A stretch of 64,000 bases of DNA, taken from positions 7,668-71,667 of the forward strand of contig CAZRTH010000002.1 in the NCBI GenBank assembly GCA_964602975.1, given 5' to 3'. The position numbers and the translations under genes are program-made. Positions 1 through 64,000 of the stretch are shown in pieces (the first letter of the stretch is position 1; every line of letters starts with the position of its first letter). The notes beneath the pieces were generated by a model. That model worked only from the letters and a program-made list of their open reading frames with translations, had not been told where the DNA came from and did no database searches. Source of the stretch: an uncultured Candidatus Saccharibacteria bacterium (GTDB taxonomy: Bacteria > Patescibacteriota > Minisyncoccia > Phycocordibacterales > JBBTRF01).

Positions 1-1218
1 TTGGCACGAGAGATCGCCACAAAGAAAACCGAGCTCGAGGCTCTTGGCGGCAAAGAGGTCCTGCTCGCAGCTGAGGCACAACAGCTCGAAATGAAGCGTC
101 ATCTCGAAGCGGGCCTTGAAAGGACTCGCCGAGACTCGCTCTTCAACCTAATCCCACGAGCATTGGTTGTTCGCATGGTGAAAATGGCGTACAAGATCAA
201 CGGTTACTTGGGCTGGAAAGATCTGACGGAAGAAAAGATTCGAGCCGAAGACTTGGCGAAGCGCAACGCCATCTTGAAGGGACGAACAAATGATCAATTG
301 AGCAAGGAGGAGGCATTCGACCTTCAGGATCTTGATACGCAGACAGACGCTCGTCTTGCCGGTCTCAAGCGCCACAATGCGCTCGGTGACCTCGGTTTGC
401 GCATTGGTGAACAGCAAAAATCGATCCGATATCTAAAAAGCGGACTGGGTATGAGTATCGGAGTGTTCAGCCCCATCACCTATAGTCCGACGTGGTGGAC
501 AGAGCATCCGGAGATGAAGGCGCAATTGGATAAGACCGAGGCCGCGCTCGCTGAGATCCGACAGAAAAAGCAGACAGTTGAGCAGGCAGAAATCAACCTT
601 ACTCAGTTGATGGCCAATCTCGAGGCGCTTCGTACCGACTCGCTTGCCGAGATTCCTCCGACGATCGCACTCGTGCAATATGCTCAGGCGCAGATCCGCA
701 ACACCATCACTTCTTTCTCGGAGGACACAGCAGTGGAGGATTTGGAGCGCATTGCAGACTACATCACATTGCTTGCTAACAAGGATGGAAAGAATACAGG
801 AAAAGAACCGTTTGAGGCAATACAGGATACTAGCGAGGTTGCCGATCGCCTACACGAAGCTATTGTTGCACAATGGGGGAAGCGTGTATTCGAGGTCTTT
901 AGCAAGACCGCTCTCAATCGCACTGGGGCTCTTGCGGAGATGGAGAAGACAGTCACTGCACTTTTGAGAAAAGGGGCGATCGGAAAGTACGACGACGATG
1001 GCTCAAAGCGGGCGATCGTGAAGGACTTACTTGCTGCAGCCTTCAAGAAGATCGATCCAACCAAGGGCGATGGCAAAGAGCGACGTATGGCTCTTATGGG
1101 CGTCATGATCAACTGCGGTCTTTTGAAGAAGGGCGAAAAGCTCGCGGGCGCGCCAGCGCCAGTTCCGGCGGCTCCGACCCCAGCGCCTGCAGCCGCTCCG
1201 GCAGCTCCGACCGTATAA
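1..1218 (+). CDS. hypothetical protein (5' partial, runs off window start); Ala/Pro-rich C-terminal tail (APAPVPAAPTPAPAAAPAAPTV)
   Basis: Open frame from position 1 to stop at 1218; no recognisable catalytic motif; tight spacing to the next two co-directional ORFs. Confidence 0.5.
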   Translation: MAREIATKKTELEALGGKEVLLAAEAQQLEMKRHLEAGLERTRRDSLFNLIPRALVVRMVKMAYKINGYLGWKDLTEEKIRAEDLAKRNAILKGRTNDQLSKEEAFDLQDLDTQTDARLAGLKRHNALGDLGLRIGEQQKSIRYLKSGLGMSIGVFSPITYSPTWWTEHPEMKAQLDKTEAALAEIRQKKQTVEQAEINLTQLMANLEALRTDSLAEIPPTIALVQYAQAQIRNTITSFSEDTAVEDLERIADYITLLANKDGKNTGKEPFEAIQDTSEVADRLHEAIVAQWGKRVFEVFSKTALNRTGALAEMEKTVTALLRKGAIGKYDDDGSKRAIVKDLLAAAFKKIDPTKGDGKERRMALMGVMINCGLLKKGEKLAGAPAPVPAAPTPAPAAAPAAPTV

Positions 1219-1236
1219 ATTTCACCCTCATCACCT

Positions 1237-1596
1237 ATGCCATCAAAAAAGAACAATTCAAGCATCCCATCCAAGGTCCGATCGACCAAGTCTTTTGGCT
1301 CAGACAAAGCAAAGCAGGCTGATCTCTCCCGATTGGGCGAGCTGATCGAAAAGCGCGATATGCCAGCTGCACAGACACTCATCGACGACTTGATGAAGCG
1401 GAAGCTCACCGAAAACGAAAAAGCACGCATTCACATGGACATGCTCTCGACCTATCTGCAGGTTTCCAATGAATTGAGCGAACAATATCTAGCCGAGCTG
1501 GAAGATGTGGTGGCGTTGATCAAAAGCTTGAAGAAGGAGGAGCGAGCAGTATCCGATGAATTGGCGGTAGCGAAGGTGCGGGCGAAACTGATATAA
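1237..1596 (+). CDS. hypothetical protein (119 aa)
   Basis: ORF 19 bp after previous stop and 8 bp before next start; likely operonic; no motif recognised. Confidence 0.4.
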   Translation: MPSKKNNSSIPSKVRSTKSFGSDKAKQADLSRLGELIEKRDMPAAQTLIDDLMKRKLTENEKARIHMDMLSTYLQVSNELSEQYLAELEDVVALIKSLKKEERAVSDELAVAKVRAKLI

Positions 1597-1603
1597 TAGG
1601 GGG

Positions 1604-4402
1604 ATGAACACTGGTCCCGAAGCGTTACATACTCCTGAACAGGAATTGGCTTTTCTGCGCGAGCAAGTGTCGAAGAAGGAGCGCGAGCTGCGCGAGCGCG
1701 GAGAACCGCAGCCCCTGCAAGAGCGCGTGATGAAGGAGAAGTTGGTCGAATATCAGGGGCTTCCGACAGAGAAAGTGCTCACGAAAGAGCGTCAATTGGC
1801 TCCGCAAGCAGCGGAGGCGATCGTTCTAAACATTGCTCCGGAGGCACACGATGAAAAAATGGCCGAATTATTGGCAGTGCTTCAGAAGCATGGCTTGAAG
1901 AACGCGTTGGATATTGTTGAGCGACTCAAGAGCCCTCACATCGAGGATGACTTCCACCGTTTTATTATCCAATATCTCAAGGCCGGTCATCGAGTGGATC
2001 AAATGAATCCAAAAGAGGCGATCTCCAAGGCGCTGAAGATGACTTTGTATGAGATCTCGCTGCCTGAGCGAGACGGGCAAGCTCCGGAAAAGCCTCTCAA
2101 GGAGCTCGTGTCTTCCATGGAGCAGCTGTACTCCGGTATGTCTTCTGTTTCCGACGACGATCCTGAGTCGGCTCACTACTTCACTATCGAACTTGCGGTG
2201 TCGAATTTTAGTGACGAATTTGTTTTCTACATGGCTGTGCCGGACACCAAACGAGACCTTTTCGAGAAGCAGGTGCTCGCTATTTTTCATAATGCTCGGA
2301 TCACCGAGAAGCACGACGACTACAACATCTTTTCCGAAAAAGGCGTGGTTGCCGGCTCGGCGGTTGGCTTAATGAAAAAGGCGGCGCTGCCGATCAAAAT
2401 GTATGACCAATTCGACCATGACCCGCTCAACGTCATCCTGAACACTTTCTCGAAGATCAAGCGCGATGGGGAGGGGGCAGCACTGCAGATCGTCTGTAAG
2501 CCGACAAGGAGTGAACTATATTTAAAGCGATACAAGAAGGCAATTGAGCGTATTCAAAAAGGCGTGAAGCCGAGCGATGCGATCGACTTTCCAGACACTT
2601 TTTTTGAGCACTTCACGCATGTGTTCAAGTCTTCGAAGAATCCAAAGAAGCCGAGAAAAGACGAGCCGAAAGAGCCGGAGCATGTGGACGAGACAGCTAT
2701 CGAACAGATCCAGCGCAAGATCGATAGCCCTATTATGCTCGCGAATATTCGCTTGATGGTATCAGCGGATACTGATGTTGCAGCGGATCGGATATTGTCC
2801 GACATGGAATCGGCTTTCAATCAATTTCAAAACACTAATGGCAACCGTTTCGTGTTCGATCGGCTAAAGAAGGGGCAGTTGCAGAAATTCGTGGATCATT
2901 TTGCTTTCCGCCTGTACGACGAAGATATGCAGATGCCGCTGAGCTTGCGCGAGCTCACTACCGTGATGCATTTGCCGGCCACCGTTCTTCGTTCTGCGCC
3001 GCAACTCAAGATCTCAAAGGCGGGTACGGCTCCGGCTCCGCTCGATCTGCCACGGCAGGGTATTTTGCTCGGTATGAACGAATTCCGCAATATGAAAACG
3101 GAGATCCATATGACTCCCGAAGACCGCCTCCGCCATTTCTACGTGATCGGCCAGACCGGTACCGGAAAGACGAGTTTGTTGAAGAATATGATCGTGCAAG
3201 ATATTCAAAACGGCGACGGCGTCTGTTTCATCGACCCGCACGGCAGCGATATTCAGGACATTTTGTCGAAGGTTCCGAAGGAGCGCTACGAGGATGTCAT
3301 CTATTTCGACCCTGCGTACACCGAGCGGCCGATGGGGTTGAACATGCTCCAATACGATCCACGGTTCCCAGAGCAGAAGACCTTCGTGGTGAACGAAATG
3401 CTCTCTATTTTCAACAAACTTTTCGACATGAAGACGGCTGGTGGTCCGATGTTCGAGCAGTATTTCCGCAATGCGGTGCTTTTGACGATCGATGATCCTT
3501 CTTCTGGTGGTACGCTGTTGGATGTGTCGCGCGTGCTGTCGTCGAAGCTGTTCCGTGAGCAGAAATTGGCGAAGTGTACCAATCCGGTGGTGATCCAATT
3601 CTGGAAGGAGGTAGCAGAGAAGGCAGGTGGGGAATCGTCTTTGGCGAATATTGTGCCGTATGTAGTGAGCAAATTTGATACGTTCTTGAGCAACGACATC
3701 ATGCGGCCAGTGATCGCACAGGAGAAGTCCACTTTCAATTTCCGCGAGATTATGGATACGAAGAAGATCTTGTTGGTGAATTTGTCGAAGGGACGTCTCG
3801 GCGATATCAATGCCAATTTGATCGGTCTTATTTTGGTTGGCAAGATTTTGATGGCGGCGTTGTCGCGTGCCGATTCGCTCAATGGTGCGAGCGCGCTCGG
3901 CGGGGGAGCGGCGGGCATTGCTGGCAGTGCCGCAGTGTCAAAAATGCCACCGTTCTATCTGTACATCGACGAATTTCAGAATGTCACCACAGATTCGATC
4001 TCGGTCATTTTGTCGGAAGCGAGAAAGTACAAGCTCAGTTTGAATATCGCACACCAATTCATCGCCCAGCTGCAAGAGGGGATCAAAAACTCCGTGTTCG
4101 GCAACGTTGGTTCGATCGCCGCTTTCCGTGTGGGTGCCGAGGATGCGGAATATTTAGAGAAGCAGTTTGCGCCGGTGTTTACCGCCAAGGACAGTATGAA
4201 TGTCGACAATTACAACGCATACGTGAAGCTGTTGGCGGCCGGCCGGCCGGTGAAGCCGTTCAGCATGCACCTCGTGCCGCCAACGGCCGGCCGGCCGGAC
4301 CAAGTCGAGAACCTCAAGCAATTGTCGTATATGAAATTCGGCAGGAACAAAGCGGACGTCGAAGCGGAGATCTTGCTCAAGTATCAGAAAAAGAACGCCT
4401 AA
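1604..4402 (+). CDS. TraD/VirD4/TrwB-like (type IV coupling protein-like) P-loop ATPase with long N-terminal extension
   Basis: C-terminal half has Walker A 'VIGQTGTGKTSLLKNM' followed by 'CFIDPHGS' (matches TrwB/TraD 'GATGTGKS...IVDPNG' pattern) and Walker B-like 'LYIDEFQN' plus 'NIAHQF'; no N-terminal TM segment seen. Confidence 0.6.
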   Translation: MNTGPEALHTPEQELAFLREQVSKKERELRERGEPQPLQERVMKEKLVEYQGLPTEKVLTKERQLAPQAAEAIVLNIAPEAHDEKMAELLAVLQKHGLKNALDIVERLKSPHIEDDFHRFIIQYLKAGHRVDQMNPKEAISKALKMTLYEISLPERDGQAPEKPLKELVSSMEQLYSGMSSVSDDDPESAHYFTIELAVSNFSDEFVFYMAVPDTKRDLFEKQVLAIFHNARITEKHDDYNIFSEKGVVAGSAVGLMKKAALPIKMYDQFDHDPLNVILNTFSKIKRDGEGAALQIVCKPTRSELYLKRYKKAIERIQKGVKPSDAIDFPDTFFEHFTHVFKSSKNPKKPRKDEPKEPEHVDETAIEQIQRKIDSPIMLANIRLMVSADTDVAADRILSDMESAFNQFQNTNGNRFVFDRLKKGQLQKFVDHFAFRLYDEDMQMPLSLRELTTVMHLPATVLRSAPQLKISKAGTAPAPLDLPRQGILLGMNEFRNMKTEIHMTPEDRLRHFYVIGQTGTGKTSLLKNMIVQDIQNGDGVCFIDPHGSDIQDILSKVPKERYEDVIYFDPAYTERPMGLNMLQYDPRFPEQKTFVVNEMLSIFNKLFDMKTAGGPMFEQYFRNAVLLTIDDPSSGGTLLDVSRVLSSKLFREQKLAKCTNPVVIQFWKEVAEKAGGESSLANIVPYVVSKFDTFLSNDIMRPVIAQEKSTFNFREIMDTKKILLVNLSKGRLGDINANLIGLILVGKILMAALSRADSLNGASALGGGAAGIAGSAAVSKMPPFYLYIDEFQNVTTDSISVILSEARKYKLSLNIAHQFIAQLQEGIKNSVFGNVGSIAAFRVGAEDAEYLEKQFAPVFTAKDSMNVDNYNAYVKLLAAGRPVKPFSMHLVPPTAGRPDQVENLKQLSYMKFGRNKADVEAEILLKYQKKNA

Positions 4403-4439
4403 GTCACACCGTCGCCATTACCCATTTCTCCCCGAATCA

Positions 4440-5063
4440 ATGTCTCATACCAACATCCAAAAATACAAATACGAACGCACGCTAGTGGTCATAAAACCGG
4501 ATGGTATTCAGCGCTCACTCATTGGTGAGATCATTCAGCGCTATGAGCGCACCGGCCTGAAGCTTGTTGGCTTGAAAATGCTTGTGCCAAAGCCGGATTT
4601 CATCGAGAAGCACTACACGCTCGATCCGGAATGGCGTCGCCTGACAGGGGAGAAGAATATCAAGGGATACGAAGCAAAAGGACTGGAGCATCCGCACAAG
4701 AACGATCCGCTCAAGGTTACCGAGGTCATTCTCGAAAAGTTGAAAAAATATCTCTCCAGCGGGCCGGTCATCGCCATGGTTTGGCAGGGCGCACATGCAG
4801 TACAGATCGTCCGCAAGCTCACCGGTGTCACTGAGCCATTGATGTCGGATGTCGGCACTATCCGCGGCGACTTTGTGCTTGATTCGTATAAAATTTCGGA
4901 TGACGATCTTCGCGCTGTGAGAAATCTCGTGCACTCTTCCGGATCGGTCAAGGAAGCTGAAGATGAGATCGCTCATTGGTTCTCTCCGAATGAGATCATT
5001 CGCTACAACACCGTCCAAGAAAAGATCCTCTACAACGTCGATCTCGACGGAATCTTTGAATAA
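4440..5063 (+). CDS. ndk: nucleoside diphosphate kinase (with ~50-60 aa internal insertion)
   Basis: N-terminal 'ERTLVVIKPDGIQRSLIGEIIQRYERTGLKLVGLKM' and C-terminal 'NLVHSSGSVKEAEDEIAHWF' match NDK signature (IKPDG...NxxHGSDS..A..EI..WF); longer than canonical ~140-150 aa. Confidence 0.8.
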   Translation: MSHTNIQKYKYERTLVVIKPDGIQRSLIGEIIQRYERTGLKLVGLKMLVPKPDFIEKHYTLDPEWRRLTGEKNIKGYEAKGLEHPHKNDPLKVTEVILEKLKKYLSSGPVIAMVWQGAHAVQIVRKLTGVTEPLMSDVGTIRGDFVLDSYKISDDDLRAVRNLVHSSGSVKEAEDEIAHWFSPNEIIRYNTVQEKILYNVDLDGIFE

Positions 5064-5744
5064 TTTCGATCAAAAAAGCTCTAAATACGGCTGCTCCAGA
5101 GCGCTATCCAGAGCTATGAACAGCTTAGACACACATTATGCACAGCTTGTGCACTTTTCTGTCCACTTTTGACATTGACGCCTTTTGTCACAGGTCTAGA
5201 ATACACATTAGGATTGTCTTGACTGCTTGCATTGCTAACCAAAATCAAAGGAGCCCGATGTTCGAGCGTTCCGATGAGTGTAGCATTACGCAACGTTCTG
5301 ACGAGCCCTCACTGGGGCACCAATTACATTTTTGCAAATAGCGAGCGATCTCAATCCTCCATCTTGAAGAACACCCTGTTATGAGCAGGGTCTTCTTCTG
5401 TCAATTTTTTCATTCTTTCTTTTCCATGTTCTAATACTTTCTCCTCATTGCACTCCAAAATGGGAGGCATATAATTAGTGTAGGGTTATTCGCAGTATTA
5501 ACTCTATAACACATATTAAGGGAGATCTAATTGTTGGATCCTGATGAGCGCTTCGCGTTCTGACCGTTCCATCTGCGATCACCCACCTGGCTTAGGCTGG
5601 GTAAATACTGACTGATAACCCTACGAAGAAACTGTCCGGCGCACTCCGCGCTCGAGACGGTTTTTTCTTGCCCGTTTGCGCTTCCTTGGATACTTTCTGC
5701 AACATTAGATGGCTTTGTTTGGCCAACTGGGATAGGATAGCGGA

Positions 5745-6401
5745 GTGAAAACAGAAGAGCAAAACGCCCTATTGTTCGCTATCATTCCGCTGGCAGCCTG
5801 CATGATCTTGTTCGTAGTGAACCCCTTCTCGCCGCTAGAAGCTCCTGTAGTGCAATATGGTGGAGTACCGGCACCAATTGAGCAAGGGTTTGGTGAAGAC
5901 CCGGGCGTACTACCTGTGGACTATTCTGGTATGCCGTTGCAGCTTCGTATTCCAAAGATCGAGGTGGATGCGCCGTTTGAGCCTGTTGGCGTCTTGTCGG
6001 ATGGAAGTATGGGCGTACCCAAGCGGCCGGAGCGAGTGGGTTGGTATGCATTCGGCCCTCGGCCTGGCGAAAAAGGGAGTGCTGTTGTGGCGGGGCATCG
6101 TGGTTGGAGGAGCGGGGAAGCCGTTTTTGATCGACTGAATGAACTTCTTCCCGGTGACACTATTTTAGTCGCTGATGCAGACAACAAGTGGCACACATTT
6201 ATTGTTCGAGGGAGCAAATTGTTCGATCCGCAGCAAGAGACCGAAGAGGTGTTTGGACGATGGCCGGCTGGCACTGCCGCTGGCCATGGTTCTACGGGCT
6301 CCAGCGGTGCTTTCCTCAATCTCATCACCTGCGAGGGCGAATGGGACCGCACCGCGAAGCAGTATACGAAGCGTTTGGTGGTGTTTGCGGAGAGGATCTA
6401 G
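5745..6401 (+). CDS. sortase family transpeptidase (class E/F-like)
   Basis: N-terminal TM helix, 'VAGHRGW' His region, 'LITCEGEW' (TLxTC catalytic Cys motif) and downstream Arg ('TKRLVVFAE'). Confidence 0.7.
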   Translation: MKTEEQNALLFAIIPLAACMILFVVNPFSPLEAPVVQYGGVPAPIEQGFGEDPGVLPVDYSGMPLQLRIPKIEVDAPFEPVGVLSDGSMGVPKRPERVGWYAFGPRPGEKGSAVVAGHRGWRSGEAVFDRLNELLPGDTILVADADNKWHTFIVRGSKLFDPQQETEEVFGRWPAGTAAGHGSTGSSGAFLNLITCEGEWDRTAKQYTKRLVVFAERI

Positions 6402-6485
6402 CCCAAACAGCATTTCTTTAATATTTCTTTATTGTTTCTTGATACTTTCTTTGCGATTTCTTGATCACCTATCTGTTAGAGTATC

Positions 6486-6983
6486 TTGGTGATATCCGAA
6501 AAGGAGTACAACTACGCTTTTGTAGACATGCAAAATATTATTTGCGGTGTCGAAAGGCTTGGTTGGCTCGTTGATTTTGAAAAACTATTTAAATACCTTT
6601 CGTACAAGCACCGTGCCGTGAGAATCTTCCTATTTGTGGGGTATGTGGAAAAATTTTCTCGTTCCTACAGATTCCTGGAGAAAATAGGTTATTTAATTTG
6701 TTACAAGCCAGTAGTTGTTGATAATCTTGGAAGGCCAAAGGCAAATATTGATGCAGATATGGTACTAAAGGCTGTCCTAGAAAAAGAAAATTATACGAAA
6801 GCAATTATTTTGAGTGGCGACGGAGACTTCTATTCGCTAGTGGCATATCTTTTCCAAGAGAACAAGTTGGAAGTTGTGCTTTGCCCGAGCATGCAAGCCT
6901 GTTCGAGTCTACTGAAACGTCACGCGCCTGGGCACATTACAGACATGTCGAGCTGTCGGAATCAAATTTCGTTGGCCACATAA
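6486..6983 (+). CDS. NYN (LabA-like) domain protein, predicted RNase
   Basis: 'YAFVDMQNI...' N-terminus and 'ILSGDGDFYSLV' Asp-rich motif typical of NYN/PIN-like fold; start codon uncertain (TTG at 6486 or ATG at 6528). Confidence 0.6.
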   Translation: MVISEKEYNYAFVDMQNIICGVERLGWLVDFEKLFKYLSYKHRAVRIFLFVGYVEKFSRSYRFLEKIGYLICYKPVVVDNLGRPKANIDADMVLKAVLEKENYTKAIILSGDGDFYSLVAYLFQENKLEVVLCPSMQACSSLLKRHAPGHITDMSSCRNQISLAT

Positions 6984-7107
6984 ATGAAAAAGCACCGCAT
7001 GGACACGCAGTACTCATGAAGGGCTTTTTCCTCGTTTCCGACACTAGTAATGATAACAATCATAGGTACTGGAGTCAACTTTTCTCTGTTCTGTTATACT
7101 TATCTTC

Positions 7108-8541
7108 ATGAACGATCAAGTGAAAACTCCGCGGATCACATTTTATGGTGGGGTGGGGGTAGTGACTGGGGCAAATTTTTTGCTTGAGACGATCGATGCT
7201 GATAGCGGCACAGCGAGTGGAATGTCTGCCGGCAAGCGCATTCTAGTGGACTGCGGCCTTGAGCAGGGTTCGCCTGAGTCGGCGCGGCGCAATCGCAAAG
7301 CCTTTGAATATGATCCGGCCGCGATGGACTATTTGTTCATCACGCACGCGCATCTCGACCACGTCGGCCGCATCGGCAAATTGGTGAAGGACGGTTTCCA
7401 GGGCATCATCTATTCGACACCAGAAACAAAGGCATTGGCCGAGCTCATCATGGACGATGCGGTCGGCTTGTTGGCGCGAGAGGCCCAAAGAGACGGCGTG
7501 TTGCCGCTGTATGAGGCCAAAGAGGTGACCAAGGCACTGAGTCTCTGGAAGACGATCGAATACCATACTCATTTTCAGGTGTGTGCGGGCGTGGAGGTAT
7601 TTCTGCGCGATGCCGGCCACATCCTCGGTTCGGCCATGATCGAATTCAAGATACAAACAACGTCCGGAGAATCCCGCAAAGTGCTTTTCACCGGCGATCT
7701 TGGCAACTCACCAACGCCCTTGCTGAAGGACACTGAGTCGATCGAAAGTTCCGACGCGGACTATCTCATAATGGAGAGTGTATATGGCGATCGAAACCAC
7801 GAGCCGGCACATGAGCGAAAAGAGAAGCTGAGAAGGGTGATCAACGAAACAGTGAAGCGCCGCGGCGTGGTGGTCATTCCTGCTTTTTCGATCGAACGGA
7901 CACAGGTGATCCTATACGAATTGAACAATTTGGTGGATTGCGGACAGATTCCGAGCGTTCCCGTATATGTCGATTCGCCGCTGGCGATAAAAGCCACCGA
8001 TGTATATAAAAGATCGACTCGTTTTTTCAATACGGAAGCCCAGGCCGATGCGAATGAAGGTGATCATCAGCTTTTCAACTTTCCTCGGCTCAAATACGTG
8101 CCGACCAACGAGGGATCTCGCGCGATCGAAAATATGCCAGGTCCGAAGATCATCTTGGCTGGTTCCGGAATGTCCGCTGGAGGACGGGTGATCCATCATG
8201 AATCCGAGTACCTGCCCGATGAAAAGAATACGATCTTGTTGGTCGGCTATCAGAGTATCGGCACGCTGGGCAGGCAATTGCTTGATGGTCACAAGACCGT
8301 GAGGATCAACGATCGCGATGTTCGCGTGAAGGCGCACATCGAAACGATCTATGGATATTCGTCACACAAAGATTCAGATCATCTGGTGGAATTTGTCGAG
8401 GAGGGCGTTGATTCGTTGAAAAAAGTGTTCGTGACGATGGGGGAACCAAAAGCTTCACTGTTTTTGGTACAGAAGCTGCGGGACAATGTTGGAGTGGATG
8501 CGATTATGCCGGAAAGGGCGACTCCGTACGAAATCGTCTAG
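7108..8541 (+). CDS. beta-CASP family MBL-fold ribonuclease (RNase J/CPSF-like)
   Basis: Metallo-beta-lactamase motif 'FITHAHLDHVGRIG', later 'FTGDLGN' and C-terminal His-containing beta-CASP-like motifs; 477 aa. Confidence 0.7.
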   Translation: MNDQVKTPRITFYGGVGVVTGANFLLETIDADSGTASGMSAGKRILVDCGLEQGSPESARRNRKAFEYDPAAMDYLFITHAHLDHVGRIGKLVKDGFQGIIYSTPETKALAELIMDDAVGLLAREAQRDGVLPLYEAKEVTKALSLWKTIEYHTHFQVCAGVEVFLRDAGHILGSAMIEFKIQTTSGESRKVLFTGDLGNSPTPLLKDTESIESSDADYLIMESVYGDRNHEPAHERKEKLRRVINETVKRRGVVVIPAFSIERTQVILYELNNLVDCGQIPSVPVYVDSPLAIKATDVYKRSTRFFNTEAQADANEGDHQLFNFPRLKYVPTNEGSRAIENMPGPKIILAGSGMSAGGRVIHHESEYLPDEKNTILLVGYQSIGTLGRQLLDGHKTVRINDRDVRVKAHIETIYGYSSHKDSDHLVEFVEEGVDSLKKVFVTMGEPKASLFLVQKLRDNVGVDAIMPERATPYEIV

Positions 8542-8543
8542 GC

Positions 8544-8888
8544 TTATTTTACCTTCTCAACCACTCGCTTGAAAGTCTCAGGATGGAATTCGGCGAGATG
8601 CGCCATGATCTTTCGGTCGACTTCGATATTCTGCTTCTTCATCGCGCCGACAAATTTGCTGTATGAAAGGCCCATTGGGTCGAGTGCGGCGTTCATCTTC
8701 ACGATCCACAAGCGTCGCATCACGCCCTTCTTGTCGCGTCGGTGTGCGAAGGCGTATGAGCCGGCATGAGAGATCGCCTCGTACGCCATTCGCTCCTTGG
8801 TGCTTCGGCCAAATCGATAGCCCTTGACCTGCTTGAGGACATTCTTTCGGGTCTTTAGGGCGTTTGTTGCTTTCTTTACGCGTACCAT
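8544..8888 (-). CDS. rplT: 50S ribosomal protein L20
   Basis: 'MVRVKKATNALKTRKNVLKQVKGYRFGRS...RRLWIVKMNAA' aligns to L20 (MARVKRG...KKILK.AKGY...R.LWI.RINAA). Confidence 0.9.
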   Translation of the reverse strand: MVRVKKATNALKTRKNVLKQVKGYRFGRSTKERMAYEAISHAGSYAFAHRRDKKGVMRRLWIVKMNAALDPMGLSYSKFVGAMKKQNIEVDRKIMAHLAEFHPETFKRVVEKVK

Positions 8889-8925
8889 TGGGGTGTTGTT
8901 ATGCTTGTGTGGGTTTTAATAAAAT

Positions 8926-9126
8926 TTAGCGTCCGAGAGCGGCGTTGCCGCCGAGGAAGCGAGCTCGCGACTTGTTGGTCATGATGATCGAACCCATTCG
9001 GTTCTTCTTCATCTGGGAACGTCGTCGCTCCTTGGCATTGAAGTGGTTGTGACCTTTGCCTCGAGCGAGGACTTTGCCCGCTTTGGTGACTTTGAGGCGC
9101 TTGGTGTATGACTTGTTGGGTCGCAT
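8926..9126 (-). CDS. rpmI: 50S ribosomal protein L35
   Basis: 66-aa very basic protein between infC and rplT in the conserved infC-rpmI-rplT order; 'KVTKAGKVLARGKGHNHFNAK' L35-like. Confidence 0.75.
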   Translation of the reverse strand: MRPNKSYTKRLKVTKAGKVLARGKGHNHFNAKERRRSQMKKNRMGSIIMTNKSRARFLGGNAALGR

Positions 9127-9180
9127 GGGATTGATATTAAAATTCGATGTTATGTTTGTTTTTGTGTGTTTGGCGTTTCG

Positions 9181-9726
9181 CTATTTCTTCTCGATGATGA
9201 CAGTGAGGCCTTTCAGAGCCTTCTTCGGCGCTTCGGCGATCGTGTACTCCTCGGTGATCAGCTTGAGGATGCGCTCGAGTCGCTCTTTCAGGAAGTTGAA
9301 TTCCATGTACTTCGAGCGGCCGGTGAGGAAAAGGTCGATCTTGATCCGATGCCCCTCCTTCAGCCATTCCGATGCCTTTTTCGCTTTCAATTCAAGGTCG
9401 TGCTCGCCGGTGCCGATCTTCACTTGGACTGTCTTCACTTCGATGACGTGGGCTTTCGCCTTTGCCGCCTTGAGCTTCTTGTTCTGATCGTACTGAAACT
9501 TTCCGTAGTCCATGATCTTGGCGATCGGCGGGACTGCGCTCGGAGAGATTTCGATGAGATCAAGGCCTGCTGCCTGGGCTTTGTCGAGAGCGTCCTTCAG
9601 GGAAATGACCCCAAAGTTCTCTCCGACAGGCCCGATGACGCGAAGCTCCGCGACTCGAATTTGATGATTTATCCTGTGATTTACGGTGCTCACGATGTAT
9701 GAAGTAACCCAGCATTTATAGCACAA
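9181..9726 (-). CDS. infC: translation initiation factor IF-3
   Basis: 'INHQIRVAELRVIGPVGENFGVISLKDALDKAQAAGLDLIEISPSAVPPIAKIMDYGKF' aligns with E. coli IF3 '[59 protein letters not shown]'; true start probably a non-ATG codon slightly downstream of the ORF-track Met (alignment begins ~15 residues in). Confidence 0.85.
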   Translation of the reverse strand: MCYKCWVTSYIVSTVNHRINHQIRVAELRVIGPVGENFGVISLKDALDKAQAAGLDLIEISPSAVPPIAKIMDYGKFQYDQNKKLKAAKAKAHVIEVKTVQVKIGTGEHDLELKAKKASEWLKEGHRIKIDLFLTGRSKYMEFNFLKERLERILKLITEEYTIAEAPKKALKGLTVIIEKK

Positions 9727-9791
9727 TAGCCCTTTTTACGCAATGTTTTGGCCGACAGGGCGATTTTTGCAGGGCGTATCGCCCAAACTCG

Positions 9792-10751
9792 TTATTTTGT
9801 GGCCGTTTCTAGCCATTTCATTAGGATACCAAAGTCTTTTTCGCGAGCATCGGAGCCGAGGATGATAAATACGACATTCCGGGAGCTGTCTTGGATAGGG
9901 AGGCGGAATAGGGAGATGAGCGTCTCGCCGGCGGCGGAGGTGTAGCCGGTCTTGCCCCCGAGAAAGCGCGGATCGTTCACGAATAAATTGATATTTTGCA
10001 GGTCGCGATAGACCGGACCGTCGGTGGCGGCATAGACAGTGGCAGGCTGGCCGGCCAATCGACCGCCATCGAGCATCACTGTTTTTTGGCGAGTCTTGGT
10101 GACGGTCAAAATATCCGGTTGCAGATCCTTGACGCTTTTCGCTAGCAAAAGCAGGTCGTACGCGGTGGAACGATTTTGGCCCGAAAGTCCGGAGGGGTCG
10201 GCGAAGGCGGTGTGGGTCATGTCGAGCAGGGCAGCTTGGCGATTCATCTGCGAGACGAAGTAGCCGACATTGCCGAGGCCGTCATAGATGCCGGCGATCT
10301 GGTCGGCGGCAACATTGCTCGACTCCATCAGCAGGGGATAGAAGAGTTCTTGTACGGAGGAAGGCGCACCGGCTCGGAGGGCAGTGAGTGCGGTCACCAA
10401 TTTGGTGAGCGAAGCGATTGGCAGCTGGAGGGCGGGCTGACGGCTGACAAGCACTTGGCCGGTATCGACATCAGCGACGAGGAAAGCGGTGGCAGTGATT
10501 TTTTGTGGTCGACCAACTTTCTTGCTGATCAGAATATCAGGTTTGTCGAGCCACTGGAGTTTTGGTTTGGAGGCGGAGTCGATGACAGTGTTTGTGGCAA
10601 CAGTGCGATTGGCGGTGTCCGATGGAGGCGTGAGACGATCGAGGCCGGCTTGTACGACGAGAGAGGCAACAACGATGATACCCGTCCATTTGGCGGTGAA
10701 GAGAATGCCTTCAGTGTCGAGGCGACGAGGACGTGAATAGAGAGGATCCAC
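9792..10751 (-). CDS. D-alanyl-D-alanine carboxypeptidase (PBP5/6, peptidase S11 family)
   Basis: N-terminal TM/signal, 'AFLVADVDTGQVL' and SxxK active site 'IASLTKLVTALTA', later 'SAN' and 'KTG(YT)' like motifs. Confidence 0.75.
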   Translation of the reverse strand: MDPLYSRPRRLDTEGILFTAKWTGIIVVASLVVQAGLDRLTPPSDTANRTVATNTVIDSASKPKLQWLDKPDILISKKVGRPQKITATAFLVADVDTGQVLVSRQPALQLPIASLTKLVTALTALRAGAPSSVQELFYPLLMESSNVAADQIAGIYDGLGNVGYFVSQMNRQAALLDMTHTAFADPSGLSGQNRSTAYDLLLLAKSVKDLQPDILTVTKTRQKTVMLDGGRLAGQPATVYAATDGPVYRDLQNINLFVNDPRFLGGKTGYTSAAGETLISLFRLPIQDSSRNVVFIILGSDAREKDFGILMKWLETATK

Positions 10752-10857
10752 GGGATAATGATAGCATGGGGTAAAGGCATGTCTTGCTACCGAGGAAAGT
10801 CATTCTGGGATACAATAAGAGGTATTACGCCACGTATTTAGTTTATTTTTCTCCGCT

Positions 10858-12003
10858 ATGAAACACGAGAGTGAAGCGACAGCATCTGGAGGTCAAGGAG
10901 AGGCGATAGTTAAAGACGCAGATCTCCCTGAATCGGAATTCGAGCTGGGTTTTGAAGAGATCGCTCGGTCAAAGACAAAAGTGACTGAGGGGAGAAACAA
11001 GGTGCCTGCTGGGGAAGTTTTCCTTGTTAGGCCATGGGAGGACTACACCCTCGTTGCTTTGAAAGATAAGCCCTCTCTGGCCATATATGACGAGCACGGA
11101 GCCATGATCGAGAATTTCAAGGAAAACGGGCTTCTGCATAAAGGTGATACCAACTGGGCTAGCCTTATAAGAAGTTGTGGAGGAGGATCATATCTTCTGG
11201 ATAGTCTTGGAGCGCAGGGTTCACGAGACACATTAGCTTTTGATCAACTGGAGACTTTCCTGAAATGGCCTCTGCGTGAATACAACATTCGATTCAGTAC
11301 AAGTCTTTCGGACATACAGAGGGCCCTCGGTAGTGACCAATCTGTTGAAAAAGGATGGAAGTATCAGTCATTTGATAACGGGAAATATCTCCTCTGTATT
11401 GATCCGGAAACTAAAATCTTCTTCGGATACATAACAGAAAATGACAGAGGCATTCGGCTTGCTCCGAAAGACTGGAAGAAAATAGACTTCACCGCCAAGA
11501 GTAATACGTTACCTAAGGATTTTGTAGCGCATATCGAAAAAACGCTACAGCAAACCGATGACTTCAAAGAACTTAACGCGAAGTATGGCGCGATCATTAC
11601 CGATATTGGCATCAATATCATCGATAGTGCAAATCCTTCTGGCGCCCCCGTCTTTAAAGACCTCGTCCCATCTGTTGCTTCAAATATCACAGTCGACCCG
11701 AGCAACCCTGATACGGTGTATTACTGCCAGAGCGGCAATCCAAGGGAGATCACTCGGCTCGATATGACTGGCGATCCGACCAAGTGGCAGACGCGGTCGG
11801 CGGCTATTCCGAAGCAATACGGTGCGATCAAAAACCTCCAACTTGACCCAACCGGCTCATATTTCCTTCTCTATACTCAAACCGCGCTGGTGATGCTTGC
11901 AAAAGAGACACTCGAGGAAATCAAAGAAGTTCCCGGTCTCAAAGAGGCCAATTTTGACTCCCAAGGCCGCGTCCGAGCCGTGGCAAGGACGGTTATTTGG
12001 TGA
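10858..12003 (+). CDS. hypothetical protein, first gene of MoxR-vWA-TGase/Ubl block
   Basis: 381-aa ORF, stop overlaps the TTG/GTG start of next gene; no recognisable domain. Confidence 0.45.
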   Translation: MKHESEATASGGQGEAIVKDADLPESEFELGFEEIARSKTKVTEGRNKVPAGEVFLVRPWEDYTLVALKDKPSLAIYDEHGAMIENFKENGLLHKGDTNWASLIRSCGGGSYLLDSLGAQGSRDTLAFDQLETFLKWPLREYNIRFSTSLSDIQRALGSDQSVEKGWKYQSFDNGKYLLCIDPETKIFFGYITENDRGIRLAPKDWKKIDFTAKSNTLPKDFVAHIEKTLQQTDDFKELNAKYGAIITDIGINIIDSANPSGAPVFKDLVPSVASNITVDPSNPDTVYYCQSGNPREITRLDMTGDPTKWQTRSAAIPKQYGAIKNLQLDPTGSYFLLYTQTALVMLAKETLEEIKEVPGLKEANFDSQGRVRAVARTVIW

Positions 12004-14732
12004 CATATGCCGTAGACACAAGCGGCTTGGCTCAAGTGATGGAGAGAAAGAGGATTGCACGCCTAACACAAGGAGTAAATGCAACGGACCTTTTCAGGAT
12101 CGATGATCTGAAAAAGAAGGGAGGAAAAACTGCGGTTGAAAAAGAGAAGGATCTCATTCCGGTAAAAGAAAAAATGGAGCGCGATGTTGCGCCTGCTTTG
12201 GAATCTCTGGATACGCTCGAGCACGCGGCGAATTTCAGAAAGCAGCTGGAAGAATTGCGCCGACAGCTCCGTCAGCAGGGTCTCGCCAACGATGAAGTCG
12301 TTTTTGTAACAGAAGGGATCGAGGCTTCAGTCAAAGAGAAAGAGAAGCAATTTGTCTCAAAAGAAACGGTGCCGATGCTTGAGTCAATTGAAAAAGGCTT
12401 GGCAGCTGGGTTGTCTCTATCGACCGCTGTCATCCTTCGAGCGGATCTGGATCGGCTGAAGGCCACCGAGCTGTTAATGGACGACACTGTCCGAGGTAGG
12501 TACCATGCGTTGGTCAATACATTCAACTTGGCATATCAGGAATTATTCCAGCGAGAGGGAAGCAAGATCATCGAAGAGGTTCAGGGCTTGCTGAAAGGGA
12601 TACGAACACAGCTGGATGCGATCACCAACAAAAATGGTTTTGATGATTGGATGGAGTTTCGACTACCACAATATAAGAGCCGGCTTGGAGAGATGCTTCG
12701 CGACTGTCCGATCACAGCGGACGATGCATACAGGGCGATATCCGGAGCTCGTACTGAGTTGCAGACCATTGCGGCTGAATATCAGAAAAAGTTTGAGGAA
12801 GAATACGCGAAGGTTCGGGAGAAAGCTGCGGGACGAGTAGATGCGGTCGTTGTCGATCTGGAGGGGGATATTGCTGCTATTGTCAAAAGGCTTCAAGACA
12901 AAAATTTCAAGGATCGAGCTGCCGCCGAACAGTATCTTTCAAGTAGCGAAGCGAGGAGGGTTTTGGAGAGTGAGATTCAAGCTCTCGCTTCAGATCAGCC
13001 CGATATTGCCGAGGAGCTCAAGCGAGCACTCAGAGTCCAGATCTCAAATAGCCTGTCGGCCATTGAACGTGGCGCGCAACTCAATATCGCAGAGACCGGT
13101 CAGCAGATGGTACTTTTTGGCAAGACCACTTTCCCTAAGTGGGAGGCAAAGGTGAAGGAGAAGAGGAAGAGGGCTGTGAGCCTCACCTTCGAGACCGATG
13201 AGAGAAGCCATGGTCCCGGAGTGAAGCCTGATCAGATCCAAGGTGACGTCGTGTTTGCGGTGACAGACCAGAAAGGAGAAAAGAACAAGGTCGGTCCATA
13301 TGAAGGGTGGACAGATGAGCATGAGTGGCGCCTCGGTCTTCATGCTCTACGAGGTCAGAGCACCCCGCCTTCATATATGACCGCGGAGGAGTTTCGAAAT
13401 GTGAAAAAACAATACAGCGCTTGGGAAAGCGGAACGCTCAAGAAGGAGTATGAGACTCGACGCCAAGAGCTTGCTACTATCTACGCCACTCGCGAGAAGG
13501 TGGGAAAGCGTAGTGCTGATAAAGAAACCCTTTGGAAGACAATGTATCAAGCAAAGCTGAGGGACCATGCTGAGTTTCTTGCCAAGAATCACATCAGTCT
13601 GTTTCGGCGCGCGGATGCCGTAAGAGAGAGTGACGAGGTGGATACGAACGGCAAGGGATTCGTGCCAAGCTGGCAAAGCCACTGGGTTGTCGATCCTGAT
13701 ACGGAATATAACCTCGAACGAATGGCAGAAACATTCAAGATGCAGCTCGACCTGAGGGAAGGTGTACTCAATCTCGATGGTCATGCCGGTACAGGAAAGG
13801 ACGTTCTCATGAAAATGTTCAGTAATCGAACAAATCGACCATACTTCAGCACCGATTGTACGAAGTGGACCACCGAGTACGAACTTTCTGAAGACGTTGT
13901 GCTTGAGGCAAAGGACGGAGCAACCCAGACGATCAAGGTACCGAGCGCTGTTTTGAACGGCATCCAGACCCCAGGAGCGCTGGTGTATTTCAATGAGGTG
14001 AACGGCATGCCTGAGCAAGCGCAGATCTTCCTGCATGCCCTATGGGACGAAAAGCGATCTTTGACCCTCAAGACCAGCTCTGGAAAGGTGGTGAAGGCTC
14101 ATCCGACCGTACTTTTTGCAAGCTCAAAGAACCCTGGGTATCCTGGTACCTTCGACCCACAGTTTGCGACCAAGAGTCGTATGGTATCGATGGAGATCGG
14201 CTATCCTTCACTGCACACTATCGCCAAGCCGGAGGACAAGAATCCAAACAAGCCATTTAATTCATCCGAGGCTCTGCGTATCGCCCGCGAAGTCAGTTCG
14301 TTGTCAGACATGACCTTTGAACCGAACATGGACAGGAACGAATTTGTACAAATGTGGGATAGCCACGTGAATGGCATCAAAAATGGTGCTCCAAAGCCAA
14401 GCGCTGTCCAGGAGTTCGATATCAAGACCATTCTCGCGTTAGTACAGTTTGGCACCAAGCTTCGCGAAAACTTCAAATTGAACTTTGAGAAGAGCCGAGA
14501 TGCTCGCAACGCTCTCCCTGTCCATCAGCCACTGACCTCTCGCGAGTTGCGCAGGGCTGCATATGGACTCTCCAAGACTCCTGTTGATGAAAAGATCAAG
14601 GGCAATCCCGATACCACAGCTCGTGAGCTTCTGGAGCGTTTCTTCCTGAGCCACATCGATAAGACCGAGGATCGCGAGAAGATCAAAACGGCGATGGCGA
14701 CCTGGCGTTCTCAAAAGAGGGTAGCCGCTTAA
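11997..14732 (+). CDS. MoxR/AAA_5-family AAA+ ATPase with long N-terminal coiled-coil region
   Basis: C-terminal half: 'LNLDGHAGTGKDVLMK' (Walker A-like, Lys present but Asp in place of Thr/Ser), 'ALVYFNEVNGMPEQAQIFLHALWDEKRSLTL' (matches MoxR 'DEINRA.P..Q.ALL.A..E'), 'TVLFASSKNP' (ATQNP-like), 'FDPQFATKSRM', 'IGYPS'; N-terminal ~550 aa charged/coiled; start is TTG at 11997 or GTG at 12000 overlapping upstream stop. Confidence 0.6.
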   Translation: MVTYAVDTSGLAQVMERKRIARLTQGVNATDLFRIDDLKKKGGKTAVEKEKDLIPVKEKMERDVAPALESLDTLEHAANFRKQLEELRRQLRQQGLANDEVVFVTEGIEASVKEKEKQFVSKETVPMLESIEKGLAAGLSLSTAVILRADLDRLKATELLMDDTVRGRYHALVNTFNLAYQELFQREGSKIIEEVQGLLKGIRTQLDAITNKNGFDDWMEFRLPQYKSRLGEMLRDCPITADDAYRAISGARTELQTIAAEYQKKFEEEYAKVREKAAGRVDAVVVDLEGDIAAIVKRLQDKNFKDRAAAEQYLSSSEARRVLESEIQALASDQPDIAEELKRALRVQISNSLSAIERGAQLNIAETGQQMVLFGKTTFPKWEAKVKEKRKRAVSLTFETDERSHGPGVKPDQIQGDVVFAVTDQKGEKNKVGPYEGWTDEHEWRLGLHALRGQSTPPSYMTAEEFRNVKKQYSAWESGTLKKEYETRRQELATIYATREKVGKRSADKETLWKTMYQAKLRDHAEFLAKNHISLFRRADAVRESDEVDTNGKGFVPSWQSHWVVDPDTEYNLERMAETFKMQLDLREGVLNLDGHAGTGKDVLMKMFSNRTNRPYFSTDCTKWTTEYELSEDVVLEAKDGATQTIKVPSAVLNGIQTPGALVYFNEVNGMPEQAQIFLHALWDEKRSLTLKTSSGKVVKAHPTVLFASSKNPGYPGTFDPQFATKSRMVSMEIGYPSLHTIAKPEDKNPNKPFNSSEALRIAREVSSLSDMTFEPNMDRNEFVQMWDSHVNGIKNGAPKPSAVQEFDIKTILALVQFGTKLRENFKLNFEKSRDARNALPVHQPLTSRELRRAAYGLSKTPVDEKIKGNPDTTARELLERFFLSHIDKTEDREKIKTAMATWRSQKRVAA

Positions 14733-14741
14733 CACCTGTCT

Positions 14742-17700
14742 ATGAAATCACCGGAGGATCATTCTGAAAGCGTCCCGAGATCGAACAAGAAACATGTTCG
14801 AGAAATGGTCTTTCTCGCCGAACAGGCAAAGGAAGGCGCATTGAAAGTGCTACCAGGAAAGGCTTGGGCACAGCATTTTCCTGTTCCTGCCGAAGAACGC
14901 AGAGAGATCCTTCAGGGAGTTCTCGATGGAAAAGTGAAGCCGCAAGACGCAGAATCAAAGGTCACTCCAGACGCCTTGGTCTATGACGCCGCTGATCTCG
15001 ACAGGGAGGGTTTGGATGGAGTGAGCTCACGAATCTTTGATGAATCGGCGACGGTACAGTACTACGACTACCCGAGATTTACCAAGTTTGTCTCGGAGAT
15101 GAAGGGTACGAAGATCTCTGTCGGGGATTGCGAAAAGCTCTACGGAGCGATCACAAAAGCGAGGACTCAGAAAAAGCTCAGAGATGCTTTTGGAACTACA
15201 GGGCAAGGGCAGCTTGATGGTGTGTTGGTACGTGACGCGAAGGCGATCGTCAGGACCATCGATACCCTTCCTCCGACAGAAAAAGTCTTGCAAGCTCTCA
15301 AGTTGGATTGGCTCTGTAGAGATAGGGGAGCGATCGGGACGCTTGAGCGAGATGAGGTAGTGTCGAAACTTTCCGGTAGCGAAAGAGAGTTATTCAAGAA
15401 GCTCTCCACCGGGTACCGTCAGTACGTCGATCAGGGAGATGAGGCAGGGTACAAGGAATTGTTGGAAGGTATACGTGACAATCACTCTCTTGTTGAAGAG
15501 AAGAAAGAGGCATCTGATGCTCCGAGTGACAGCATGCAGAAGCTTGAGGAAGAGATCGAAGAGTACAAGAAGGATACCGGAAATCCCGGCACTCCAAACG
15601 ACCCAGCTATCCCTCCCGAAGACGCGGACGAGTATCATACGCCGGAAGGAGGGTCACCGGAACAGCCAGAACAAAGCGGTCCTTCCCAAGAGCAACAGGA
15701 ACAAAGACCGATTTTTGAGATCGAGCCACCTCTCGGCGGCTATTATGCTGGTGGGCGAAAAAGCTACTATGATCGCACGAGAAAGACTTGGAGCAAGAAG
15801 AAGCAGTTGAGCGAGTACGCCGGAGTACTTTCAGCATCAGGACGTCACACGCTTTCTGGCAAGACCGACAGAGGAGTGAAATCACTCGCTATTCCGAATA
15901 GTTATGCGTTGGACGCGGTATCTGTGAAATACACCGGCTCCAAACCGAGACTGCACCGTGACCAGAATGGCTGTTTCTATATCGAGACAGATGGACCGTC
16001 GACTTTCTCGGTTGAATTTGCCAAGGAAGACAAGCTGTTCACCGGACCAGTGGTGGCAGAGGATACAGAAAAACTGTACGCAGGAGCCCTTTCCACTGAA
16101 AGTGAAACTTTGTTGCAGGCATTGCAAGGTAATGCAATGAATAAGGCAGAACAGGTGCGTCAGCATATTCTAGCGAATCACTTTTATCCCGGCGGCGGAG
16201 ACTTGGGTGCGGCTCAGGCTGTCCAAGCGAAGCTCCGCCATGAATCAACTCCGGATGCTTATATTCAAAATATCGATAAGGCAGAATATCTGGAATGTTA
16301 CTCCTCGAACACTCTTTTTGTGGCGATGATCCGACAGGCTGGCATACCGGCTCGTCTCGTGATTGGTCACAAGGTAGAGGGTGCTCGCGATGGAAAATCA
16401 GCCATAACAGAGTCTACCGGACATGCATGGTCTGAAGTCTGGGACGGTGGCAAGTGGGTGAGATTTGACGCAACGCCCGCTCCGAAGCCAGAGGACAAGA
16501 AAAAAGACAATAAAGAAAAGGAGGATGATGCGGAAAAGGAAAGCGCTCCTGAGGCGAAAGACAATGGAAAGGAGGCTCCGCAGAAGGAGCAGGAAAAAGG
16601 AGGGACTCCGTCTGATGAGGAAAATGGCGAGTCGAAAGAGCAGGGGGAAGCTAGTGATTCTGATGTCCAGGAAGGCGAAAATAGTGTCCAACAATCAAAA
16701 GAAAAGCTCGAAAAGGACGCCGCTGAAAAAGAAAAGCTCGAAAAGAAACTCGAAAGCGAGAATTCATTCGAAGATCTAGAAAAAATAAAAGAGGAAATAC
16801 AACAGGCCGACCTTTTGGATGATATGCAGAAGGAGCTTGATGAAAAAGTCGAAGCAAAAGAAGAGCAAATGAAGGAATCCATCAAGGATGAACTTGATAA
16901 GATGGTGAAGGACGGTTTCTTGGATGAGGAAAAGAGAAACGAGCTGGAACAGAAGCTTCTTGAGGAAGATGCTGCTGAATTGGATCGTTTGAGAGAGCAG
17001 CTTGAACAGGAAAACTCACTCTACAACGAATATGAGAATATCCGTGATGAAGTGATGCCGCTGGTGGATAAGTGGTTTGAATTTTTTGTAGAGCGCTTGC
17101 CTCGAGAGCAGAATGTCGATGTGGATGAGGATTCTTTGACCCGCCAGGGCGTGTTCAATCGAAGGTCGGTGAACAAGGCGCGAAATTTGTTGTTTGGATC
17201 GATCAAGAATCCCCGTATCATCAAGTCATCTGTAAAGCCATTGTTCATGAGCTCGATCCTTGTCGATGTGAGCGGTTCGATGGCGGGAGAGAAGCTGCAG
17301 AATGCCCGGAAGCTCCTAGTCTTCTATTCTGAATTGTTCACAAAGATCAGCGAAGAATTCGGCTACATCCGATTTTCCATAAATACATTCTCTGATAGAG
17401 TGAACGAGATCAAAGCTTTCGATCAGGATTATTCCGCGACCCAGAGTTACCTTTTCCCTGACAATTCACGCTCGACGGTGAAATTCCGTCTCATGAACAA
17501 TGTTACCGCGCTAGGCGGCACGAACATGCTTGATTCAGTGAAGAAGGCGGCAGCTGATCTTAATCGAGAGACGCACGATTTTCCTGATTATGCATCGGCA
17601 TTCTATTTTGTTGGCGATGGAGAGGATACCTGTGGCAATTCTGGCAATGTGAGTAGCTTTTTGCAGACAAATGATGCCGAGAGGGGATTTGGCGATCACA

Positions 17701-17867
17701 TGAGATCAGCGATCATGCTGGGAACCGAGAGCCAGAAGGCGATTTTGGCGAATATTTTTGGTGAGGAGCATACTACCGTAGCTCCAGATCTCGATTCTCT
17801 GATCGAGGAGAGTATGCTTCGTTTCAACGATGATATTGAAGCGTATATGAACATGAAGACGGGGTAG
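14742..17867 (+). CDS. transglutaminase-like cysteine protease domain + acidic low-complexity/coiled-coil linker + C-terminal von Willebrand factor A (vWA) domain
   Basis: TGase core 'AEYLECYSSNTLFVAMIRQAGIPARLVIGH' (Cys ~16296-16298), 'GHAWSEVW...GKWVRFDATP' (His, Asp); vWA MIDAS 'ILVDVSGSMAG' (~17265), 'ALGGTNM', 'FYFVGDGEDT'; ~170 aa of Lys/Glu/Asp-rich low complexity between. Confidence 0.7.
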   Translation: MKSPEDHSESVPRSNKKHVREMVFLAEQAKEGALKVLPGKAWAQHFPVPAEERREILQGVLDGKVKPQDAESKVTPDALVYDAADLDREGLDGVSSRIFDESATVQYYDYPRFTKFVSEMKGTKISVGDCEKLYGAITKARTQKKLRDAFGTTGQGQLDGVLVRDAKAIVRTIDTLPPTEKVLQALKLDWLCRDRGAIGTLERDEVVSKLSGSERELFKKLSTGYRQYVDQGDEAGYKELLEGIRDNHSLVEEKKEASDAPSDSMQKLEEEIEEYKKDTGNPGTPNDPAIPPEDADEYHTPEGGSPEQPEQSGPSQEQQEQRPIFEIEPPLGGYYAGGRKSYYDRTRKTWSKKKQLSEYAGVLSASGRHTLSGKTDRGVKSLAIPNSYALDAVSVKYTGSKPRLHRDQNGCFYIETDGPSTFSVEFAKEDKLFTGPVVAEDTEKLYAGALSTESETLLQALQGNAMNKAEQVRQHILANHFYPGGGDLGAAQAVQAKLRHESTPDAYIQNIDKAEYLECYSSNTLFVAMIRQAGIPARLVIGHKVEGARDGKSAITESTGHAWSEVWDGGKWVRFDATPAPKPEDKKKDNKEKEDDAEKESAPEAKDNGKEAPQKEQEKGGTPSDEENGESKEQGEASDSDVQEGENSVQQSKEKLEKDAAEKEKLEKKLESENSFEDLEKIKEEIQQADLLDDMQKELDEKVEAKEEQMKESIKDELDKMVKDGFLDEEKRNELEQKLLEEDAAELDRLREQLEQENSLYNEYENIRDEVMPLVDKWFEFFVERLPREQNVDVDEDSLTRQGVFNRRSVNKARNLLFGSIKNPRIIKSSVKPLFMSSILVDVSGSMAGEKLQNARKLLVFYSELFTKISEEFGYIRFSINTFSDRVNEIKAFDQDYSATQSYLFPDNSRSTVKFRLMNNVTALGGTNMLDSVKKAAADLNRETHDFPDYASAFYFVGDGEDTCGNSGNVSSFLQTNDAERGFGDHMRSAIMLGTESQKAILANIFGEEHTTVAPDLDSLIEESMLRFNDDIEAYMNMKTG

Positions 17868-17995
17868 AAGTGTACTTTTCGCCGCGCCTCCAAAATCTTG
17901 ACTTATGGCCATATAATATGGTAATAAGTGTTGGTAGAACGGTGCATGTGCATCGGTCAATTTGAACCTTAACAATCAAACGGAGGAATTATCGT

Positions 17996-19489
17996 ATGTT
18001 CGCTATTCTCACGCGGATCCGGAGCTGGTTTGAGCGTTTGCTCGGCCAAGACCTCGAGCCGCTGAAAGAAGGTTTTCTTTCGTGCGACTCAGCTCAGAAA
18101 CAGGGGTTGGTGATGACGAAGTTCGAGCTCGAGGTAAGGCCTCGCCGTATCATGGGTGTTCTGCCTGTGTTCGGAGTTCGAAAAGTCGGTTCGGTCTCAT
18201 TTTTCGACGCGGTCAAAGCCCCCATTCGGTCTTCTCTCGCTTCGTTGAGTCATGAGTTGCGCCAAGTCCCTCGACGTGTCCATGATGCGGCCGAAAAAGG
18301 CCTCAAAATTGGAACCGAAAAAGCTGTTGATCAGGCAAAGGCAAAATTGAATGTCGAAACACAAAAGCTCCTTCAGAAATTTGACGAATCGCACCTTTCC
18401 GGGCTCATCAAGTCCGACAGGAATGTCTTTCGTCAAAAGCTTCTCGAGGCCCTCAGTGATCAGGCATCGCAAGTATTTGCCACTGCCACAAAGAAGCATC
18501 TGGCCGAACTCGTCCTGCGCATCCGACAAGAAACATCAGTTTCCGATTCATCGAGTGTCTCCGATGACAATGTCGCTTCATTGCCACTGCCGACCGGCAC
18601 ACGTTTCGTGTTCAGGAAAGGCAAGATGACCACGTTTGTCATCGAGCAACCGCCTCAAAAGCGCACGCTGAAAATCATGAATGAAGGTGGCGATAGATCG
18701 GAGATGGTTCAGTTGGCGCTGCCTTACGTCGTGTTCTTCATCGTCCTGCGCGGTCGCAGATCCGACAAGGCATACGTGCTCTTTCGGAAAGCTCCGCTGC
18801 GAAGCGTGAGAGACGAATTACTCTGCCCAGCTCTTCCCAACATCTTCGGAGACTTCAGCGTTTGTTTTGCTCCATCGGCAGCTAGGGACACCCTGGCAGA
18901 GATGGCGGAAGAATCGATCGCTAGCTTCTGGGGCGGCAGGTTTATCAAAACCGAAGTCGTCACCGAGGCTCACAGGAGGACCCCTATCGAAGATTGGGCT
19001 GAAGGGTCGAGAAAAGACTCCTTGTTTGGCATATCACATCCGTGGATGTCGGCCAAACAGAGTGTTGCAAGCATGATGGAGAAGATCAGCGCTGAATTCG
19101 TTGCTGATACCATTGCTGGCCAGAAAAAAGAAAAAGGCGGCAAGGAGATCGCTTCCGCGCTCGATGCGGCTGTCACCGCGCTTGCGACTAAGATCGAGAA
19201 CGAAATGAAAGAGACCTGCTTCAAGCTCGTTCCTTCATGGAACCTCGATCCGACGGTCCTTGCTCAAACAAGTGCAGGGTTCAAGCAGTCTGTCGCTGAG
19301 GTATGCACTGTAATTAAGGCGCAGCTTGGCGAAAAGATCGAAGGAACCTTGTCGAATGAGGCCTTGGAAGGAGCTCTTGAAGCAGCAATCCAACAAACGA
19401 TCGCCTCGATGAATGCGGACATGGACAAGCCGATGGCGGCCGCTCGCGAAGCGTTCTCCGCGATTCTTAAAGAAAAGGAGGCAAAATGA
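17996..19489 (+). CDS. candidate E2/UBC-like ubiquitin-conjugating-enzyme homolog (hypothetical)
   Basis: Motif 'LLCPALPNIFGDFSVCFAP' (Cys codon 18863-18865) resembles UBC active-site 'HPNI...G.IC(L)' spacing; preceded by predicted beta-strand stretch; gene stop overlaps JAB gene start (ATGA); RBS GGAGG upstream. Confidence 0.4.
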   Translation: MFAILTRIRSWFERLLGQDLEPLKEGFLSCDSAQKQGLVMTKFELEVRPRRIMGVLPVFGVRKVGSVSFFDAVKAPIRSSLASLSHELRQVPRRVHDAAEKGLKIGTEKAVDQAKAKLNVETQKLLQKFDESHLSGLIKSDRNVFRQKLLEALSDQASQVFATATKKHLAELVLRIRQETSVSDSSSVSDDNVASLPLPTGTRFVFRKGKMTTFVIEQPPQKRTLKIMNEGGDRSEMVQLALPYVVFFIVLRGRRSDKAYVLFRKAPLRSVRDELLCPALPNIFGDFSVCFAPSAARDTLAEMAEESIASFWGGRFIKTEVVTEAHRRTPIEDWAEGSRKDSLFGISHPWMSAKQSVASMMEKISAEFVADTIAGQKKEKGGKEIASALDAAVTALATKIENEMKETCFKLVPSWNLDPTVLAQTSAGFKQSVAEVCTVIKAQLGEKIEGTLSNEALEGALEAAIQQTIASMNADMDKPMAAAREAFSAILKEKEAK

Positions 19490-20166
19490 CCCCGATTCAT
19501 CTCAAAAAGACAGACGGTGCGAAGCAGTCTCCTGAGACGACCCATTACATTGCGGCCAGAAATGGTCTCTTCCTTCAAAAGAAGATGTGGTGGGTGGATG
19601 CTACGGTGCCTGTGGCTGAGGCGAGCAAGCTCAGGGTCCAACACCCTTCAGCGAGATTGCTTCTGCCTAAGCTTCCCGTAGAGATCTTGGCCCAAGCTCT
19701 GAAACTTGCGAAAGCAGTATACGACGTTTCCAAAAGCGAAGTATGTCTGCTCTTGCACTATGATGAGAAAACGGGCTATCAACTCACCGTTCCAGTGCAA
19801 CTAGTCACGCCCTTAAGCGTCGACTACAACGCTTCACAACGGGTGCCAGGAGCGCTCTGTGTAGGAACTATCCACTCGCACGGTAAGCTGCACGCGTTTC
19901 ATTCCGCCACCGACCATGCTGATGAAGAGACTGCAGATGGCGTCCATGTAACCCTCGGGAGCTTGGATGTGTATCCGCGATTCTCTTTGTCGGCAGAGAT
20001 GGCGATCAACGGGACGAGATTCCCCGTTGAGACTCAGTGGTTCGAAGGACTGGTTCTCGAACAAGAACGCATCTATCGTATCGATTGGCCGGCCATTGAT
20101 TCGTGGGAGGTTCCGCGGAAATGGCTCGATGTCGTCGAGCACAGGAAAGGAACACCATGGCCATAA
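19486..20166 (+). CDS. JAB/MPN (JAMM) metallopeptidase, deubiquitinase-like
   Basis: Canonical JAMM motif 'E...HSHGKLHAFHSATD' (HxH-x7-S-xx-D) with upstream Glu ('KSEVCLL'). Confidence 0.7.
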   Translation: MTPIHLKKTDGAKQSPETTHYIAARNGLFLQKKMWWVDATVPVAEASKLRVQHPSARLLLPKLPVEILAQALKLAKAVYDVSKSEVCLLLHYDEKTGYQLTVPVQLVTPLSVDYNASQRVPGALCVGTIHSHGKLHAFHSATDHADEETADGVHVTLGSLDVYPRFSLSAEMAINGTRFPVETQWFEGLVLEQERIYRIDWPAIDSWEVPRKWLDVVEHRKGTPWP

Positions 20167-20867
20167 AAGTGATCGGTCTCGGCGGTATCGGTAGTCAGTT
20201 GATATCGCCTCTGTGCCGCTACCTTGATTCGCAGAAGGACGGCAGCATTCAGATCGTCGTCATCGACGGCGACGCATACGAAGCCAGAAATGCCGACCGC
20301 CAGGAATTCTTGGATGTCGGCAATAAGGCTGAAATTACGGCTGCTCGGATGAGGCGGGATTTACCCGGTCTTCTCATCGAGGCGAAGCCTGAATACGTGA
20401 CGGAGGAGAACGTGTTCTTCATGATCAACAACGGCGATATCGTGTTCCTGGGGGTAGACAACCATGCTACTCGGAAACTCGTGTCCGACCGCTGTCGAGA
20501 ATTGGAGGACGTGGCGCTCATCTCCGGCGGGAATGAGCTGATCGACGGCAACGTCCAGATCTATCTCCGCATTGGTGGCAAGGAACTATCGGCCCCGATC
20601 ACGTATCTCCACCCGGAGATCGAACATCCGCGAGATCGGAATCCCGCGGAAATGAGTTGCGAAGAGCTCGCTTCGAGTGGAGTTCCACAGCTGATCTTTA
20701 CCAACTTGACCGCGGCCGTCCTTATGCTCTCAGCATTTCGAATGGTTGGCGCGGTCTTGGCAGGAAAGGGAAAGTTGATATACTCGGAGCAGTTCTTCGA
20801 TGTAGAAACCGGTAACGTCCTGACCTTCTTGCGCAAGCCAGAAGGTCATCACAGAAAGGCAACATGA
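20157..20867 (+). CDS. E1-like (ThiF/MoeB/ubiquitin-activating) adenylyltransferase
   Basis: Rossmann 'VIGLGGIGSQL' and 'VVIDGDAYEARNADRQ' (ThiF 'D.D.V..SNLNRQ' motif); ATG at 20157 with AAAGGA RBS, overlaps JAB gene end by 10 nt. Confidence 0.7.
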   Translation: MAIKVIGLGGIGSQLISPLCRYLDSQKDGSIQIVVIDGDAYEARNADRQEFLDVGNKAEITAARMRRDLPGLLIEAKPEYVTEENVFFMINNGDIVFLGVDNHATRKLVSDRCRELEDVALISGGNELIDGNVQIYLRIGGKELSAPITYLHPEIEHPRDRNPAEMSCEELASSGVPQLIFTNLTAAVLMLSAFRMVGAVLAGKGKLIYSEQFFDVETGNVLTFLRKPEGHHRKAT

Positions 20868-21139
20868 CAGAAACGACGACAACACCCGATGGCAGCGCGC
20901 AGCCTCCAGTGCTGGACGCGCCCAGTGTGCAGATCCAGTGTGGCGCCAACAGCCAGAGCATCACGCTCGGCGATGGCGAAGTCCTGACAGTGGGGAATGT
21001 GCGCGAGCGCCTCGGCGACGTGCTCAACCTCGCCCCCACTATGCTCGCCGTTATCGGTGACGAAACAGTGGACGACGACCGCGCCCTCCGGCCCGGAGAA
21101 ACGCTCCAGTTCATCAAGCAGTCCGGGACGAAGGGCTAA
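20864..21139 (+). CDS. ubiquitin-like beta-grasp protein (ThiS/MoaD-like), C-terminal Gly
   Basis: 91 aa; 'VQIQCGANSQSITLGDGEVLTVGNVRERLGDVL...MLAVIGDETVDDDRALRPGETLQFIKQSGTKG*' matches ThiS/MoaD pattern ending in Gly; start overlaps E1 stop (ATGA). Confidence 0.5.
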   Translation: MTETTTTPDGSAQPPVLDAPSVQIQCGANSQSITLGDGEVLTVGNVRERLGDVLNLAPTMLAVIGDETVDDDRALRPGETLQFIKQSGTKG

Positions 21140-21191
21140 CTTATCGGCCACCGCACTCGGCTTCCGTGATGCTGATTCGAAAACGCAACTC

Positions 21192-21221
21192 GGCCTCCTT
21201 TCGGGGAGGTCGGGTTTTTTG
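21192..21221 (+). terminator. rho-independent terminator after Ubl gene
   Basis: 'GGCCTCC-TTTC-GGGGAGGTC' hairpin followed by 'GGGTTTTTTGTTTGGG'. Confidence 0.5.
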
Positions 21222-21518
21222 TTTGGGAAAAGATGGGTAAATAAAAACAGCAACCAGCCACGATGTGGGGGTTGCCATTCGTCGGCGCTTGTTCAGTGCC
21301 TCCTCCGGCGAGCTTTCCGATGGGGTCGCCTGGGAAGGCTTTGATCTCGCACCTCTTCGACGAGAATGTGCTTGTCTACTTGGCACTTGGTGCATGAGCA
21401 GACAAATGAGACGCCGTCTCCTCCGTTGCATTCCGCATGTTTCCCTGATTGGCAGGGGCCACATGACCGTTGTTGCATGATCGTCCTTTCTTCTTTTTGT
21501 TTGGGGACTGGCGGTGAC

Positions 21519-21968
21519 TCAGAGGCTCATTCGATAGCTGTTCGTCTCACGGATCGTGAAGCCTAGCTTTTTGTAGAGGGCGTTGGCGGCGACACGGCTT
21601 GGGTTCGAGGTGAGATCGAGATGGCTTAGTGAGCCGGGATAGCTGCGGGCTTTTTCGATCAGGCGAGTCATTAATGCTTCGCCGATCTTTTGTCCGCGAT
21701 ACGCATCGTCGACGACCACGTCTTCGATCGTTCCGGAGCTATACAGCGCGGTATGTCGATAGAGAAGCAGGGCCATGCCGACGATCTTGTTCGGGCTGTC
21801 TGTGTCGCGGGCGACGCAGAGCACGCCGAACATCATGGCTCGACGGAGCTGGTTGGGCGAGAATTGCCTTTGGGGCGAGAGCTGGGAGAGGAGCGAGGCG
21901 ATTTGTAGCACCTCGGCTTCGCTGAGCTCGCTGAATGTTTCAATAAAAGAGTAGGTGATGGCGGGCAT
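21519..21968 (-). CDS. GNAT family N-acetyltransferase
   Basis: 'VVVDDAYRGQKIGEALMTRLIEKA' (motif A, Q/R-x-x-G-x-G/A) and 'ANALYKKLGF' motif B; start placed at internal Met (MPAITYSF) because the longer ORF would run through the ssrA terminator/3' end. Confidence 0.65.
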   Translation of the reverse strand: MPAITYSFIETFSELSEAEVLQIASLLSQLSPQRQFSPNQLRRAMMFGVLCVARDTDSPNKIVGMALLLYRHTALYSSGTIEDVVVDDAYRGQKIGEALMTRLIEKARSYPGSLSHLDLTSNPSRVAANALYKKLGFTIRETNSYRMSL

Positions 21969-22189
21969 AAGAAAGAGCTTTCGGTGAGGGTGAGGCTCGC
22001 GTATCGAGCCGCTGTATCCAAGGTACAGTTTAAATGGGAGGGAGTCAATTGTTGGTGAGTAATTGGTCACAGATAATTTCCTCGCCGACGCTCGGAAATT
22101 TCCGCGACCCCGCCTCGCGGTTCGGCCTGCTGTCCTCACATCCGCTCCGGCTTTCAATTCCTGCCTCCATACTTCCAAACAAAAGAAAA

Positions 22190-22208
22190 AACACTCACGA
22201 AGAGTGTT
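22190..22208. terminator. bidirectional hairpin terminator downstream of ssrA 3' end
   Basis: 'ACACTC-ACGAA-GAGTGT' stem-loop flanked by A-run (22181-22190) and T-run (22208-22216). Confidence 0.45.
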
Positions 22209-22221
22209 TTTTCTTTTGTTG

Positions 22222-22613
22222 TGGAGATGGGAGGAATTGAACCCCCGTGCAGAAGAGTCTAGTGAATGGGTCTACGAAGGGTAGGGCGCTTCTATGTCTG
22301 CGGGGCAGACAATTCGCGCGAGCCGTTATGAAACGACCGAAAAGCGGCTCGCGCTATTCCCATGATTTCGAATCGGCGGCGGGACTCCGCTGATCCCATT
22401 CCACAAATATAGCGTCAGGACCGAACGGTGTGGAAACCATCCGGCTGGCGTCGCTTAGGCTTTCGCGTAAGCGAATGCAAGGTCAGCCGCACCGAAGTAC
22501 GGAGACTTTACAGATCCAAGTTTTGCACTTAGAATTTCCAGCCTTTTTAAGAGTTACTGGAGCTCTCCTTCGCACATTCAAGAGATATTCTTCCGTCGAT
22601 GCCTGGCATCCCC
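22222..22613 (-). ncRNA. ssrA: tmRNA (SsrA, transfer-messenger RNA)
   Basis: Minus-strand 5' end 'GGGGATGCCAGGCATCGACGG' mirrors E. coli 'GGGGCUGAUUCUGGAUUCGACGGG'; 3' end '...GGGGGTTCAATTCCTCCCATCTCCA' is a T-arm plus acceptor strand complementary to the 5' GGGGATG; adjacent to smpB; 'UAAAAAGGCUGG...AAGU-GCA' context resembles E. coli resume-codon context; CCA not encoded. Confidence 0.7.
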
Positions 22614-22639
22614 GTATGAAAATCCTGCGTGCTCGATTG

Positions 22640-23095
22640 TCAACGATCTCGATACTCGCGAGCGACGTCGCGCGCGGCCTGCTTTTTCTTCATGGATTCG
22701 CGCTTGTCATGCTTCTTTTTGCCTTTCACGACTGCGATCTCTACTTTCAACTTCCGACCCTTATTATACACCGAAACAGGCACTATTGTCAAACCTTGTT
22801 TCGCCTCAATATTGGCCAATTCCTGAAGCTCTTTTTTGCTCAACAGGAGCTTGCGAATGCGGGCCTGGTCAAAATCTTTCGGGGCATTGAGGGGTTGGAA
22901 AGGGGGAATCTCGGTGTTCATGAGAAATGCTTCGCCGCCACGGATGGTGACGTAGCCGCCTTCGAGCTTGCCGAGCTTGGCCCGGACGGATTTCACCTCG
23001 GTGCCGAGCAACTCAATGCCTGCCTCGTATTTCTCGAGGATCTCGTAGTCGAGACCGATCTTTTTGTGCTGCAACAGCGCCATGGGTATCATCAT
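22640..23095 (-). CDS. smpB: SsrA-binding protein SmpB
   Basis: 'YEAGIELLGTEVKSVRAKLGKLEGGYVTIRGGEAFLMN...KLLLSKKELQEL...KGKKKHDKR' aligns with SmpB (FEAGLALQGWEVKSLRAG...DGEAFL...KLLLNQREL...KGKKQHDKR). Confidence 0.85.
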   Translation of the reverse strand: MMIPMALLQHKKIGLDYEILEKYEAGIELLGTEVKSVRAKLGKLEGGYVTIRGGEAFLMNTEIPPFQPLNAPKDFDQARIRKLLLSKKELQELANIEAKQGLTIVPVSVYNKGRKLKVEIAVVKGKKKHDKRESMKKKQAARDVAREYRDR

Positions 23096-23237
23096 AGCAT
23101 GGGGTATGACGGAGAAAAGGAGAGTTGCCAGAACGCTTTACTTTATACCCGAATTATGGTATTTATATAGTCGGCCTCGTAATAGAAAAACTACATAACC
23201 AAACATAGACAACAAGGAAAAAGAGAAAGGGAAATGC

Positions 23238-23843
23238 ATGAACAACACGAACCTGTCCGTCGGTCTGCTCGTCTCTTTTGGTTTCGTCCTCCTCCTGCTC
23301 GCCATCTTGGTCGGCACTATCTGCTATCGGCTCCACAAGCGCAAGCTGCGTCGGTGCAAGTGCCTCCTGCCTGGTGGCGAAGAGTGCGGCTGCAACCCGA
23401 AGCGCATTGGTCAGCTCTGGCGTCTCGTCGATCCAAACAAGGGCACCGACAATCCAAGCGAGGGTGTGAAATGGCTTGCGCTCGTGCTCACTCAGTGTAG
23501 AACCACAGGGGTGGTCCACTTGGTGAAGGACGAGCAAAAATACTTCAACCCTGTCACGCGTTGGTGGAAGCGTTTGTTCGAGCGAGCGGCATTTTGGCCA
23601 GATTTCGAGCTACTCGTCAGTGCACAAGAAAGTCTGCGAGTGGCGCAGCTCCTCGAGGAGATCGTTCTCACCAGCGGACAGCCCGCTACGATGTTGCTTG
23701 TCGGACCGAAGCGCGATACTGAAATGACTGAGCGCCGAAAGGCAGTGCTACGGATCCTCGATCGCCGTCGGCGAGCGAGGGAGGGGAAGCCTCTCATGCC
23801 AGTTCCGGCTTTGCCGCTCCGCTCGCTTGCGGACTCGCCATAG
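23238..23843 (+). CDS. hypothetical membrane protein with Cys-rich juxtamembrane motif
   Basis: N-terminal TM helix 'LLVSFGFVLLLLAILVGTICY', then 'RRCKCLLPGGEECGCNPKR'; Arg-rich C-terminus. Confidence 0.4.
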   Translation: MNNTNLSVGLLVSFGFVLLLLAILVGTICYRLHKRKLRRCKCLLPGGEECGCNPKRIGQLWRLVDPNKGTDNPSEGVKWLALVLTQCRTTGVVHLVKDEQKYFNPVTRWWKRLFERAAFWPDFELLVSAQESLRVAQLLEEIVLTSGQPATMLLVGPKRDTEMTERRKAVLRILDRRRRAREGKPLMPVPALPLRSLADSP

Positions 23844-23958
23844 CAGCATTCCTTGCCTTCGATAGTCCCCATTTGCCTTCGCGAACGCGTCTCCATCACG
23901 GAGCGCGTTCATTTTGTTTTCTTTTTGTCTTCCTCTCGAAAATCTGTATAATCAGGCG

Positions 23959-25941
23959 ATGAATCAGACCACCCCAAACGCACCTGAACATCCCCCTCAG
24001 AAGCCACTCAAAAAAATGCCTAAATTAAAGGGCGGAAAGGAACCAAGCAGCTTTTTGTCCAACCTCCTCACCACCTTGGTGGTGCTGTTCCTGTTGGTCG
24101 GATTGTTTTCGAGCCTCATCAATCCCGGTACGAAAAGCGATACCATTGCGCTCTCCGAGCTAGCTCGTGATGTGAATGACAAGAAGGTGGCGAGCATTAG
24201 CGTGAGCGGAAGCGACCTCACGATCGTATATCACAAGACCAAGCCGGCGGGCGCTACTTCGACCGATGAGGTTGCTGCTGTGGAAAAGAAATCAAAGAAA
24301 GAGACCGACTCTTCGCTCACCGATACTCTCGCTCGATACGGTGTGGAGGCGGAGAAATTGAAGGCGGTGAAGATCGAAATCACCGATCCGAGTGGCTTCC
24401 TCTATTGGTCCGGCCGACTTTTTCCAATCATTCTGCCGCTGATTGGCTTGCTCATTGTCATCTGGTTCCTCTCGCGACAGATGCGCGGAGCGGGCATGCA
24501 GGCAATGTCTTTTGGTCAATCGAAGGCACGCATGATCCTGCCGACCGATGAGAAGCAGCGCGTGAAATTCAAGGATGTTGCGGGTGCAAAAGAGGCGAAA
24601 CAGGAGCTTTCCGAAATCGTGGATTTTTTGAAAAACCCAAGGAAATTTTTTGACATCGGCGCGGTGATCCCGAAGGGGATTTTGTTGATGGGAGCCCCTG
24701 GAACCGGGAAAACGTTGTTGGCCCGAGCTGTTGCTGGCGAGGCTGGTGTCGCTTTCTTCTCGATCTCCGGATCGGAATTTGTCGAAATGTTCGTCGGAGT
24801 CGGTGCTTCCCGTGTCCGAGATTTGTTCAAGATGGCGAAAGAGTCGTCACCGTCGATCATTTTCGTCGACGAGATCGACGCGGTAGGTCGCGTGCGAGGC
24901 ACTGGCGTGGGTGGTGGCAACGATGAGCGTGAGCAGACCTTGAACCAGATCCTCGTGGAGATGGACGGCTTCGAGCCAAATGAAAAGGTGATAGTGATGG
25001 CGGCGACCAACCGGCCAGACGTGCTCGACCCAGCATTGCTTCGCCCCGGCCGATTTGACCGTCGAGTGACCATCGACCTGCCCGACCGAGGTGATCGAGA
25101 GGAAATATTGAAGATCCATTCGGCGAAGAAACCGTTTGCGGAAGATGTGAATTTGAAAGTGATCGCTGAACGAACTCCGGGCTTTTCCGGTGCCGATCTG
25201 TATTCGCTCATGAATGAGGGCGCTATTCTCGCTGCTCGGGAGGATCGAAAGAAGGTGGCGCAATTCGACCTGATCCGCGCGATCGAGAAGGTGATGCTCG
25301 GTCCGGAACGACGCAGCCATTTGCTATCGAAAAAAGAAAAGGAAGTGACCGCATACCATGAGGCGGGCCACGCGCTCATCTCTTCGGTGCTGCCGCACGC
25401 CGATCCAGTGCACAAGATATCGATCATTTCTCGCGGTCGTGCTGCAGGGTACACCTTGCATCTGCCGCTCGAAGATCGAAAGATGCAGTCGAAGAAAGAA
25501 TTTTTGGATGATATCGCGGTGTCACTCGGCGGCTATGTAGTGGAGAAGATGGTGTTCGGAGATATCACGACCGGTCCGTCGAATGATTTGCAGGTCTCGA
25601 CCGCGTTGGCTCGTGACATGGTGACGAAGTATGGCATGTCCGACAAGCTCGGCCCGATCGCCTTAGAGAGCTCCGGCGGCCGACCGTTGTTTGGTCGTGG
25701 TGTTGAAGACAAGGAATACTCCGAGCGAGTGAGTGCGGAAATCGACGCGGAGGTGGCTCGTATCATGACTGAGGCTCGCGCGAAGGCTGAGGAAGTGGTG
25801 ACAAAGCATCGTGCCGCACTCGATGCGATCGCTGCGCGTCTCGTGGAAGCGGAAACGATCGAACGCGAGGAGTATGAGAAGCTGGTGCTGGCTTTTGGGA
25901 TCGTGGCGAAGAAAAAAGATATCATTACGCCGACAGCGTAG
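23959..25941 (+). CDS. ftsH: ATP-dependent zinc metalloprotease FtsH
   Basis: AAA Walker A '[20 protein letters not shown]', Walker B '[10 protein letters not shown]', SRH '[19 protein letters not shown]', zinc-binding 'HEAGHAL'; two N-terminal TM segments; start at internal Met (MNQTT) favoured. Confidence 0.9.
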
Positions 25942-26031
25942 AGAGAATGCTTGCTTAATCAGCTCTTTTGTTGTATAAAGTGCCGAGCAAAAGTAACCTG
26001 CCATTGTTGGTGGGAATAGCACCGCACTCCT

Positions 26032-26343
26032 ATGAAAAAGAGAAAATCCAGAACTTCAAGAGCTCCGAAAGCCTCAAGGGCCCCAAGAGCGCCGAGGAAA
26101 AATCCCTACAGCGAATGGGATGAAGATCGAGTGATGAAAGAAGTGGATCGCCAAAAGTCTTTGCGCCCAGCATCGAGGGCGGGGAAATGGGCTCGAACTC
26201 ACGCTCTTAATTTGCTAGGTCTGGCCATCTTGGATGTGCCGATGAAGCGGCCCCCTAAAACGGGCTCCTCTCTCGCTGCTCGCCTCAATCCTTTCCGTGC
26301 CGGCATGGAGCCAGAGCCCGAGTTCGACGGGAGGGCGGCATGA
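26032..26343 (+). CDS. small basic hypothetical protein (103 aa), paralog of next ORF
   Basis: Shares 'NP(Y/F)xxW(D/N)E(D/G)RV(M/R)(K/D)E(V/I)' N-terminal motif with ORF 26340..26531; 4-bp overlap (ATGA) between the two. Confidence 0.35.
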   Translation: MKKRKSRTSRAPKASRAPRAPRKNPYSEWDEDRVMKEVDRQKSLRPASRAGKWARTHALNLLGLAILDVPMKRPPKTGSSLAARLNPFRAGMEPEPEFDGRAA

Positions 26344-26531
26344 GTCAATTCGTCCCGAGGACAAATCCGTTCTTTGACTGGAATGAGGGGCGGGTCCGCG
26401 ACGAGATCGCGAAGCTGAATGTTCCGGCAGAATTGCTCAAGACCTGGTCGGCCGGCGAGAAACAACGCCGGACTATCATGCTCAAAGGTTTGAGGGAACG
26501 GTTGGATGAGATCCTGCGTTCTCAGCAGTAG
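26340..26531 (+). CDS. small hypothetical protein (63 aa), paralog of previous ORF
   Basis: 'NPFFDWNEGRVRDEIAKL' similar to 'NPYSEWDEDRVMKEVDRQ' of upstream ORF. Confidence 0.35.
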   Translation: MSQFVPRTNPFFDWNEGRVRDEIAKLNVPAELLKTWSAGEKQRRTIMLKGLRERLDEILRSQQ

Positions 26532-26699
26532 CTGACACAGCGAAACCACGCCCTCGCAAGACGGCGCGGTTTTTTCTTTAGGTAGATTGTTTGCGGATAC
26601 CACTGCGTTCCATTATGATACGTCTATGCGCCCGTATATGCATACGGACGCTGCGCTCGGAGCAAAAGCTCGAGCGGACTCGTTCTTTGCTCCTCACTT

Positions 26700-26775
26700 G
26701 CGCCCGTAGCTCAGTTGGTAGAGCAGGTGTCTTATACACACCTGGCCGGGGGTTCGAATCCCTCCGGGCGCACCA
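26700..26775 (+). tRNA. tRNA-Ile (anticodon UAU, decodes AUA), CCA encoded
   Basis: Cloverleaf: acceptor GCGCCCG/CGGGCGC, D-arm GCTC-AGTTGGTA-GAGC, anticodon stem GGTGT/ACACC with loop C-T-TAT-A-C, T-arm GGGGG-TTCGAAT-CCCTC, ACCA end. Confidence 0.7.
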
Positions 26776-26805
26776 ATCCACTTTATTCTCCTTTCCGTGA
26801 CATCT

Positions 26806-27777
26806 TTAAGAGAGGTGAGCATTCAAGACGCGTAGAGCGTTCCTCCAAGCCATCTTTTCTTTGAAGGCTTTCAGATTTTTTGATCTCCCGCCGATTTCTT
26901 TTAGAAAGGGAGGTAGACCTGTCACTGAACGAAGTCTTTCAGGAAAACCAGACACGATCCCGCCAAAATCTGAGCCAATAGCGATCGAACTTTCTCCCGC
27001 GATCTTCACGATGTGATCAATATGACCTTTGACCGTCTGTATCGTGGCGCGCTTGTCGCCGGATAGAAATCTCTTTGAGAAAAATACTCCAATCACGCCT
27101 TTGGTCTTGGCGATATGCCTCAGTTGATCATCGCTATAATTTCTTACATTATCGAGCACTGCTCGGGCATTGCCGTGGCTCACGAAGATCGGTTTCGTGA
27201 CGATCTTGCTAGCATCCCAAAAAGTCCTTTCGTTCATGTGGGCGACGTCAAAAATGACGCCCTTCTTTTCACACCAAGTGATGAGTTTCTTGCCCAGTTC
27301 GGTCAGGCCTCGCGTCGAATCGAGCGTCCCTCCGCCAAACGGATTGTTGATATTCCACATCGGTCCGATCGAGCGGAGACCGAGCGAGTAGAAGCGCTCA
27401 AGCATTTTCCAACCGTCTTTCTCATCGAAGACATTGAGGCCTTCAATGTGAAGTATGAGGCCGTATAGTCCGTCAGTCGTCAGAACTTTCTTCAGATCTC
27501 GTCGGTCTTTGATGATGGTAAATTCAGGATGTGCCGCACAGTAGTCGGCATAAGCTCTTAAACTTTCTTCCATTAGAATATTTGCAGAAGGGTCGAGATA
27601 ATTTTCTTTTTCTGGCACGACAAACACCGAAGCTACGACGACCTTGAGTCCGCTCTTCTTTATCTGCTCGAAGCTTGTTTGCTTGTGCTTATCTTTATAC
27701 AACTCAGGACGAGAAACATAGAGCATCAGGTCTTGGTGCAGGTCAATTATGTTCATTTGTTTTATATTTTTTGTCAT
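26806..27777 (-). CDS. membrane dipeptidase (peptidase M19, renal dipeptidase family)
   Basis: 'NIIDLHQDLMLYV' (M19 'DxHxDLP' metal site), 'HIEGL', 'FDVAHMNERTFWD', 'VFVSHGNARAV', 'GSDFGG' motifs. Confidence 0.7.
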   Translation of the reverse strand: MTKNIKQMNIIDLHQDLMLYVSRPELYKDKHKQTSFEQIKKSGLKVVVASVFVVPEKENYLDPSANILMEESLRAYADYCAAHPEFTIIKDRRDLKKVLTTDGLYGLILHIEGLNVFDEKDGWKMLERFYSLGLRSIGPMWNINNPFGGGTLDSTRGLTELGKKLITWCEKKGVIFDVAHMNERTFWDASKIVTKPIFVSHGNARAVLDNVRNYSDDQLRHIAKTKGVIGVFFSKRFLSGDKRATIQTVKGHIDHIVKIAGESSIAIGSDFGGIVSGFPERLRSVTGLPPFLKEIGGRSKNLKAFKEKMAWRNALRVLNAHLS

Positions 27778-27885
27778 CTTTCTGAATTCGACGCCTCCGA
27801 CCGCCGCGTGTTGGGTTGGTCTCGGTCAAATTCAGGAAAATGACGGCGAGTGTGAGCTCGCCGCACCCTTGCTACAAGAAAAGGA

Positions 27886-29361
27886 TCAAGGAGTCCTTTG
27901 AGTCCGTTCGAACAGTTTCCGATAGAGCTGTCGCTCGTTGTTCTGCATCGTGTCCAGGAACTTTCTCATCGTGCTGAATGGAACATCGAGATACCCGTCA
28001 CAGATCTGCATCTCTCCGCCCATGACCTCGAGGTCGTGTTGGGAGAAAAAAGCGTCTGTGGCCGGATCGTGATACAGATCCCACTTTTTCCCGTGCTCCC
28101 GGACGATAGGTAGAATGCCCCGGAGGGCTGCATCGCACGCATTGTGGATGTCCGGAGAATGCAGACTCCGTCTTTTCACCGTCTGGATGTCTCGGATCGC
28201 TTCGTGCGCGTGCATCACGGACCTAGATATTTCGCATTGCTGCGGATATCCGAAACGGAAGAGCGTCACCGGCACGATCTTCGCTTCGATCCTTTTGGGG
28301 ACCAGGTCGGGAGCGTGTCGGCCGATCAATTCCAGCACCTTTCGGATATTCTGGATGAAATCAGGCTTCGTGGCGTATCCGATCATGTCTGGGCCGGAGA
28401 GTTCGTAGATCGTCTTGTCACCGAATTGCCAATATGCCCAGAGGTAGAAGCTCGCCACCACCAACTCGAAGGTATAGAGTGGTCCGCCTTTTGGTTCGTA
28501 TCCGTGAGGATTCCAAACGAGCTTCTCAAGCTCTGCCAGTGTGCCCATGGCTGAAGCGGCGAGGTCTTTCAGATTTACCCGGGCTTCGTTGTGGACGCAC
28601 TTTGCTGTGAAGAACGAACCGTGACTTTCCAGCTTCACCATGCACCCGCAGGGCAGGACATATCGGCCGAGAAGTTCCGGACGATAGGTCTGCACGATCT
28701 CGAAGACTCGTGTCAGTTTGTTCCGATGCCTGAGCAATACTTGCGACTGTGTGGTGATGAGATCGCCATACAGCTTTCTCAGCGGAGCGACGTGGAGGTG
28801 GGAGAGGGTCTGCCTCTCACCATTCTCGCCGGTCCAATGATAGGGTGTGAGATATTTGGTCGTATCTTCGGGACGTAGTGCGGGCATTTGAGGGAGCAAC
28901 GGCCACTTTTCTCCGCCCAGCAGGCGGTATTGCGGCTGATTGTTCACGTCACGATGCACGCAAGTGACATCCCAGATGCAGTCAGGCAGTCTGGCTTGGG
29001 ACATCAGGAGCTTATAAGGGCTCCAGTTGCCGGCATGAGATGAGCGCCGGACACAATGGCCGGCCTTGTCGAATTCGACGAGTTGGCGAGCGGTGATATT
29101 TTCGCAGGGGGTGATGGACAGATGTTCGAACATACCGATTTCCTTTCGTGTAGAGGGTTTGTAAAGAACGAAAGCAGCCTTCACTCGAAGGCTGCTGTGT
29201 ATTTTGGAAACCGACGGGGAGGAGGGGTCTAGGAGTTTGTACTTGATCCAACACACAAAGCAGCTCTCGAATGAGCCTGGGTATATCGCTTCCAGAGATG
29301 CTTTGATGTGAATGTAAGTATCACGTTGGGTAGTATAGGGCCGAATGTGTTGGCTTGTCAA
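27886..29361 (-). CDS. hypothetical protein (491 aa)
   Basis: Long ORF with no recognisable motif; followed by recG on same strand. Confidence 0.45.
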   Translation of the reverse strand: MTSQHIRPYTTQRDTYIHIKASLEAIYPGSFESCFVCWIKYKLLDPSSPSVSKIHSSLRVKAAFVLYKPSTRKEIGMFEHLSITPCENITARQLVEFDKAGHCVRRSSHAGNWSPYKLLMSQARLPDCIWDVTCVHRDVNNQPQYRLLGGEKWPLLPQMPALRPEDTTKYLTPYHWTGENGERQTLSHLHVAPLRKLYGDLITTQSQVLLRHRNKLTRVFEIVQTYRPELLGRYVLPCGCMVKLESHGSFFTAKCVHNEARVNLKDLAASAMGTLAELEKLVWNPHGYEPKGGPLYTFELVVASFYLWAYWQFGDKTIYELSGPDMIGYATKPDFIQNIRKVLELIGRHAPDLVPKRIEAKIVPVTLFRFGYPQQCEISRSVMHAHEAIRDIQTVKRRSLHSPDIHNACDAALRGILPIVREHGKKWDLYHDPATDAFFSQHDLEVMGGEMQICDGYLDVPFSTMRKFLDTMQNNERQLYRKLFERTQRTP

Positions 29362-29393
29362 ATCTGTACTTTGTTTTAAATATTTTTTCGTAG

Positions 29394-31678
29394 CTACTCA
29401 AAATGAATCTTCTCTCCAGCGACGGTGCGTTTCGCGAGGCTGTCGCGGAGGAGGGGGAAGGCGGAAAGCGAGTCGTCGGCGTCGATGAGCCGCGCAGCCT
29501 CGGCGCGCGCGGCTTCTACCATCTTTAGATTTTGCAATGCTTCCATAGCGACATCGGTGATACCCCATTGTCGATGGCCGTACAGTTGGCCTGACCCGCG
29601 AAATTTCAAGTCGTATTCCGCTAATTCAAAACCATTTTTTGCGGTCTTCAGGGCGTTGAGTCGGTCCACGGTCTTCTCGGATTTGCTCTCGGCGAAGACA
29701 TAGCAATACGCTTGATGATTGCTGCGGATCACGCGACCGCGGAGCTGGTGCAATTGGGCCAAGCCAAAACGCTCACCACCCTCGATAACGATCGACGTTG
29801 CATTTGGCACATTCACACCCACTTCCACCACAGAGGTGGCGCAGAGAATATCGATCTTGTGTGCTTTGAAATCGAGCATCACTTCATCTTTCGCTTTTGG
29901 TGTCATCTTGCTGTGCAAAATACCGAGCGTGTATTCGCAAAACACTTTGTCTTTCAGACGCTTCGCCTCCTCAGTCACGGATTTGGCATTCACCGCGTCT
30001 TCTTTGTCCGGATCTGGTTCGTTGATGCGTGGACAGATCACATACGCTTGTCGACCGGATTGCAATTCAGTGCGAATTTTTTCATATACAGCATTGCGTC
30101 CATTTGGCAGGACGATTTCGGTGATGATCGGCTTGCGGCCCATTGGCATTTGGTCGAGCAGAGTGAGGTCGAGGTCCCCATACAAGGTGAGGGCGAGCGT
30201 TCGAGGGATCGGCGTCGCGGTCATCGATAGGAGGTGCGGGGCGACGACTGCGCTCGGTGCGCTTGGTGGGGCGAGCTTGCTGGTCTTGGTCGGCGCACTC
30301 GCCGTTCCAGCATCATTTTTCAGCGCGAGTTTTTGGCGTTGCGCCGTCCCGAAGCGATGCTGTTCGTCGATGATGATGTAGGCTAAATGCTTGAACTTCA
30401 CGGCCTTTTGAATGAGTGCGTGCGTGCCGATCAAAATGGGGATCTCACCGCTCTCGACCCATTTCAGTAGTTGGGTACGTGAGATGTCGGTCCAATTCTG
30501 CCGGCCTTTTTCCGCGGCGACACGCGCGTTTGAAGCGACTTTCGATGGAAATTTTCGGCAGCCTGAGCCAGTGATGAGGCCGACCTGCAAGCCAAGATGA
30601 GTGAAATAATTGATGAAGGATTCGAAATGTTGCGTGGCGAGGATCTCGGTGGGGCACATGTAGGCGACCTGGAGATTGCCGAAGGTTTGCGGGACACGTT
30701 TGCCGTCTTTCAACATGCTCGGCCGCGAGGTGACGATGGCGTAAGCGGTCGCGGCTGCCACGGCGGTCTTGCCGGAGCCCACGTCACCCTCCAACAGCCG
30801 CGACATTGGTTTGCCGCTTTTGAAGTCGGCGAGAATGGTCTGGATCGCAGTGTGTTGCGCCTCGGTGGCATTGAAAGGGAAGCGGCCGATGAAGTCGGCG
30901 AGTTCGGCCTCGGTTTTTTCAATAATGAAACCATTGAGCTTTTGATACTGCTTGCGATCGCGCTGTTTTTGCAGTTGGATGAAAAAGATCTCTTCGAAGG
31001 CGAAGCGTTTGCGGGCAGCAAGCGCGTCACTTTCTTTTTGCGGCGCATGAATCCATATCAGGGCAGTGCGAAGTGCTGGGAGATTATATTTTTCGAGTAT
31101 GGTGGTCGGGAGCGGGTCAATAAGTGTTTCCAAAATACCAGATTTAAAGACGCGCTGAATAGCGTGGTACATCCAGTTGGAAGTGATACCGCGCGACTCT
31201 GGATACACCGGATACAGAGTGTGGGTCTCGCCGTCGGATCCAAACAGAGAGTCGCCGACCGTGATCGGCACCTTCGCTATCGCTTCAATTTTTGGGTTGC
31301 TAAGATAGAGACTCCCTCGTCGTTCGCTCACCTTGCCCTCGACACGCACGAATGCACCCTCCGCTGTCATTTTTGCAAGATACGGCTGATTGAACCACAC
31401 CGCTTTGATCCGGCCAGTATCGTCTTCGATCGTCCCCTCGGCCATCGCGATTTTGGTGCGAAATCCTTTGCTTGTTTTCAATCCGGTGATGCGGCCAAAG
31501 ATCACCGCGGTGTCACCTTGAGCCAAATTCCCGATCGGACGCATCTCGGAGACATCGCCGTATCGTGCAGGGAAGTGATAGAGGAGGTCTTCGGCGGTGC
31601 GCAGGCCAAGTTTCGCCAAAGCCTTTCGCTGTGGCTCGATAAGTCGTTGAAATTCGGCGATAGGAGTCTGCAAATGCA
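29394..31678 (-). CDS. recG: ATP-dependent DNA helicase RecG
   Basis: N-terminal 'LAKLGLRTAEDLLYHFPARYGD' (RecG-type start), wedge-like region, helicase motif I 'LEGDVGSGKTAVAA', motif II 'IIDEQHRFG', motif VI 'QLHQLRGRVIR'; start set at Met 32 of the ORF-track translation (ATG ~31678). Confidence 0.8.
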
Positions 31679-31807
31679 TCGCTGTATTGTATCTGAAACG
31701 CCAGCTACCCGATGATTGACTTTTCATCAAAAATATGCTAGGGTGTAGCTCGATTTGTTTCTGTTCAACCAATAGTCAAAGTGGTCAACAATTGAAAATC
31801 CATCAAT

Positions 31808-32359
31808 ATGAAGACGAAAGCATCCCGTAGACGTTTGCCCAAAAAACCCTTGTTCGTGGGCATGGCGGTCGGTCCCGCTCATCACAGCTTCGGCGCTCCG
31901 GGCTATGCTGAAGGAGTGGTCGCCGCAATAGTCATTTGCCCTCACGGTCGCCTGGACACGGACTCATTCTACGACTTCGTCACTAACGAGGAAGGTTCTG
32001 CGAACGTAGTTTCGGAAAGATTCGTCCGTTGGTTGTCGCGCCACACCCAGAATCCCGTGTGCGTGGTGATCGACTCCGGAAAGTTTCATCTCGCCAAGGC
32101 GGCTCTCGGTTTGCACTTCAGCTCTAACGGCATGAAGGTGCTCGATCTCGCTTCAATGGCTGGGGCTACCTGTCTCGACCTAGAGATGCTGGTGAAGGCA
32201 GTTAATGCGACCAACCACGCAGTGATCGGAACAGATGAATCGCACCTGTGCGCGAAGAAGGAGGTGAACATCATTGTTTCCGAGCTGAAACGGCTCTTTC
32301 CACACATGCTGCCGCTCTCGCTGCGCAGGCAGCGCCGGCAAGTTCCGGTCACCGGTTGA
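31808..32359 (+). CDS. hypothetical protein (183 aa)
   Basis: ORF divergent from recG; no motif recognised. Confidence 0.4.
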   Translation: MKTKASRRRLPKKPLFVGMAVGPAHHSFGAPGYAEGVVAAIVICPHGRLDTDSFYDFVTNEEGSANVVSERFVRWLSRHTQNPVCVVIDSGKFHLAKAALGLHFSSNGMKVLDLASMAGATCLDLEMLVKAVNATNHAVIGTDESHLCAKKEVNIIVSELKRLFPHMLPLSLRRQRRQVPVTG

Positions 32360-32437
32360 CCGAGAAAGTCTCGCCTAATTCTCTCCACACGCCGCAGCGC
32401 TTCCCAGCGCTGCGGCCTTCTTTTTGTTCTGAATGCT

Positions 32438-33130
32438 TTGGGCTATACTGTCGCCATGAGCAATATCCGCATCGAACCCTCTTGGAAAAAAGTTCTCACC
32501 AGAGAACTGGAAAAGCCGTATTTCAAAACCCTTTCAGAATTCGTGCGCAAGGAATATGTTGCTGCGAAAGGCAAAATGTATCCTCCACCAAAAAACATTT
32601 TCCGAGCTTTTGACCTTTGTCCGTTTGACCAAGTGAAGGTGGTCATCCTCGGACAAGACCCATATCACGGTGCCGGCCAGGCCAATGGTCTTTGTTTTGC
32701 TGTGCATGAAAACATCGCATTGCCGCCCTCGTTGCAAAATATGTTCAAAGAGATACAGGCGGATCTCGGCATCGAGCCGGAACGGAATGGCGATCTCTCC
32801 CGTTGGGCGAAACAGGGCGTATTACTTCTCAACGCCACACTCACCGTTCGTGCCAGTACGCCAGGCTCGCATCAAGGCAAAGGCTGGGAAGAATTCACCG
32901 ATGCGGCCGTCGCCGCTCTTTCGCAGCAGCGCGAGCACCTCGTATTTATTCTCTGGGGGAATTATGCCAAGAAAAAGGGAGCGATCATCGATCGTTCAAA
33001 ACATTTAGTCTTGGAATCCGCCCACCCTTCGCCTTTTTCAGCCAACAATGGTTTTTTCGGCAGCAAGCATTTCAGCAAGGCAAACGCCTATTTGAAAGAG
33101 AAGGGAGTAAAAGAAATCGATTGGAGGTAG
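32438..33130 (+). CDS. ung: uracil-DNA glycosylase (family 1)
   Basis: 'VKVVILGQDPYHGAGQANGLCFAV' (UNG water-activating loop GQDPYH), 'LLLNATLTVRAS', C-terminal 'HPSPFSA' His motif. Confidence 0.85.
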   Translation: MGYTVAMSNIRIEPSWKKVLTRELEKPYFKTLSEFVRKEYVAAKGKMYPPPKNIFRAFDLCPFDQVKVVILGQDPYHGAGQANGLCFAVHENIALPPSLQNMFKEIQADLGIEPERNGDLSRWAKQGVLLLNATLTVRASTPGSHQGKGWEEFTDAAVAALSQQREHLVFILWGNYAKKKGAIIDRSKHLVLESAHPSPFSANNGFFGSKHFSKANAYLKEKGVKEIDWR

Positions 33131-33132
33131 CG

Positions 33133-33600
33133 CTACTGAACCACGATCACGCCTTTCGCTGTTGGGGTGATCTTGTTGATGTACTCAAACACGCCTCGAT
33201 TGACGAAGGTGAAGATATACGTGCCGCCCTTGCCAACAGATCGCTCTTGGTTGAAGACGGGGTACTCGCTGTTGTATGAGTCTGGTCCGGACATCACCCA
33301 CATGGATTGATTGCTTGAATTCAAAAAGGTTACTGACTCTCCGGCCTTGACCACGAGAGAATCAGGAGAGAATTTGCCGTTGTTGTAGCTGACAGTATTT
33401 TTTGGCAGAGGAGCGATGGTCTTGGTCGATGTTTTTGGCTGGGATGCCGCTGGTGTAGTTGTTTTCTGAAGGGCCGGATTCAAGACTGTCGGAGTTTGCT
33501 GTGTTGTGTCGGTCGCCGGTGCCTGCGCGTCTCGGAAATAGAAGAAGAGTCCGACGACGATGATGGCAACGATGATCGCGATGGATTGGTTGTTGTTCAT
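33133..33600 (-). CDS. hypothetical membrane-anchored secreted protein
   Basis: N-terminal TM 'IAIIVAIIVVGLFFYF', Thr/Pro/Gln-rich linker, then a ~90-aa beta-rich domain. Confidence 0.45.
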   Translation of the reverse strand: MNNNQSIAIIVAIIVVGLFFYFRDAQAPATDTTQQTPTVLNPALQKTTTPAASQPKTSTKTIAPLPKNTVSYNNGKFSPDSLVVKAGESVTFLNSSNQSMWVMSGPDSYNSEYPVFNQERSVGKGGTYIFTFVNRGVFEYINKITPTAKGVIVVQ

Positions 33601-33663
33601 GTTAAAAGGTGTCTAAGCGGATATGCAAATAGTATACCCCCGAGCGGGGAAGGAGGCGAGGGA

Positions 33664-34182
33664 TTAGCGATGCGACACGTAGATGGTTTTGAGCATCTGC
33701 AATCCTCGGTGGAGCTGGACGGCAATGGCATTTTTTGTTTGGCCCGTCAGCAGCGCCATTTCCGGGAGCGATAGATCCTGCACATGTCGCATTCGCATCA
33801 CTTTTTGGTACTTGATAGGGAGCTGAACGATGAGAAGTATCGCCGATTTGCCGTCGAGCGTGTTGTAGAGGCGTTCGGTGTCGCTCTCGGCTGCCGGCTC
33901 GAAGCCTTTTTCGATGAGTACGTCCAAAGACGAGGACTTATGCTTTCGATACTGGTCGACGATCAAATGGTTCAGAATATGGTAGAGGAATGCTTTCATT
34001 ACATCGATCTTGCCGCCCTTCACCAGGTATTTCCACGTCTTCATGAAGGTGTCCTGCACGAGGTCTTCGCCGATCGCGTGGTCTCCCGTCTTGAAAAAAG
34101 CCCGGACATTCAAGCCTTTTTCGTAGTTCTTGTGAGCTACCGCCATCACCGTCTGTAGTTCGGTTTGTTGCGTCGGCGTCAT
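33664..34182 (-). CDS. RNA polymerase sigma factor, sigma-70 ECF subfamily
   Basis: Region 2 'LVQDTFMKTWKYL...FLYHILNHLIVDQYRK' and region 4 HTH 'LPIKYQKVMRMRHVQDLSLPEMALLTGQTKNAIAVQLHRGLQML'. Confidence 0.7.
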   Translation of the reverse strand: MTPTQQTELQTVMAVAHKNYEKGLNVRAFFKTGDHAIGEDLVQDTFMKTWKYLVKGGKIDVMKAFLYHILNHLIVDQYRKHKSSSLDVLIEKGFEPAAESDTERLYNTLDGKSAILLIVQLPIKYQKVMRMRHVQDLSLPEMALLTGQTKNAIAVQLHRGLQMLKTIYVSHR

Positions 34183-34299
34183 TACATAGAGTAGCCGTCA
34201 TGGGCGGCGAGATATTACAGAGCTATTACAAGGGTCGTACCGAAGAGAGATTTACTGGACTTCTATTGTATCATGTTATGTAATGCATAGCGAACTGTA

Positions 34300-34857
34300 A
34301 TGAATTCCTCGACGTTACGGCCTTGGGGCATGGAAACATATAAAAAACAGCTTTGCGAGGAGAACTGGATGTATATCAAAGCGATCGTGGATGTGGTTCG
34401 AGAGCCTATTTTGATCCTAAATAAAGATCTACGGGTTTTGGCGGCAAACGAGTCTTTTTACCGGACATTTCAGGTAGAGGCGAAAGATACCGAGCAAAAA
34501 GTCGTGTACGAACTTGGCAATGGTCAGTGGAATATCCCGGCGCTGAGAAAGTTGCTGGAAGAGATCTTGCCGCAGAACACCTTTTTCAAAGGGTTCGAGG
34601 TGATCCACGCTTTTCCGTTCATCGGAAACAAGGTGATGATCTTGAACGCTCGACTTTTGCATTTCAAAGAGAACGCGCTTGCGATGTTCCCGGACAGTAT
34701 CTTTCTCGCCATCGAAGATGTCACCGAGATGATGGCTGTGGCCGAAACTTTGGCTGAACACGCTAAGCGAATGGAAACAAAACTCACCGAACGCACACAA
34801 AAATTGGAGATCCACATTGGAAAATTGGAAAAAGAGATCAACGATCTGAAGAAATAA
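34300..34857 (+). CDS. hypothetical protein with C-terminal coiled coil
   Basis: 185-aa ORF divergent from ECF sigma gene; no motif recognised. Confidence 0.4.
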   Translation: MNSSTLRPWGMETYKKQLCEENWMYIKAIVDVVREPILILNKDLRVLAANESFYRTFQVEAKDTEQKVVYELGNGQWNIPALRKLLEEILPQNTFFKGFEVIHAFPFIGNKVMILNARLLHFKENALAMFPDSIFLAIEDVTEMMAVAETLAEHAKRMETKLTERTQKLEIHIGKLEKEINDLKK

Positions 34858-34957
34858 TTTCAGTACTGTAATATGTTTCTCGGCGAGACGGCATGATAGG
34901 TGATCGAGACAATCTTTACTCTATTACTTTATCATCGCATTACATAACATTACTCAA

Positions 34958-35617
34958 ATGACAAAAACTCTCACCGCTCAAAAAGCGAACCTATCCGCAG
35001 TAGCAGGCATTCTCTCTGTCCTCGTTCTCGCCGGAGCATTCGGCGTTCAACAGGCAAGCGCCGCTCTTGTTAGTCCGATGGCTATCGGCACTCGAAGCGC
35101 TCAGGTCACCCAGCTCCAGCAGTTCTTAGCGGCAAACTCAGCGATCTATCCTGAGGGATTGGTCACCGGCTATTTCGGTCCACTGACCGCAGCCGCCGTT
35201 ACGCAGTTCCAGTTGAATTACGACATCTCTCCAGTCGGACAGGTGGGCCCGATCACTCTCGCTCGAATGAATGCCGTTATGAATTCCGGCCTCACTCTCG
35301 ATATCGCCGCTCCGGTCATCACCGGACACGTTGTCCAGGTGAACGGTCTTTCCGCAACCCTCCGATGGGACACCAACTCTCAGGCGAGTGGAAAGGTACA
35401 CTACGCAACACAACCCTTGCAGGTTCAGGAAGCTCAGACAAGCTTCACTGCTCCCTATATCAGCGGACTCGTAGCTAATGGTCTTGTCGGCGCATACAAT
35501 CAGAGCGTCACTATCAATGGCTTGCAGTCCAACACTGTTTACTACTATGTTGTTGAATCGGCTGACCCTTCAGGCAATGTCTCAGTTCTTCCACAGAGCT
35601 CGTTCCGAACGAACTAG
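34958..35617 (+). CDS. secreted protein with peptidoglycan-binding (PGBD_1-like) domain and C-terminal FN3-like domain
   Basis: Signal-like N-terminus; 'SAQVTQLQQFLAANSAIYPEGLVTGYFGPLTAAAVTQFQ' matches PG_binding_1 pattern (V..LQ..L...G......G.FG..T..AV..FQ). Confidence 0.55.
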   Translation: MTKTLTAQKANLSAVAGILSVLVLAGAFGVQQASAALVSPMAIGTRSAQVTQLQQFLAANSAIYPEGLVTGYFGPLTAAAVTQFQLNYDISPVGQVGPITLARMNAVMNSGLTLDIAAPVITGHVVQVNGLSATLRWDTNSQASGKVHYATQPLQVQEAQTSFTAPYISGLVANGLVGAYNQSVTINGLQSNTVYYYVVESADPSGNVSVLPQSSFRTN

Positions 35618-35747
35618 TTTTTGGCAGATGGAAAAAGAGATCAGAAAAACCGCCGGGCATGCCCGGCGGTTTTTTTGTTGTCGGATAATAGTTGGTGAAG
35701 AAGGGACTTTTCTCCATTCCTTGTTCGTTCGCTTTGCTCACTCACTG

Positions 35748-35835
35748 CGGAAGGGGGGGGATTCGAACCCCCGAGGGTTGTTTAGACCCTGCCTCTTTAG
35801 CAAAGAGGTACATTCGACCGCTCTGACACCCCTCC
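35748..35835 (-). tRNA. tRNA-Ser (anticodon GCU), class II with long variable arm
   Basis: Minus-strand: acceptor GGAGGGG/CCCTTCC, anticodon stem CCTCT/AGAGG with loop TT-GCT-AA, variable stem AGGGT/ACCCT, T-arm GGGGG-TTCGAAT-CCCCC, discriminator G; D-stem pairing imperfect as I read it. Confidence 0.6.
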
Positions 35836-35926
35836 GTGGATACTCGGCGATGATAGCATATTTTTCGACTTTTGTGCCAGTCATCTGAGCATTTTTTGGA
35901 AGCACTAGTGTGCAGTCGGTGGACGG

Positions 35927-36619
35927 TCAATGAGCGAGCGTGATGGCGATGACCTCGCTTGCACCCGTCTGCAAAAGCGTCGCTCGAGCTTGCCGAAGAG
36001 TGCTACCGGTGGTCATAACATCGTCGATGATGATGTAACGTGCCCCAGCTATTTTTTGCTGTGACGCGATTTCAAAGCAATCTTCCAGATTCTTCAAACG
36101 CTCTTCGCGAGTGAGGGTGGTCTGCGGAATGGTGTGGCGATTGCGGCGCAGAAGATCGAAATCGATCTTCCAGCGGCTGTCAATATGGAGTTGTTCGAGG
36201 ATCAGTTCGATCTGGTTGTATCCACGTTCGCGACGGCGTTTTTCTGAGAGGGGAATCGGTACGATGGTGATCGGCGATCCATTTTGTCTGTTTTGTTCGG
36301 AGACTCTATTTAATTCGACACCCAACAATTCGCTAAAAAGCCGCGCCACCCTCGCGTTTTTTCTATATTTTAGCTCCCAGATGGCCGCGCGGACATGTCG
36401 GTTGCGATACGCGAGGATGGCGCGGCACCAATCGGCGCATTCAGGCGGATAATGGCCACGGAAACGGCGACTCGAATAGTCCGGTGCGACGCCATCGGCA
36501 AAAGCCTCAGTCGACATCGCCTCGATCTCTCGCACCAGTTCGGCTTTTGGAAAAAGCAGGTCAAGAAAAGTATCCGACAGCAGGTACGATAGCTCGCATA
36601 ATTTCGCAGAAAATTTCAT
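35927..36619 (-). CDS. comF: ComF family protein (ComFC-like, phosphoribosyltransferase domain)
   Basis: C-terminal PRTase motif 'ARYIIIDDVMTTGSTL'; N-terminal Cys pair 'PPECADWC'; divergent from pilM. Confidence 0.6.
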   Translation of the reverse strand: MKFSAKLCELSYLLSDTFLDLLFPKAELVREIEAMSTEAFADGVAPDYSSRRFRGHYPPECADWCRAILAYRNRHVRAAIWELKYRKNARVARLFSELLGVELNRVSEQNRQNGSPITIVPIPLSEKRRRERGYNQIELILEQLHIDSRWKIDFDLLRRNRHTIPQTTLTREERLKNLEDCFEIASQQKIAGARYIIIDDVMTTGSTLRQARATLLQTGASEVIAITLAH

Positions 36620-36640
36620 GCTATAATTTTAGCATTCTCC

Positions 36641-37729
36641 ATGGACAATCCTTTCAGCAAAATTGCCGGCCTCTTTAAAAAAGGGGAGTCGAGCGTCATC
36701 GGCGTGGACATTGGTCCCTCGTCTATCAAAGTGGTGCAATTGAAAAAGCAGAACGGCAAGGCTGTGCTGGAGACATACGGTGCATTAGCGCTCGGTCCGT
36801 ACGCGGGCATCGAAGTTGGCCGCGCCACTCGCTTGCCGCCACAAAAGCTCTCCGAAGCACTCCTCGACCTGCTTCGCGAGGCGAGCGTCACTTCAAAACA
36901 AGCCGGCCTCTCTATTCCAATGTCCTCGAGCTTGGTCAATGTCATTCAAGTTCCGGAGGTGGACCAAAAACAATTGGCGCAGATGATCCCGATCGAGGCG
37001 CGAAAATATATTCCGATTTCCATCAGCGAAGTTTCTCTCGATTGGTGGGTGATCCCAAAAGATGAAACGCAGGAGAAAGACGGCAAGATCGACGTATTGC
37101 TGGTGGTGATCCACAATGACGCCTTGGCGCAGGCACGCGATGTTATCAAACTCTCTGCACTCGACACTTCGTTCTTTGAGATCGAGATCTTCAGCACTAT
37201 TCGCGCAGTGCTGGAACATGAATCCGACCCTTCGATGATTATTGACCTTGGCGCGGGCTCTACAAAGCTCTATATTGTCGATAGAGGTATTTTGCGAGTG
37301 TCGCACATTGTCACCCGCGGCTCGCAGGATTTCACTTTGGCCCTTTCTCAATCGCTCGGCATCACTATCGAAGAAGCCGAGGTGATGAAACGGGAGAAGG
37401 GCTTGCTCGCGGGTGCCGAAAATGCCGAATTGGCAGGCGTGATGACCTCCAGCATCAACCTCATCTTTGCCGAAGCGAATCGCGTATTGCTGAATTATCA
37501 AAAGAAATATCACAAAAATGTCGGCAAGGTGGTGCTCACCGGCGGCGGAGCCATGCTCAAGGGTTTCGCCGAACTCGCCCAGAAAGAGCTTCAGACTCCT
37601 GTAGTACCGGCCAATCCGTTCATTAAGGTGGAAGCACCGGCTTTTTTGGAAAAAGTGCTCAAAGACGCCGGTCCGGAGTTTGCCGTGGCGGTTGGTTTGG
37701 CATTGAGAAAGCTGCAAGATCTCGATTAG
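36641..37729 (+). CDS. pilM: type IV pilus assembly protein PilM (actin-like ATPase)
   Basis: 'VIGVDIGPSSIKVVQLKK' N-terminal sugar-kinase/actin fold start, 'IIDLGAGSTKLYIV', 'VVLTGGGAM' motifs; heads pilMNO-like trio. Confidence 0.8.
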   Translation: MDNPFSKIAGLFKKGESSVIGVDIGPSSIKVVQLKKQNGKAVLETYGALALGPYAGIEVGRATRLPPQKLSEALLDLLREASVTSKQAGLSIPMSSSLVNVIQVPEVDQKQLAQMIPIEARKYIPISISEVSLDWWVIPKDETQEKDGKIDVLLVVIHNDALAQARDVIKLSALDTSFFEIEIFSTIRAVLEHESDPSMIIDLGAGSTKLYIVDRGILRVSHIVTRGSQDFTLALSQSLGITIEEAEVMKREKGLLAGAENAELAGVMTSSINLIFAEANRVLLNYQKKYHKNVGKVVLTGGGAMLKGFAELAQKELQTPVVPANPFIKVEAPAFLEKVLKDAGPEFAVAVGLALRKLQDLD

Positions 37730-37786
37730 AAGGATATACACAGTCGATAGCGAGCGTGGAGCTCTATTCCGTACTATAATAGAGCA

Positions 37787-38413
37787 ATGGATCCGAAGAT
37801 GCAGTCCTCTTTCATCCCCAAAACGCCGATCTCCAGCGATCGAGGAACACGCACCTCGAGTACAGTCAACCTCTTTTTCCTTATCTCGGTGCTCATTTTT
37901 ATCGTGACCCTCGCTATTGGCGGGTTTCTTTTCTTCTATAACGCCCAGCAGCAGAAACAGATTGACACGATTGCGAGCAGCTTGATAGCCTCGGAGAAAA
38001 AAGACTTTTCTGATACCGATGTCGAATCGTGGAGCTCGCTCGACAAGCGCATTCAGGCGGCTCAAGAGGTGCTTCAGCGCCACTATGCGGTATCGAGCCT
38101 TTTTAGACTTTTGCAAGAACTGACGGTGAAAAATGTCCGCTTCACGCGGTTTGATTTTGCGCTCAAAGACGAGCAGCTCGACAAGCCGAACCTGACCCTT
38201 TCGCTGGCCGGCGAAGGGCGGAGCTACAACGCGATCTCGTACCAATCTGATGTCATGAGGTCGTCCGAGAGCTTGAAAGACGTGTTGTTCTCCGATGTGC
38301 GCCTCGACGAAAAGGGAAATGTCCTGTTCTCCGTGAAGGCCGCGGTCGACCCGGCGCTCACTTTGTATAAAAACTTGTTCCTCGCCGGCAGCGCGAGCGC
38401 TTCGCAGCAATAA
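37787..38413 (+). CDS. PilN-like pilus assembly membrane protein
   Basis: Single N-terminal TM 'LFFLISVLIFIVTLAIGGFLFFY' then periplasmic coiled/alpha-beta region; position after pilM. Confidence 0.5.
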   Translation: MDPKMQSSFIPKTPISSDRGTRTSSTVNLFFLISVLIFIVTLAIGGFLFFYNAQQQKQIDTIASSLIASEKKDFSDTDVESWSSLDKRIQAAQEVLQRHYAVSSLFRLLQELTVKNVRFTRFDFALKDEQLDKPNLTLSLAGEGRSYNAISYQSDVMRSSESLKDVLFSDVRLDEKGNVLFSVKAAVDPALTLYKNLFLAGSASASQQ

Positions 38414-38428
38414 TTTCATACACATATC

Positions 38429-39220
38429 ATGTCTCCGAACATCACAGCTCTCGTCCTCCTGATCGCCTCTGCCGGCGCTGTCTTTGGCTTTATCAATCCG
38501 CAATACGCGAAATATCAGGATCTCTCCGAAAGCAAGGCGCAGTACCAAACCGCTGCCGATCAGGCGAGAAAAGTGCGAGAAGTGCGCGAGAAATTGATCC
38601 AGAGCGCAAGTAATATTTCCAGCATCGAAAAGACCCGTCTCACCAAGATGTTGCCTGACTCCGTCGACACCGTGCGCCTGACCATGGATATCAACGGTAT
38701 CGCTTCCAAGTATGGCATTCTCATCAAGAGGATCGATGTGAAGGCAGAAGAGAAGAAGACTTCAGGGTCCGCTCCGGCCGCTTCGCCATTCATCACCGCC
38801 CAGAAGGCCGACCCTTTTAATACGCTCCCGCTCTCGTTCTCTCTCACTTCCAGCTACGAAAATTTCAACCTGTTCCTCAGCGATCTGGAGAAAAGCCTCA
38901 GAATCATCGACATTGTTTCTATTTCAGTGAATCCAAACGTAAGCAACCTGTATGATTTCTCCGTGGCAGCAAGAACATATTCGTTCATTTCACCAAACGC
39001 TTCGATGGCAAAGGCTGAGACGTCAAAGGCCAAGACTCCGGCAGCGGCAAAGGAGAATCCAAAGACTAAGGTGGTGGAAATGCTCAGCCGCCTCTCTTCC
39101 TTGAAGCTTGAGCGCAGCTTCTTTGATAGTCCGCTGTTCAGAACGCTTCAGGACTTCGGTATCGAAGTGGTCGTTGAGCCAAAAGGTCGACCAAATCCAT
39201 TCGCGCCGATCGGACAGTAG
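38429..39220 (+). CDS. PilO-like pilus assembly membrane protein
   Basis: N-terminal TM 'ALVLLIASAGAVFGF' followed by coiled coil; position between pilN-like and pilB. Confidence 0.45.
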   Translation: MSPNITALVLLIASAGAVFGFINPQYAKYQDLSESKAQYQTAADQARKVREVREKLIQSASNISSIEKTRLTKMLPDSVDTVRLTMDINGIASKYGILIKRIDVKAEEKKTSGSAPAASPFITAQKADPFNTLPLSFSLTSSYENFNLFLSDLEKSLRIIDIVSISVNPNVSNLYDFSVAARTYSFISPNASMAKAETSKAKTPAAAKENPKTKVVEMLSRLSSLKLERSFFDSPLFRTLQDFGIEVVVEPKGRPNPFAPIGQ

Positions 39221-39231
39221 ATCCACAGCCT

Positions 39232-40959
39232 ATGGACATCATCGATCTTCTGGTACAAAGAAAGGTAGTCAATCCTGCTGATGCTCAGGCTATTCGGAGC
39301 GAGGTAAAGAAATCAAAGGATATCAACGAAGTGCTCCGCCGCCGCGGCATCGACCCTGCTGAGGTACTCAAAAGCAAGGCGGAATATTTCAGCGTGCCGA
39401 CGGCGGCGGTAGGGAACGCCGGCGTACCGTTCGAGGTGCTCAAATACATCCCCGAAGAATCCGCCACCTACTACCAGTTCGTTCCATTGGCCCTGACCGA
39501 CGGAGTCTTGGAGGTGGGAATGCTCAATCCCGACAATATCGAAGCCCGCGATGCTCTCAACTTTATTTCCACCAAGGCCAACCTGCCGTACAAGATCTTC
39601 CTCATCTCGCAGGAGGATTTCGACAAAGTACTTCAATCCTACAAAGGCATTTCCGGCGAAGTGACCCAGGCGCTCAACGAGCTCGACACTCAGTTCACCG
39701 GCCCTGCTAGTACGGCCAAAAATAGCGATGATGAAGGGTTGCTCAGCTCCGGCGCTTTCGAAGGCGACGCGCATATCAAGGAAGATGCGCCAGTCACCAA
39801 GATCGTCACCACTATTTTGCACTATGCCACCGAAGGAAATGCTTCCGATATTCATATTGAGGCGATGGAGGACACCGTGCGAGTGCGTTTCCGAGTGGAC
39901 GGCGCGTTGGTGACCAGCCTCACTTTGCCGATCAAAGTGCATTCGGCGCTGGTGGCTCGTATCAAGATCCTCTGCAACATGAAGATCGACGAAAAGCGCA
40001 AGCCGCAGGACGGTCGTTTCAGTTTCATGATCGGCACCCAGAAGATCGACTACCGAGTCTCCACTTTTCCCGCGTACTACGGTGAAAAAGTGGTGATGCG
40101 AATCCTCGATTCGGCGAAGGGCGTCCGTCCGCTCGATCAAATGGGTCTCAGTGCGCGAAATTTGAAAACGATCCAAGACGCGATCGCCCGCCCATACGGA
40201 CTGATCCTCATTTCCGGTCCGACTGGTTCCGGAAAATCGACCACCCTCTATTCGATGCTCAACTCGATTGACAAGGAAATTCACAATGTGCTTTCGCTCG
40301 AGGATCCAGTGGAATACAACATTCCCGGTATGAGCCAGTCGCAGGTGCGGCCGGAGATCGGCTACACCTTTGCCACTGGTCTGCGTACTACGCTCCGTCA
40401 GGACCCAGACATCATCATGGTGGGAGAAATTCGAGACAAAGAGACAGCGCAGCTTGCCGTGCAAGCTGCGCTCACTGGCCACTTGGTGCTTTCCACTATT
40501 CACACCAACAACGCCGCCGGCGTCATCCCACGTCTTCTCGATATGGGAGTCGATCCGTTCCTCATTGGCCCGACTTTGATCTGCGCGATTGCTCAGCGTC
40601 TTGTCCGTACCCTCTGCGAAAATGGCGGCAAGGAGGTGCCGGTGGAAGGGCATATCAAGCAGCTGATAGACAAAGAGTTTGCCGACCTACCAAAAGAATT
40701 CCTCTCGGAGATTCCGAAGGGAGATGTCGTGTATGAAGCGCTGGTCACTGACGATTGTCCAAAGGGCACGCTCGGTCGCGCTGCGGTGATGGAGGTGCTT
40801 TCGATGGACAAGGACATCGAAAAAGTGATCCTGAAAGGCCCGACCGAGGTGGAGATCCTCAAGGTGGCCCGAGCGAAGGGGATGCTCACGATGAAAGAGG
40901 ATGCTATTATAAAGGCATTCCAGCGGAAGATTCCATTCGAGGAGGTGACGAGCTTGTAG
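39232..40959 (+). CDS. pilB: type IV pilus assembly ATPase PilB (GspE family)
   Basis: Walker A 'LISGPTGSGKSTTLYSML', 'EDPVEYN', 'MVGEIRD' Asp box, His box 'TGHLVLSTIHTNNAAG', tetracysteine-like region. Confidence 0.85.
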   Translation: MDIIDLLVQRKVVNPADAQAIRSEVKKSKDINEVLRRRGIDPAEVLKSKAEYFSVPTAAVGNAGVPFEVLKYIPEESATYYQFVPLALTDGVLEVGMLNPDNIEARDALNFISTKANLPYKIFLISQEDFDKVLQSYKGISGEVTQALNELDTQFTGPASTAKNSDDEGLLSSGAFEGDAHIKEDAPVTKIVTTILHYATEGNASDIHIEAMEDTVRVRFRVDGALVTSLTLPIKVHSALVARIKILCNMKIDEKRKPQDGRFSFMIGTQKIDYRVSTFPAYYGEKVVMRILDSAKGVRPLDQMGLSARNLKTIQDAIARPYGLILISGPTGSGKSTTLYSMLNSIDKEIHNVLSLEDPVEYNIPGMSQSQVRPEIGYTFATGLRTTLRQDPDIIMVGEIRDKETAQLAVQAALTGHLVLSTIHTNNAAGVIPRLLDMGVDPFLIGPTLICAIAQRLVRTLCENGGKEVPVEGHIKQLIDKEFADLPKEFLSEIPKGDVVYEALVTDDCPKGTLGRAAVMEVLSMDKDIEKVILKGPTEVEILKVARAKGMLTMKEDAIIKAFQRKIPFEEVTSL

Positions 40960-40974
40960 AGTAACAACACAATA

Positions 40975-41370
40975 ATGGAAAACAACAACAAAAAGAAAAT
41001 ACTCATCGTGGATGACGACCGCTTCTTGGTGAACATGTACTCGATCAAATTCAAGAGCGCCGGCTTCGATGTATACTCGGCATTCGATGGGCAGGAAACG
41101 TTGACCAAGCTCAAGGACGGTCTCGTTCCTGATGTACTTATGCTCGATATGATCCTGCCAACAATGGATGGAGTGGAGATCCTTGCCCACATTCGAAAGG
41201 AGAATTTGGCGCCGAAGGCGAAGGTGGTAATCCTCTCCAATCAGAACCAGCCAACCGATATCGAGCGAGCAAAGTCGCTTGGTATCAGCGGCTACATCGT
41301 GAAGGCGACCACTATTCCGTCGGAAGTGGTGACGGAGATCCAGCAGATACTCAAGGAGTCATCACAATAA
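40975..41370 (+). CDS. single-domain response regulator (CheY-like receiver)
   Basis: 'KILIVDDDRFLVNMY...PDVLMLDMILPTMDG...KVVILSN' with phospho-acceptor Asp in 'MLDMILP'. Confidence 0.75.
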   Translation: MENNNKKKILIVDDDRFLVNMYSIKFKSAGFDVYSAFDGQETLTKLKDGLVPDVLMLDMILPTMDGVEILAHIRKENLAPKAKVVILSNQNQPTDIERAKSLGISGYIVKATTIPSEVVTEIQQILKESSQ

Positions 41371-41371
41371 G

Positions 41372-42439
41372 ATGCAAAACGAATATCGCGCACAACTCGA
41401 AGGCTTGCTCGCCGCGGTACTCGCCGAAGGCGCTTCCGACCTGCATGTTTCCGAAGGGAAGCGGCCGGTGATGCGCATTTCAGGACAGCTATTGCCGATG
41501 GTGAAGGAGGAGATGCTCTCTACTGCCGCAATCAGCGGTTTTGCTTCCGTGCTGATGACCGCGGAACGCAAACTGACTTTTTTGAACACACGAGAGGCCG
41601 ATTTTGCATACGACTTTCAGGGCAAAGCCCGTTTTCGCGTCAATGGTTTCTTCCAGCAAGGTATGATGGGCTTTGCCCTGCGTCTCATCCCGAAGGATAT
41701 CCGCTCGATCGAGGATCTTGGCCTGCCGACGATTTTGAATACGTTTACCGAAAAGCCACAAGGCTTCTTCCTGGTGGTCGGTCCGGTTGGACAGGGCAAA
41801 TCGACTACTCTGGCTGGGATGATCGAATACATCAATCGCCAGCGTGCCGCGCATATTCTCACGATCGAAGACCCGATCGAGTATATCTATGAAGCAAAGC
41901 GCTCTATTATCAATCAGCGTGAGGTTGGTATCGACACAAAAAGCTTTCCTACCGCTCTCGCCGCCATGTTTCGAGAAGATATCAATGTTGCCTTGGTGGG
42001 GGAGATGCGCGATGCCGAAACGATCTCCACTGCCGTGACCGCCGCGGAGACTGGCCATCTTGTCCTTTCCACTTTGCATACTAACAATGCCGCTCAGACG
42101 ATAAACCGTATCATCGACAGCTTCCCCGCCAGCCAGCAGGATCAGATCCGTGCACAGCTCGCCGCCAGCCTCACCGGTATCTTTTCTCAGCGCCTCATTC
42201 CACGAGTATCTGGCGGCTTGATCCCCGCATACGAATTGCTCATCAACAACACCGCAGTCGGCAACCTCATCCGTGAAAAGCGGGTACACGAGATCAATAC
42301 CGTCATCGAGACCAGCTCCGAACAGGGCATGGTGAGCATGGACCGTTGTCTCGCGGAATTGGTCCGATCAGGCGAGATTACGGTCGAAAACGCCTACCTT
42401 CATTCCACCAACACCAAGATTTTGGAGCGACTGCTCTAA
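41372..42439 (+). CDS. pilT: twitching motility ATPase PilT
   Basis: Walker A 'VVGPVGQGKSTTLAGMI', 'ILTIEDPIEYIY', 'ALVGEMRD', 'TGHLVLSTLHTNNAAQTI'. Confidence 0.85.
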   Translation: MQNEYRAQLEGLLAAVLAEGASDLHVSEGKRPVMRISGQLLPMVKEEMLSTAAISGFASVLMTAERKLTFLNTREADFAYDFQGKARFRVNGFFQQGMMGFALRLIPKDIRSIEDLGLPTILNTFTEKPQGFFLVVGPVGQGKSTTLAGMIEYINRQRAAHILTIEDPIEYIYEAKRSIINQREVGIDTKSFPTALAAMFREDINVALVGEMRDAETISTAVTAAETGHLVLSTLHTNNAAQTINRIIDSFPASQQDQIRAQLAASLTGIFSQRLIPRVSGGLIPAYELLINNTAVGNLIREKRVHEINTVIETSSEQGMVSMDRCLAELVRSGEITVENAYLHSTNTKILERLL

Positions 42440-42463
42440 TATTAGCCAAAGCACTGCATCCAC

Positions 42464-43666
42464 ATGATCTTCAACTACACTACAATCGACCAAGCAGGGG
42501 CAAAGACCCAGGGAACCATCGACGCTGTGAGCGTGGATGTGGCGATCAGCTCTTTGCAGCGCCGCGGACTCACTATCGTCACGATCAAGGCGGAGCAAAA
42601 AGGCTCCGCGCTGGAAAAACTCTCCTTCTTCGGTCGGATCACCAACAAAGATGTGGTCATCTTGTCACGTCAGATGTCCACCTTGTTCTCAGCACAGATC
42701 TCCGCTCTGCGCGTCTTCCGCCTACTCGGATCGGAAACCGAAAAGCCGCAGCTGCGTGCAGTGTTGAACACAGTGGGCGACGATCTCCAAGGAGGCATGC
42801 TCATTTCCAAGGCTCTCTCAAAGCATCCGGAAGCATTTTCCGACTTCTATGTGAACATGGTGCGTTCCGGCGAGGAATCCGGCAAGCTCGACCAGATCCT
42901 GCTCTATTTGGCAGATTATCTCGACCGATCTTTCGAGGTGACCTCGAAAGCGAAGAACGCTCTCATTTATCCGATCTTCGTGATCGCTACTTTTATAGTG
43001 GTGATGACCCTGATGCTCACTATGGTGATCCCAAATATCAGCAGTATTTTGGAAGAATCAGGCCAGGCGATACCGATCTACACGAAGATCGTGCTGGGGA
43101 TAAGCCACATCGCTGTCGGATATGGTATTTACGTCTTCCTGGCGCTGGTGATTGGCGGTTTCTTTCTCTATCGTTTTGCCCGCACAGCCGATGGTGGTAT
43201 GGCGTTGAACCGTTTCCAGATCTCCTTGCCATATATCGGCACGCTCTACAAAAAGCTCTACCTTTCGCGTATTGCGGACAACATGAACACAATGCTTTTG
43301 AGCGCGATTCCGATCGTGAAGGCCCTAGAGGTGACTGGTTCGGTGGTGGGAAGCGCGGTATATCGCTCGGTACTCGGCAAGATCCTCGAAGAAGTGAAGA
43401 CGGGTAGCTCTTTGGCCGAGGCTTTTGGCCGATACTCGGAGATTCCGACTATCATGGTGCAAATGGTGAAAGTAGGCGAAGAAACGGGCGAATTAGGCAA
43501 TATTTTGCAGAATCTTTCGAAGTTTTACAGCCGAGAGGTGACCAACGCGGTGGACACTTTGGTGGGTTTGATCGAGCCGGCGATGATCGTCACTCTCGGT
43601 ATCGGCGTGGCTATCTTGCTCGCTTCCGTGCTTATTCCGATCTACAACATCTCCGCGGGGGCTTAA
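42464..43666 (+). CDS. pilC: type IV pilus platform protein PilC (GspF family)
   Basis: Two repeated GspF-domain halves, three TM segments, 'LSSGLSLAEAF'-type motif 'GSSLAEAFGRY'. Confidence 0.8.
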   Translation: MIFNYTTIDQAGAKTQGTIDAVSVDVAISSLQRRGLTIVTIKAEQKGSALEKLSFFGRITNKDVVILSRQMSTLFSAQISALRVFRLLGSETEKPQLRAVLNTVGDDLQGGMLISKALSKHPEAFSDFYVNMVRSGEESGKLDQILLYLADYLDRSFEVTSKAKNALIYPIFVIATFIVVMTLMLTMVIPNISSILEESGQAIPIYTKIVLGISHIAVGYGIYVFLALVIGGFFLYRFARTADGGMALNRFQISLPYIGTLYKKLYLSRIADNMNTMLLSAIPIVKALEVTGSVVGSAVYRSVLGKILEEVKTGSSLAEAFGRYSEIPTIMVQMVKVGEETGELGNILQNLSKFYSREVTNAVDTLVGLIEPAMIVTLGIGVAILLASVLIPIYNISAGA

Positions 43667-43862
43667 AAGGCGACAAGGGAAGGCCCGCGCCGTACGGCGC
43701 GGGCCTTTTGTTATCCACAGCCTTATTTCCACGGCCAAATATCAGGAGTATAATAGGAAGCAAGGTTTGTATACGACCTTCTGCAACGAAGGCGGTCGAG
43801 GGGAAAACCGGAAATATTCATTCAATTACATTATCAAACATTAGAATTTAATCGATTTATAT

Positions 43863-44291
43863 ATGAAACATTCACGAGGTTTTACACTCATCGAATTGTT
43901 GGTAGTGATCGCGATCATCGGTATCTTGTCTTCAGTCGTATTGGCAAGCTTGAATAGCGCTCGAAGCAAGGGTGCTGACGCGAACATCAAGTCAAACTTG
44001 AACAATCTTCGAACTCAGGCCGCCCTCTATTACGATACGAACAACCATTACGGTTTGTCTACTGGATCGACCACAGACACCACTGTTTGCGCAACAGGCC
44101 TTTTTGCTGATCCTACCGTTAGTCAGATGATTACTTCGATCAAGTCAAATGGTGTTGCATTGAGCTGCGTCAGTGGACAATACGGATACGTGATCTCTTC
44201 AGCTCTTAAGAGCGGAGGAAATTGGTGTGTTGACTATACAGGTAGCGCTACGAGCACTACAGCAAACCTTGCGCAAGGCAAGTGTAGCTAG
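43863..44291 (+). CDS. type IV major pilin (prepilin, N-methylation motif)
   Basis: 'MKHSRGFTLIELLVVIAIIGILSSVVLASLNSARSKG' class III signal; Cys pair near C-terminus. Confidence 0.75.
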   Translation: MKHSRGFTLIELLVVIAIIGILSSVVLASLNSARSKGADANIKSNLNNLRTQAALYYDTNNHYGLSTGSTTDTTVCATGLFADPTVSQMITSIKSNGVALSCVSGQYGYVISSALKSGGNWCVDYTGSATSTTANLAQGKCS

Positions 44292-44415
44292 TCTTTTGGG
44301 GCGATAGTTCCATAAGCTCGACAGAGAGCAAAAAATCCCCCTTAAGGGGATTTTTTGCTCTAGTATTATCTAAGAGGGAGTGTATAATATCCTCATATCA
44401 TACTTAGTATTCATT

Positions 44416-44889
44416 ATGAAGACGAAATACAAAAAAAATAAGGGTTTTACATTGATGGAATTGTTGGTAGTGATCGCGATCATCGGACTGCTGATTAGTA
44501 TCGTCACGGTAAGCATCCGATCGAGCCGATCAAAGGGTACGGATACCGGAGTAAAGCGAGGCTTATCCGAGCTCCAGAAGCAGGCAGAGATCTATTACTA
44601 CGAGAATAGCAACTCCTATTCAGGACTCTGTGCTACTAATAAGGTTCAGACACAGTTGGCGAATACTGCCAAGTCTTCAGGCATCACCACTGTAAATGGT
44701 AACGGCGTTGCAGGGGCATGGAATCAAGCAACTTGTCACGACAGCGTACGAGAGTGGGCTGCAGAGGTTCCTATGGCGGATTCTGTATCCGATAATGAAA
44801 TTGCGATGTGGTGCGTTGATGGCGCCGGCAAAGCAGAGAAGACTACCACGGTGTTTGTGGAAGATACTATTGTTTGCCCAACTATATAA
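44416..44889 (+). CDS. type IV pilin paralog 2
   Basis: 'MKTKYKKNKGFTLMELLVVIAIIGLLISIVTVSIRSSRSKG'; start at internal Met preferred over ORF-track start. Confidence 0.7.
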   Translation: MKTKYKKNKGFTLMELLVVIAIIGLLISIVTVSIRSSRSKGTDTGVKRGLSELQKQAEIYYYENSNSYSGLCATNKVQTQLANTAKSSGITTVNGNGVAGAWNQATCHDSVREWAAEVPMADSVSDNEIAMWCVDGAGKAEKTTTVFVEDTIVCPTI

Positions 44890-45398
44890 TGAAGACTTTT
44901 TTCCTCAAATCGAGTCGCAAAGGATTCACTCTTATAGAATTGTTGGTAGTGATCGCGATCATCGGCTTGCTTTCATCCGTAGTGTTGAGCAGTCTTAATA
45001 CCGCTCGATCAAAGGGGAGGGACGCTCGGCGAATTTCCGATGTAAAACAGATACAGCTCGCTCTCGAATTGTATGCGGATCAGAATCTTGGCAGGTATCC
45101 GCAGACGTTGTGTACGGGAACTACCGGTTGCATTGCTCCAACTTACATTTCGACGCTTCCTACCGATCCAAGCACCGGTGCAAATTATGCTTACGCCGCT
45201 CTCGGATCTCTGACAGCTTGTACCGGCTATCATATTGGGACGGCGCTTGAGCTGAACAACCCAGTATTGGGCGGCGACGCGGATGCGGTTTCTACGACTG
45301 GTATTTGCAGCGGTAGCAACGCAAACTTCGCTGGTGACTCAGAAGCATGCACGACTACTTCAGGTACTGAAAAGTGTTTCGATGTAGTAAATCAATAA
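44889..45398 (+). CDS. type IV pilin paralog 3
   Basis: 'MKTFFLKSSRKGFTLIELLVVIAIIGLLSSVVLSSLNTARSKG'; ATG shares a base with preceding TAA. Confidence 0.7.
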   Translation: MKTFFLKSSRKGFTLIELLVVIAIIGLLSSVVLSSLNTARSKGRDARRISDVKQIQLALELYADQNLGRYPQTLCTGTTGCIAPTYISTLPTDPSTGANYAYAALGSLTACTGYHIGTALELNNPVLGGDADAVSTTGICSGSNANFAGDSEACTTTSGTEKCFDVVNQ

Positions 45399-45399
45399 G

Positions 45400-46230
45400 A
45401 TGCCGGCGGACGCTTTCTCTATTGCCGCCGTATTCGTGCTCGGTACATTGATCGGCAGCTTTTTGAATGTTGTCGTGCTGAGATACAACACCGGCCGCCT
45501 CAAGCAAGCGCTTTTGGGAGGTGGCCGGTCCGCTTGTTTTTCCTGCGACAAGCCGCTAGCTTGGTACGAGCTCATTCCGATCCTAAGCTTTTTGGCTCAA
45601 GGCGGACGCTGTCGCAGCTGCAAGAGTCGCCTGTCTTGGCAGTATCCGATCGTCGAGCTGTTGAGCGGCGCGCTTTTTGTGATCGCTTTTTTGCACGAGA
45701 CGGCACCCGCGCCGCTCCTGCTGTCGCTCGTCTCCTTGTCTCTCTTGGTGGTGATCGGCGCGTATGATCTGCGACACAAGATCATTCCCGACGGGCTCGT
45801 GTACGCTTTTGCCGCGATATCGCTCGTGTACGCTTTTCTTCTCTTGCCCTCATTCATGCCTGTGGCCTTCTTTTCGGCCGCCTGGCCTGTGCTCGCTGCC
45901 GGTCCACTCCTCGCGCTGCCGTTCTGTCTCCTGTGGAAGTTCTCAAAAGGCCGCTGGATCGGCTTGGGCGATGGCAAGCTCGCTTTGGGCATGGGCTGGT
46001 TTTTGGGGCTGGCGGGTGGCATTTCGGCCGTCGTACTGGCCTTTTGGGTAGGGGCGGTGGTGGCGATAGCGATACTTGTCATTCAGCGTTGTTGCCCGAG
46101 CCTCGGCACGCGTTGGCACATGAAGAGTGAGATCCCATTCGCCCCATTTCTCATCCTCGCTACGGTCATCGTGTATGCGACAGGGGTGATGCCGACCGGT
46201 ATTGTCCTCTTTGTCCAGAACCTCTTTTGA
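45400..46230 (+). CDS. pilD: prepilin peptidase PilD (peptidase A24)
   Basis: N-terminal zinc-ribbon 'CFSCDKPL...CRSCKSRL', multiple TM helices, catalytic Asp in 'YDLRHKIIPDG' and 'GLGDGKLALG'. Confidence 0.75.
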   Translation: MPADAFSIAAVFVLGTLIGSFLNVVVLRYNTGRLKQALLGGGRSACFSCDKPLAWYELIPILSFLAQGGRCRSCKSRLSWQYPIVELLSGALFVIAFLHETAPAPLLLSLVSLSLLVVIGAYDLRHKIIPDGLVYAFAAISLVYAFLLLPSFMPVAFFSAAWPVLAAGPLLALPFCLLWKFSKGRWIGLGDGKLALGMGWFLGLAGGISAVVLAFWVGAVVAIAILVIQRCCPSLGTRWHMKSEIPFAPFLILATVIVYATGVMPTGIVLFVQNLF

Positions 46231-46949
46231 CTTACAATAGAAGCATGAAGCAAGGGTTTACACTCTTCGAAATGCTAGTGTCTTTGGGTATTTTTATGCT
46301 TTTGACGACTACCTTGCTGGTGAAAAATTCGCAGTTCAAAGGCAACATAGTGATCGGCAACGTGGCATACCAGCTTGCTCTCACATTTCGCGAGGCTCAG
46401 GCATACGGGGTGAATGTTCGTGGCGTAGACAACCCTTCCGCCGATCCTTCAAAACCGTACATCTACACGACTCCGTACGGAGTGCACTTCGATTCTACAC
46501 AGGATTCGTCCTATCTTCTTTTTGGTGACACACTTCCTGCTGCAGCACAGGGATCTTCGGCAATGGGTGACCGCAAGTACACCAGTGAATTTGGCACAGC
46601 AGACGTTCTCGTGCGCACATACCAGATGCCATTTGGCAGTACCGTGCTGAAGTTCTGTACCAAGAAAGCTCTGCAGGATCCTGTTTGTGGCGGCGGAGGA
46701 GCGTCCGAGATCTCTTGGCTCGACGTCACGTTTTTGCGTCCGCAACTGAGCGCGGCCATCCGCGATTCTTCGAGACCGGAACTACCAGCCTCGGAACGAT
46801 ATGCCGATTCTGCTGTCGTATTCGTGAAGAATACTCAGGGCGTATGCAAAGCCGTGAAAGTGACAAAGGTCGGGCAGGTGACGGTGGTCGAAGATCCGAA
46901 AACATTGACCGACGGGTATGGCGAAAAGGTCTCTGGATTGTGTTTGTAG
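46227..46949 (+). CDS. minor pilin / pseudopilin (prepilin-type N-terminus)
   Basis: 'MKQGFTLFEMLVSLGIFMLLTTTLLV' prepilin cleavage/methylation motif. Confidence 0.6.
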   Translation: MTYNRSMKQGFTLFEMLVSLGIFMLLTTTLLVKNSQFKGNIVIGNVAYQLALTFREAQAYGVNVRGVDNPSADPSKPYIYTTPYGVHFDSTQDSSYLLFGDTLPAAAQGSSAMGDRKYTSEFGTADVLVRTYQMPFGSTVLKFCTKKALQDPVCGGGGASEISWLDVTFLRPQLSAAIRDSSRPELPASERYADSAVVFVKNTQGVCKAVKVTKVGQVTVVEDPKTLTDGYGEKVSGLCL

Positions 46950-46962
46950 TTGTTTGTGCAAA

Positions 46963-47508
46963 ATGAAACGCTTTATTTTACAAAAGAATAGGGGGGCGAA
47001 TGGAAGAATGCCGTGCGAAAAGGGCAATGCCGGCTTTACGCTGATCGAAATGATCGTCTCGCTCTCGCTCTTTATTTCCGTGATGACCGTGGCGGCAAGT
47101 TCGATGCTCTCTATCATCGATGCCAACCGAAAGTCCCAGGCCACCAACACTGCCGTCGACAACCTGAACTTCGTCATCGATGAAATGTCTCGATCGTTGC
47201 GCACCGGCAAGAATTGGGTCGTTTCGAGCGATGGCAAGACCGTTTCTTTCCAGACCCAAACCGGCGCGGCCGCGACCTACTATCTTGAAAATGAGCAGAT
47301 CAAAGTACAGGCCGGATTGGAGACGGGGCAGGCACTCACGGACCCGAATTTGGTGGTCGACGTGTTGCGATTCTATCTCGATCCGCAGCCGCTGACAGCT
47401 CAGCCTTTTCTGCATCTGCTCCTTCGAACACACGTGAGCGACAAGGCAAAATATCGCAGCGACGTGAACATTTCCACCACTATTAGCCAGCGAACGTTAA
47501 ACCGATGA
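46963..47508 (+). CDS. minor pilin (PilW/FimT-like)
   Basis: '...GNAGFTLIEMIVSLSLFISVMTVAASSML'; start ambiguous (ATG 46963 or 47008). Confidence 0.55.
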   Translation: MKRFILQKNRGANGRMPCEKGNAGFTLIEMIVSLSLFISVMTVAASSMLSIIDANRKSQATNTAVDNLNFVIDEMSRSLRTGKNWVVSSDGKTVSFQTQTGAAATYYLENEQIKVQAGLETGQALTDPNLVVDVLRFYLDPQPLTAQPFLHLLLRTHVSDKAKYRSDVNISTTISQRTLNR

Positions 47509-48092
47509 GTATGCAATCGCACAAAAAAGGCTTCACTCTTTTGGAAACGCTCGTCGCCGTATCTTTGTTGATGATCGCCATTGTTGGCCCGCTCACTATC
47601 GCGCAGAAGAGCGTGAAGACGTCTTCGTATACGAAAAATCGCGTCACCGCCTACTATCTCGCCCAGGACGCCCTCGAATTTTTGCGTAATATCCGTGATA
47701 CCAATTCACTCCGGGGATTTGATTGGAATCGGCTGCTGCTCGCATACAGCGCATGTTTGGAAGGGGTGGGGAGTGGAAAGTGCGATATTGAATCGTTGAA
47801 CAGTCCGGATACTGTTGTATTGAATCCAGGTACCAGCCAGAGCACGGGGAATATCATTCTCTTTCCTTGCGCTGTCACTTGTCCGAATCTGACCTTCTTC
47901 TCCTCTTTCGGCTATTACGGCCATCTACCGGGCACGGAAAGCCAATTCCGCCGCGAGATCACGATCACGCCGCTGAACACCTCTCCGGACAATCGCGAGC
48001 TGCTCATCCGTGTCGATGTGATCTGGAATGAAAGCATTCTCGGCGGAGAAAAGAAGATCTCATTGTATGATGAAGTATATGATTGGCAATAA
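47505..48092 (+). CDS. minor pilin (PilV-like)
   Basis: 'MSMQSHKKGFTLLETLVAVSLLMIAIVGPLTIA'. Confidence 0.6.
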   Translation: MSMQSHKKGFTLLETLVAVSLLMIAIVGPLTIAQKSVKTSSYTKNRVTAYYLAQDALEFLRNIRDTNSLRGFDWNRLLLAYSACLEGVGSGKCDIESLNSPDTVVLNPGTSQSTGNIILFPCAVTCPNLTFFSSFGYYGHLPGTESQFRREITITPLNTSPDNRELLIRVDVIWNESILGGEKKISLYDEVYDWQ

Positions 48093-48093
48093 C

Positions 48094-50780
<2,687 letters not shown>

Positions 50781-50808
50781 GGCGGGGTTGTCGGCAGTGT
50801 TTTTTGAC

Positions 50809-50863
50809 TACCCGCGGATTTTGCATACGAAAGTATGAAGAAAGTATGCAAAATCCGCGGGTA
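50809..50863. repeat. REP-like palindromic element, copy 1 (19-bp perfect inverted repeat with 17-nt loop)
   Basis: 'TACCCGCGGATTTTGCATA-cgaaagtatgaagaaag-TATGCAAAATCCGCGGGTA'; second copy at 63441..63495. Confidence 0.6.
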
Positions 50864-50904
50864 CTTATTTTTGTCGAGGCATACCGTCGCTCTTTCCTTC
50901 AGTG

Positions 50905-50948
50905 TTCGAAAAAATAAATAAAAAGCACCGCATCCGTGGTGGATGCGG
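50905..50948 (-). terminator. rho-independent terminator for minus-strand small gene
   Basis: Stem 'CCGCATCC-gtggt-GGATGCGG' followed (on minus strand) by T-run complementary to 50905-50924 A-run. Confidence 0.5.
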
Positions 50949-50975
50949 GCCGTTCAAAGATAGGTCTGGTCGATC

Positions 50976-51215
50976 TCAGGCTTCCGTCTCGACGATGTCA
51001 TCGAACAGGTGAGCGATTGAGCCAAAGCCAGCCGAACCGGAGTCCTGCCAGGTGAGCCCCTCCTCTTCATGCGGACTCTCGGGCAGCGTTGATGTCTCCA
51101 CGGTCACGAACGTGAGGAGGAGAAAGGTGGCAACCTTCCAGTTCCGACGCGCTTTCTTGGTGTGACCCTTGTATTCGGCTTCTGTGGCGTGGGCGATGTG
51201 CTTTCCAGGACCCAT
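50976..51215 (-). CDS. small hypothetical protein (79 aa)
   Basis: Isolated minus-strand ORF with its own strong downstream terminator; hydrophobic central segment 'VATFLLLTFVTV'. Confidence 0.4.
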   Translation of the reverse strand: MGPGKHIAHATEAEYKGHTKKARRNWKVATFLLLTFVTVETSTLPESPHEEEGLTWQDSGSAGFGSIAHLFDDIVETEA

Positions 51216-51371
51216 AGGTGTTCAATGTTTTCGAATTGTCCCCGACAACGTATGTCGAGAACGGTGCTAAGGCACTAGCGGAAAAGTGTACAACACTTCT
51301 ACCAAAATAGCAACTACGGCAGCCTGTGGATTAGGGGCGTCGGCGAAAGAGATATGTTATGATACCCGAAT

Positions 51372-51710
51372 ATGCTGGAAATAAAGGATATCGAGAAACT
51401 GGCTGCGCTCTCGCGCATTTCGCTGACGGATGCAGAAAAGGTTCAAATGCGTTCAGAAATTGAGGCGATTTTGGGCTATGTGGCACAGATCCAAAAAGTC
51501 TCCGGAACTCCGAAAACAGCCGAAGAACGCGCCAAAAAGAAGGAGGAAGTGCGAAACGTGCTTCGTGAAGACGGTAGCGAGACAGTCGATCAGCTTGCCG
51601 GCCAGCCTAGTGCGCGCATGCACATCCCTGGCGAATATTCTGAGGCATTGTTGGCCAATGCACCGAAGCGACAAGGCCGCTTTGTGAAAGTGAAGAAAAT
51701 TTTGTCCTAA
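51372..51710 (+). CDS. gatC: Asp-tRNA(Asn)/Glu-tRNA(Gln) amidotransferase subunit C
   Basis: 'IEKLAALSRISLTDAEKVQMRSEIEAILGYVAQI' typical GatC; immediately upstream of gatA. Confidence 0.8.
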   Translation: MLEIKDIEKLAALSRISLTDAEKVQMRSEIEAILGYVAQIQKVSGTPKTAEERAKKKEEVRNVLREDGSETVDQLAGQPSARMHIPGEYSEALLANAPKRQGRFVKVKKILS

Positions 51711-51743
51711 ACAAACACATCGCGCGAGCGCTACAAACATTCC

Positions 51744-53189
51744 ATGAAGATCGATCTCAAAACACTCACGATCCGCACCGCCCACGAAGCTCTCGTGAAA
51801 GGCAGTTTTTCGGCAGCTGAGCTTGCGCAGGCGTATCTCGATGAAATTTCCGAAAAAAATGCGCGCATCAACGCGTACCTGGAAGTGTTCAGTGATGTTC
51901 TCGAGCAGGCAAAAGCGGCGGACACCCGTATCAAGGAGGGGAAGGCCGGCCTGCTCACTGGCATCCCGATCGCGGTGAAGGATAATATTTTGATCAAAGG
52001 CCGACGAGTCGGCGCTGCTTCGAAGATCCTCGAAGGATACATCGCTCCATACGATGCAACGGCGATCGCATGCTTGAAAAAAGAAGGCGTTGTCTTCATC
52101 GGCCGAACAAATATGGACGAGTTTGCTATGGGAGGTTCGAATGAAAACTCGGCATACGGTCCGGTACACAATCCGCACGACGAATCGCGCGTGCCGGGCG
52201 GCACTTCGGGCGGTTCAGCTGCAGCCGTGGCAATGTTCGGGGCTTTGGCGGCTTTGGGTTCAGACACCGGCGGTTCGGTGCGACAGCCGTCAAGCTTTTG
52301 CGGGGTGGTCGGCTTCAAGCCGACGTACGGAGCGATCTCTCGATATGGTTTGATCGCCCAAGGTTCTTCGCTCGATCAGATCGGCACCATTGCCAAAAAT
52401 GCCGACGACGCGCAGATTCTTTTTGACGCAATAGTTGGCCACGACGAATATGACAGCACCACGCTTCCGGCAGGTACTTTTCCAGCTGACACTTTTGTCG
52501 CCGCCGCTTCCTGCGCTGTGAAAAAGCGCATTGGCATTCCGCGGCATTTTATGAAGCAAGGAATCGATCCAGAAGTACTGGCGAATTTTGAGTTGGCGAT
52601 TGATCGGTACCAGAAACTCGGATACGAGATCGTCGAGGTCACGTTGCCGAATATCGAACATTCTCTCGCGGTCTATTATATTGTGATGTTTGCCGAAGCA
52701 TCATCGAATCTCGCGCGTTTCGACGGCATGAAATATGGCGCGCTCAAGGAAGGAAATGACCTGCTTGCTGATTATCTCCGCACCCGCACCGAAGGTTTTG
52801 GTAAAGAAGTTCGCCGCCGTATCATGATGGGCAACTACATCCTTTCTTCTGGCTACTACGACGCCTATTATGCCAAAGCGAATCTCGTTCGCGACATGAT
52901 CAAGGCTGATTTCGATGAGGCATTCAAAAAAGTCGATTTCATTTTGACTCCTACATCCCCAGTACCGGCTTTCAAAATCGGTGAAAAATCAACCGATCCG
53001 CTCCAGATGTACTTGGCCGATATCTTCACCGTCACGGCCAACTTGGTTGGTGTACCCGCAATATCCATTCCTTCCGGCTTTATTAAAAAGGAAGGCAAGC
53101 AGCTGCCGCTCGGCATCCAGCTCATGGCGCCGCGAAAAGCAGATGCGACACTTTTCCACTCCGCAAAAGATTTCCTTGGCGAGGTTTGA
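51744..53189 (+). CDS. gatA: Glu-tRNA(Gln) amidotransferase subunit A (amidase signature family)
   Basis: 'GIPIAVKDNI', amidase signature 'GGTSGGSAAAVAMFGALAALGSDTGGSVRQP'. Confidence 0.9.
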   Translation: MKIDLKTLTIRTAHEALVKGSFSAAELAQAYLDEISEKNARINAYLEVFSDVLEQAKAADTRIKEGKAGLLTGIPIAVKDNILIKGRRVGAASKILEGYIAPYDATAIACLKKEGVVFIGRTNMDEFAMGGSNENSAYGPVHNPHDESRVPGGTSGGSAAAVAMFGALAALGSDTGGSVRQPSSFCGVVGFKPTYGAISRYGLIAQGSSLDQIGTIAKNADDAQILFDAIVGHDEYDSTTLPAGTFPADTFVAAASCAVKKRIGIPRHFMKQGIDPEVLANFELAIDRYQKLGYEIVEVTLPNIEHSLAVYYIVMFAEASSNLARFDGMKYGALKEGNDLLADYLRTRTEGFGKEVRRRIMMGNYILSSGYYDAYYAKANLVRDMIKADFDEAFKKVDFILTPTSPVPAFKIGEKSTDPLQMYLADIFTVTANLVGVPAISIPSGFIKKEGKQLPLGIQLMAPRKADATLFHSAKDFLGEV

Positions 53190-53204
53190 TACAATGAAAG
53201 GGAT

Positions 53205-53852
53205 ATGAACCCTCTCATGTCCTTTTTACAAGCGTCGGCCGGAGCAGCCGGCCAAGATGTCGTCCCAAAACTGCCAGCTATTTCTTTCGAAGATATTTTC
53301 ATTCGGACCATCAACTTCTTTTTTGATGTTGCCGGTGCCGACTATCAGCACACGATCGATGTCTTGCTCTTTTCGGTGCGATTCTTCTCCATCTTCCTCT
53401 CGCTTCTCTTTATCATCGGTACTATCTATGCTCGTATGCAAGCGGCTCAAATAGAGGTCCGCAGACATCAGCGTACCGCACCAAAGAAGAAAAATCCTGC
53501 AGACAATGTTGCTGCCGCTGATTCCGAGAAACAGCAACATGCTGAGCGTTGGGCCAGGGTGGAGGAACATGTGGGCTCTCCGAACGAATCCGATTGTCGA
53601 TTGGCTGTTCTTGAAGCGGATATCATTTTGGATGACATGCTCAAGGCAATGGGAACGTTTGGCGATACGATCAGCGATCGACTGAAGACGCTCAGCACGC
53701 AGACATTGCCGAGCATACAAAAGGCATGGGAGGCGCACTTGGTGAGGAATCAGATCGCGCACGAGGGCGAGAATTTCAAGCTGTCTCAGCACGAAGCGCG
53801 GCGAGTCATCGGGCTTTTTGAGAGTGTGTTGAAGGAGGGAGGGTTTATTTGA
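53205..53852 (+). CDS. hypothetical membrane protein with C-terminal HEPN-like (Rx4H) motif
   Basis: TM segment 'FFSIFLSLLFIIGTIYA'; C-terminal 'HLVRNQIAHEGENF' fits HEPN/DUF4145-type R-x4-H; otherwise unassigned. Confidence 0.4.
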   Translation: MNPLMSFLQASAGAAGQDVVPKLPAISFEDIFIRTINFFFDVAGADYQHTIDVLLFSVRFFSIFLSLLFIIGTIYARMQAAQIEVRRHQRTAPKKKNPADNVAAADSEKQQHAERWARVEEHVGSPNESDCRLAVLEADIILDDMLKAMGTFGDTISDRLKTLSTQTLPSIQKAWEAHLVRNQIAHEGENFKLSQHEARRVIGLFESVLKEGGFI

Positions 53853-53986
53853 TTTCGCGTCGAGTTCGTGGTACGCTGTTTCTTGTGTCCGGTGAAGGAC
53901 ATGGGTATTATCGCGGGGTAGAGAAGCAGTAACTCGCAAGGCTCATAACCTTGAGGCCCGCGTGCAATTCGCGGCCCCGCAACAAG

Positions 53987-54029
53987 GAAAACGAAAAATG
54001 GACGCCGAAAAGGCGTTCATTTTTCGTTT
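53987..54029. terminator. strong bidirectional hairpin terminator
   Basis: 'AAAACGAAAAATGGACGCC-gaaaa-GGCGTTCATTTTTCGTTTT' ~19-bp stem flanked by A/T runs. Confidence 0.55.
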
Positions 54030-54099
54030 TAGGCGTTTGTTTTTTGACACCTTTTATGATACTTTTTGGTTCTAGCGCTCACATTCGACGCTATGAAAT

Positions 54100-54173
54100 G
54101 CCGGAGTAGCTCAGGTGGTTAGAGCATCTCACTCATAAAGAGAAGGTCACAGGTTCAACTCCTGTCTCCGGCA
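54100..54173 (+). tRNA. tRNA with CAU anticodon (Met, initiator or Ile2-lysidine)
   Basis: Acceptor GCCGGAG/CTCCGGC, D-arm GCTC-AGGTGGTTA-GAGC, anticodon loop CT-CAT-AA, T-arm ACAGG-TTCAACT-CCTGT; CCA not encoded. Confidence 0.75.
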
Positions 54174-54360
54174 CAAACATTTTTACGCATTACAACACGC
54201 AAATTTTAGGCCCAAACGGGGCCGTTTTTTGGCTACCAGCCACGCAAGCCGTTGCACATTTTCAGCGCAGGTATACACTTATCAACTAGGAAAAACGAAG
54301 CCACTGTGGCCCGTTTTGCTCCCTGATAGTCCAGTCGGTCAGTTTCCCGGAGGAACCCAT

Positions 54361-55002
54361 ATGAAGAAACTGTTCGTAGCGGTCATCGGGCTGGCGGCAT
54401 TTTGCCTCGCCAGCGTTCAGTGCACAGCGGATGAGAAAGCGGCAGGCGCGGCGGGTGTGCCGATGTATGCCAAACTCAAGCCTAACGTTGTTCCGATTCC
54501 AGTCGGACCGCTTGATCAGCCGGCAAAGGCTGTGCAGAAGCCGGATCAACCGGCAGCCAGACAGGCAAAGCCAACCGCCTATCCTGTGAAGCTCGCTCTC
54601 GGTCAGCCGCCTCTGCCTCGCGGAGCAGCCGCATCGCAATTGCCGACGAAAGAAATTCGGTTCGGACTAAAGCCTTCGGTGTTCGACTTGGCCAGTGAGC
54701 AGTTCACCGATGTCATCACGGTCTTCGGCGAGCGAGTTGTGCCGCCTCCGGAAAGGAGCGGACTGGAGCATGTCGCCTCGCCCTCAGCGAAATACGCCAG
54801 CGATGAATACCAGTGGACATTCTGGCAGCAAAAGAACGCCACAGGCAAGCCGTTGTTTGGCACCGACTTCGTCTTCCGCTACCGCTACCCGACCGAGGGT
54901 GCGGCACCGCGGGATTTCCGTGGCGGGGAAGTGATCGTTGGGTTCGCCATCAATGTCCCGCTCAGCACCTTCCGCCCTGTCGGACTGCTGTTTACGCGAT
55001 GA
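54361..55002 (+). CDS. secreted hypothetical protein (signal peptide)
   Basis: 'MKKLFVAVIGLAAFCLASVQC' signal peptide; Pro/Ala/Gln-rich; start at internal Met of ORF 54229..55002; locally GC-rich. Confidence 0.45.
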   Translation: MKKLFVAVIGLAAFCLASVQCTADEKAAGAAGVPMYAKLKPNVVPIPVGPLDQPAKAVQKPDQPAARQAKPTAYPVKLALGQPPLPRGAAASQLPTKEIRFGLKPSVFDLASEQFTDVITVFGERVVPPPERSGLEHVASPSAKYASDEYQWTFWQQKNATGKPLFGTDFVFRYRYPTEGAAPRDFRGGEVIVGFAINVPLSTFRPVGLLFTR

Positions 55003-55134
55003 GAGCAAAAGGCCTCATTTTGATCACTATTCGAGAGAGCGGCGCCGTGGTGCCGCTCTTTTCTTATTCATCCAAATATGTATAATGGGCCGTATCCTTC
55101 GGTCGTTCCTGTTCAATAGATATGTGGGATGTAT

Positions 55135-55208
55135 GCGGCCATAGCTTAGCTGGATAAAGCGCCTCCCTGTCACGGAGGAGACCGCCGGTTCGAGTCCGGT
55201 TGGCCGCG
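55135..55208 (+). tRNA. tRNA-Asp (anticodon GUC)
   Basis: Acceptor GCGGCCA/TGGCCGC, D-arm GCTT-AGCTGGATA-AAGC, anticodon stem CCTCC/GGAGG loop CT-GTC-AC, T-arm GCCGG-TTCGAGT-CCGGT, discriminator G. Confidence 0.8.
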
Positions 55209-55243
55209 CTAGTTAGATTAGTAAGGATAGTATAATTGGATCT

Positions 55244-56116
55244 ATGTTAGAAGAAGCAAGAAGTCCAGAAGCATTAAAAAGCACAGTTGTTCTGGATGAG
55301 ACAGGGCAGCATTGGGAGATGCAACTTAGTGAAATGCTAGAAAAATGTACTAATATTATTGCTTTGCGTGGAGCGGGTTCGTTCAACGGTATTTCTAAAA
55401 AAGATTCAGAAAGAATTTTGGAAACAGAACTAATTCCAAGAGTGCAAAAGTATTTAGACGCTGATGGTAAAGTTGCTGTTATTTACGACGGTGACGACGA
55501 TGATCCAAATTATCCAGATATCGGGCATATTATGGGAGGACTCAGAGACCATTTTCTTGATAAAGTAGATTTTTTCGCTGTGCAGACGATTAGTTGGTAT
55601 AGATATGGTGGAGAGTTGCCAAAAATGCGTCCGCTACATTCTGTCAATGGAAATGAATATGCCACCACTCTTTTTCCAGATAAAAAGTTTGAAGGAGATC
55701 ATGACCACTTCTCTCAGAATCGACGACTCGCCCAGTCTCCAAAATACGAACAATGGTATGTGGGAGCTTGCGGTCAAATAGCTATTAAACAACTTGCTGA
55801 CTATAGTGCTAAAGCCGGAGATACAGCCCTACAACATAGAGTTTCAATCTTCAGGAGCCCAATTTCGATAGAACAAGAACAAAAAATCCTTGAAAGCATA
55901 CAAGAAAGCCAAAAAACTTTACGAGAGCTTGAGATGTGTGCGGCAAGAGGCGACTCCATTGATGAATCACGCGTTCGGGAAATAACCCAGAAGACAAATC
56001 GTCTCAGTGAATCATTGAAGCGCAGAGCTGCTAGTCCGTACGGATTACTTTGTGATGAAAAGGGGGAATTTGTTAAAAAACCCGAGTATGGTAATTTAAT
56101 GATCGAGGTTGTGTAA
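55244..56116 (+). CDS. hypothetical protein, AT-rich gene immediately 3' of tRNA-Asp
   Basis: 290 aa; 'IIALRGAGSFNGIS...VAVIYDGDDDDPNYPDIGHIMGG' Gly-rich loop after beta-strand (Rossmann-like nucleotide-binding look) and 'WYVGACGQIAIKQL'; codon usage visibly AT-richer than neighbours. Confidence 0.45.
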   Translation: MLEEARSPEALKSTVVLDETGQHWEMQLSEMLEKCTNIIALRGAGSFNGISKKDSERILETELIPRVQKYLDADGKVAVIYDGDDDDPNYPDIGHIMGGLRDHFLDKVDFFAVQTISWYRYGGELPKMRPLHSVNGNEYATTLFPDKKFEGDHDHFSQNRRLAQSPKYEQWYVGACGQIAIKQLADYSAKAGDTALQHRVSIFRSPISIEQEQKILESIQESQKTLRELEMCAARGDSIDESRVREITQKTNRLSESLKRRAASPYGLLCDEKGEFVKKPEYGNLMIEVV

Positions 56117-56151
56117 AAGTTTGTTTTTGCCCACCCTATTTAAAGCTTCAC

Positions 56152-56964
56152 ATGTCTCAACATCAGGATTTTTGGAACAAGGAATATAAAAGCCCGAAAC
56201 ATCTGGCCCTTTCGGAGCAGCCGGCCGAAGATCTGGAGAAGTTCTCTCGTTGGCTTGCCCGAGCTTGGGAAAAGGAGCCACAGGCTATTCTCGGTATCGA
56301 CGCGAATTCTTTTGTGGTGGACATGGGCTGCGGCAACGGCCGTAATTTGGCATATTTGGCGAAGACTTTTGGTTGCAGGGGCATCGGTTTTGATGTTTCC
56401 GGCGAAGCGATCCGCCAAGCCAGAATGGTGGCCGAGAAAGTGGATGCTGAAATAGCGGAAGAAGAAGGTGGGGAGGGCGGGAAACGAAACGACAAACGAG
56501 GCGAAAAAAGCGGCGACAAGAAGCACTCGGACAAAGTGAGTTCGCTTCTCACATTTGAGGCACGTTCGATCGAGGGGACATTTCCAGAGATCGCAGATGA
56601 GTCGGTCGATTTGGTGCTCGATATGATGTCGTCACATTTTTTAAATGAAAAGCAGCGAATCGTGTTTCGCGACGAGGTGGCGCGCATTCTAAAGCCAGGC
56701 GGATGGCTCTTTTTCAAAACATTCTGCGCCGATGGGGATCTGCACACGAAACGTCTTCTGCGTGACAACCCTTCCGAGGAGGCCGGCTCGTATATTCATC
56801 CAAAATTTGGCATGGCTGAACATGTGTGGACCGAAGAGGAGATCGAAGGGTTTTTTGGCGAGCAATTTGAGGTGAAGAAAGCGGAAAAATCGCATCGACA
56901 CATTTTGAACGGCCGAGCATTTAAGCGTCGTACGATCACGGCGTATTTGGAGAGGAAGTGGTAG
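56152..56964 (+). CDS. class I SAM-dependent methyltransferase with internal Lys/Glu-rich insertion
   Basis: Motif I 'VVDMGCGNGRNLAYLA', post-I acidic 'GFDVS', motif 'LKPGGWLFF'; 'EEEGGEGGKRNDKRGEKSGDKKHSDK' insertion. Confidence 0.65.
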   Translation: MSQHQDFWNKEYKSPKHLALSEQPAEDLEKFSRWLARAWEKEPQAILGIDANSFVVDMGCGNGRNLAYLAKTFGCRGIGFDVSGEAIRQARMVAEKVDAEIAEEEGGEGGKRNDKRGEKSGDKKHSDKVSSLLTFEARSIEGTFPEIADESVDLVLDMMSSHFLNEKQRIVFRDEVARILKPGGWLFFKTFCADGDLHTKRLLRDNPSEEAGSYIHPKFGMAEHVWTEEEIEGFFGEQFEVKKAEKSHRHILNGRAFKRRTITAYLERKW

Positions 56965-57049
56965 CGTCGTCGAATTGATTGAAAAAAAGCGGTAAATATA
57001 CTATCCTTACAAAGCTATCTTGAATACCAAGCCAAGTAGCCAGTAATTT

Positions 57050-57319
57050 GCCGTTGTAGCTCAGTTGGTAGAGCACGTCATTGGTGGGTCGTAACCCCTG
57101 CCCACGATGGAAGCAATTTCGTCGCGAATCCCGAATAACGGTTAATATCCAAATATTGGACAAGACCGTGGCGCCGAAAGTTTCGACGCCCGAACGACTG
57201 ACAAGGGTCTCCTGTCGCTGCACGGTTTGCAGATTGGGGAGAAAGATACAGTCTAGTCCTCTCGCAAGATGAGGTGTAAACGAATGACGAGGTCATCAGT
57301 TCAATCCTGATCAACGGCT
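57050..57319 (+). tRNA. tRNA-Thr (anticodon GGU) interrupted by a group I intron between positions 36 and 37
   Basis: 5' exon 57050-57085 'GCCGTTG-TA-GCTC-AGTTGGTA-GAGC-A-CGTCA-TTGGT', 3' exon 57283-57319 'AA-TGACG-AGGTC-ATCAG-TTCAATC-CTGAT-CAACGGC-T'; joined exons give perfect cloverleaf with anticodon loop TTGGTAA identical to E. coli tRNA-Thr(GGU); 5' exon ends in U, intron ends in G. Confidence 0.6.
57086..57282 (+). ncRNA. candidate group I self-splicing intron (~197 nt) within tRNA-Thr(GGU)
   Basis: Contains 'GACAAGACCGU' (cf. Tetrahymena P3/J3-4 'GGCAAGACCGUCAAAUUGCGGG') and 'AAGAUACAGUCUAGUCC' (cf. conserved J8/7-P7 'AAGAUAUAGUCC'; Azoarcus 'GAGACUAGACGG'); terminal G before 3' exon; size similar to the smallest known tRNA-embedded group I introns. 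Confidence 0.5.
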
Positions 57320-57415
57320 CTTTTTTCAGCACTTAGGTCAAATAATAGAAATAAAAAAACCGAGCAGCCATTGTTGACTGCCGGTTCGTGATTCTCATTA
57401 CCGCTGTTCGAGGCC

Positions 57416-58300
57416 TCAGCGATTTTCCATGATGCCGAGCCGCTTGAGATAGCGGGCGTCGCGCTCGACGCATTCGTGCCCCGGGGTCTGTGTGGAGCAG
57501 AGGTCTTCGAGACCGAATGCCCGGATCATGCCGAGGTCGAAGGTTTCGACGCCAAGCACGCAATCTTGCGGGAGCAGATCCAATTCGAGGGAGTAGTCAT
57601 GGAAATTGATTCCGTGATCAACGTCCAGGGGTTCCCGCTTCAGATTTGCGAGCTCGAAGTAGCCGACTGCGTGGCGCATCTTCCTGAAATCCGCAATCGT
57701 CAAGCCACGCATCTTTGCGTGCCCGGTGTCCCAGTGCAGCTTGATTCGGCCGAGGTCGAAACTGGTGATGATGTCGAAGATGTGATGGAAAGGGTTCGGC
57801 GTTCCTTCTTCGGCACCGTTGAGCGCTTCAAGACAGCCTTCGAAGCCCGTGTCCTGCATCAGTCTGTTCAGGCGGCAGAGCCAAGCAGCCTGGGGGATGG
57901 CGAGCCGCTTTTCTTGCCAATCAGGTCGATCGAGACGATGGATGGCCTGGAAAGGGCCCACCACTTTTCTCGGTCCGGTGACCGCATTGGCCAAGGCGAA
58001 AGCGAACTTCATCTGTTCGCGGATCACCTCCAGAGCAGCGCCCATAGCGCCTTTCAGGGGGTCGGGGCTACCGCCACCGAGGAAGCAGCACACCATGCCA
58101 AGCATCTGCTTTTCAACGAAGATGTCCGTGACGATCTCCGGAGTGAGGCTCGGCTGGAAGACCGCGGGCACGATGACCATGCCACTGTGGCCTTGGGCCT
58201 TGCAGTGGTCGAGGCTCGCGCGCAGGAGGTCGGCGTTGAAGCTATGGCCGTAGGCGAGGCAGTGACCCATGACTGGGGCGGGGAGGGTTAGCGTTTTCAT
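57416..58300 (-). CDS. hypothetical protein (possible TIM-barrel sugar-phosphate isomerase/epimerase-like)
   Basis: 294-aa ORF with His/Glu/Asp-rich conserved-looking positions ('HWDTGHA', 'GVETFD'); assignment weak. Confidence 0.35.
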   Translation of the reverse strand: MKTLTLPAPVMGHCLAYGHSFNADLLRASLDHCKAQGHSGMVIVPAVFQPSLTPEIVTDIFVEKQMLGMVCCFLGGGSPDPLKGAMGAALEVIREQMKFAFALANAVTGPRKVVGPFQAIHRLDRPDWQEKRLAIPQAAWLCRLNRLMQDTGFEGCLEALNGAEEGTPNPFHHIFDIITSFDLGRIKLHWDTGHAKMRGLTIADFRKMRHAVGYFELANLKREPLDVDHGINFHDYSLELDLLPQDCVLGVETFDLGMIRAFGLEDLCSTQTPGHECVERDARYLKRLGIMENR

Positions 58301-58485
58301 GCGAGAAGAAACGATTCCAACTGTTTGTTAAGGATGCGACTCACTATCAGGGTTTTTTCTTTCCTGATACGAGCTTTTGACTGGGGTGGATAGTAAATTA
58401 AAAATAGAGGCTTGTCAATCAGACCTTGGCAGTACGTTGTTTCATTGCTTCATTTTTGTTACCATTTCGAAGCTAGTGTTTTCAA

Positions 58486-58561
58486 GCCAAAGTAGCTCAG
58501 TTGGTAGAGCACCACTTTCGTAAAGTGGGGGTCCCCGGTTCGATCCCGGGCTTTGGCTCCA
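58486..58561 (+). tRNA. tRNA-Thr (anticodon CGU), CCA encoded
   Basis: Acceptor GCCAAAG/CTTTGGC, D-arm GCTC-AGTTGGTA-GAGC, anticodon stem CCACT/AGTGG loop TT-CGT-AA, T-arm CCCGG-TTCGATC-CCGGG, TCCA end. Confidence 0.8.
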
Positions 58562-59031
58562 TCGCATTTCCCGACCATTTGTTGCATTTCGCTCCGCACC
58601 GTACTATAGTGTTTCCGGCTGGTCAGTGTAGTGCAGAAAGACACGGGGCGTTCTTGGCTCCTCCGTCTCGGGCGCGATCGCTAATTTCATAGTTCGCGTG
58701 AGAGACAAGTTCACCATGTTGCGAGCCGCTCGCAAAAGCGAGTGCAGGCGACTGTCCTCAAAGGGTGGGAACATTCCGCACCTTGCGGTCGGCCGATCTG
58801 CGGCGTGCCTTCTCGCTTGCAGTCAATACCCCTCCGGCCACTGTTCCTGTTCCGCCTGCCGCCCCGTGTCGCCTTTTCGCCGTCCTTTGCAGGGCTGTTT
58901 GCCTCCGAGTCGTTCCTCCGGAAAGTTCGTCCATTCCGGTAGGAGACGGAGCGCCAGCAGCTTTCATTGGGCGGCGTTTTCTTTTGCATTATCTTTTGTA
59001 CAAAGGGACCGGAATCGGTATACTGTGACGC

Positions 59032-59958
59032 ATGGACGCTCAGGATCAAAAGGCCCAAAAATCTAAAGCCGAGGCACGTATCGCCGAGATCGAAGCGGCG
59101 ATGCTCGAGGCCGATTTTTGGGCTGACAAAACAAAAGCTCAAGCGCTAATGAAGGAGCTCGGCGAACTGAAAGAGGAGCTAAAAAGCGGTGGTCCTGGGG
59201 GCAAATCCAACCAAGGCAATGCGATCATCACTATTTTCTCTGGGGCCGGTGGAGACGATGCCGAAGATTTTTCCGCCATGCTCTTCCGAATGTATCGAAA
59301 GTATGTTGAAGCGAACGGTTGGTCGCTAAGCGTGCTCGATGACAACGAAAACAGTCATGGTGGCTACCGAAACATCACTTTTGAGATAACAGGCAAGCCG
59401 ATCGCTGGCAGTGGTCCGTATGGGATGCTTAAAAATGAGTCGGGAGTGCATCGTTTGGTGCGATTATCACCGTTCAATTCGAAGCAGTTGCGGCAAACCT
59501 CTTTTTCAATGGTGGAGGCAGTGCCGAAATTTGAGAAGTCCGCCGGCGCGGGTGTCGATATTCCGGAGAGCGACTTGGAGATCACCACCGCCCGGGCCGG
59601 AGGCCCGGGCGGGCAGAATGTGAACCGCCGTGAAACGGCGGTTCGTATCGTCCACAAGCCGACAGGACTCTCGGTCAATGTATCGAGCGAACGTTCGCAG
59701 CACCAAAATCGCGAAAAAGGATTGGAAATTCTCAAAGGAAAACTATACAAGCGCACGGAGGAAGAGCGCAAAGCAAAGGAGCGTGGAATGGCGATCTCCA
59801 AGACCACCAGCATCGAATGGGGGAATCAGATCCGCTCATATGTGTTGCATCCGTACAAAATGGTGAAGGATCATCGTACCGATATCGAGTCGAGCAACCC
59901 CGATGCGGTGCTCGAAGGCGGTCTGGAAAAATTCATCGAAGCGGAGCGTTTGTTGTAG
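59032..59958 (+). CDS. prfB: peptide chain release factor 2 (short form, no programmed frameshift evident)
   Basis: 'SPF' tripeptide ('[12 protein letters not shown]'), 'GGQ' motif ('[22 protein letters not shown]'), C-terminal '[12 protein letters not shown]'; N-terminal domain ~55 aa shorter than E. coli RF2. Confidence 0.8.
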
Positions 59959-59999
59959 AGTTGTCGTAAGCGATTTGAAAAATGATACAATAGGGGGAC

Positions 60000-60680
60000 A
60001 TGATCCATTTCGATAAGGTGTCAAAGAGATATGCTGACCAGACTAATGCTCTTGCCGAGGTCTCTTTCTCGATCCAGCCAAAAGAGTTTGTTTCTATCGT
60101 CGGTCATTCCGGAGCGGGCAAAACCACCTTGCTCAAGATGATCCTTGCCGAAGAGCGCCCTACGGAAGGGAGAGTCTTTTATGAATCAGTCGATATCCAT
60201 CGGCTAAACCGCAAACAACTCACCAAGTTCCGTCAAAAGATCGGCGCCGTCTTCCAGGACTTCCGTCTTTTGCCGCAGAAGACCGCTTACGAGAATATCG
60301 CTTTTGCCATGGAGGTGGCGGGGCGGACCGATCACGAGATTGCCGCAGATGTGCCACATGTGCTCGACCTTGTCGACCTTTCCGACAAAATGCACAACTT
60401 TCCTCACGAGCTCTCTGGCGGCGAAAAGCAGCGGGTGGCGATTGCCCGAGCGATCGTGAACAATCCGGACATCATCATCGCCGACGAACCGACCGGAAAC
60501 CTCGACCCTATCAACACCTATGAGATCGTCCAGATCCTGAAAAAGATCAACGATTTGGGTACCACGGTCATTTTGACCACTCACAACAAGGGCGTGGTCG
60601 ACTCGGTCGGCAAGCGCGTCATTACTATGGAGAAGGGTAAGGTAGTGCGAGATGACAAATCGGGAAAGTATATTTTGTAA
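60000..60680 (+). CDS. ftsE: cell division ATP-binding protein FtsE
   Basis: '[11 protein letters not shown]', Walker A '[14 protein letters not shown]', ABC signature '[14 protein letters not shown]', Walker B '[12 protein letters not shown]'. Confidence 0.9.
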
Positions 60681-60692
60681 TATAATACAGCC

Positions 60693-61616
60693 ATGCTTTG
60701 GACGAATATAAAACGAGTGGTAAAGGCGGGATCGATCTATTTTTGGCGCAATGCCTTCGTGTCGCTTTCTTCGGTGTTGGTGATGGTGATCACCCTCTCT
60801 TTCCTGACTGGTCTTATCTTCGGCAACGCGGCCTTGCAGGCGACCCTCGCTTCACTCAAAGAAAAGGTAGACATGAACGTGTATTTCGTGCCTACTGCCG
60901 ACCCTGAAGATATTTTGGCTCTGAAGAAGATACTGGAGCAGCGGCCGGAAGTGGTGTCGGTCACCTATACCTCCCGCGAAGATGCTCTTGAGGCGTTGAA
61001 AGCGCGCCATCCGGACGACGGTACCGTCGCGGCGATCAATGAACTTGGCGACAATCCTCTAGGTGCCGTGCTGAATATCCAGACCAAAGATCCTTCGCAT
61101 TACGAAGCTTTGGCCCGCTTTCTGAATACCGACAATGCCGTATCGCCGAACGGCACCTCGATCGTTCGTAAGGTGAATTTCTATGACCACGAGACCGCGA
61201 TCAACGCGCTCTCTCGTGTCATCTCTGCTACCAATCGCCTCGGGCTCATTTTGTCGATCGTCTTCGTGCTCATTTCTCTGATCATCGCTTTCAATACGAT
61301 CCGCCTCACTATCTACAATTCCCGCGAGGAGATTTCGGTGATGAAATTGGTGGGCGCGACCAACAAATATGTCCGCGGGCCGTTCATGGTGAGCGGCGTG
61401 ATGTGTGGCGTAGTGGCAGCAGTATTCACTCTGGCGATCTTTTTCTTCTTGGTGTACTACACACGTAATTTCTCCGAGAACTTTTTCATCGGCATTGATT
61501 TCCTCGCGTATTATGTTGACAACTTTGCTCAAATCTTTGGCATTGTGGTGGGATCCGCTGTGCTCATCGGCGCAGTTTCCAGCTTTCTTGCGGTGCGCAG
61601 GTACCTCAAGGTATGA
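60693..61616 (+). CDS. ftsX: cell division permease FtsX
   Basis: Immediately after ftsE; N-terminal TM, large periplasmic loop, three C-terminal TM helices; 'REEISVMKLVGAT' FtsX box. Confidence 0.8.
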   Translation: MLWTNIKRVVKAGSIYFWRNAFVSLSSVLVMVITLSFLTGLIFGNAALQATLASLKEKVDMNVYFVPTADPEDILALKKILEQRPEVVSVTYTSREDALEALKARHPDDGTVAAINELGDNPLGAVLNIQTKDPSHYEALARFLNTDNAVSPNGTSIVRKVNFYDHETAINALSRVISATNRLGLILSIVFVLISLIIAFNTIRLTIYNSREEISVMKLVGATNKYVRGPFMVSGVMCGVVAAVFTLAIFFFLVYYTRNFSENFFIGIDFLAYYVDNFAQIFGIVVGSAVLIGAVSSFLAVRRYLKV

Positions 61617-61639
61617 TGAAGGAACGATAAAGAAAACAT

Positions 61640-63403
61640 ATGGACACCCCGAACGCTCAGAAACATCCAAAACGAAAGAATCCAAAGTATGTGTTCGTCA
61701 TCGGCGGCGTGATGTCAGGCGTCGGCAAGGGCATCGCCTCCTCATCTATCGGAACCCTTCTTCAAGCGAAGGGTTTTTCCGTCAATTTGATGAAGGTGGA
61801 CCCGTATCTCAACGTGGATGCCGGCACGATGAATCCGACCGAGCATGGGGAAGTGTTCGTTCTTGATAGCGGTCTTGAGACCGATCAGGACATGGGCAAC
61901 TACGAACGTTTTTTGAATCGCAGCATGACGCATGACGACTACCTCACGAGCGGCATGATCTACAAGCACGTCATCGACAAGGAGCGTAATCTTGGCTATC
62001 GCGGCCGCTGCGTGGAAGCGATCCCGGATATTCGCGATGAGATTGTTCACCGATTTCGCCGTGCGGCTGAGAAGAGCGGGGCAGAGGTGTCGGTTGTCGA
62101 GATCGGCGGTACTGTCGGCGACTACCAGAACATCATGTTCATCGAAGCGGCCCGCGTTTTGAAGATCAAGCATCCGGAAGACGTGGCTTTCGTGATGGTG
62201 AGCTACCTGCCGATCCCGGGCAAGCTTGGGGAGATGAAGTCGCGTCCGACACAGAATGCGATCCGTCAGCTCCAGTCGTACGGCGTGCAAACCGACATCA
62301 TCATCGGTCGCAGCGAAGTGCCGATCGACAAAAAGCGAAAGGAGAAGATCGCGATCTCTTGCAATGTGCCGGCGGAAAATGTCATCTCCGCTCCGGACAT
62401 TGAAAGCATCTACGATGTGCCGCTCAACTTCGAGCGCGACAAGCTCAGTAAAGTATTGCTCAAGGTCTTGCACGCTCGGCCGAAGGTGAAGGAGGACGGT
62501 CTCGGCAAGTGGCGAGCATTCGTGCATAGCATTAAGACTGCCAACGAGGAGGCGAAAGGCGGTGCGGGCGGGAAGCCTGGCGCGAACGTCGTGAACATCG
62601 CTATCGTCGGAAAATATTTCAATACAGGTGATTTCGTTCTCACCGACTCATATGTGTCGGTGCTCGAGGCGATCAAATATTCAGCATACAAACTCGGCTT
62701 GAAGCCTGTGATCCACACGGTGAACGCGCTGGATTTTGAAAAGAAAAAGCCCAACTTCAAAGTGTTGCAGAAGTTTGACGGTATCTTGGTGCCCGGCGGC
62801 TTTGGTGAGACGGGTATCGAGGGCAAGCTCGCGGTGATCCGTTATGCCCGAGAGCATCAGATTCCATACTTCGGTCTCTGCTACGGCATGCAGCTTCTGG
62901 TGATTGAGTACGCTCGCAATGTGATGGGTTGGAAGGATGCCAACACTGCCGAGATCGATCCTGCTGCCTCAAAGGTGGTGATCGACATCATGCCCGATCA
63001 GAAGAAGAAACTCGCGGAGGGCCAGTATGGCGCTTCGATGCGTCTCGGTGCCTATGAAGCGCACCTGAAGAAAGGGACGATCGCTCGCGAGGCGTATGGT
63101 ACTGATATTGTTTCCGAACGACATCGACATCGATATGAGGTGAACCCGGTGCATATTCCGGATCTGGTGACGGGAGTCATTGGGCAGGGCAAGGGCGAGG
63201 GTTCACATGTCGGTCTCGTGTTTTCCGGCACTTCACCTGACGGCAGCTTGATGGAGATCGCTGAATTGCCTCGCGAAACGCACCCATTCTTTCTTGGCGC
63301 ACAATTTCATCCTGAGTTTCTCGCGCGACCGCTTTCACCGCACCCATTGTTCACCGAATTTTTGAAGGCAGCTGGAGGCGCGGAGAAGAGGAAGGGGAAG
63401 TAA
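61640..63403 (+). CDS. pyrG: CTP synthase
   Basis: 'KYVFVIGGVMSGVGKGIASSSIG' N-terminal synthetase P-loop-like, glutaminase triad region 'GLCYGMQL' (Cys), 'HRHRYEVN' (His). Confidence 0.9.
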   Translation: MDTPNAQKHPKRKNPKYVFVIGGVMSGVGKGIASSSIGTLLQAKGFSVNLMKVDPYLNVDAGTMNPTEHGEVFVLDSGLETDQDMGNYERFLNRSMTHDDYLTSGMIYKHVIDKERNLGYRGRCVEAIPDIRDEIVHRFRRAAEKSGAEVSVVEIGGTVGDYQNIMFIEAARVLKIKHPEDVAFVMVSYLPIPGKLGEMKSRPTQNAIRQLQSYGVQTDIIIGRSEVPIDKKRKEKIAISCNVPAENVISAPDIESIYDVPLNFERDKLSKVLLKVLHARPKVKEDGLGKWRAFVHSIKTANEEAKGGAGGKPGANVVNIAIVGKYFNTGDFVLTDSYVSVLEAIKYSAYKLGLKPVIHTVNALDFEKKKPNFKVLQKFDGILVPGGFGETGIEGKLAVIRYAREHQIPYFGLCYGMQLLVIEYARNVMGWKDANTAEIDPAASKVVIDIMPDQKKKLAEGQYGASMRLGAYEAHLKKGTIAREAYGTDIVSERHRHRYEVNPVHIPDLVTGVIGQGKGEGSHVGLVFSGTSPDGSLMEIAELPRETHPFFLGAQFHPEFLARPLSPHPLFTEFLKAAGGAEKRKGK

Positions 63404-63440
63404 TGAGGGAAGTGGCAGGGTGTCCGCCGATGTTTTCACC

Positions 63441-63495
63441 TACCCGCGGATTTTTCATACGAAAGTATGAAGAAAGTATGAAAAATCCGCGGGTA
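63441..63495. repeat. REP-like palindromic element, copy 2
   Basis: 'TACCCGCGGATTTTTCATA-cgaaagtatgaagaaag-TATGAAAAATCCGCGGGTA'; differs from copy 1 by a G->T change in the 5' arm matched by C->A in the 3' arm. Confidence 0.6.
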
Positions 63496-63590
63496 CTCAA
63501 AAGCACTCGGCACCTGCTCCTCCCGCCACATTCGCTTTACATGTAGCGCATGGATGTGATAAGACTACTGGAGAAAGGAGGAAGTTGTCA

Positions 63591-64000
63591 TATGGGTAAA
63601 AAACGTCCCACATATCACGTCCACGGTCTTCGACTGTCCAAGTTGCTCACTGAATACAAAGGCTCAAGAGAGGAACTCGATCTCATTGCGAAGGAATACT
63701 TTCCGATGGTTCACAACATAGCTCACGACCTGTGCGGGCAATGGCAAGCCGCGCTCGGCGGTACAGCCGATGAGGGTGACCTGTTTTCAGTAGGCTGTAT
63801 TGCTCTCTATGAGTCGCTTCTTCTGCACTCCGGAGAAAGAGGGGTGTTACAGTCGTGGATCGCCAAACGTGTCAGGTGTGCCATGATCGACGAATGCCGC
63901 CGGACGGATCCTTTGCCTAGATCTATGAGAAGTAAGCTCGGTAAATCCGGCGAGGCACCACCCGTCGTTCCGAGTCACTCAAATCCCGCGATCAAGACCA
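63591..64000 (+). CDS. sigma-70 family sigma factor (3' partial, runs off window)
   Basis: 'DLFSVGCIALYESL...WIAKRVRCAMIDECRR' resembles sigma-70 region 2.1-2.4 (cf. FliA 'DLIQEGNIGLM...WIRQAI'); ATG at 63591 preceded by AGGAGG. Confidence 0.4.

Follow-up and report, generated by a model that had tools for sequence, protein, structure and literature searches.

Two genes in the stretch of DNA analysed here (64 kb, hereafter the window) are followed by copies of the same 55-bp palindrome, which raises the question of what such a sequence is and does. It could act in the transcript, as a terminator or a stabiliser of the mRNA 3' end; it could be a site recognised by a protein; it could belong to a dispersed family of DNA repeats; or it could be a local duplication of no significance.

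Two copies of a perfect hairpin

Both copies were located exactly where a sequence-only reading of the window had placed them, at 50809–50863 (copy 1) and 63441–63495 (copy 2), and neither hairpin is assigned to a strand. The arms of copy 1 (50809–50828 and 50844–50863) form 20 perfect base pairs around a 15-nt loop (50829–50843, GAAAGTATGAAGAAA), while those of copy 2 run from 63441 to 63460 and from 63476 to 63495 around a loop at 63461–63475. The inverted repeat is as perfect as had been described, but its stem had been given as 19 bp and its loop as 17 nt; with C50828 and G50844 also paired, the figures become 20 bp and 15 nt. Within the hairpin the copies differ only at the pair already noted, in which the change from G50823 to T63455 is compensated by that from C50849 to A63481. 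The nested CATAC-GAAA-GTATG mini-hairpin and the direct repeat that had been reported are likewise both present. The opening bases of the 3' arm recur in the loop, and this duplication of the arm's top is what makes the loop asymmetric. In copy 2 the duplication is perfect, with two tandem 11-nt units of GAAAGTATGAA (63461–63482), and taking away one GAAAGTATGAA unit would leave a perfect hairpin with a GAAA tetraloop.

Under a covariance model the hairpins scored 83.2 bits (copy 1) and 80.3 bits (copy 2), and the sequence of copy 2 is identical in an independent Logan assembly (L052). A 53-nt degenerate pattern matched only 50810–50862 and 63442–63494 in the window (expected number 0.00, from 100 shuffles), and no third copy was found there by mismatch patterns, an nhmmer profile or the covariance model. 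The hairpin is predicted to be very stable both as RNA (−43 to −48 kcal/mol, z −6.4 to −8.3, in 100-nt contexts) and as DNA (−22 to −23 kcal/mol, z about −10).

The repeated unit extends beyond these 55 bp, a feature missed earlier: about 28 nt more are repeated upstream, comprising a G-rich box (G-box) and a T-run. Copies 1 and 2 together form an 80-nt repeat of 86% identity, and their downstream likeness ends after 3 nt.

Flanks and neighbouring genes in the window

Copy 1 lies downstream of ligA (NAD-dependent DNA ligase, 48585–50780, plus strand; Pfam domains DNA_ligase_aden, OB, HHH and BRCT). Its G-box (GGGCGGGGTTGTCGGCAGTG, 50780–50799, plus strand), the first base of which is the last base of the ligA stop codon, is conserved in copy 2 and on the left of 10 further copies (consensus GGGGTGTCCGYCAGTG). 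Next come a left T-run, TTTTTT, and a GAC linker (50800–50808, plus strand), and on the far side of the hairpin a CTTA linker and a right T-run, TTTTT (50864–50872, plus strand), which on the ligA sense strand give a terminator-like stem and U-tract. A terminator scan that takes only loops of 3–8 nt and tails 0–2 bases after the stem gave no call here. The same kind of scan placed an intrinsic terminator at 50928–50948 (minus strand) for the facing 79-aa gene (50976–51215, minus strand; a 78-aa orthologue occurs in relative L030), and since that gene converges on ligA and has a terminator of its own, copy 1 lies between convergent genes. Between the stop codon of ligA and this terminator there is no other hairpin, and copy 1 is followed by CUUAUUUUUG.

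Copy 2 lies downstream of pyrG (CTP synthase, 61640–63403, plus strand; Pfam CTP_synth_N and GATase; identical protein P0241). Its G-box (GGCAGGGTGTCCGCCGATG), T-run TTTT and CACC linker occupy 63414–63440 (plus strand), with GGTGTCCGCCGATGTTTTC at 63419–63437, and the box starts 11 nt past the stop codon (63401–63403). On the other side, a CTC linker leads to an A-run, AAAA, and an inverted G-box-like sequence, GCACTCGGCACCTGC (63496–63517, plus strand). Copy 2 is an extended palindrome of about 105 nt, in the predicted RNA fold of which GCCGAUGUUUU pairs with AAAAGCACUCGGC, and it has a U-tract on neither strand; its T,A flank architecture is shared by one other copy (L010). Downstream is a sigma-70-like gene (63592–64000, plus strand; Sigma70_r2 and r4 domains), which in L052 encodes 265 aa (2512–3309). 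No counterpart of this gene was found after pyrG in four related lineages, nor in the related sequences examined; the four relatives have at that position a gene of 155–181 aa with no assigned function or a LAGLIDADG-like gene (L050), so that the junction downstream of pyrG is a variable spot. A consensus scan found no promoter in or beside the element, and no promoter-like site ahead of the sigma-like gene.

Several other features of the window were recorded in passing. A type IV pilus cluster (42464–46230) contains, by position and translation, a PilC-like gene (42464–43666) and a prepilin-peptidase-like gene (45400–46230), together with three tandem pilin paralogues with GFTLIELLVVIAIIG N-termini (43863–44291, 44380–44889 and 44874–45398), and these tandem genes account for the direct-repeat family D1 of the window. 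ARAGORN identified a tRNA-Ile with anticodon UAU at 26700–26775, an anticodon that bacteria do not commonly use for AUA codons. A 33-nt inverted repeat with 82% complementarity at 22164–22234 reaches into the 3' end of the tmRNA gene (22219–22613, minus strand) and is probably its terminator. Finally, a release-factor gene (PCRF, RF-1; 58698–59958) is split over overlapping reading frames at 58698–59066 and 59032–59958, and no canonical CUU UGA frameshift motif was seen at the overlap.

Copies in related genomes

The sequence-only reading had named a REP/MITE family as one possibility, and this part of it was supported: at least 11 further distinct copies occur in related groundwater and lake genomes, bringing the total to at least 13, which speaks for a repeated family and against a chance duplication. 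These copies come from one scan of species-representative genomes and one of metagenome contigs, and the pattern-based counts are lower bounds. Metagenome-assembled genome ELA631 gave at least three pattern matches (L003a, L003b and L010). Copies L022, L023, L024, L025 and L027 are on Hainich groundwater contigs, with at least two on a 680-kb and at least two on a 100-kb contig (at least four in about 780 kb). Lake metagenomes contributed L019/L020 and L021, and a variant copy (L037 = L038 = L043) was reached by following homologues of the L25 gene. Outside the window the copies occupy eight other loci in at least three related lineages and three unplaced metagenome contigs, and all 13 distinct copies are intergenic singletons. 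The best matches of proteins in the window are to Patescibacteria, Paceibacterota or Kaiserbacteria, those of proteins next to the copies are to Patescibacteria or Paceibacterota, and the host, to judge from its sequence, is a CPR bacterium with a small genome, Paceibacteria-like.

Other collections yielded little. Rfam searches at gathering and E-value thresholds returned only tmRNA, tRNAs and sub-threshold miRNA or unrelated matches far below gathering scores; no phage, plasmid or IMG/VR match to the element was found, and the literature searched described no REP-like or MITE-like repeats in Patescibacteria. Searches by tblastn of about 385 kb with IS200 TnpA, IS608 TnpA and E. coli RAYT, which are approximate queries, gave nothing better than E = 0.2, and no recombinase or transposase was found adjoining any copy.

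The scans also returned sequences L001, L002, L004–L009, L011–L016, L018 and L026/L028/L029, which were set aside as unrelated palindromes that share only the end words searched for. L017 (1–59), by contrast, is a variant copy of the element with a longer stem and a 9-nt loop (GCATACCAAA-AGTATGCAG-TTTGGTATGC), found upstream of a UvrA-like gene on a 1-kb contig that was binned as 'Proteobacteria' and is likely mis-binned CPR DNA.

Anatomy and covariation of the element

Across copies the unit is about 100 nt long and consists of G-box, T-run, a 2–4 nt linker, a 20–23 bp stem with a 13–15 nt loop, a second linker and a second run. All 12 aligned copies have the T4–6 run and the 2–4 nt linker (mostly GAG) on the G-box side. 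When the copies are read in the orientation of the G-box, the 3' linker is mostly CTC and leads to a second T-run in 10 of the 12; copy 2 and L010 have an A-run and an inverted G-box in its place, the whole element there being a palindrome of about 105 nt. Two further ideas about these flanks were tried and dropped. The G-box is neither an independent motif nor one half of a pre-existing terminator, as it occurs only together with the hairpin and nothing upstream is complementary to it, and a pseudoknot between loop A-runs and flanking T-runs finds the required complementarity in only about two-thirds of the copies.

The inner 13 bp of the stem (GGATTTTKCATAC, with arms GGATTTTTCATAC and GTATGAAAAATCC) are invariant or compensated, and both these arms and the GTATGA core of the loop show conservation of sequence beyond what pairing asks. 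The outer 7-mers fall into types: TACCCGC/GCGGGTA in the window, a type that ELA631 shares apart from single-base variants; GCAGGTGC/GCACCTGC in L037; and a Hainich type, TAGGTGC/GCACCTA, which is exact in L023, has one mismatch in L021 and is recombined or replaced in the rest. Two copies are arm chimeras of these types (L025, TAGGTGC...GCGGGTA; L022, TACCTTC...GCACCTA), which suggests exchange between copies, and in L024 and L027 the 3' arm GCAGGTG fails to pair with TAGGTGC.

The compensated difference between the two window copies is one instance of strong covariation throughout the family. Double compensatory changes were found at 10 of 23 pairs among the 13 distinct copies, 91.3% of the cells of this alignment (13 copies, 23 pairs) are standard pairs, none of 500 shuffles reached any observed covariation measure, and sliding the partner columns lowers pairing to 30–50%. 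Pairing over the inner 13 bp is 100% Watson-Crick in all 13 copies, with G-U pairs absent and three positions compensated, a figure biased by the search patterns, which fixed most bases of the inner stem. A fair test is offered by the free K/M position (paired in 13 of 13), by the outer stem and by L037, a copy that was reached through orthology and adds two compensated changes. It had been argued from the compensation that the hairpin is selected as an RNA or cruciform structure. To infer an RNA hairpin from it is unsafe here, because template switching can restore either arm of a DNA palindrome to match the other.

Gain, loss and clustering by genome

Presence of the element varies among close relatives. 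Synteny between the Hainich 680-kb contig and the window is 75–78%; on this contig the ligA and pyrG sites are empty, and copies lie after grpE and between secY and adk. Downstream of pyrG the site is empty in the four related lineages that cover it (the Hainich relative and three more), and downstream of ligA in the sole related lineage that does; that relative carries an extra 302-aa gene where copy 1 lies. Upstream of fba, ELA631 has the element where Hain214 and L036 do not. Mismatch patterns, the nhmmer profile and the covariance model all failed to detect a copy at the empty sites of the relatives.

The exact ends of an insertion were sought by comparing filled with empty sites, and this approach was abandoned, as the genes of the relatives are about 75–88% identical and the intergenic DNA is unalignable; with no clean alignment of a filled and an empty site, the ends given for the element are approximate and any target-site duplication is conjectural. 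T4–6 runs occur on both sides in 10 of 12 copies and T...A in two, which is low-complexity sequence and only suggestive of such a duplication. At the fba site, ELA631 and Hain214 differ by a 270-nt block that also holds a 38-aa reading frame. This frame (MIFKERTSNLLVKILSKITKENLHEPIDFGSPVGKEFW; L003 1110–1240, ELA631) has a TGTATAAT box of its own, lies just downstream of the element and is absent from the Hainich pfkB|fba spacer.

Hairpins are 91–98% identical within the window/ELA631 lineage and 85–98% within Hainich. On the other hand, the ELA631 copy between the L25 and SLT genes (L25|SLT) is only 76% identical to its orthologue in Hain214 and 65% to that in L037. The copies group by genome and not by locus, a pattern that points to concerted evolution or repeated re-insertion.

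An orthologous site filled in three lineages

The L25|SLT site is filled in three lineages (ELA631, Hain214 and L037), and its flanks face the same way in each; synteny between ELA631 and the Hainich 100-kb contig is 81–88%. The three stems all differ, at up to seven positions per arm, and all are perfectly paired. In ELA631 the asymmetric loop is inverted while the flanks are fixed, and this inversion at an orthologous site means that DNA-level events of the template-switch kind do happen in the element. The distance to the downstream TATAAT varies from about 44 to 55 nt. More distant relatives, with L25 64–76% identical, have only a plain terminator and a promoter at this site, and in Hain214 a separate canonical terminator stands ahead of the element. 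The element is far better conserved than the intergenic DNA around it, which could instead reflect a host function under purifying selection.

Two observations were made at this junction. First, contigs end inside or just before the hairpin (L039, which stops in the loop at 1691, and L036, L040 and L041), and the palindrome or repeat probably breaks short-read assemblies. Second, an unrelated inverted repeat of about 105 nt directly follows the L25 stop codon at L003 4036–4140 (ELA631), L043 1270–1380 and L039 1500–1610, with the form GAAA(A/T)ACAAAACA..ATTTTGGAGGA ... TCCTCCAAAAT..TGTTTTGT.TTTC; its Hainich-214 orthologue is a plain terminator. This repeat may be another palindromic insertion family in the clade.

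A probable dispersed DNA palindrome of REP/MITE type

We consider it probable, with moderate confidence, that the element is a low-copy, lineage-restricted, REP/MITE-like family of dispersed DNA palindromes in a narrow clade of Patescibacteria. The comparisons above establish its turnover, its independence of orientation, the inversion of its loop in place, its homogenisation within genomes and its strict retention of a Watson-Crick palindrome while the stem sequence changes. The element would spread and be homogenised at the level of DNA, either through a putative trans-acting enzyme or through recombination and gene conversion among copies. Its arms may be kept perfect by arm-to-arm template switching (which would also invert the loops), by selection for the ability to form a hairpin or cruciform, or by the two together, and its effect on transcripts would depend on orientation. 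We infer that the family behaves like selfish or semi-domesticated DNA of the REP/MITE type. Several points count against such a reading: the copy number is very low for a mobile repeat, no transposase was found in the approximately 385 kb searched with approximate queries, no filled site could be cleanly aligned with an empty one, and the L25|SLT copy is much better conserved than its surroundings. The reading also leaves the asymmetric G-box and T-run flanks without explanation.

Transcript-level and protein-site alternatives

An RNA-level cis element, in which the hairpin is selected in the transcript as an intrinsic terminator or a 3'-end mRNA stabiliser, is the alternative that survives best, and we regard it as unlikely though not negligible. 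It would fit the great stability of the RNA hairpin, the abundance of compensatory changes, the start of both window copies less than 40 nt from a stop codon and the persistence of the L25|SLT copy while its neighbourhood diverged, as well as the three copies (copy 1, L021 and L022) that have a stem and U-tract on the sense strand. The orientation of the copies argues otherwise. Relative to transcription the loop is forward about as often as it is reversed, and among the nine assignable sites the flanking runs on the sense strand are T,T in three, A,A in four and T,A in two, so that loop and T-run are randomly oriented with respect to the sense strand. The genomic contexts are mixed too: seven are tandem (pyrG|sigma, L25|SLT, dnaK|dnaJ, secY|adk, PLD|eno, khpA|trmD and downstream of grpE), one is convergent (ligA and the 79-aa gene) and one is divergent (pfkB and fba in ELA631). 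At the last of these no transcript 3' end is expected, because the copy lies between divergent genes, while the copies at secY|adk and dnaK|dnaJ sit within usually co-transcribed pairs in a non-terminator orientation. Nor would a transcript element be expected to invert its loop in place, to have an inner stem free of G-U pairs, to carry a 15-nt loop, atypical of terminators, or to follow a separate canonical terminator, as it does at L25|SLT in Hain214.

A strand-specific role as terminator or mRNA stabiliser, which the sequence-only reading had put forward for both copies, thus lacks support as a general rule, given the mixed orientation, the divergent copy and the inner stem without G-U pairs. 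The terminator layout itself stands for the copy after ligA, with its U-tract, but not for the copy after pyrG, which has no U-tract and in which an A-run follows the stem. Copy 1 plausibly ends ligA transcription or protects the 3' end of the transcript, whereas the copies lacking a sense-strand U-tract (copy 2 and those at secY|adk and dnaK|dnaJ) are probably read through.

Marginally slimmer still are the prospects of a protein-recognised site, in which the arms and the asymmetric loop would be bound by a recombinase or HUH-type enzyme on the extruded hairpin, or by a dimeric DNA-binding factor, and in which the element would at the same time mark the insertion sites of lineage-specific genes. 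Sequence conservation of the inner arms and of the GTATGA loop core is what such binding would predict, and the asymmetry of the loop would supply the strand polarity that hairpin-recognising recombinases need. Copies do lie at lineage-variable junctions, next to the sigma-like gene, the 302-aa gene, the 38-aa reading frame and the LAGLIDADG-like gene of L050, but the same association is expected of any element that is tolerated only in dispensable DNA. Moreover, no copy has an adjoining recombinase or transposase, the element has neither the R-box consensus of attC nor the GT[AG]G motif of REPs, and the variable distance to downstream promoters speaks against an operator. A more specific form of the idea, which we rate as a long shot, is that the hairpin is the recognition or junction site of a Patescibacteria recombination system acting on single-stranded or cruciform DNA, with the loop setting polarity. 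If true, genes peculiar to one lineage (the sigma-like gene downstream of pyrG and the small reading frame upstream of fba) would be moved or captured by this system, which would explain both the placement at variable junctions and the loop flips.

A coincidental local duplication, with neither family nor function, has practically no chance of being correct, for although the 64-kb window holds only two copies, it is refuted by the copies with covarying stems at eight other loci and by a chance expectation of 0.00.

Comparison with known palindromic elements

The dispersed-palindrome reading invites comparison with known systems. Like the REP/BIME sequences of Enterobacteria and Pseudomonas, the element is a short intergenic palindrome dispersed within and between operons, in either orientation, and able to form stable hairpins in transcripts. 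REPs also come in types particular to a species, even where the site is orthologous, and the clustering by genome seen here agrees with this. There are also differences. REP palindromes are imperfect and about 20–40 nt long, whereas the stem here is perfect over 20–23 bp; the REP 5' GT[AG]G is absent, the feet of the stem being TACCCGC, TAGGTGC or GCAGGTGC, preceded by GAG, GAC or similar; and REPs number tens to hundreds per genome, in doublets or BIME clusters, while this element occurs as a few singletons per genome and has in addition the asymmetric flank of G-box and T-run. In REPIN–RAYT systems the genome carries a RAYT gene (a Y1 HUH transposase), usually with REPs on either side of it, in contrast to the lack of a match in the approximately 385 kb searched here with approximate queries.

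MITEs such as the Correia elements of Neisseria, the pneumococcal RUP and BOX and the SMAG of Stenotrophomonas are similar in being non-coding, about 100 nt long and built on inverted repeats, and in varying in presence between related genomes, as at the ligA, pyrG and fba sites; orientation-dependent side effects on transcription, for example terminator activity, are plausible in both. However, the core of this element is one hairpin, not two terminal repeats around a spacer, and no cognate insertion sequence is known.

Loops that flip between perfect arms, and arms that change together, recall hairpin-loop inversion and the template-switch correction of quasipalindromes. Hairpin-forming palindromes are known to behave in this way at the DNA level, both in the non-coding DNA of chloroplasts and in mutation studies of E. 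coli. These processes are general mutation and not an element family, and are invoked here only for the perfection of the palindrome.

Rho-independent terminators share with copy 1, L021 and L022 the stem followed by a U-tract. They differ from the element in its loop of 13–15 nt, its stem of 20 bp or more and its upstream T-run in place of an A-run, and most copies are in the wrong orientation or lack a U-tract; copy 1 fits in part. Integron attC sites are imperfect hairpins with R''/R' boxes (RYYYAAC ... GTTRRRY) and extrahelical bases; the ends of the element, by contrast, are off the R-box consensus and its stems are perfect.

This is thus a previously undescribed small family of a familiar kind of element, and involves no new mechanism. 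The accepted view of how REP/MITE-type elements work is unchanged by it, and only its asymmetric flanks and its association with variable junctions might lead somewhere new. For assembly the element is a practical warning, as contigs end in or beside the hairpin (L039, for example). The genomes of Patescibacteria (CPR) are very small and gene-dense, and in this uncultured group the family offers a marker for genome dynamics.

Follow-up and report, generated by a model that had tools for sequence, protein, structure and literature searches.

The window, by which we mean the whole 64,000-nucleotide stretch of DNA analysed here, contains a tRNA-Thr(GGU) gene in two halves. The locus comprises gatA, a gene for a 215-aa protein, two tRNA-Met genes, a tRNA-Asp gene, a methyltransferase gene, the split tRNA-Thr gene, a tRNA-Thr(CGU) gene, prfB, ftsE and ftsX. 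The canonical tRNA-Thr(GGU) corresponds to positions 57050-57085 joined to 57283-57319, and the insert (57086-57282, 197 nt) lies between anticodon base U36 and A37. An earlier note on this DNA had placed the halves 197 nt apart, which proved exact to the base: ARAGORN folded the joined halves into a 74-nt tRNA-Thr(GGT) with a perfect cloverleaf and, with introns allowed, read the unspliced genomic sequence as tRNA-Thr(ggt) i(37,197). No alternative exon/intron boundary gives the loop TTGGTAA (UUGGUAA), and moving the boundary by one base yields a wrong anticodon together with a non-U/non-G splice-site pair. The gene does not encode the CCA end. It is called neither by ARAGORN under default settings nor by Rfam at gathering thresholds, so that with default tRNA finders and Rfam the genome would seem to be without tRNA-Thr(GGU). 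A tRNA missed in this way distorts completeness and codon-usage estimates for Patescibacteria.

Two promoter-like sites are found about 45 nt upstream of the tRNA, against 0.7 expected, which is weak evidence for a promoter. On the 3' side of the gene (window 57320-57335 and 57363-57382 examined) there is a T-run, CTCTTTTTT; the one hairpin in the vicinity that resembles a terminator lies on the minus strand, as part of the convergent gene at 57416-58300.

The flanking GatA, RF2, FtsE and FtsX proteins are 45-83% identical to their counterparts in Patescibacteria MAGs, and the same gene order is found beside homologous introns in such MAGs (Kaiserbacteria, Paceibacteria, Nomurabacteria, Taylorbacteria and others). 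Judged from these genes, the host is a member of the Patescibacteria; the window contains no rRNA gene. An exact-protein look-up of the flanking methyltransferase gave no match, and no frameshift was evident in prfB when looked for upstream of 59032. Elsewhere in the window we observed a tRNA-Ile with anticodon UAU (26700-26775, 73.5 bits), an uncommon bacterial way to read AUA, and a 395-nt tmRNA gene (22219-22613, minus strand; 93.8 bits, alignment accuracy 0.79), which has large insertions when compared with the Rfam model.

A family of homologous introns in Patescibacteria

Species-representative genomes were scanned for 5' halves resembling that of tRNA-Thr with any base but A after them, at position 37, which gave at least 119 loci. 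A script applied to these loci found a matching 3' half 176-268 nt downstream, with an insert ending in G, in at least 59 of them. One family, all inserted at the same tRNA position, consists of at least 52 full-length homologues and the window intron, which is 63-86% identical to the other members over its whole length. A later profile search added the members L053, L059, L049 and L106, as well as L033, which runs off the end of its locus. Among the matches listed, the closest relative is L022 (JBAXTI010000001.1) and the hosts are all Patescibacteria MAGs (Kaiserbacteria, Paceibacteria, Nomurabacteria, Taylorbacteria, Parcubacteria, Vogelbacteria, Moraniibacteriota and Saccharibacteria-labelled bins); the family is widespread in Patescibacteria. 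Also among the matches listed, six further loci have introns of the alphaproteobacterial type in the same position. G is the last base of all family introns recovered, a property for which the alignment set had been pre-filtered.

A profile HMM of 51 members, built without the window and without its closest relative, matched 57076-57292 over profile positions 1-218 (nhmmer, E=1.6e-48, 159.9 bits) and had no second match anywhere in the window. At least 57 other genomes carry this split gene with an insert homologous to that of the window, which excludes chance. No coding-type ORF is present in the intron; the overlapping ORFs are short and lie across conserved RNA helices. With no plausible intron ORF and a conserved neighbourhood, vertical inheritance is suggested more than recent mobility.

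The earlier note had ranked an insert of about 197 nt among the smallest. It is indeed small but not exceptional, since family members range from 176 to 266 nt and Williams seed introns of about 200 nt or less are also known (their entry lengths including a few exon bases). The 266-nt intron (L050 4295-4580, minus strand) has an insertion of about 80 nt in P9 and an otherwise typical core. Another member (L064 310-509) has a weak P1 extension and two T-to-G changes (ACAGGCUAGG) that break a P7 A-U pair and one P9.0 pair; this copy may be decaying, or the changes may be assembly errors.

Introns in other tRNA genes were also apparent. The locus of the closest relative contains a 234-nt group I intron in an initiator-type tRNA-Met (L022 1885-2190; RF00028 60.1 bits, above threshold) with an Azoarcus-like core, which appears to sit after U33. 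The same tRNA-Met is found in the window at 53912-53983, with exons identical to those of L022 and no intron, so the intron is present in one and absent from the other of two genomes with about 80% identical proteins. Some 25 or more of the scanned loci have 219-252-nt inserts starting with TTTCGG and represent not tRNA-Thr but tRNA-Phe(GAA) genes with an intron at 33/34, a reading taken with U-1 and omega-G and a P1 of GGACU/GGUCC (L001, L006-L008, L015-L017, L019, L026, L028, L032, L060-L062, L071, L072, L075, L077, L087, L094, L101, L102, L105 and L107). Several of the corresponding bins are labelled Gammaproteobacteria or Bdellovibrionales yet look Patescibacteria-like. Finally, one locus bearing a Thr-family intron contains a further sub-threshold RF00028 match of 38 bits (L115 224-491, minus strand), probably a second intron of that genome.

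Secondary structure of the intron

The earlier note had named an Infernal search with the Rfam Intron_gpI model as a check, and its outcome was divided. RF00028 aligned over its full model length to 57080-57274, with the P1 hairpin, the J8/7-P7 string and P9 all in register, but scored only 17.2 bits (local E=0.049), below the gathering score of 50. In this alignment, AAGAUACAGUC, the J8/7-P7 string of the window, is matched to the RF00028 consensus gAAGAUAUAGUC (J8/7-P7 consensus AAGAUAUAGUC). The relatives L059 and L050 obtained 24.4 and 21.6 bits. No Rfam family other than Intron_gpI aligned to the insert. Because the RF00028 score is far below the gathering threshold, the case was built from comparative data.

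We used an alignment of 53 sequences (A1), with a model written in intron numbering (i1 = 57086) and including the tRNA anticodon stem (Table 1). The model pairs are formed in 93.4% of the cells of A1, as compared with 35-44% when the 3' partners are slid by 1-3 columns, and both partners vary in 35 of the 56 pairs. The model has a covariation score of 0.429, its slid versions have 0.06-0.12, and none of 500 shuffles reached the score of the model; related sequences without structure can exceed a shuffle control, and the slid controls are therefore the stronger test. Compensatory changes were observed in P1, P2, P5, P6, P8, P9.0 and P9, and at all five pairs of the anticodon stem. The core helices P3-P9 are 83-100% paired and follow the canonical order, P4-P6 being nested in P3 and P7 crossing P3 as a pseudoknot. 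Folded by itself, the window intron forms P2, P4, P5, P6, P7, P8 and P9 in its minimum free energy structure. As to the two findings that the earlier note had named as jointly speaking against a group I intron, the lack of a covariance-model hit was thus found in part and the lack of P1/P7 pairing was not, since both helices can be built.

Table 1. Positions of the split tRNA-Thr(GGU) gene and of the modelled intron elements in the window (intron numbering in parentheses).
Feature	Position	Strand	Description
Two overlapping sigma-70-like promoter matches	56975..57007	+	TTGATT-16-TATACT and TTGAAA-17-TATCCT; each 9/12 matches
5' exon of tRNA-Thr(GGU)	57050..57085	+	Acceptor 5' strand, D arm, anticodon stem 5' strand, U32 U33, G34 G35 U36; GCCGTTG TA GCTC AGTTGGTA GAGC A CGTCA TTGGT
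Predicted group I intron	57086..57282	+	197 nt, no homing endonuclease ORF; starts GGGTCG, ends GTAAACG
P1 5' strand	57083..57088	+	Exon G-3 G-2 U-1 and intron G1 G2 G3; 5' splice site after 57085
P1 3' strand, internal guide sequence CCUGCC	57097..57102 (i12-17)	+	G57100 (G15) pairs with U-1
P2 hairpin	57105..57124 (i20-27 / i32-39)	+	8 bp; GCAA tetraloop L2 at 57113-57116
P3 5' strand CCC (assigned by position and likeness)	57130..57132 (i45-47)	+	100% paired, invariant
P4 5' strand ACGGUU, P-like	57138..57143 (i53-58)	+	100% paired; one pair U·G to C-G
P5 hairpin UCCAA-AUA-UUGGA	about 57148..57160 (i62-67 / i71-76)	+	Main helix: 4/5 pairs change on both sides
P4 3' strand GACCGU, Q-like	57164..57169 (i79-84)	+	Within GACAAGACCGU
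P6/P6a hairpin GGCG...CGCC	57170..57190 (i85-88 / i102-105)	+	Two pairs covary
P7 5' strand GACUG, R-like	57196..57200 (i111-115)	+	99.6% paired, invariant in the family
P3 3' strand GGG	57205..57207 (i120-122)	+	P8 starts at the next base
P8 hairpin, UCUCC...GGAGA at its base	57208..57242 (i123-127 / i153-157)	+	5/5 pairs change on both sides
J8/7 AAGAUA and P7 3' strand CAGUC (P7 strand i164-168), S-like	57243..57253	+	RF00028 alignment; invariant or nearly so in the family
P9.0 5' strand GU	57256..57257 (i171-172)	+	Both pairs covary, 98% paired
P9 hairpin	57258..57274 (i173-178 / i183-189)	+	GCAA tetraloop L9 at 57264-57267
P9.0 3' strand AC (i195-196) and omega-G	57280..57282	+	3' splice site after 57282
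3' exon of tRNA-Thr(GGU)	57283..57319	+	A37 A38, anticodon stem 3' strand, variable loop, T arm, acceptor 3' strand, discriminator U; AA TGACG AGGTC ATCAG TTCAATC CTGAT CAACGGC T

The splice-site elements behave as the earlier note had expected. The 5' exon ends in T (U-1), which is paired in U·G in 51/51 distinct sequences; the exon-side pairs of P1 are invariant altogether (GC 51, GC 51, UG 51) and the intron-side pairs covary (GU/UA/GC, GC/AU and GC/UA). The terminal G of the intron (omega-G) is positioned by a covarying P9.0, found in the versions GU/AC, GC/GC, AU/AU and AC/GU (GC 35 and AU 15 at one pair, CG 25 and UA 24 at the other). In P2, all eight pairs change on both sides and the L2 loop is GNRA in 53/53 sequences. 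The P6 changes are G-C to A-U in seven sequences and G-C to C-G in one.

Both strings quoted in the earlier note as core elements are present, GACAAGACCGT at 57160-57170 and AAGATACAGTC at 57243-57253. GACAAGACCGU does belong to the core, but it makes up the 3' end of P5, J5/4 and the Q-like 3' strand of P4, not a P3 element. A similar string forms the P3 element in the Tetrahymena intron. For the core strings of the window we use the established names P, Q, R and S. AACGGUU, ACCGUGG and ACGACUGACA agree with the seed introns of Williams at the P, Q and R positions.

P3, P4 and P7 are always or nearly always paired, P3 and P7 being invariant and P4 showing a single U·G to C-G variant. Lacking compensatory change, these helices leave the family's own covariation neither for nor against the P3/P7 pseudoknot. 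P4 and P7 are backed, independently of the alignment, by the minimum free energy structure. The P3 5' strand would be the one proposed here from its position beside J3/4-P4 and its likeness to alpha-type introns. For P7, which we infer to be the guanosine-binding helix, GACUG/CAGUC is one of the covarying versions in other tRNA group I introns: compensating versions GACUA/UAGUC, GACUG/CAGUC and GGCCA/UGGUC are found in the alpha-type Thr introns, and GACUG/CAGUC is seen at the same covarying position of Williams' seed alignment in tRNA-Arg and tRNA-fMet introns.

Several other pairings were considered. The 'P8' aligned by RF00028 (57129-57136 with 57233-57240), the sole place in the window for an 8-bp P3-like helix, is window-specific, the relatives' sequence there being unrelated. 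A model with P3 as GACC/GGUC and no P6 was ruled out, the final P4 and P6 being conserved or covarying. Pairing of the L1 loop (CGU) with the last three intron bases (ACG) fits part of the family only (CGC with GCG; CAU with AUG in L115), would occupy omega-G and has no partner in L002. As the changes at the two bases before omega-G are explained by P9.0, this pairing was set aside. For P10, the single possible pair, U57099-A57283, is not conserved.

Two tertiary contacts can be proposed. The Azoarcus structure has L2-P8 and L9-P5 contacts. In the family, an L2 of GAAA always occurs with a P8 of GCUAA..UAUGC (25/25), which resembles the 11-nt GAAA receptor, and an L2 of GYAA or GCGA, the window type, always occurs with a plain P8 helix (28/28), the window copy being without the receptor-like sequence. 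This linkage is what an Azoarcus-type L2-P8 contact would predict; the split follows lineage and is thus not independent proof of the contact. The central CC:GG pairs of P5 are almost invariant and could receive L9.

Predicted splicing and competing explanations

We consider it very likely that the tRNA-Thr(GGU) gene is interrupted at U36/A37 by a compact group I intron without homing endonuclease. The precursor would be transcribed from a promoter just upstream, and the intron would fold to a group I core consisting of a P4-P6 domain and a P3-P7-P8-P9 domain, linked by the P3/P7 pseudoknot. In P1, a U·G wobble (U57085·G57100) would mark the 5' splice site for attack by an exogenous guanosine bound at P7. 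The terminal G57282, placed by the 2-bp P9.0, would then replace the exogenous guanosine, and the freed 3' OH of U36 would attack the 3' splice site, ligating the 74-nt tRNA-Thr(GGU) and releasing the intron. The exons would probably be held together by the anticodon stem, not by a P10 helix.

An intron derived from group I could nevertheless be unable to splice alone, either needing a host protein or special conditions or being kept as a regulated checkpoint of tRNA-Thr maturation. Self-splicing may be doubted on account of P3, which is down to CCC/GGG with P8 at the next base, and of the impossibility of P10, both of them unusual features. A checkpoint would be consistent with retention of the intron at every family locus listed, where no intron-less tRNA-Thr(GGU) was found within the fetched DNA of each locus, and a regulatory role has been speculated on by Nakagawa et al. 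Against a need for a cofactor, all catalytic-core elements are conserved under strong constraint and there is no candidate maturase gene in or beside the intron. Moreover, the Patescibacterial Asn and Asp introns self-spliced in vitro (Nakagawa 2026), and Zaug 1993 reports in vitro splicing of compact tRNA introns in which the anticodon stem takes the place of P10. We regard such dependence as unlikely, though as the most serious competitor of an intron that splices by itself.

Decay of the insertion is far less probable. Here the locus would be a tRNA pseudogene with a dead intron or insert, tRNA-Thr(GGU) being supplied elsewhere in the genome; a second copy may exist outside the visible 64 kb, and both the sub-threshold RF00028 score and the broken P7 and P9.0 pairs of L064 would fit. 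However, the insert is kept in more than 55 species, seven of its helices showing compensatory changes, and the splice-site U·G, omega-G and the exons are intact, the anticodon stem covarying as well. Such compensatory changes, along with intact splice sites and exons, indicate that both a functional ribozyme and a functional tRNA are under purifying selection. The chance that the insert is another kind of intron is negligible: a group II intron (of which some reports exist from tRNA genes of bacteria), an intron of the archaeal bulge-helix-bulge type, processed by a protein endonuclease (37/38, the canonical site of protein-spliced tRNA introns, is one base off) or a mobile element such as an IStron would be at odds with an insert that aligns to Intron_gpI alone in Rfam, is at 197 nt far too short for group II, lacks an ORF, terminal repeats and the geometry of a bulge-helix-bulge, places its splice sites in P1 and after P9.0, and lies in a bacterial host.

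Relation to known group I introns

The group I assignment at 36/37, which the earlier note had proposed, is backed by the comparative structure, by the in-register if weak RF00028 alignment and by the literature. The introns of tRNA-Thr(GGU) at 36/37 have been reported in the complete Patescibacteria genomes GCA_001029635.1, GCA_016700375.1 and GCA_030583745.1 (Table 1 of Nakagawa 2026, PMC13011429) and are counted among the "divergent group I introns", a term taken there from Castelle et al. 2018. Divergent introns are missed by RF00028 and detected by gpI_bact_tRNA.cm, the tFind model of Williams 2020; splicing assays in the same work covered the Asn and Asp 35/36 introns only. The published Patescibacterial class (Thr.5Ug) has the same gene, site, U-1/omega-G setting and phylum as the window intron, is likewise missed by RF00028 and is of comparable length, and the window intron is tied to it via 57 homologues from other Patescibacteria MAGs. 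On these sequence comparisons, the window intron can be taken as a member of this already published class. The premise of the earlier note that group I introns within genes for tRNAs are rare, with four classical cases given as known, is therefore outdated. It is also countered by the three complete genomes cited above and by the catalogue of Williams 2020 (doi 10.1101/2020.01.27.920355), in which the number of settings for tRNA introns grew from 4 to 21 and which counts 5292 introns and has a Thr.5Ug seed.

The position of the class among group I introns is less clear-cut. In the published tree it falls together with IA introns, on a long branch, and no Patescibacterial tRNA intron was assigned to IC (Nakagawa 2026). 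IA-type P7.1/P7.2 hairpins are absent from the family, in which four nucleotides (ACAA) separate the P7 5' and P3 3' strands in 53/53 sequences; the IA-type Williams seeds carry about 40-90 nt between P7 and P3'. The compact P2-P9 architecture fits IC3, but the core sequences differ: IC3 signature sequences are absent from the core of the window intron, nhmmer sees no IC3 similarity and the weak covariance-model hits are aided by the flanks. An HMM of sequence alone, made from nine Williams seeds (bona fide group I introns of bacterial tRNAs), did not find the window intron, and the family profile (nhmmer) reaches neither the alpha-type Thr introns, the fMet intron nor the Phe introns. The family covariance model (R1) aligned end to end with the alpha-type Thr introns, weakly (11-28 bits) and partly via shared exon flanks, and did not reach the fMet intron of L022.

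With a 3-bp P3 stacked on P8, no P10, no P7.1/P7.2, no IC3 core and members down to 176 nt, the Patescibacterial tRNA-Thr family may, as a tentative suggestion that we find rather doubtful, stand apart as a minimal variant of the group I ribozyme structure. If such a variant self-splices, few natural group I ribozymes would be smaller, and its placement with IA introns in the published tree would call for revision; if it does not, a host factor or regulatory dependence would be implied, in organisms with very few regulators. The split tRNA-Thr gene implies no new principle. It is of value mainly for annotating such genes correctly and for the structure, backed by covariation, of what is predicted to be a minimal ribozyme family: the 53-sequence alignment provides a covariation-supported secondary structure for a class that the literature only terms "divergent", the structure suggests that P3 is reduced and that the L2 loop and a P8 receptor change together, and the natural scaffolds of 176-200 nt are very short candidates for self-splicing.

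A parallel in setting is provided by the alphaproteobacterial Thr(GGU) 36/37 introns (Rba53.Thr.5Ug, L005, L044, L068, L082, L108 and L118), one of which, L108, passes the RF00028 gathering score with 55 bits. They share with the window intron the gene, the site, the helix order, the P2 GNRA loop and omega-G, and their P7 covaries. They differ by an identity of about 42-48% in forced alignment with no nhmmer similarity, by a 6-bp P3 as compared with the 3 bp (CCC/GGG) of the family, and by Azoarcus-like cores (GUAGAGACUAGAC / AAGGGAUAGUCC). Two such IC3-like introns belong to cultured alphaproteobacteria, Crenalkalicoccus roseus YIM 78023 (L082) and Pseudaestuariivita rosea H15 (L118), which would be convenient hosts for in vivo splicing tests of Thr.5Ug introns.

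The tRNA-Ile(CAU) intron of Azoarcus (Aol6.Ile2.5Ug, IC3) likewise follows position 36, measures about 200 nt and consists of P2-P9 without peripheral extensions; GNRA loops on P2 and P9 are a further parallel, as is the receptor-type P8 in part of the Thr family. Its core differs from that of the window (ACGACUGACAAGGG vs GUAGAGACUAGACGGCACC, and AAGAUACAGUC vs AAGGCAUAGUCC), P3 has 3 bp in the window intron as against 6 bp in Azoarcus, and the window intron has GCAA loops and no 11-nt receptor. Finally, the CPR introns Mba143.Tyr.4Ug and Pgr210.Thr.2Ug of Williams' seed alignment occupy other anticodon-loop positions in other tRNAs and have a 6-bp P3, but by inspection their P4 and S elements are nearly the same (GAUAACGGUGAA / AAUACCGUGG / AAGAUAUAGUCC vs GAAUAACGGUUAA / AAGACCGUGG / AAGAUACAGUCU) and, like the window intron, they have nothing inserted between P7 and P3'.
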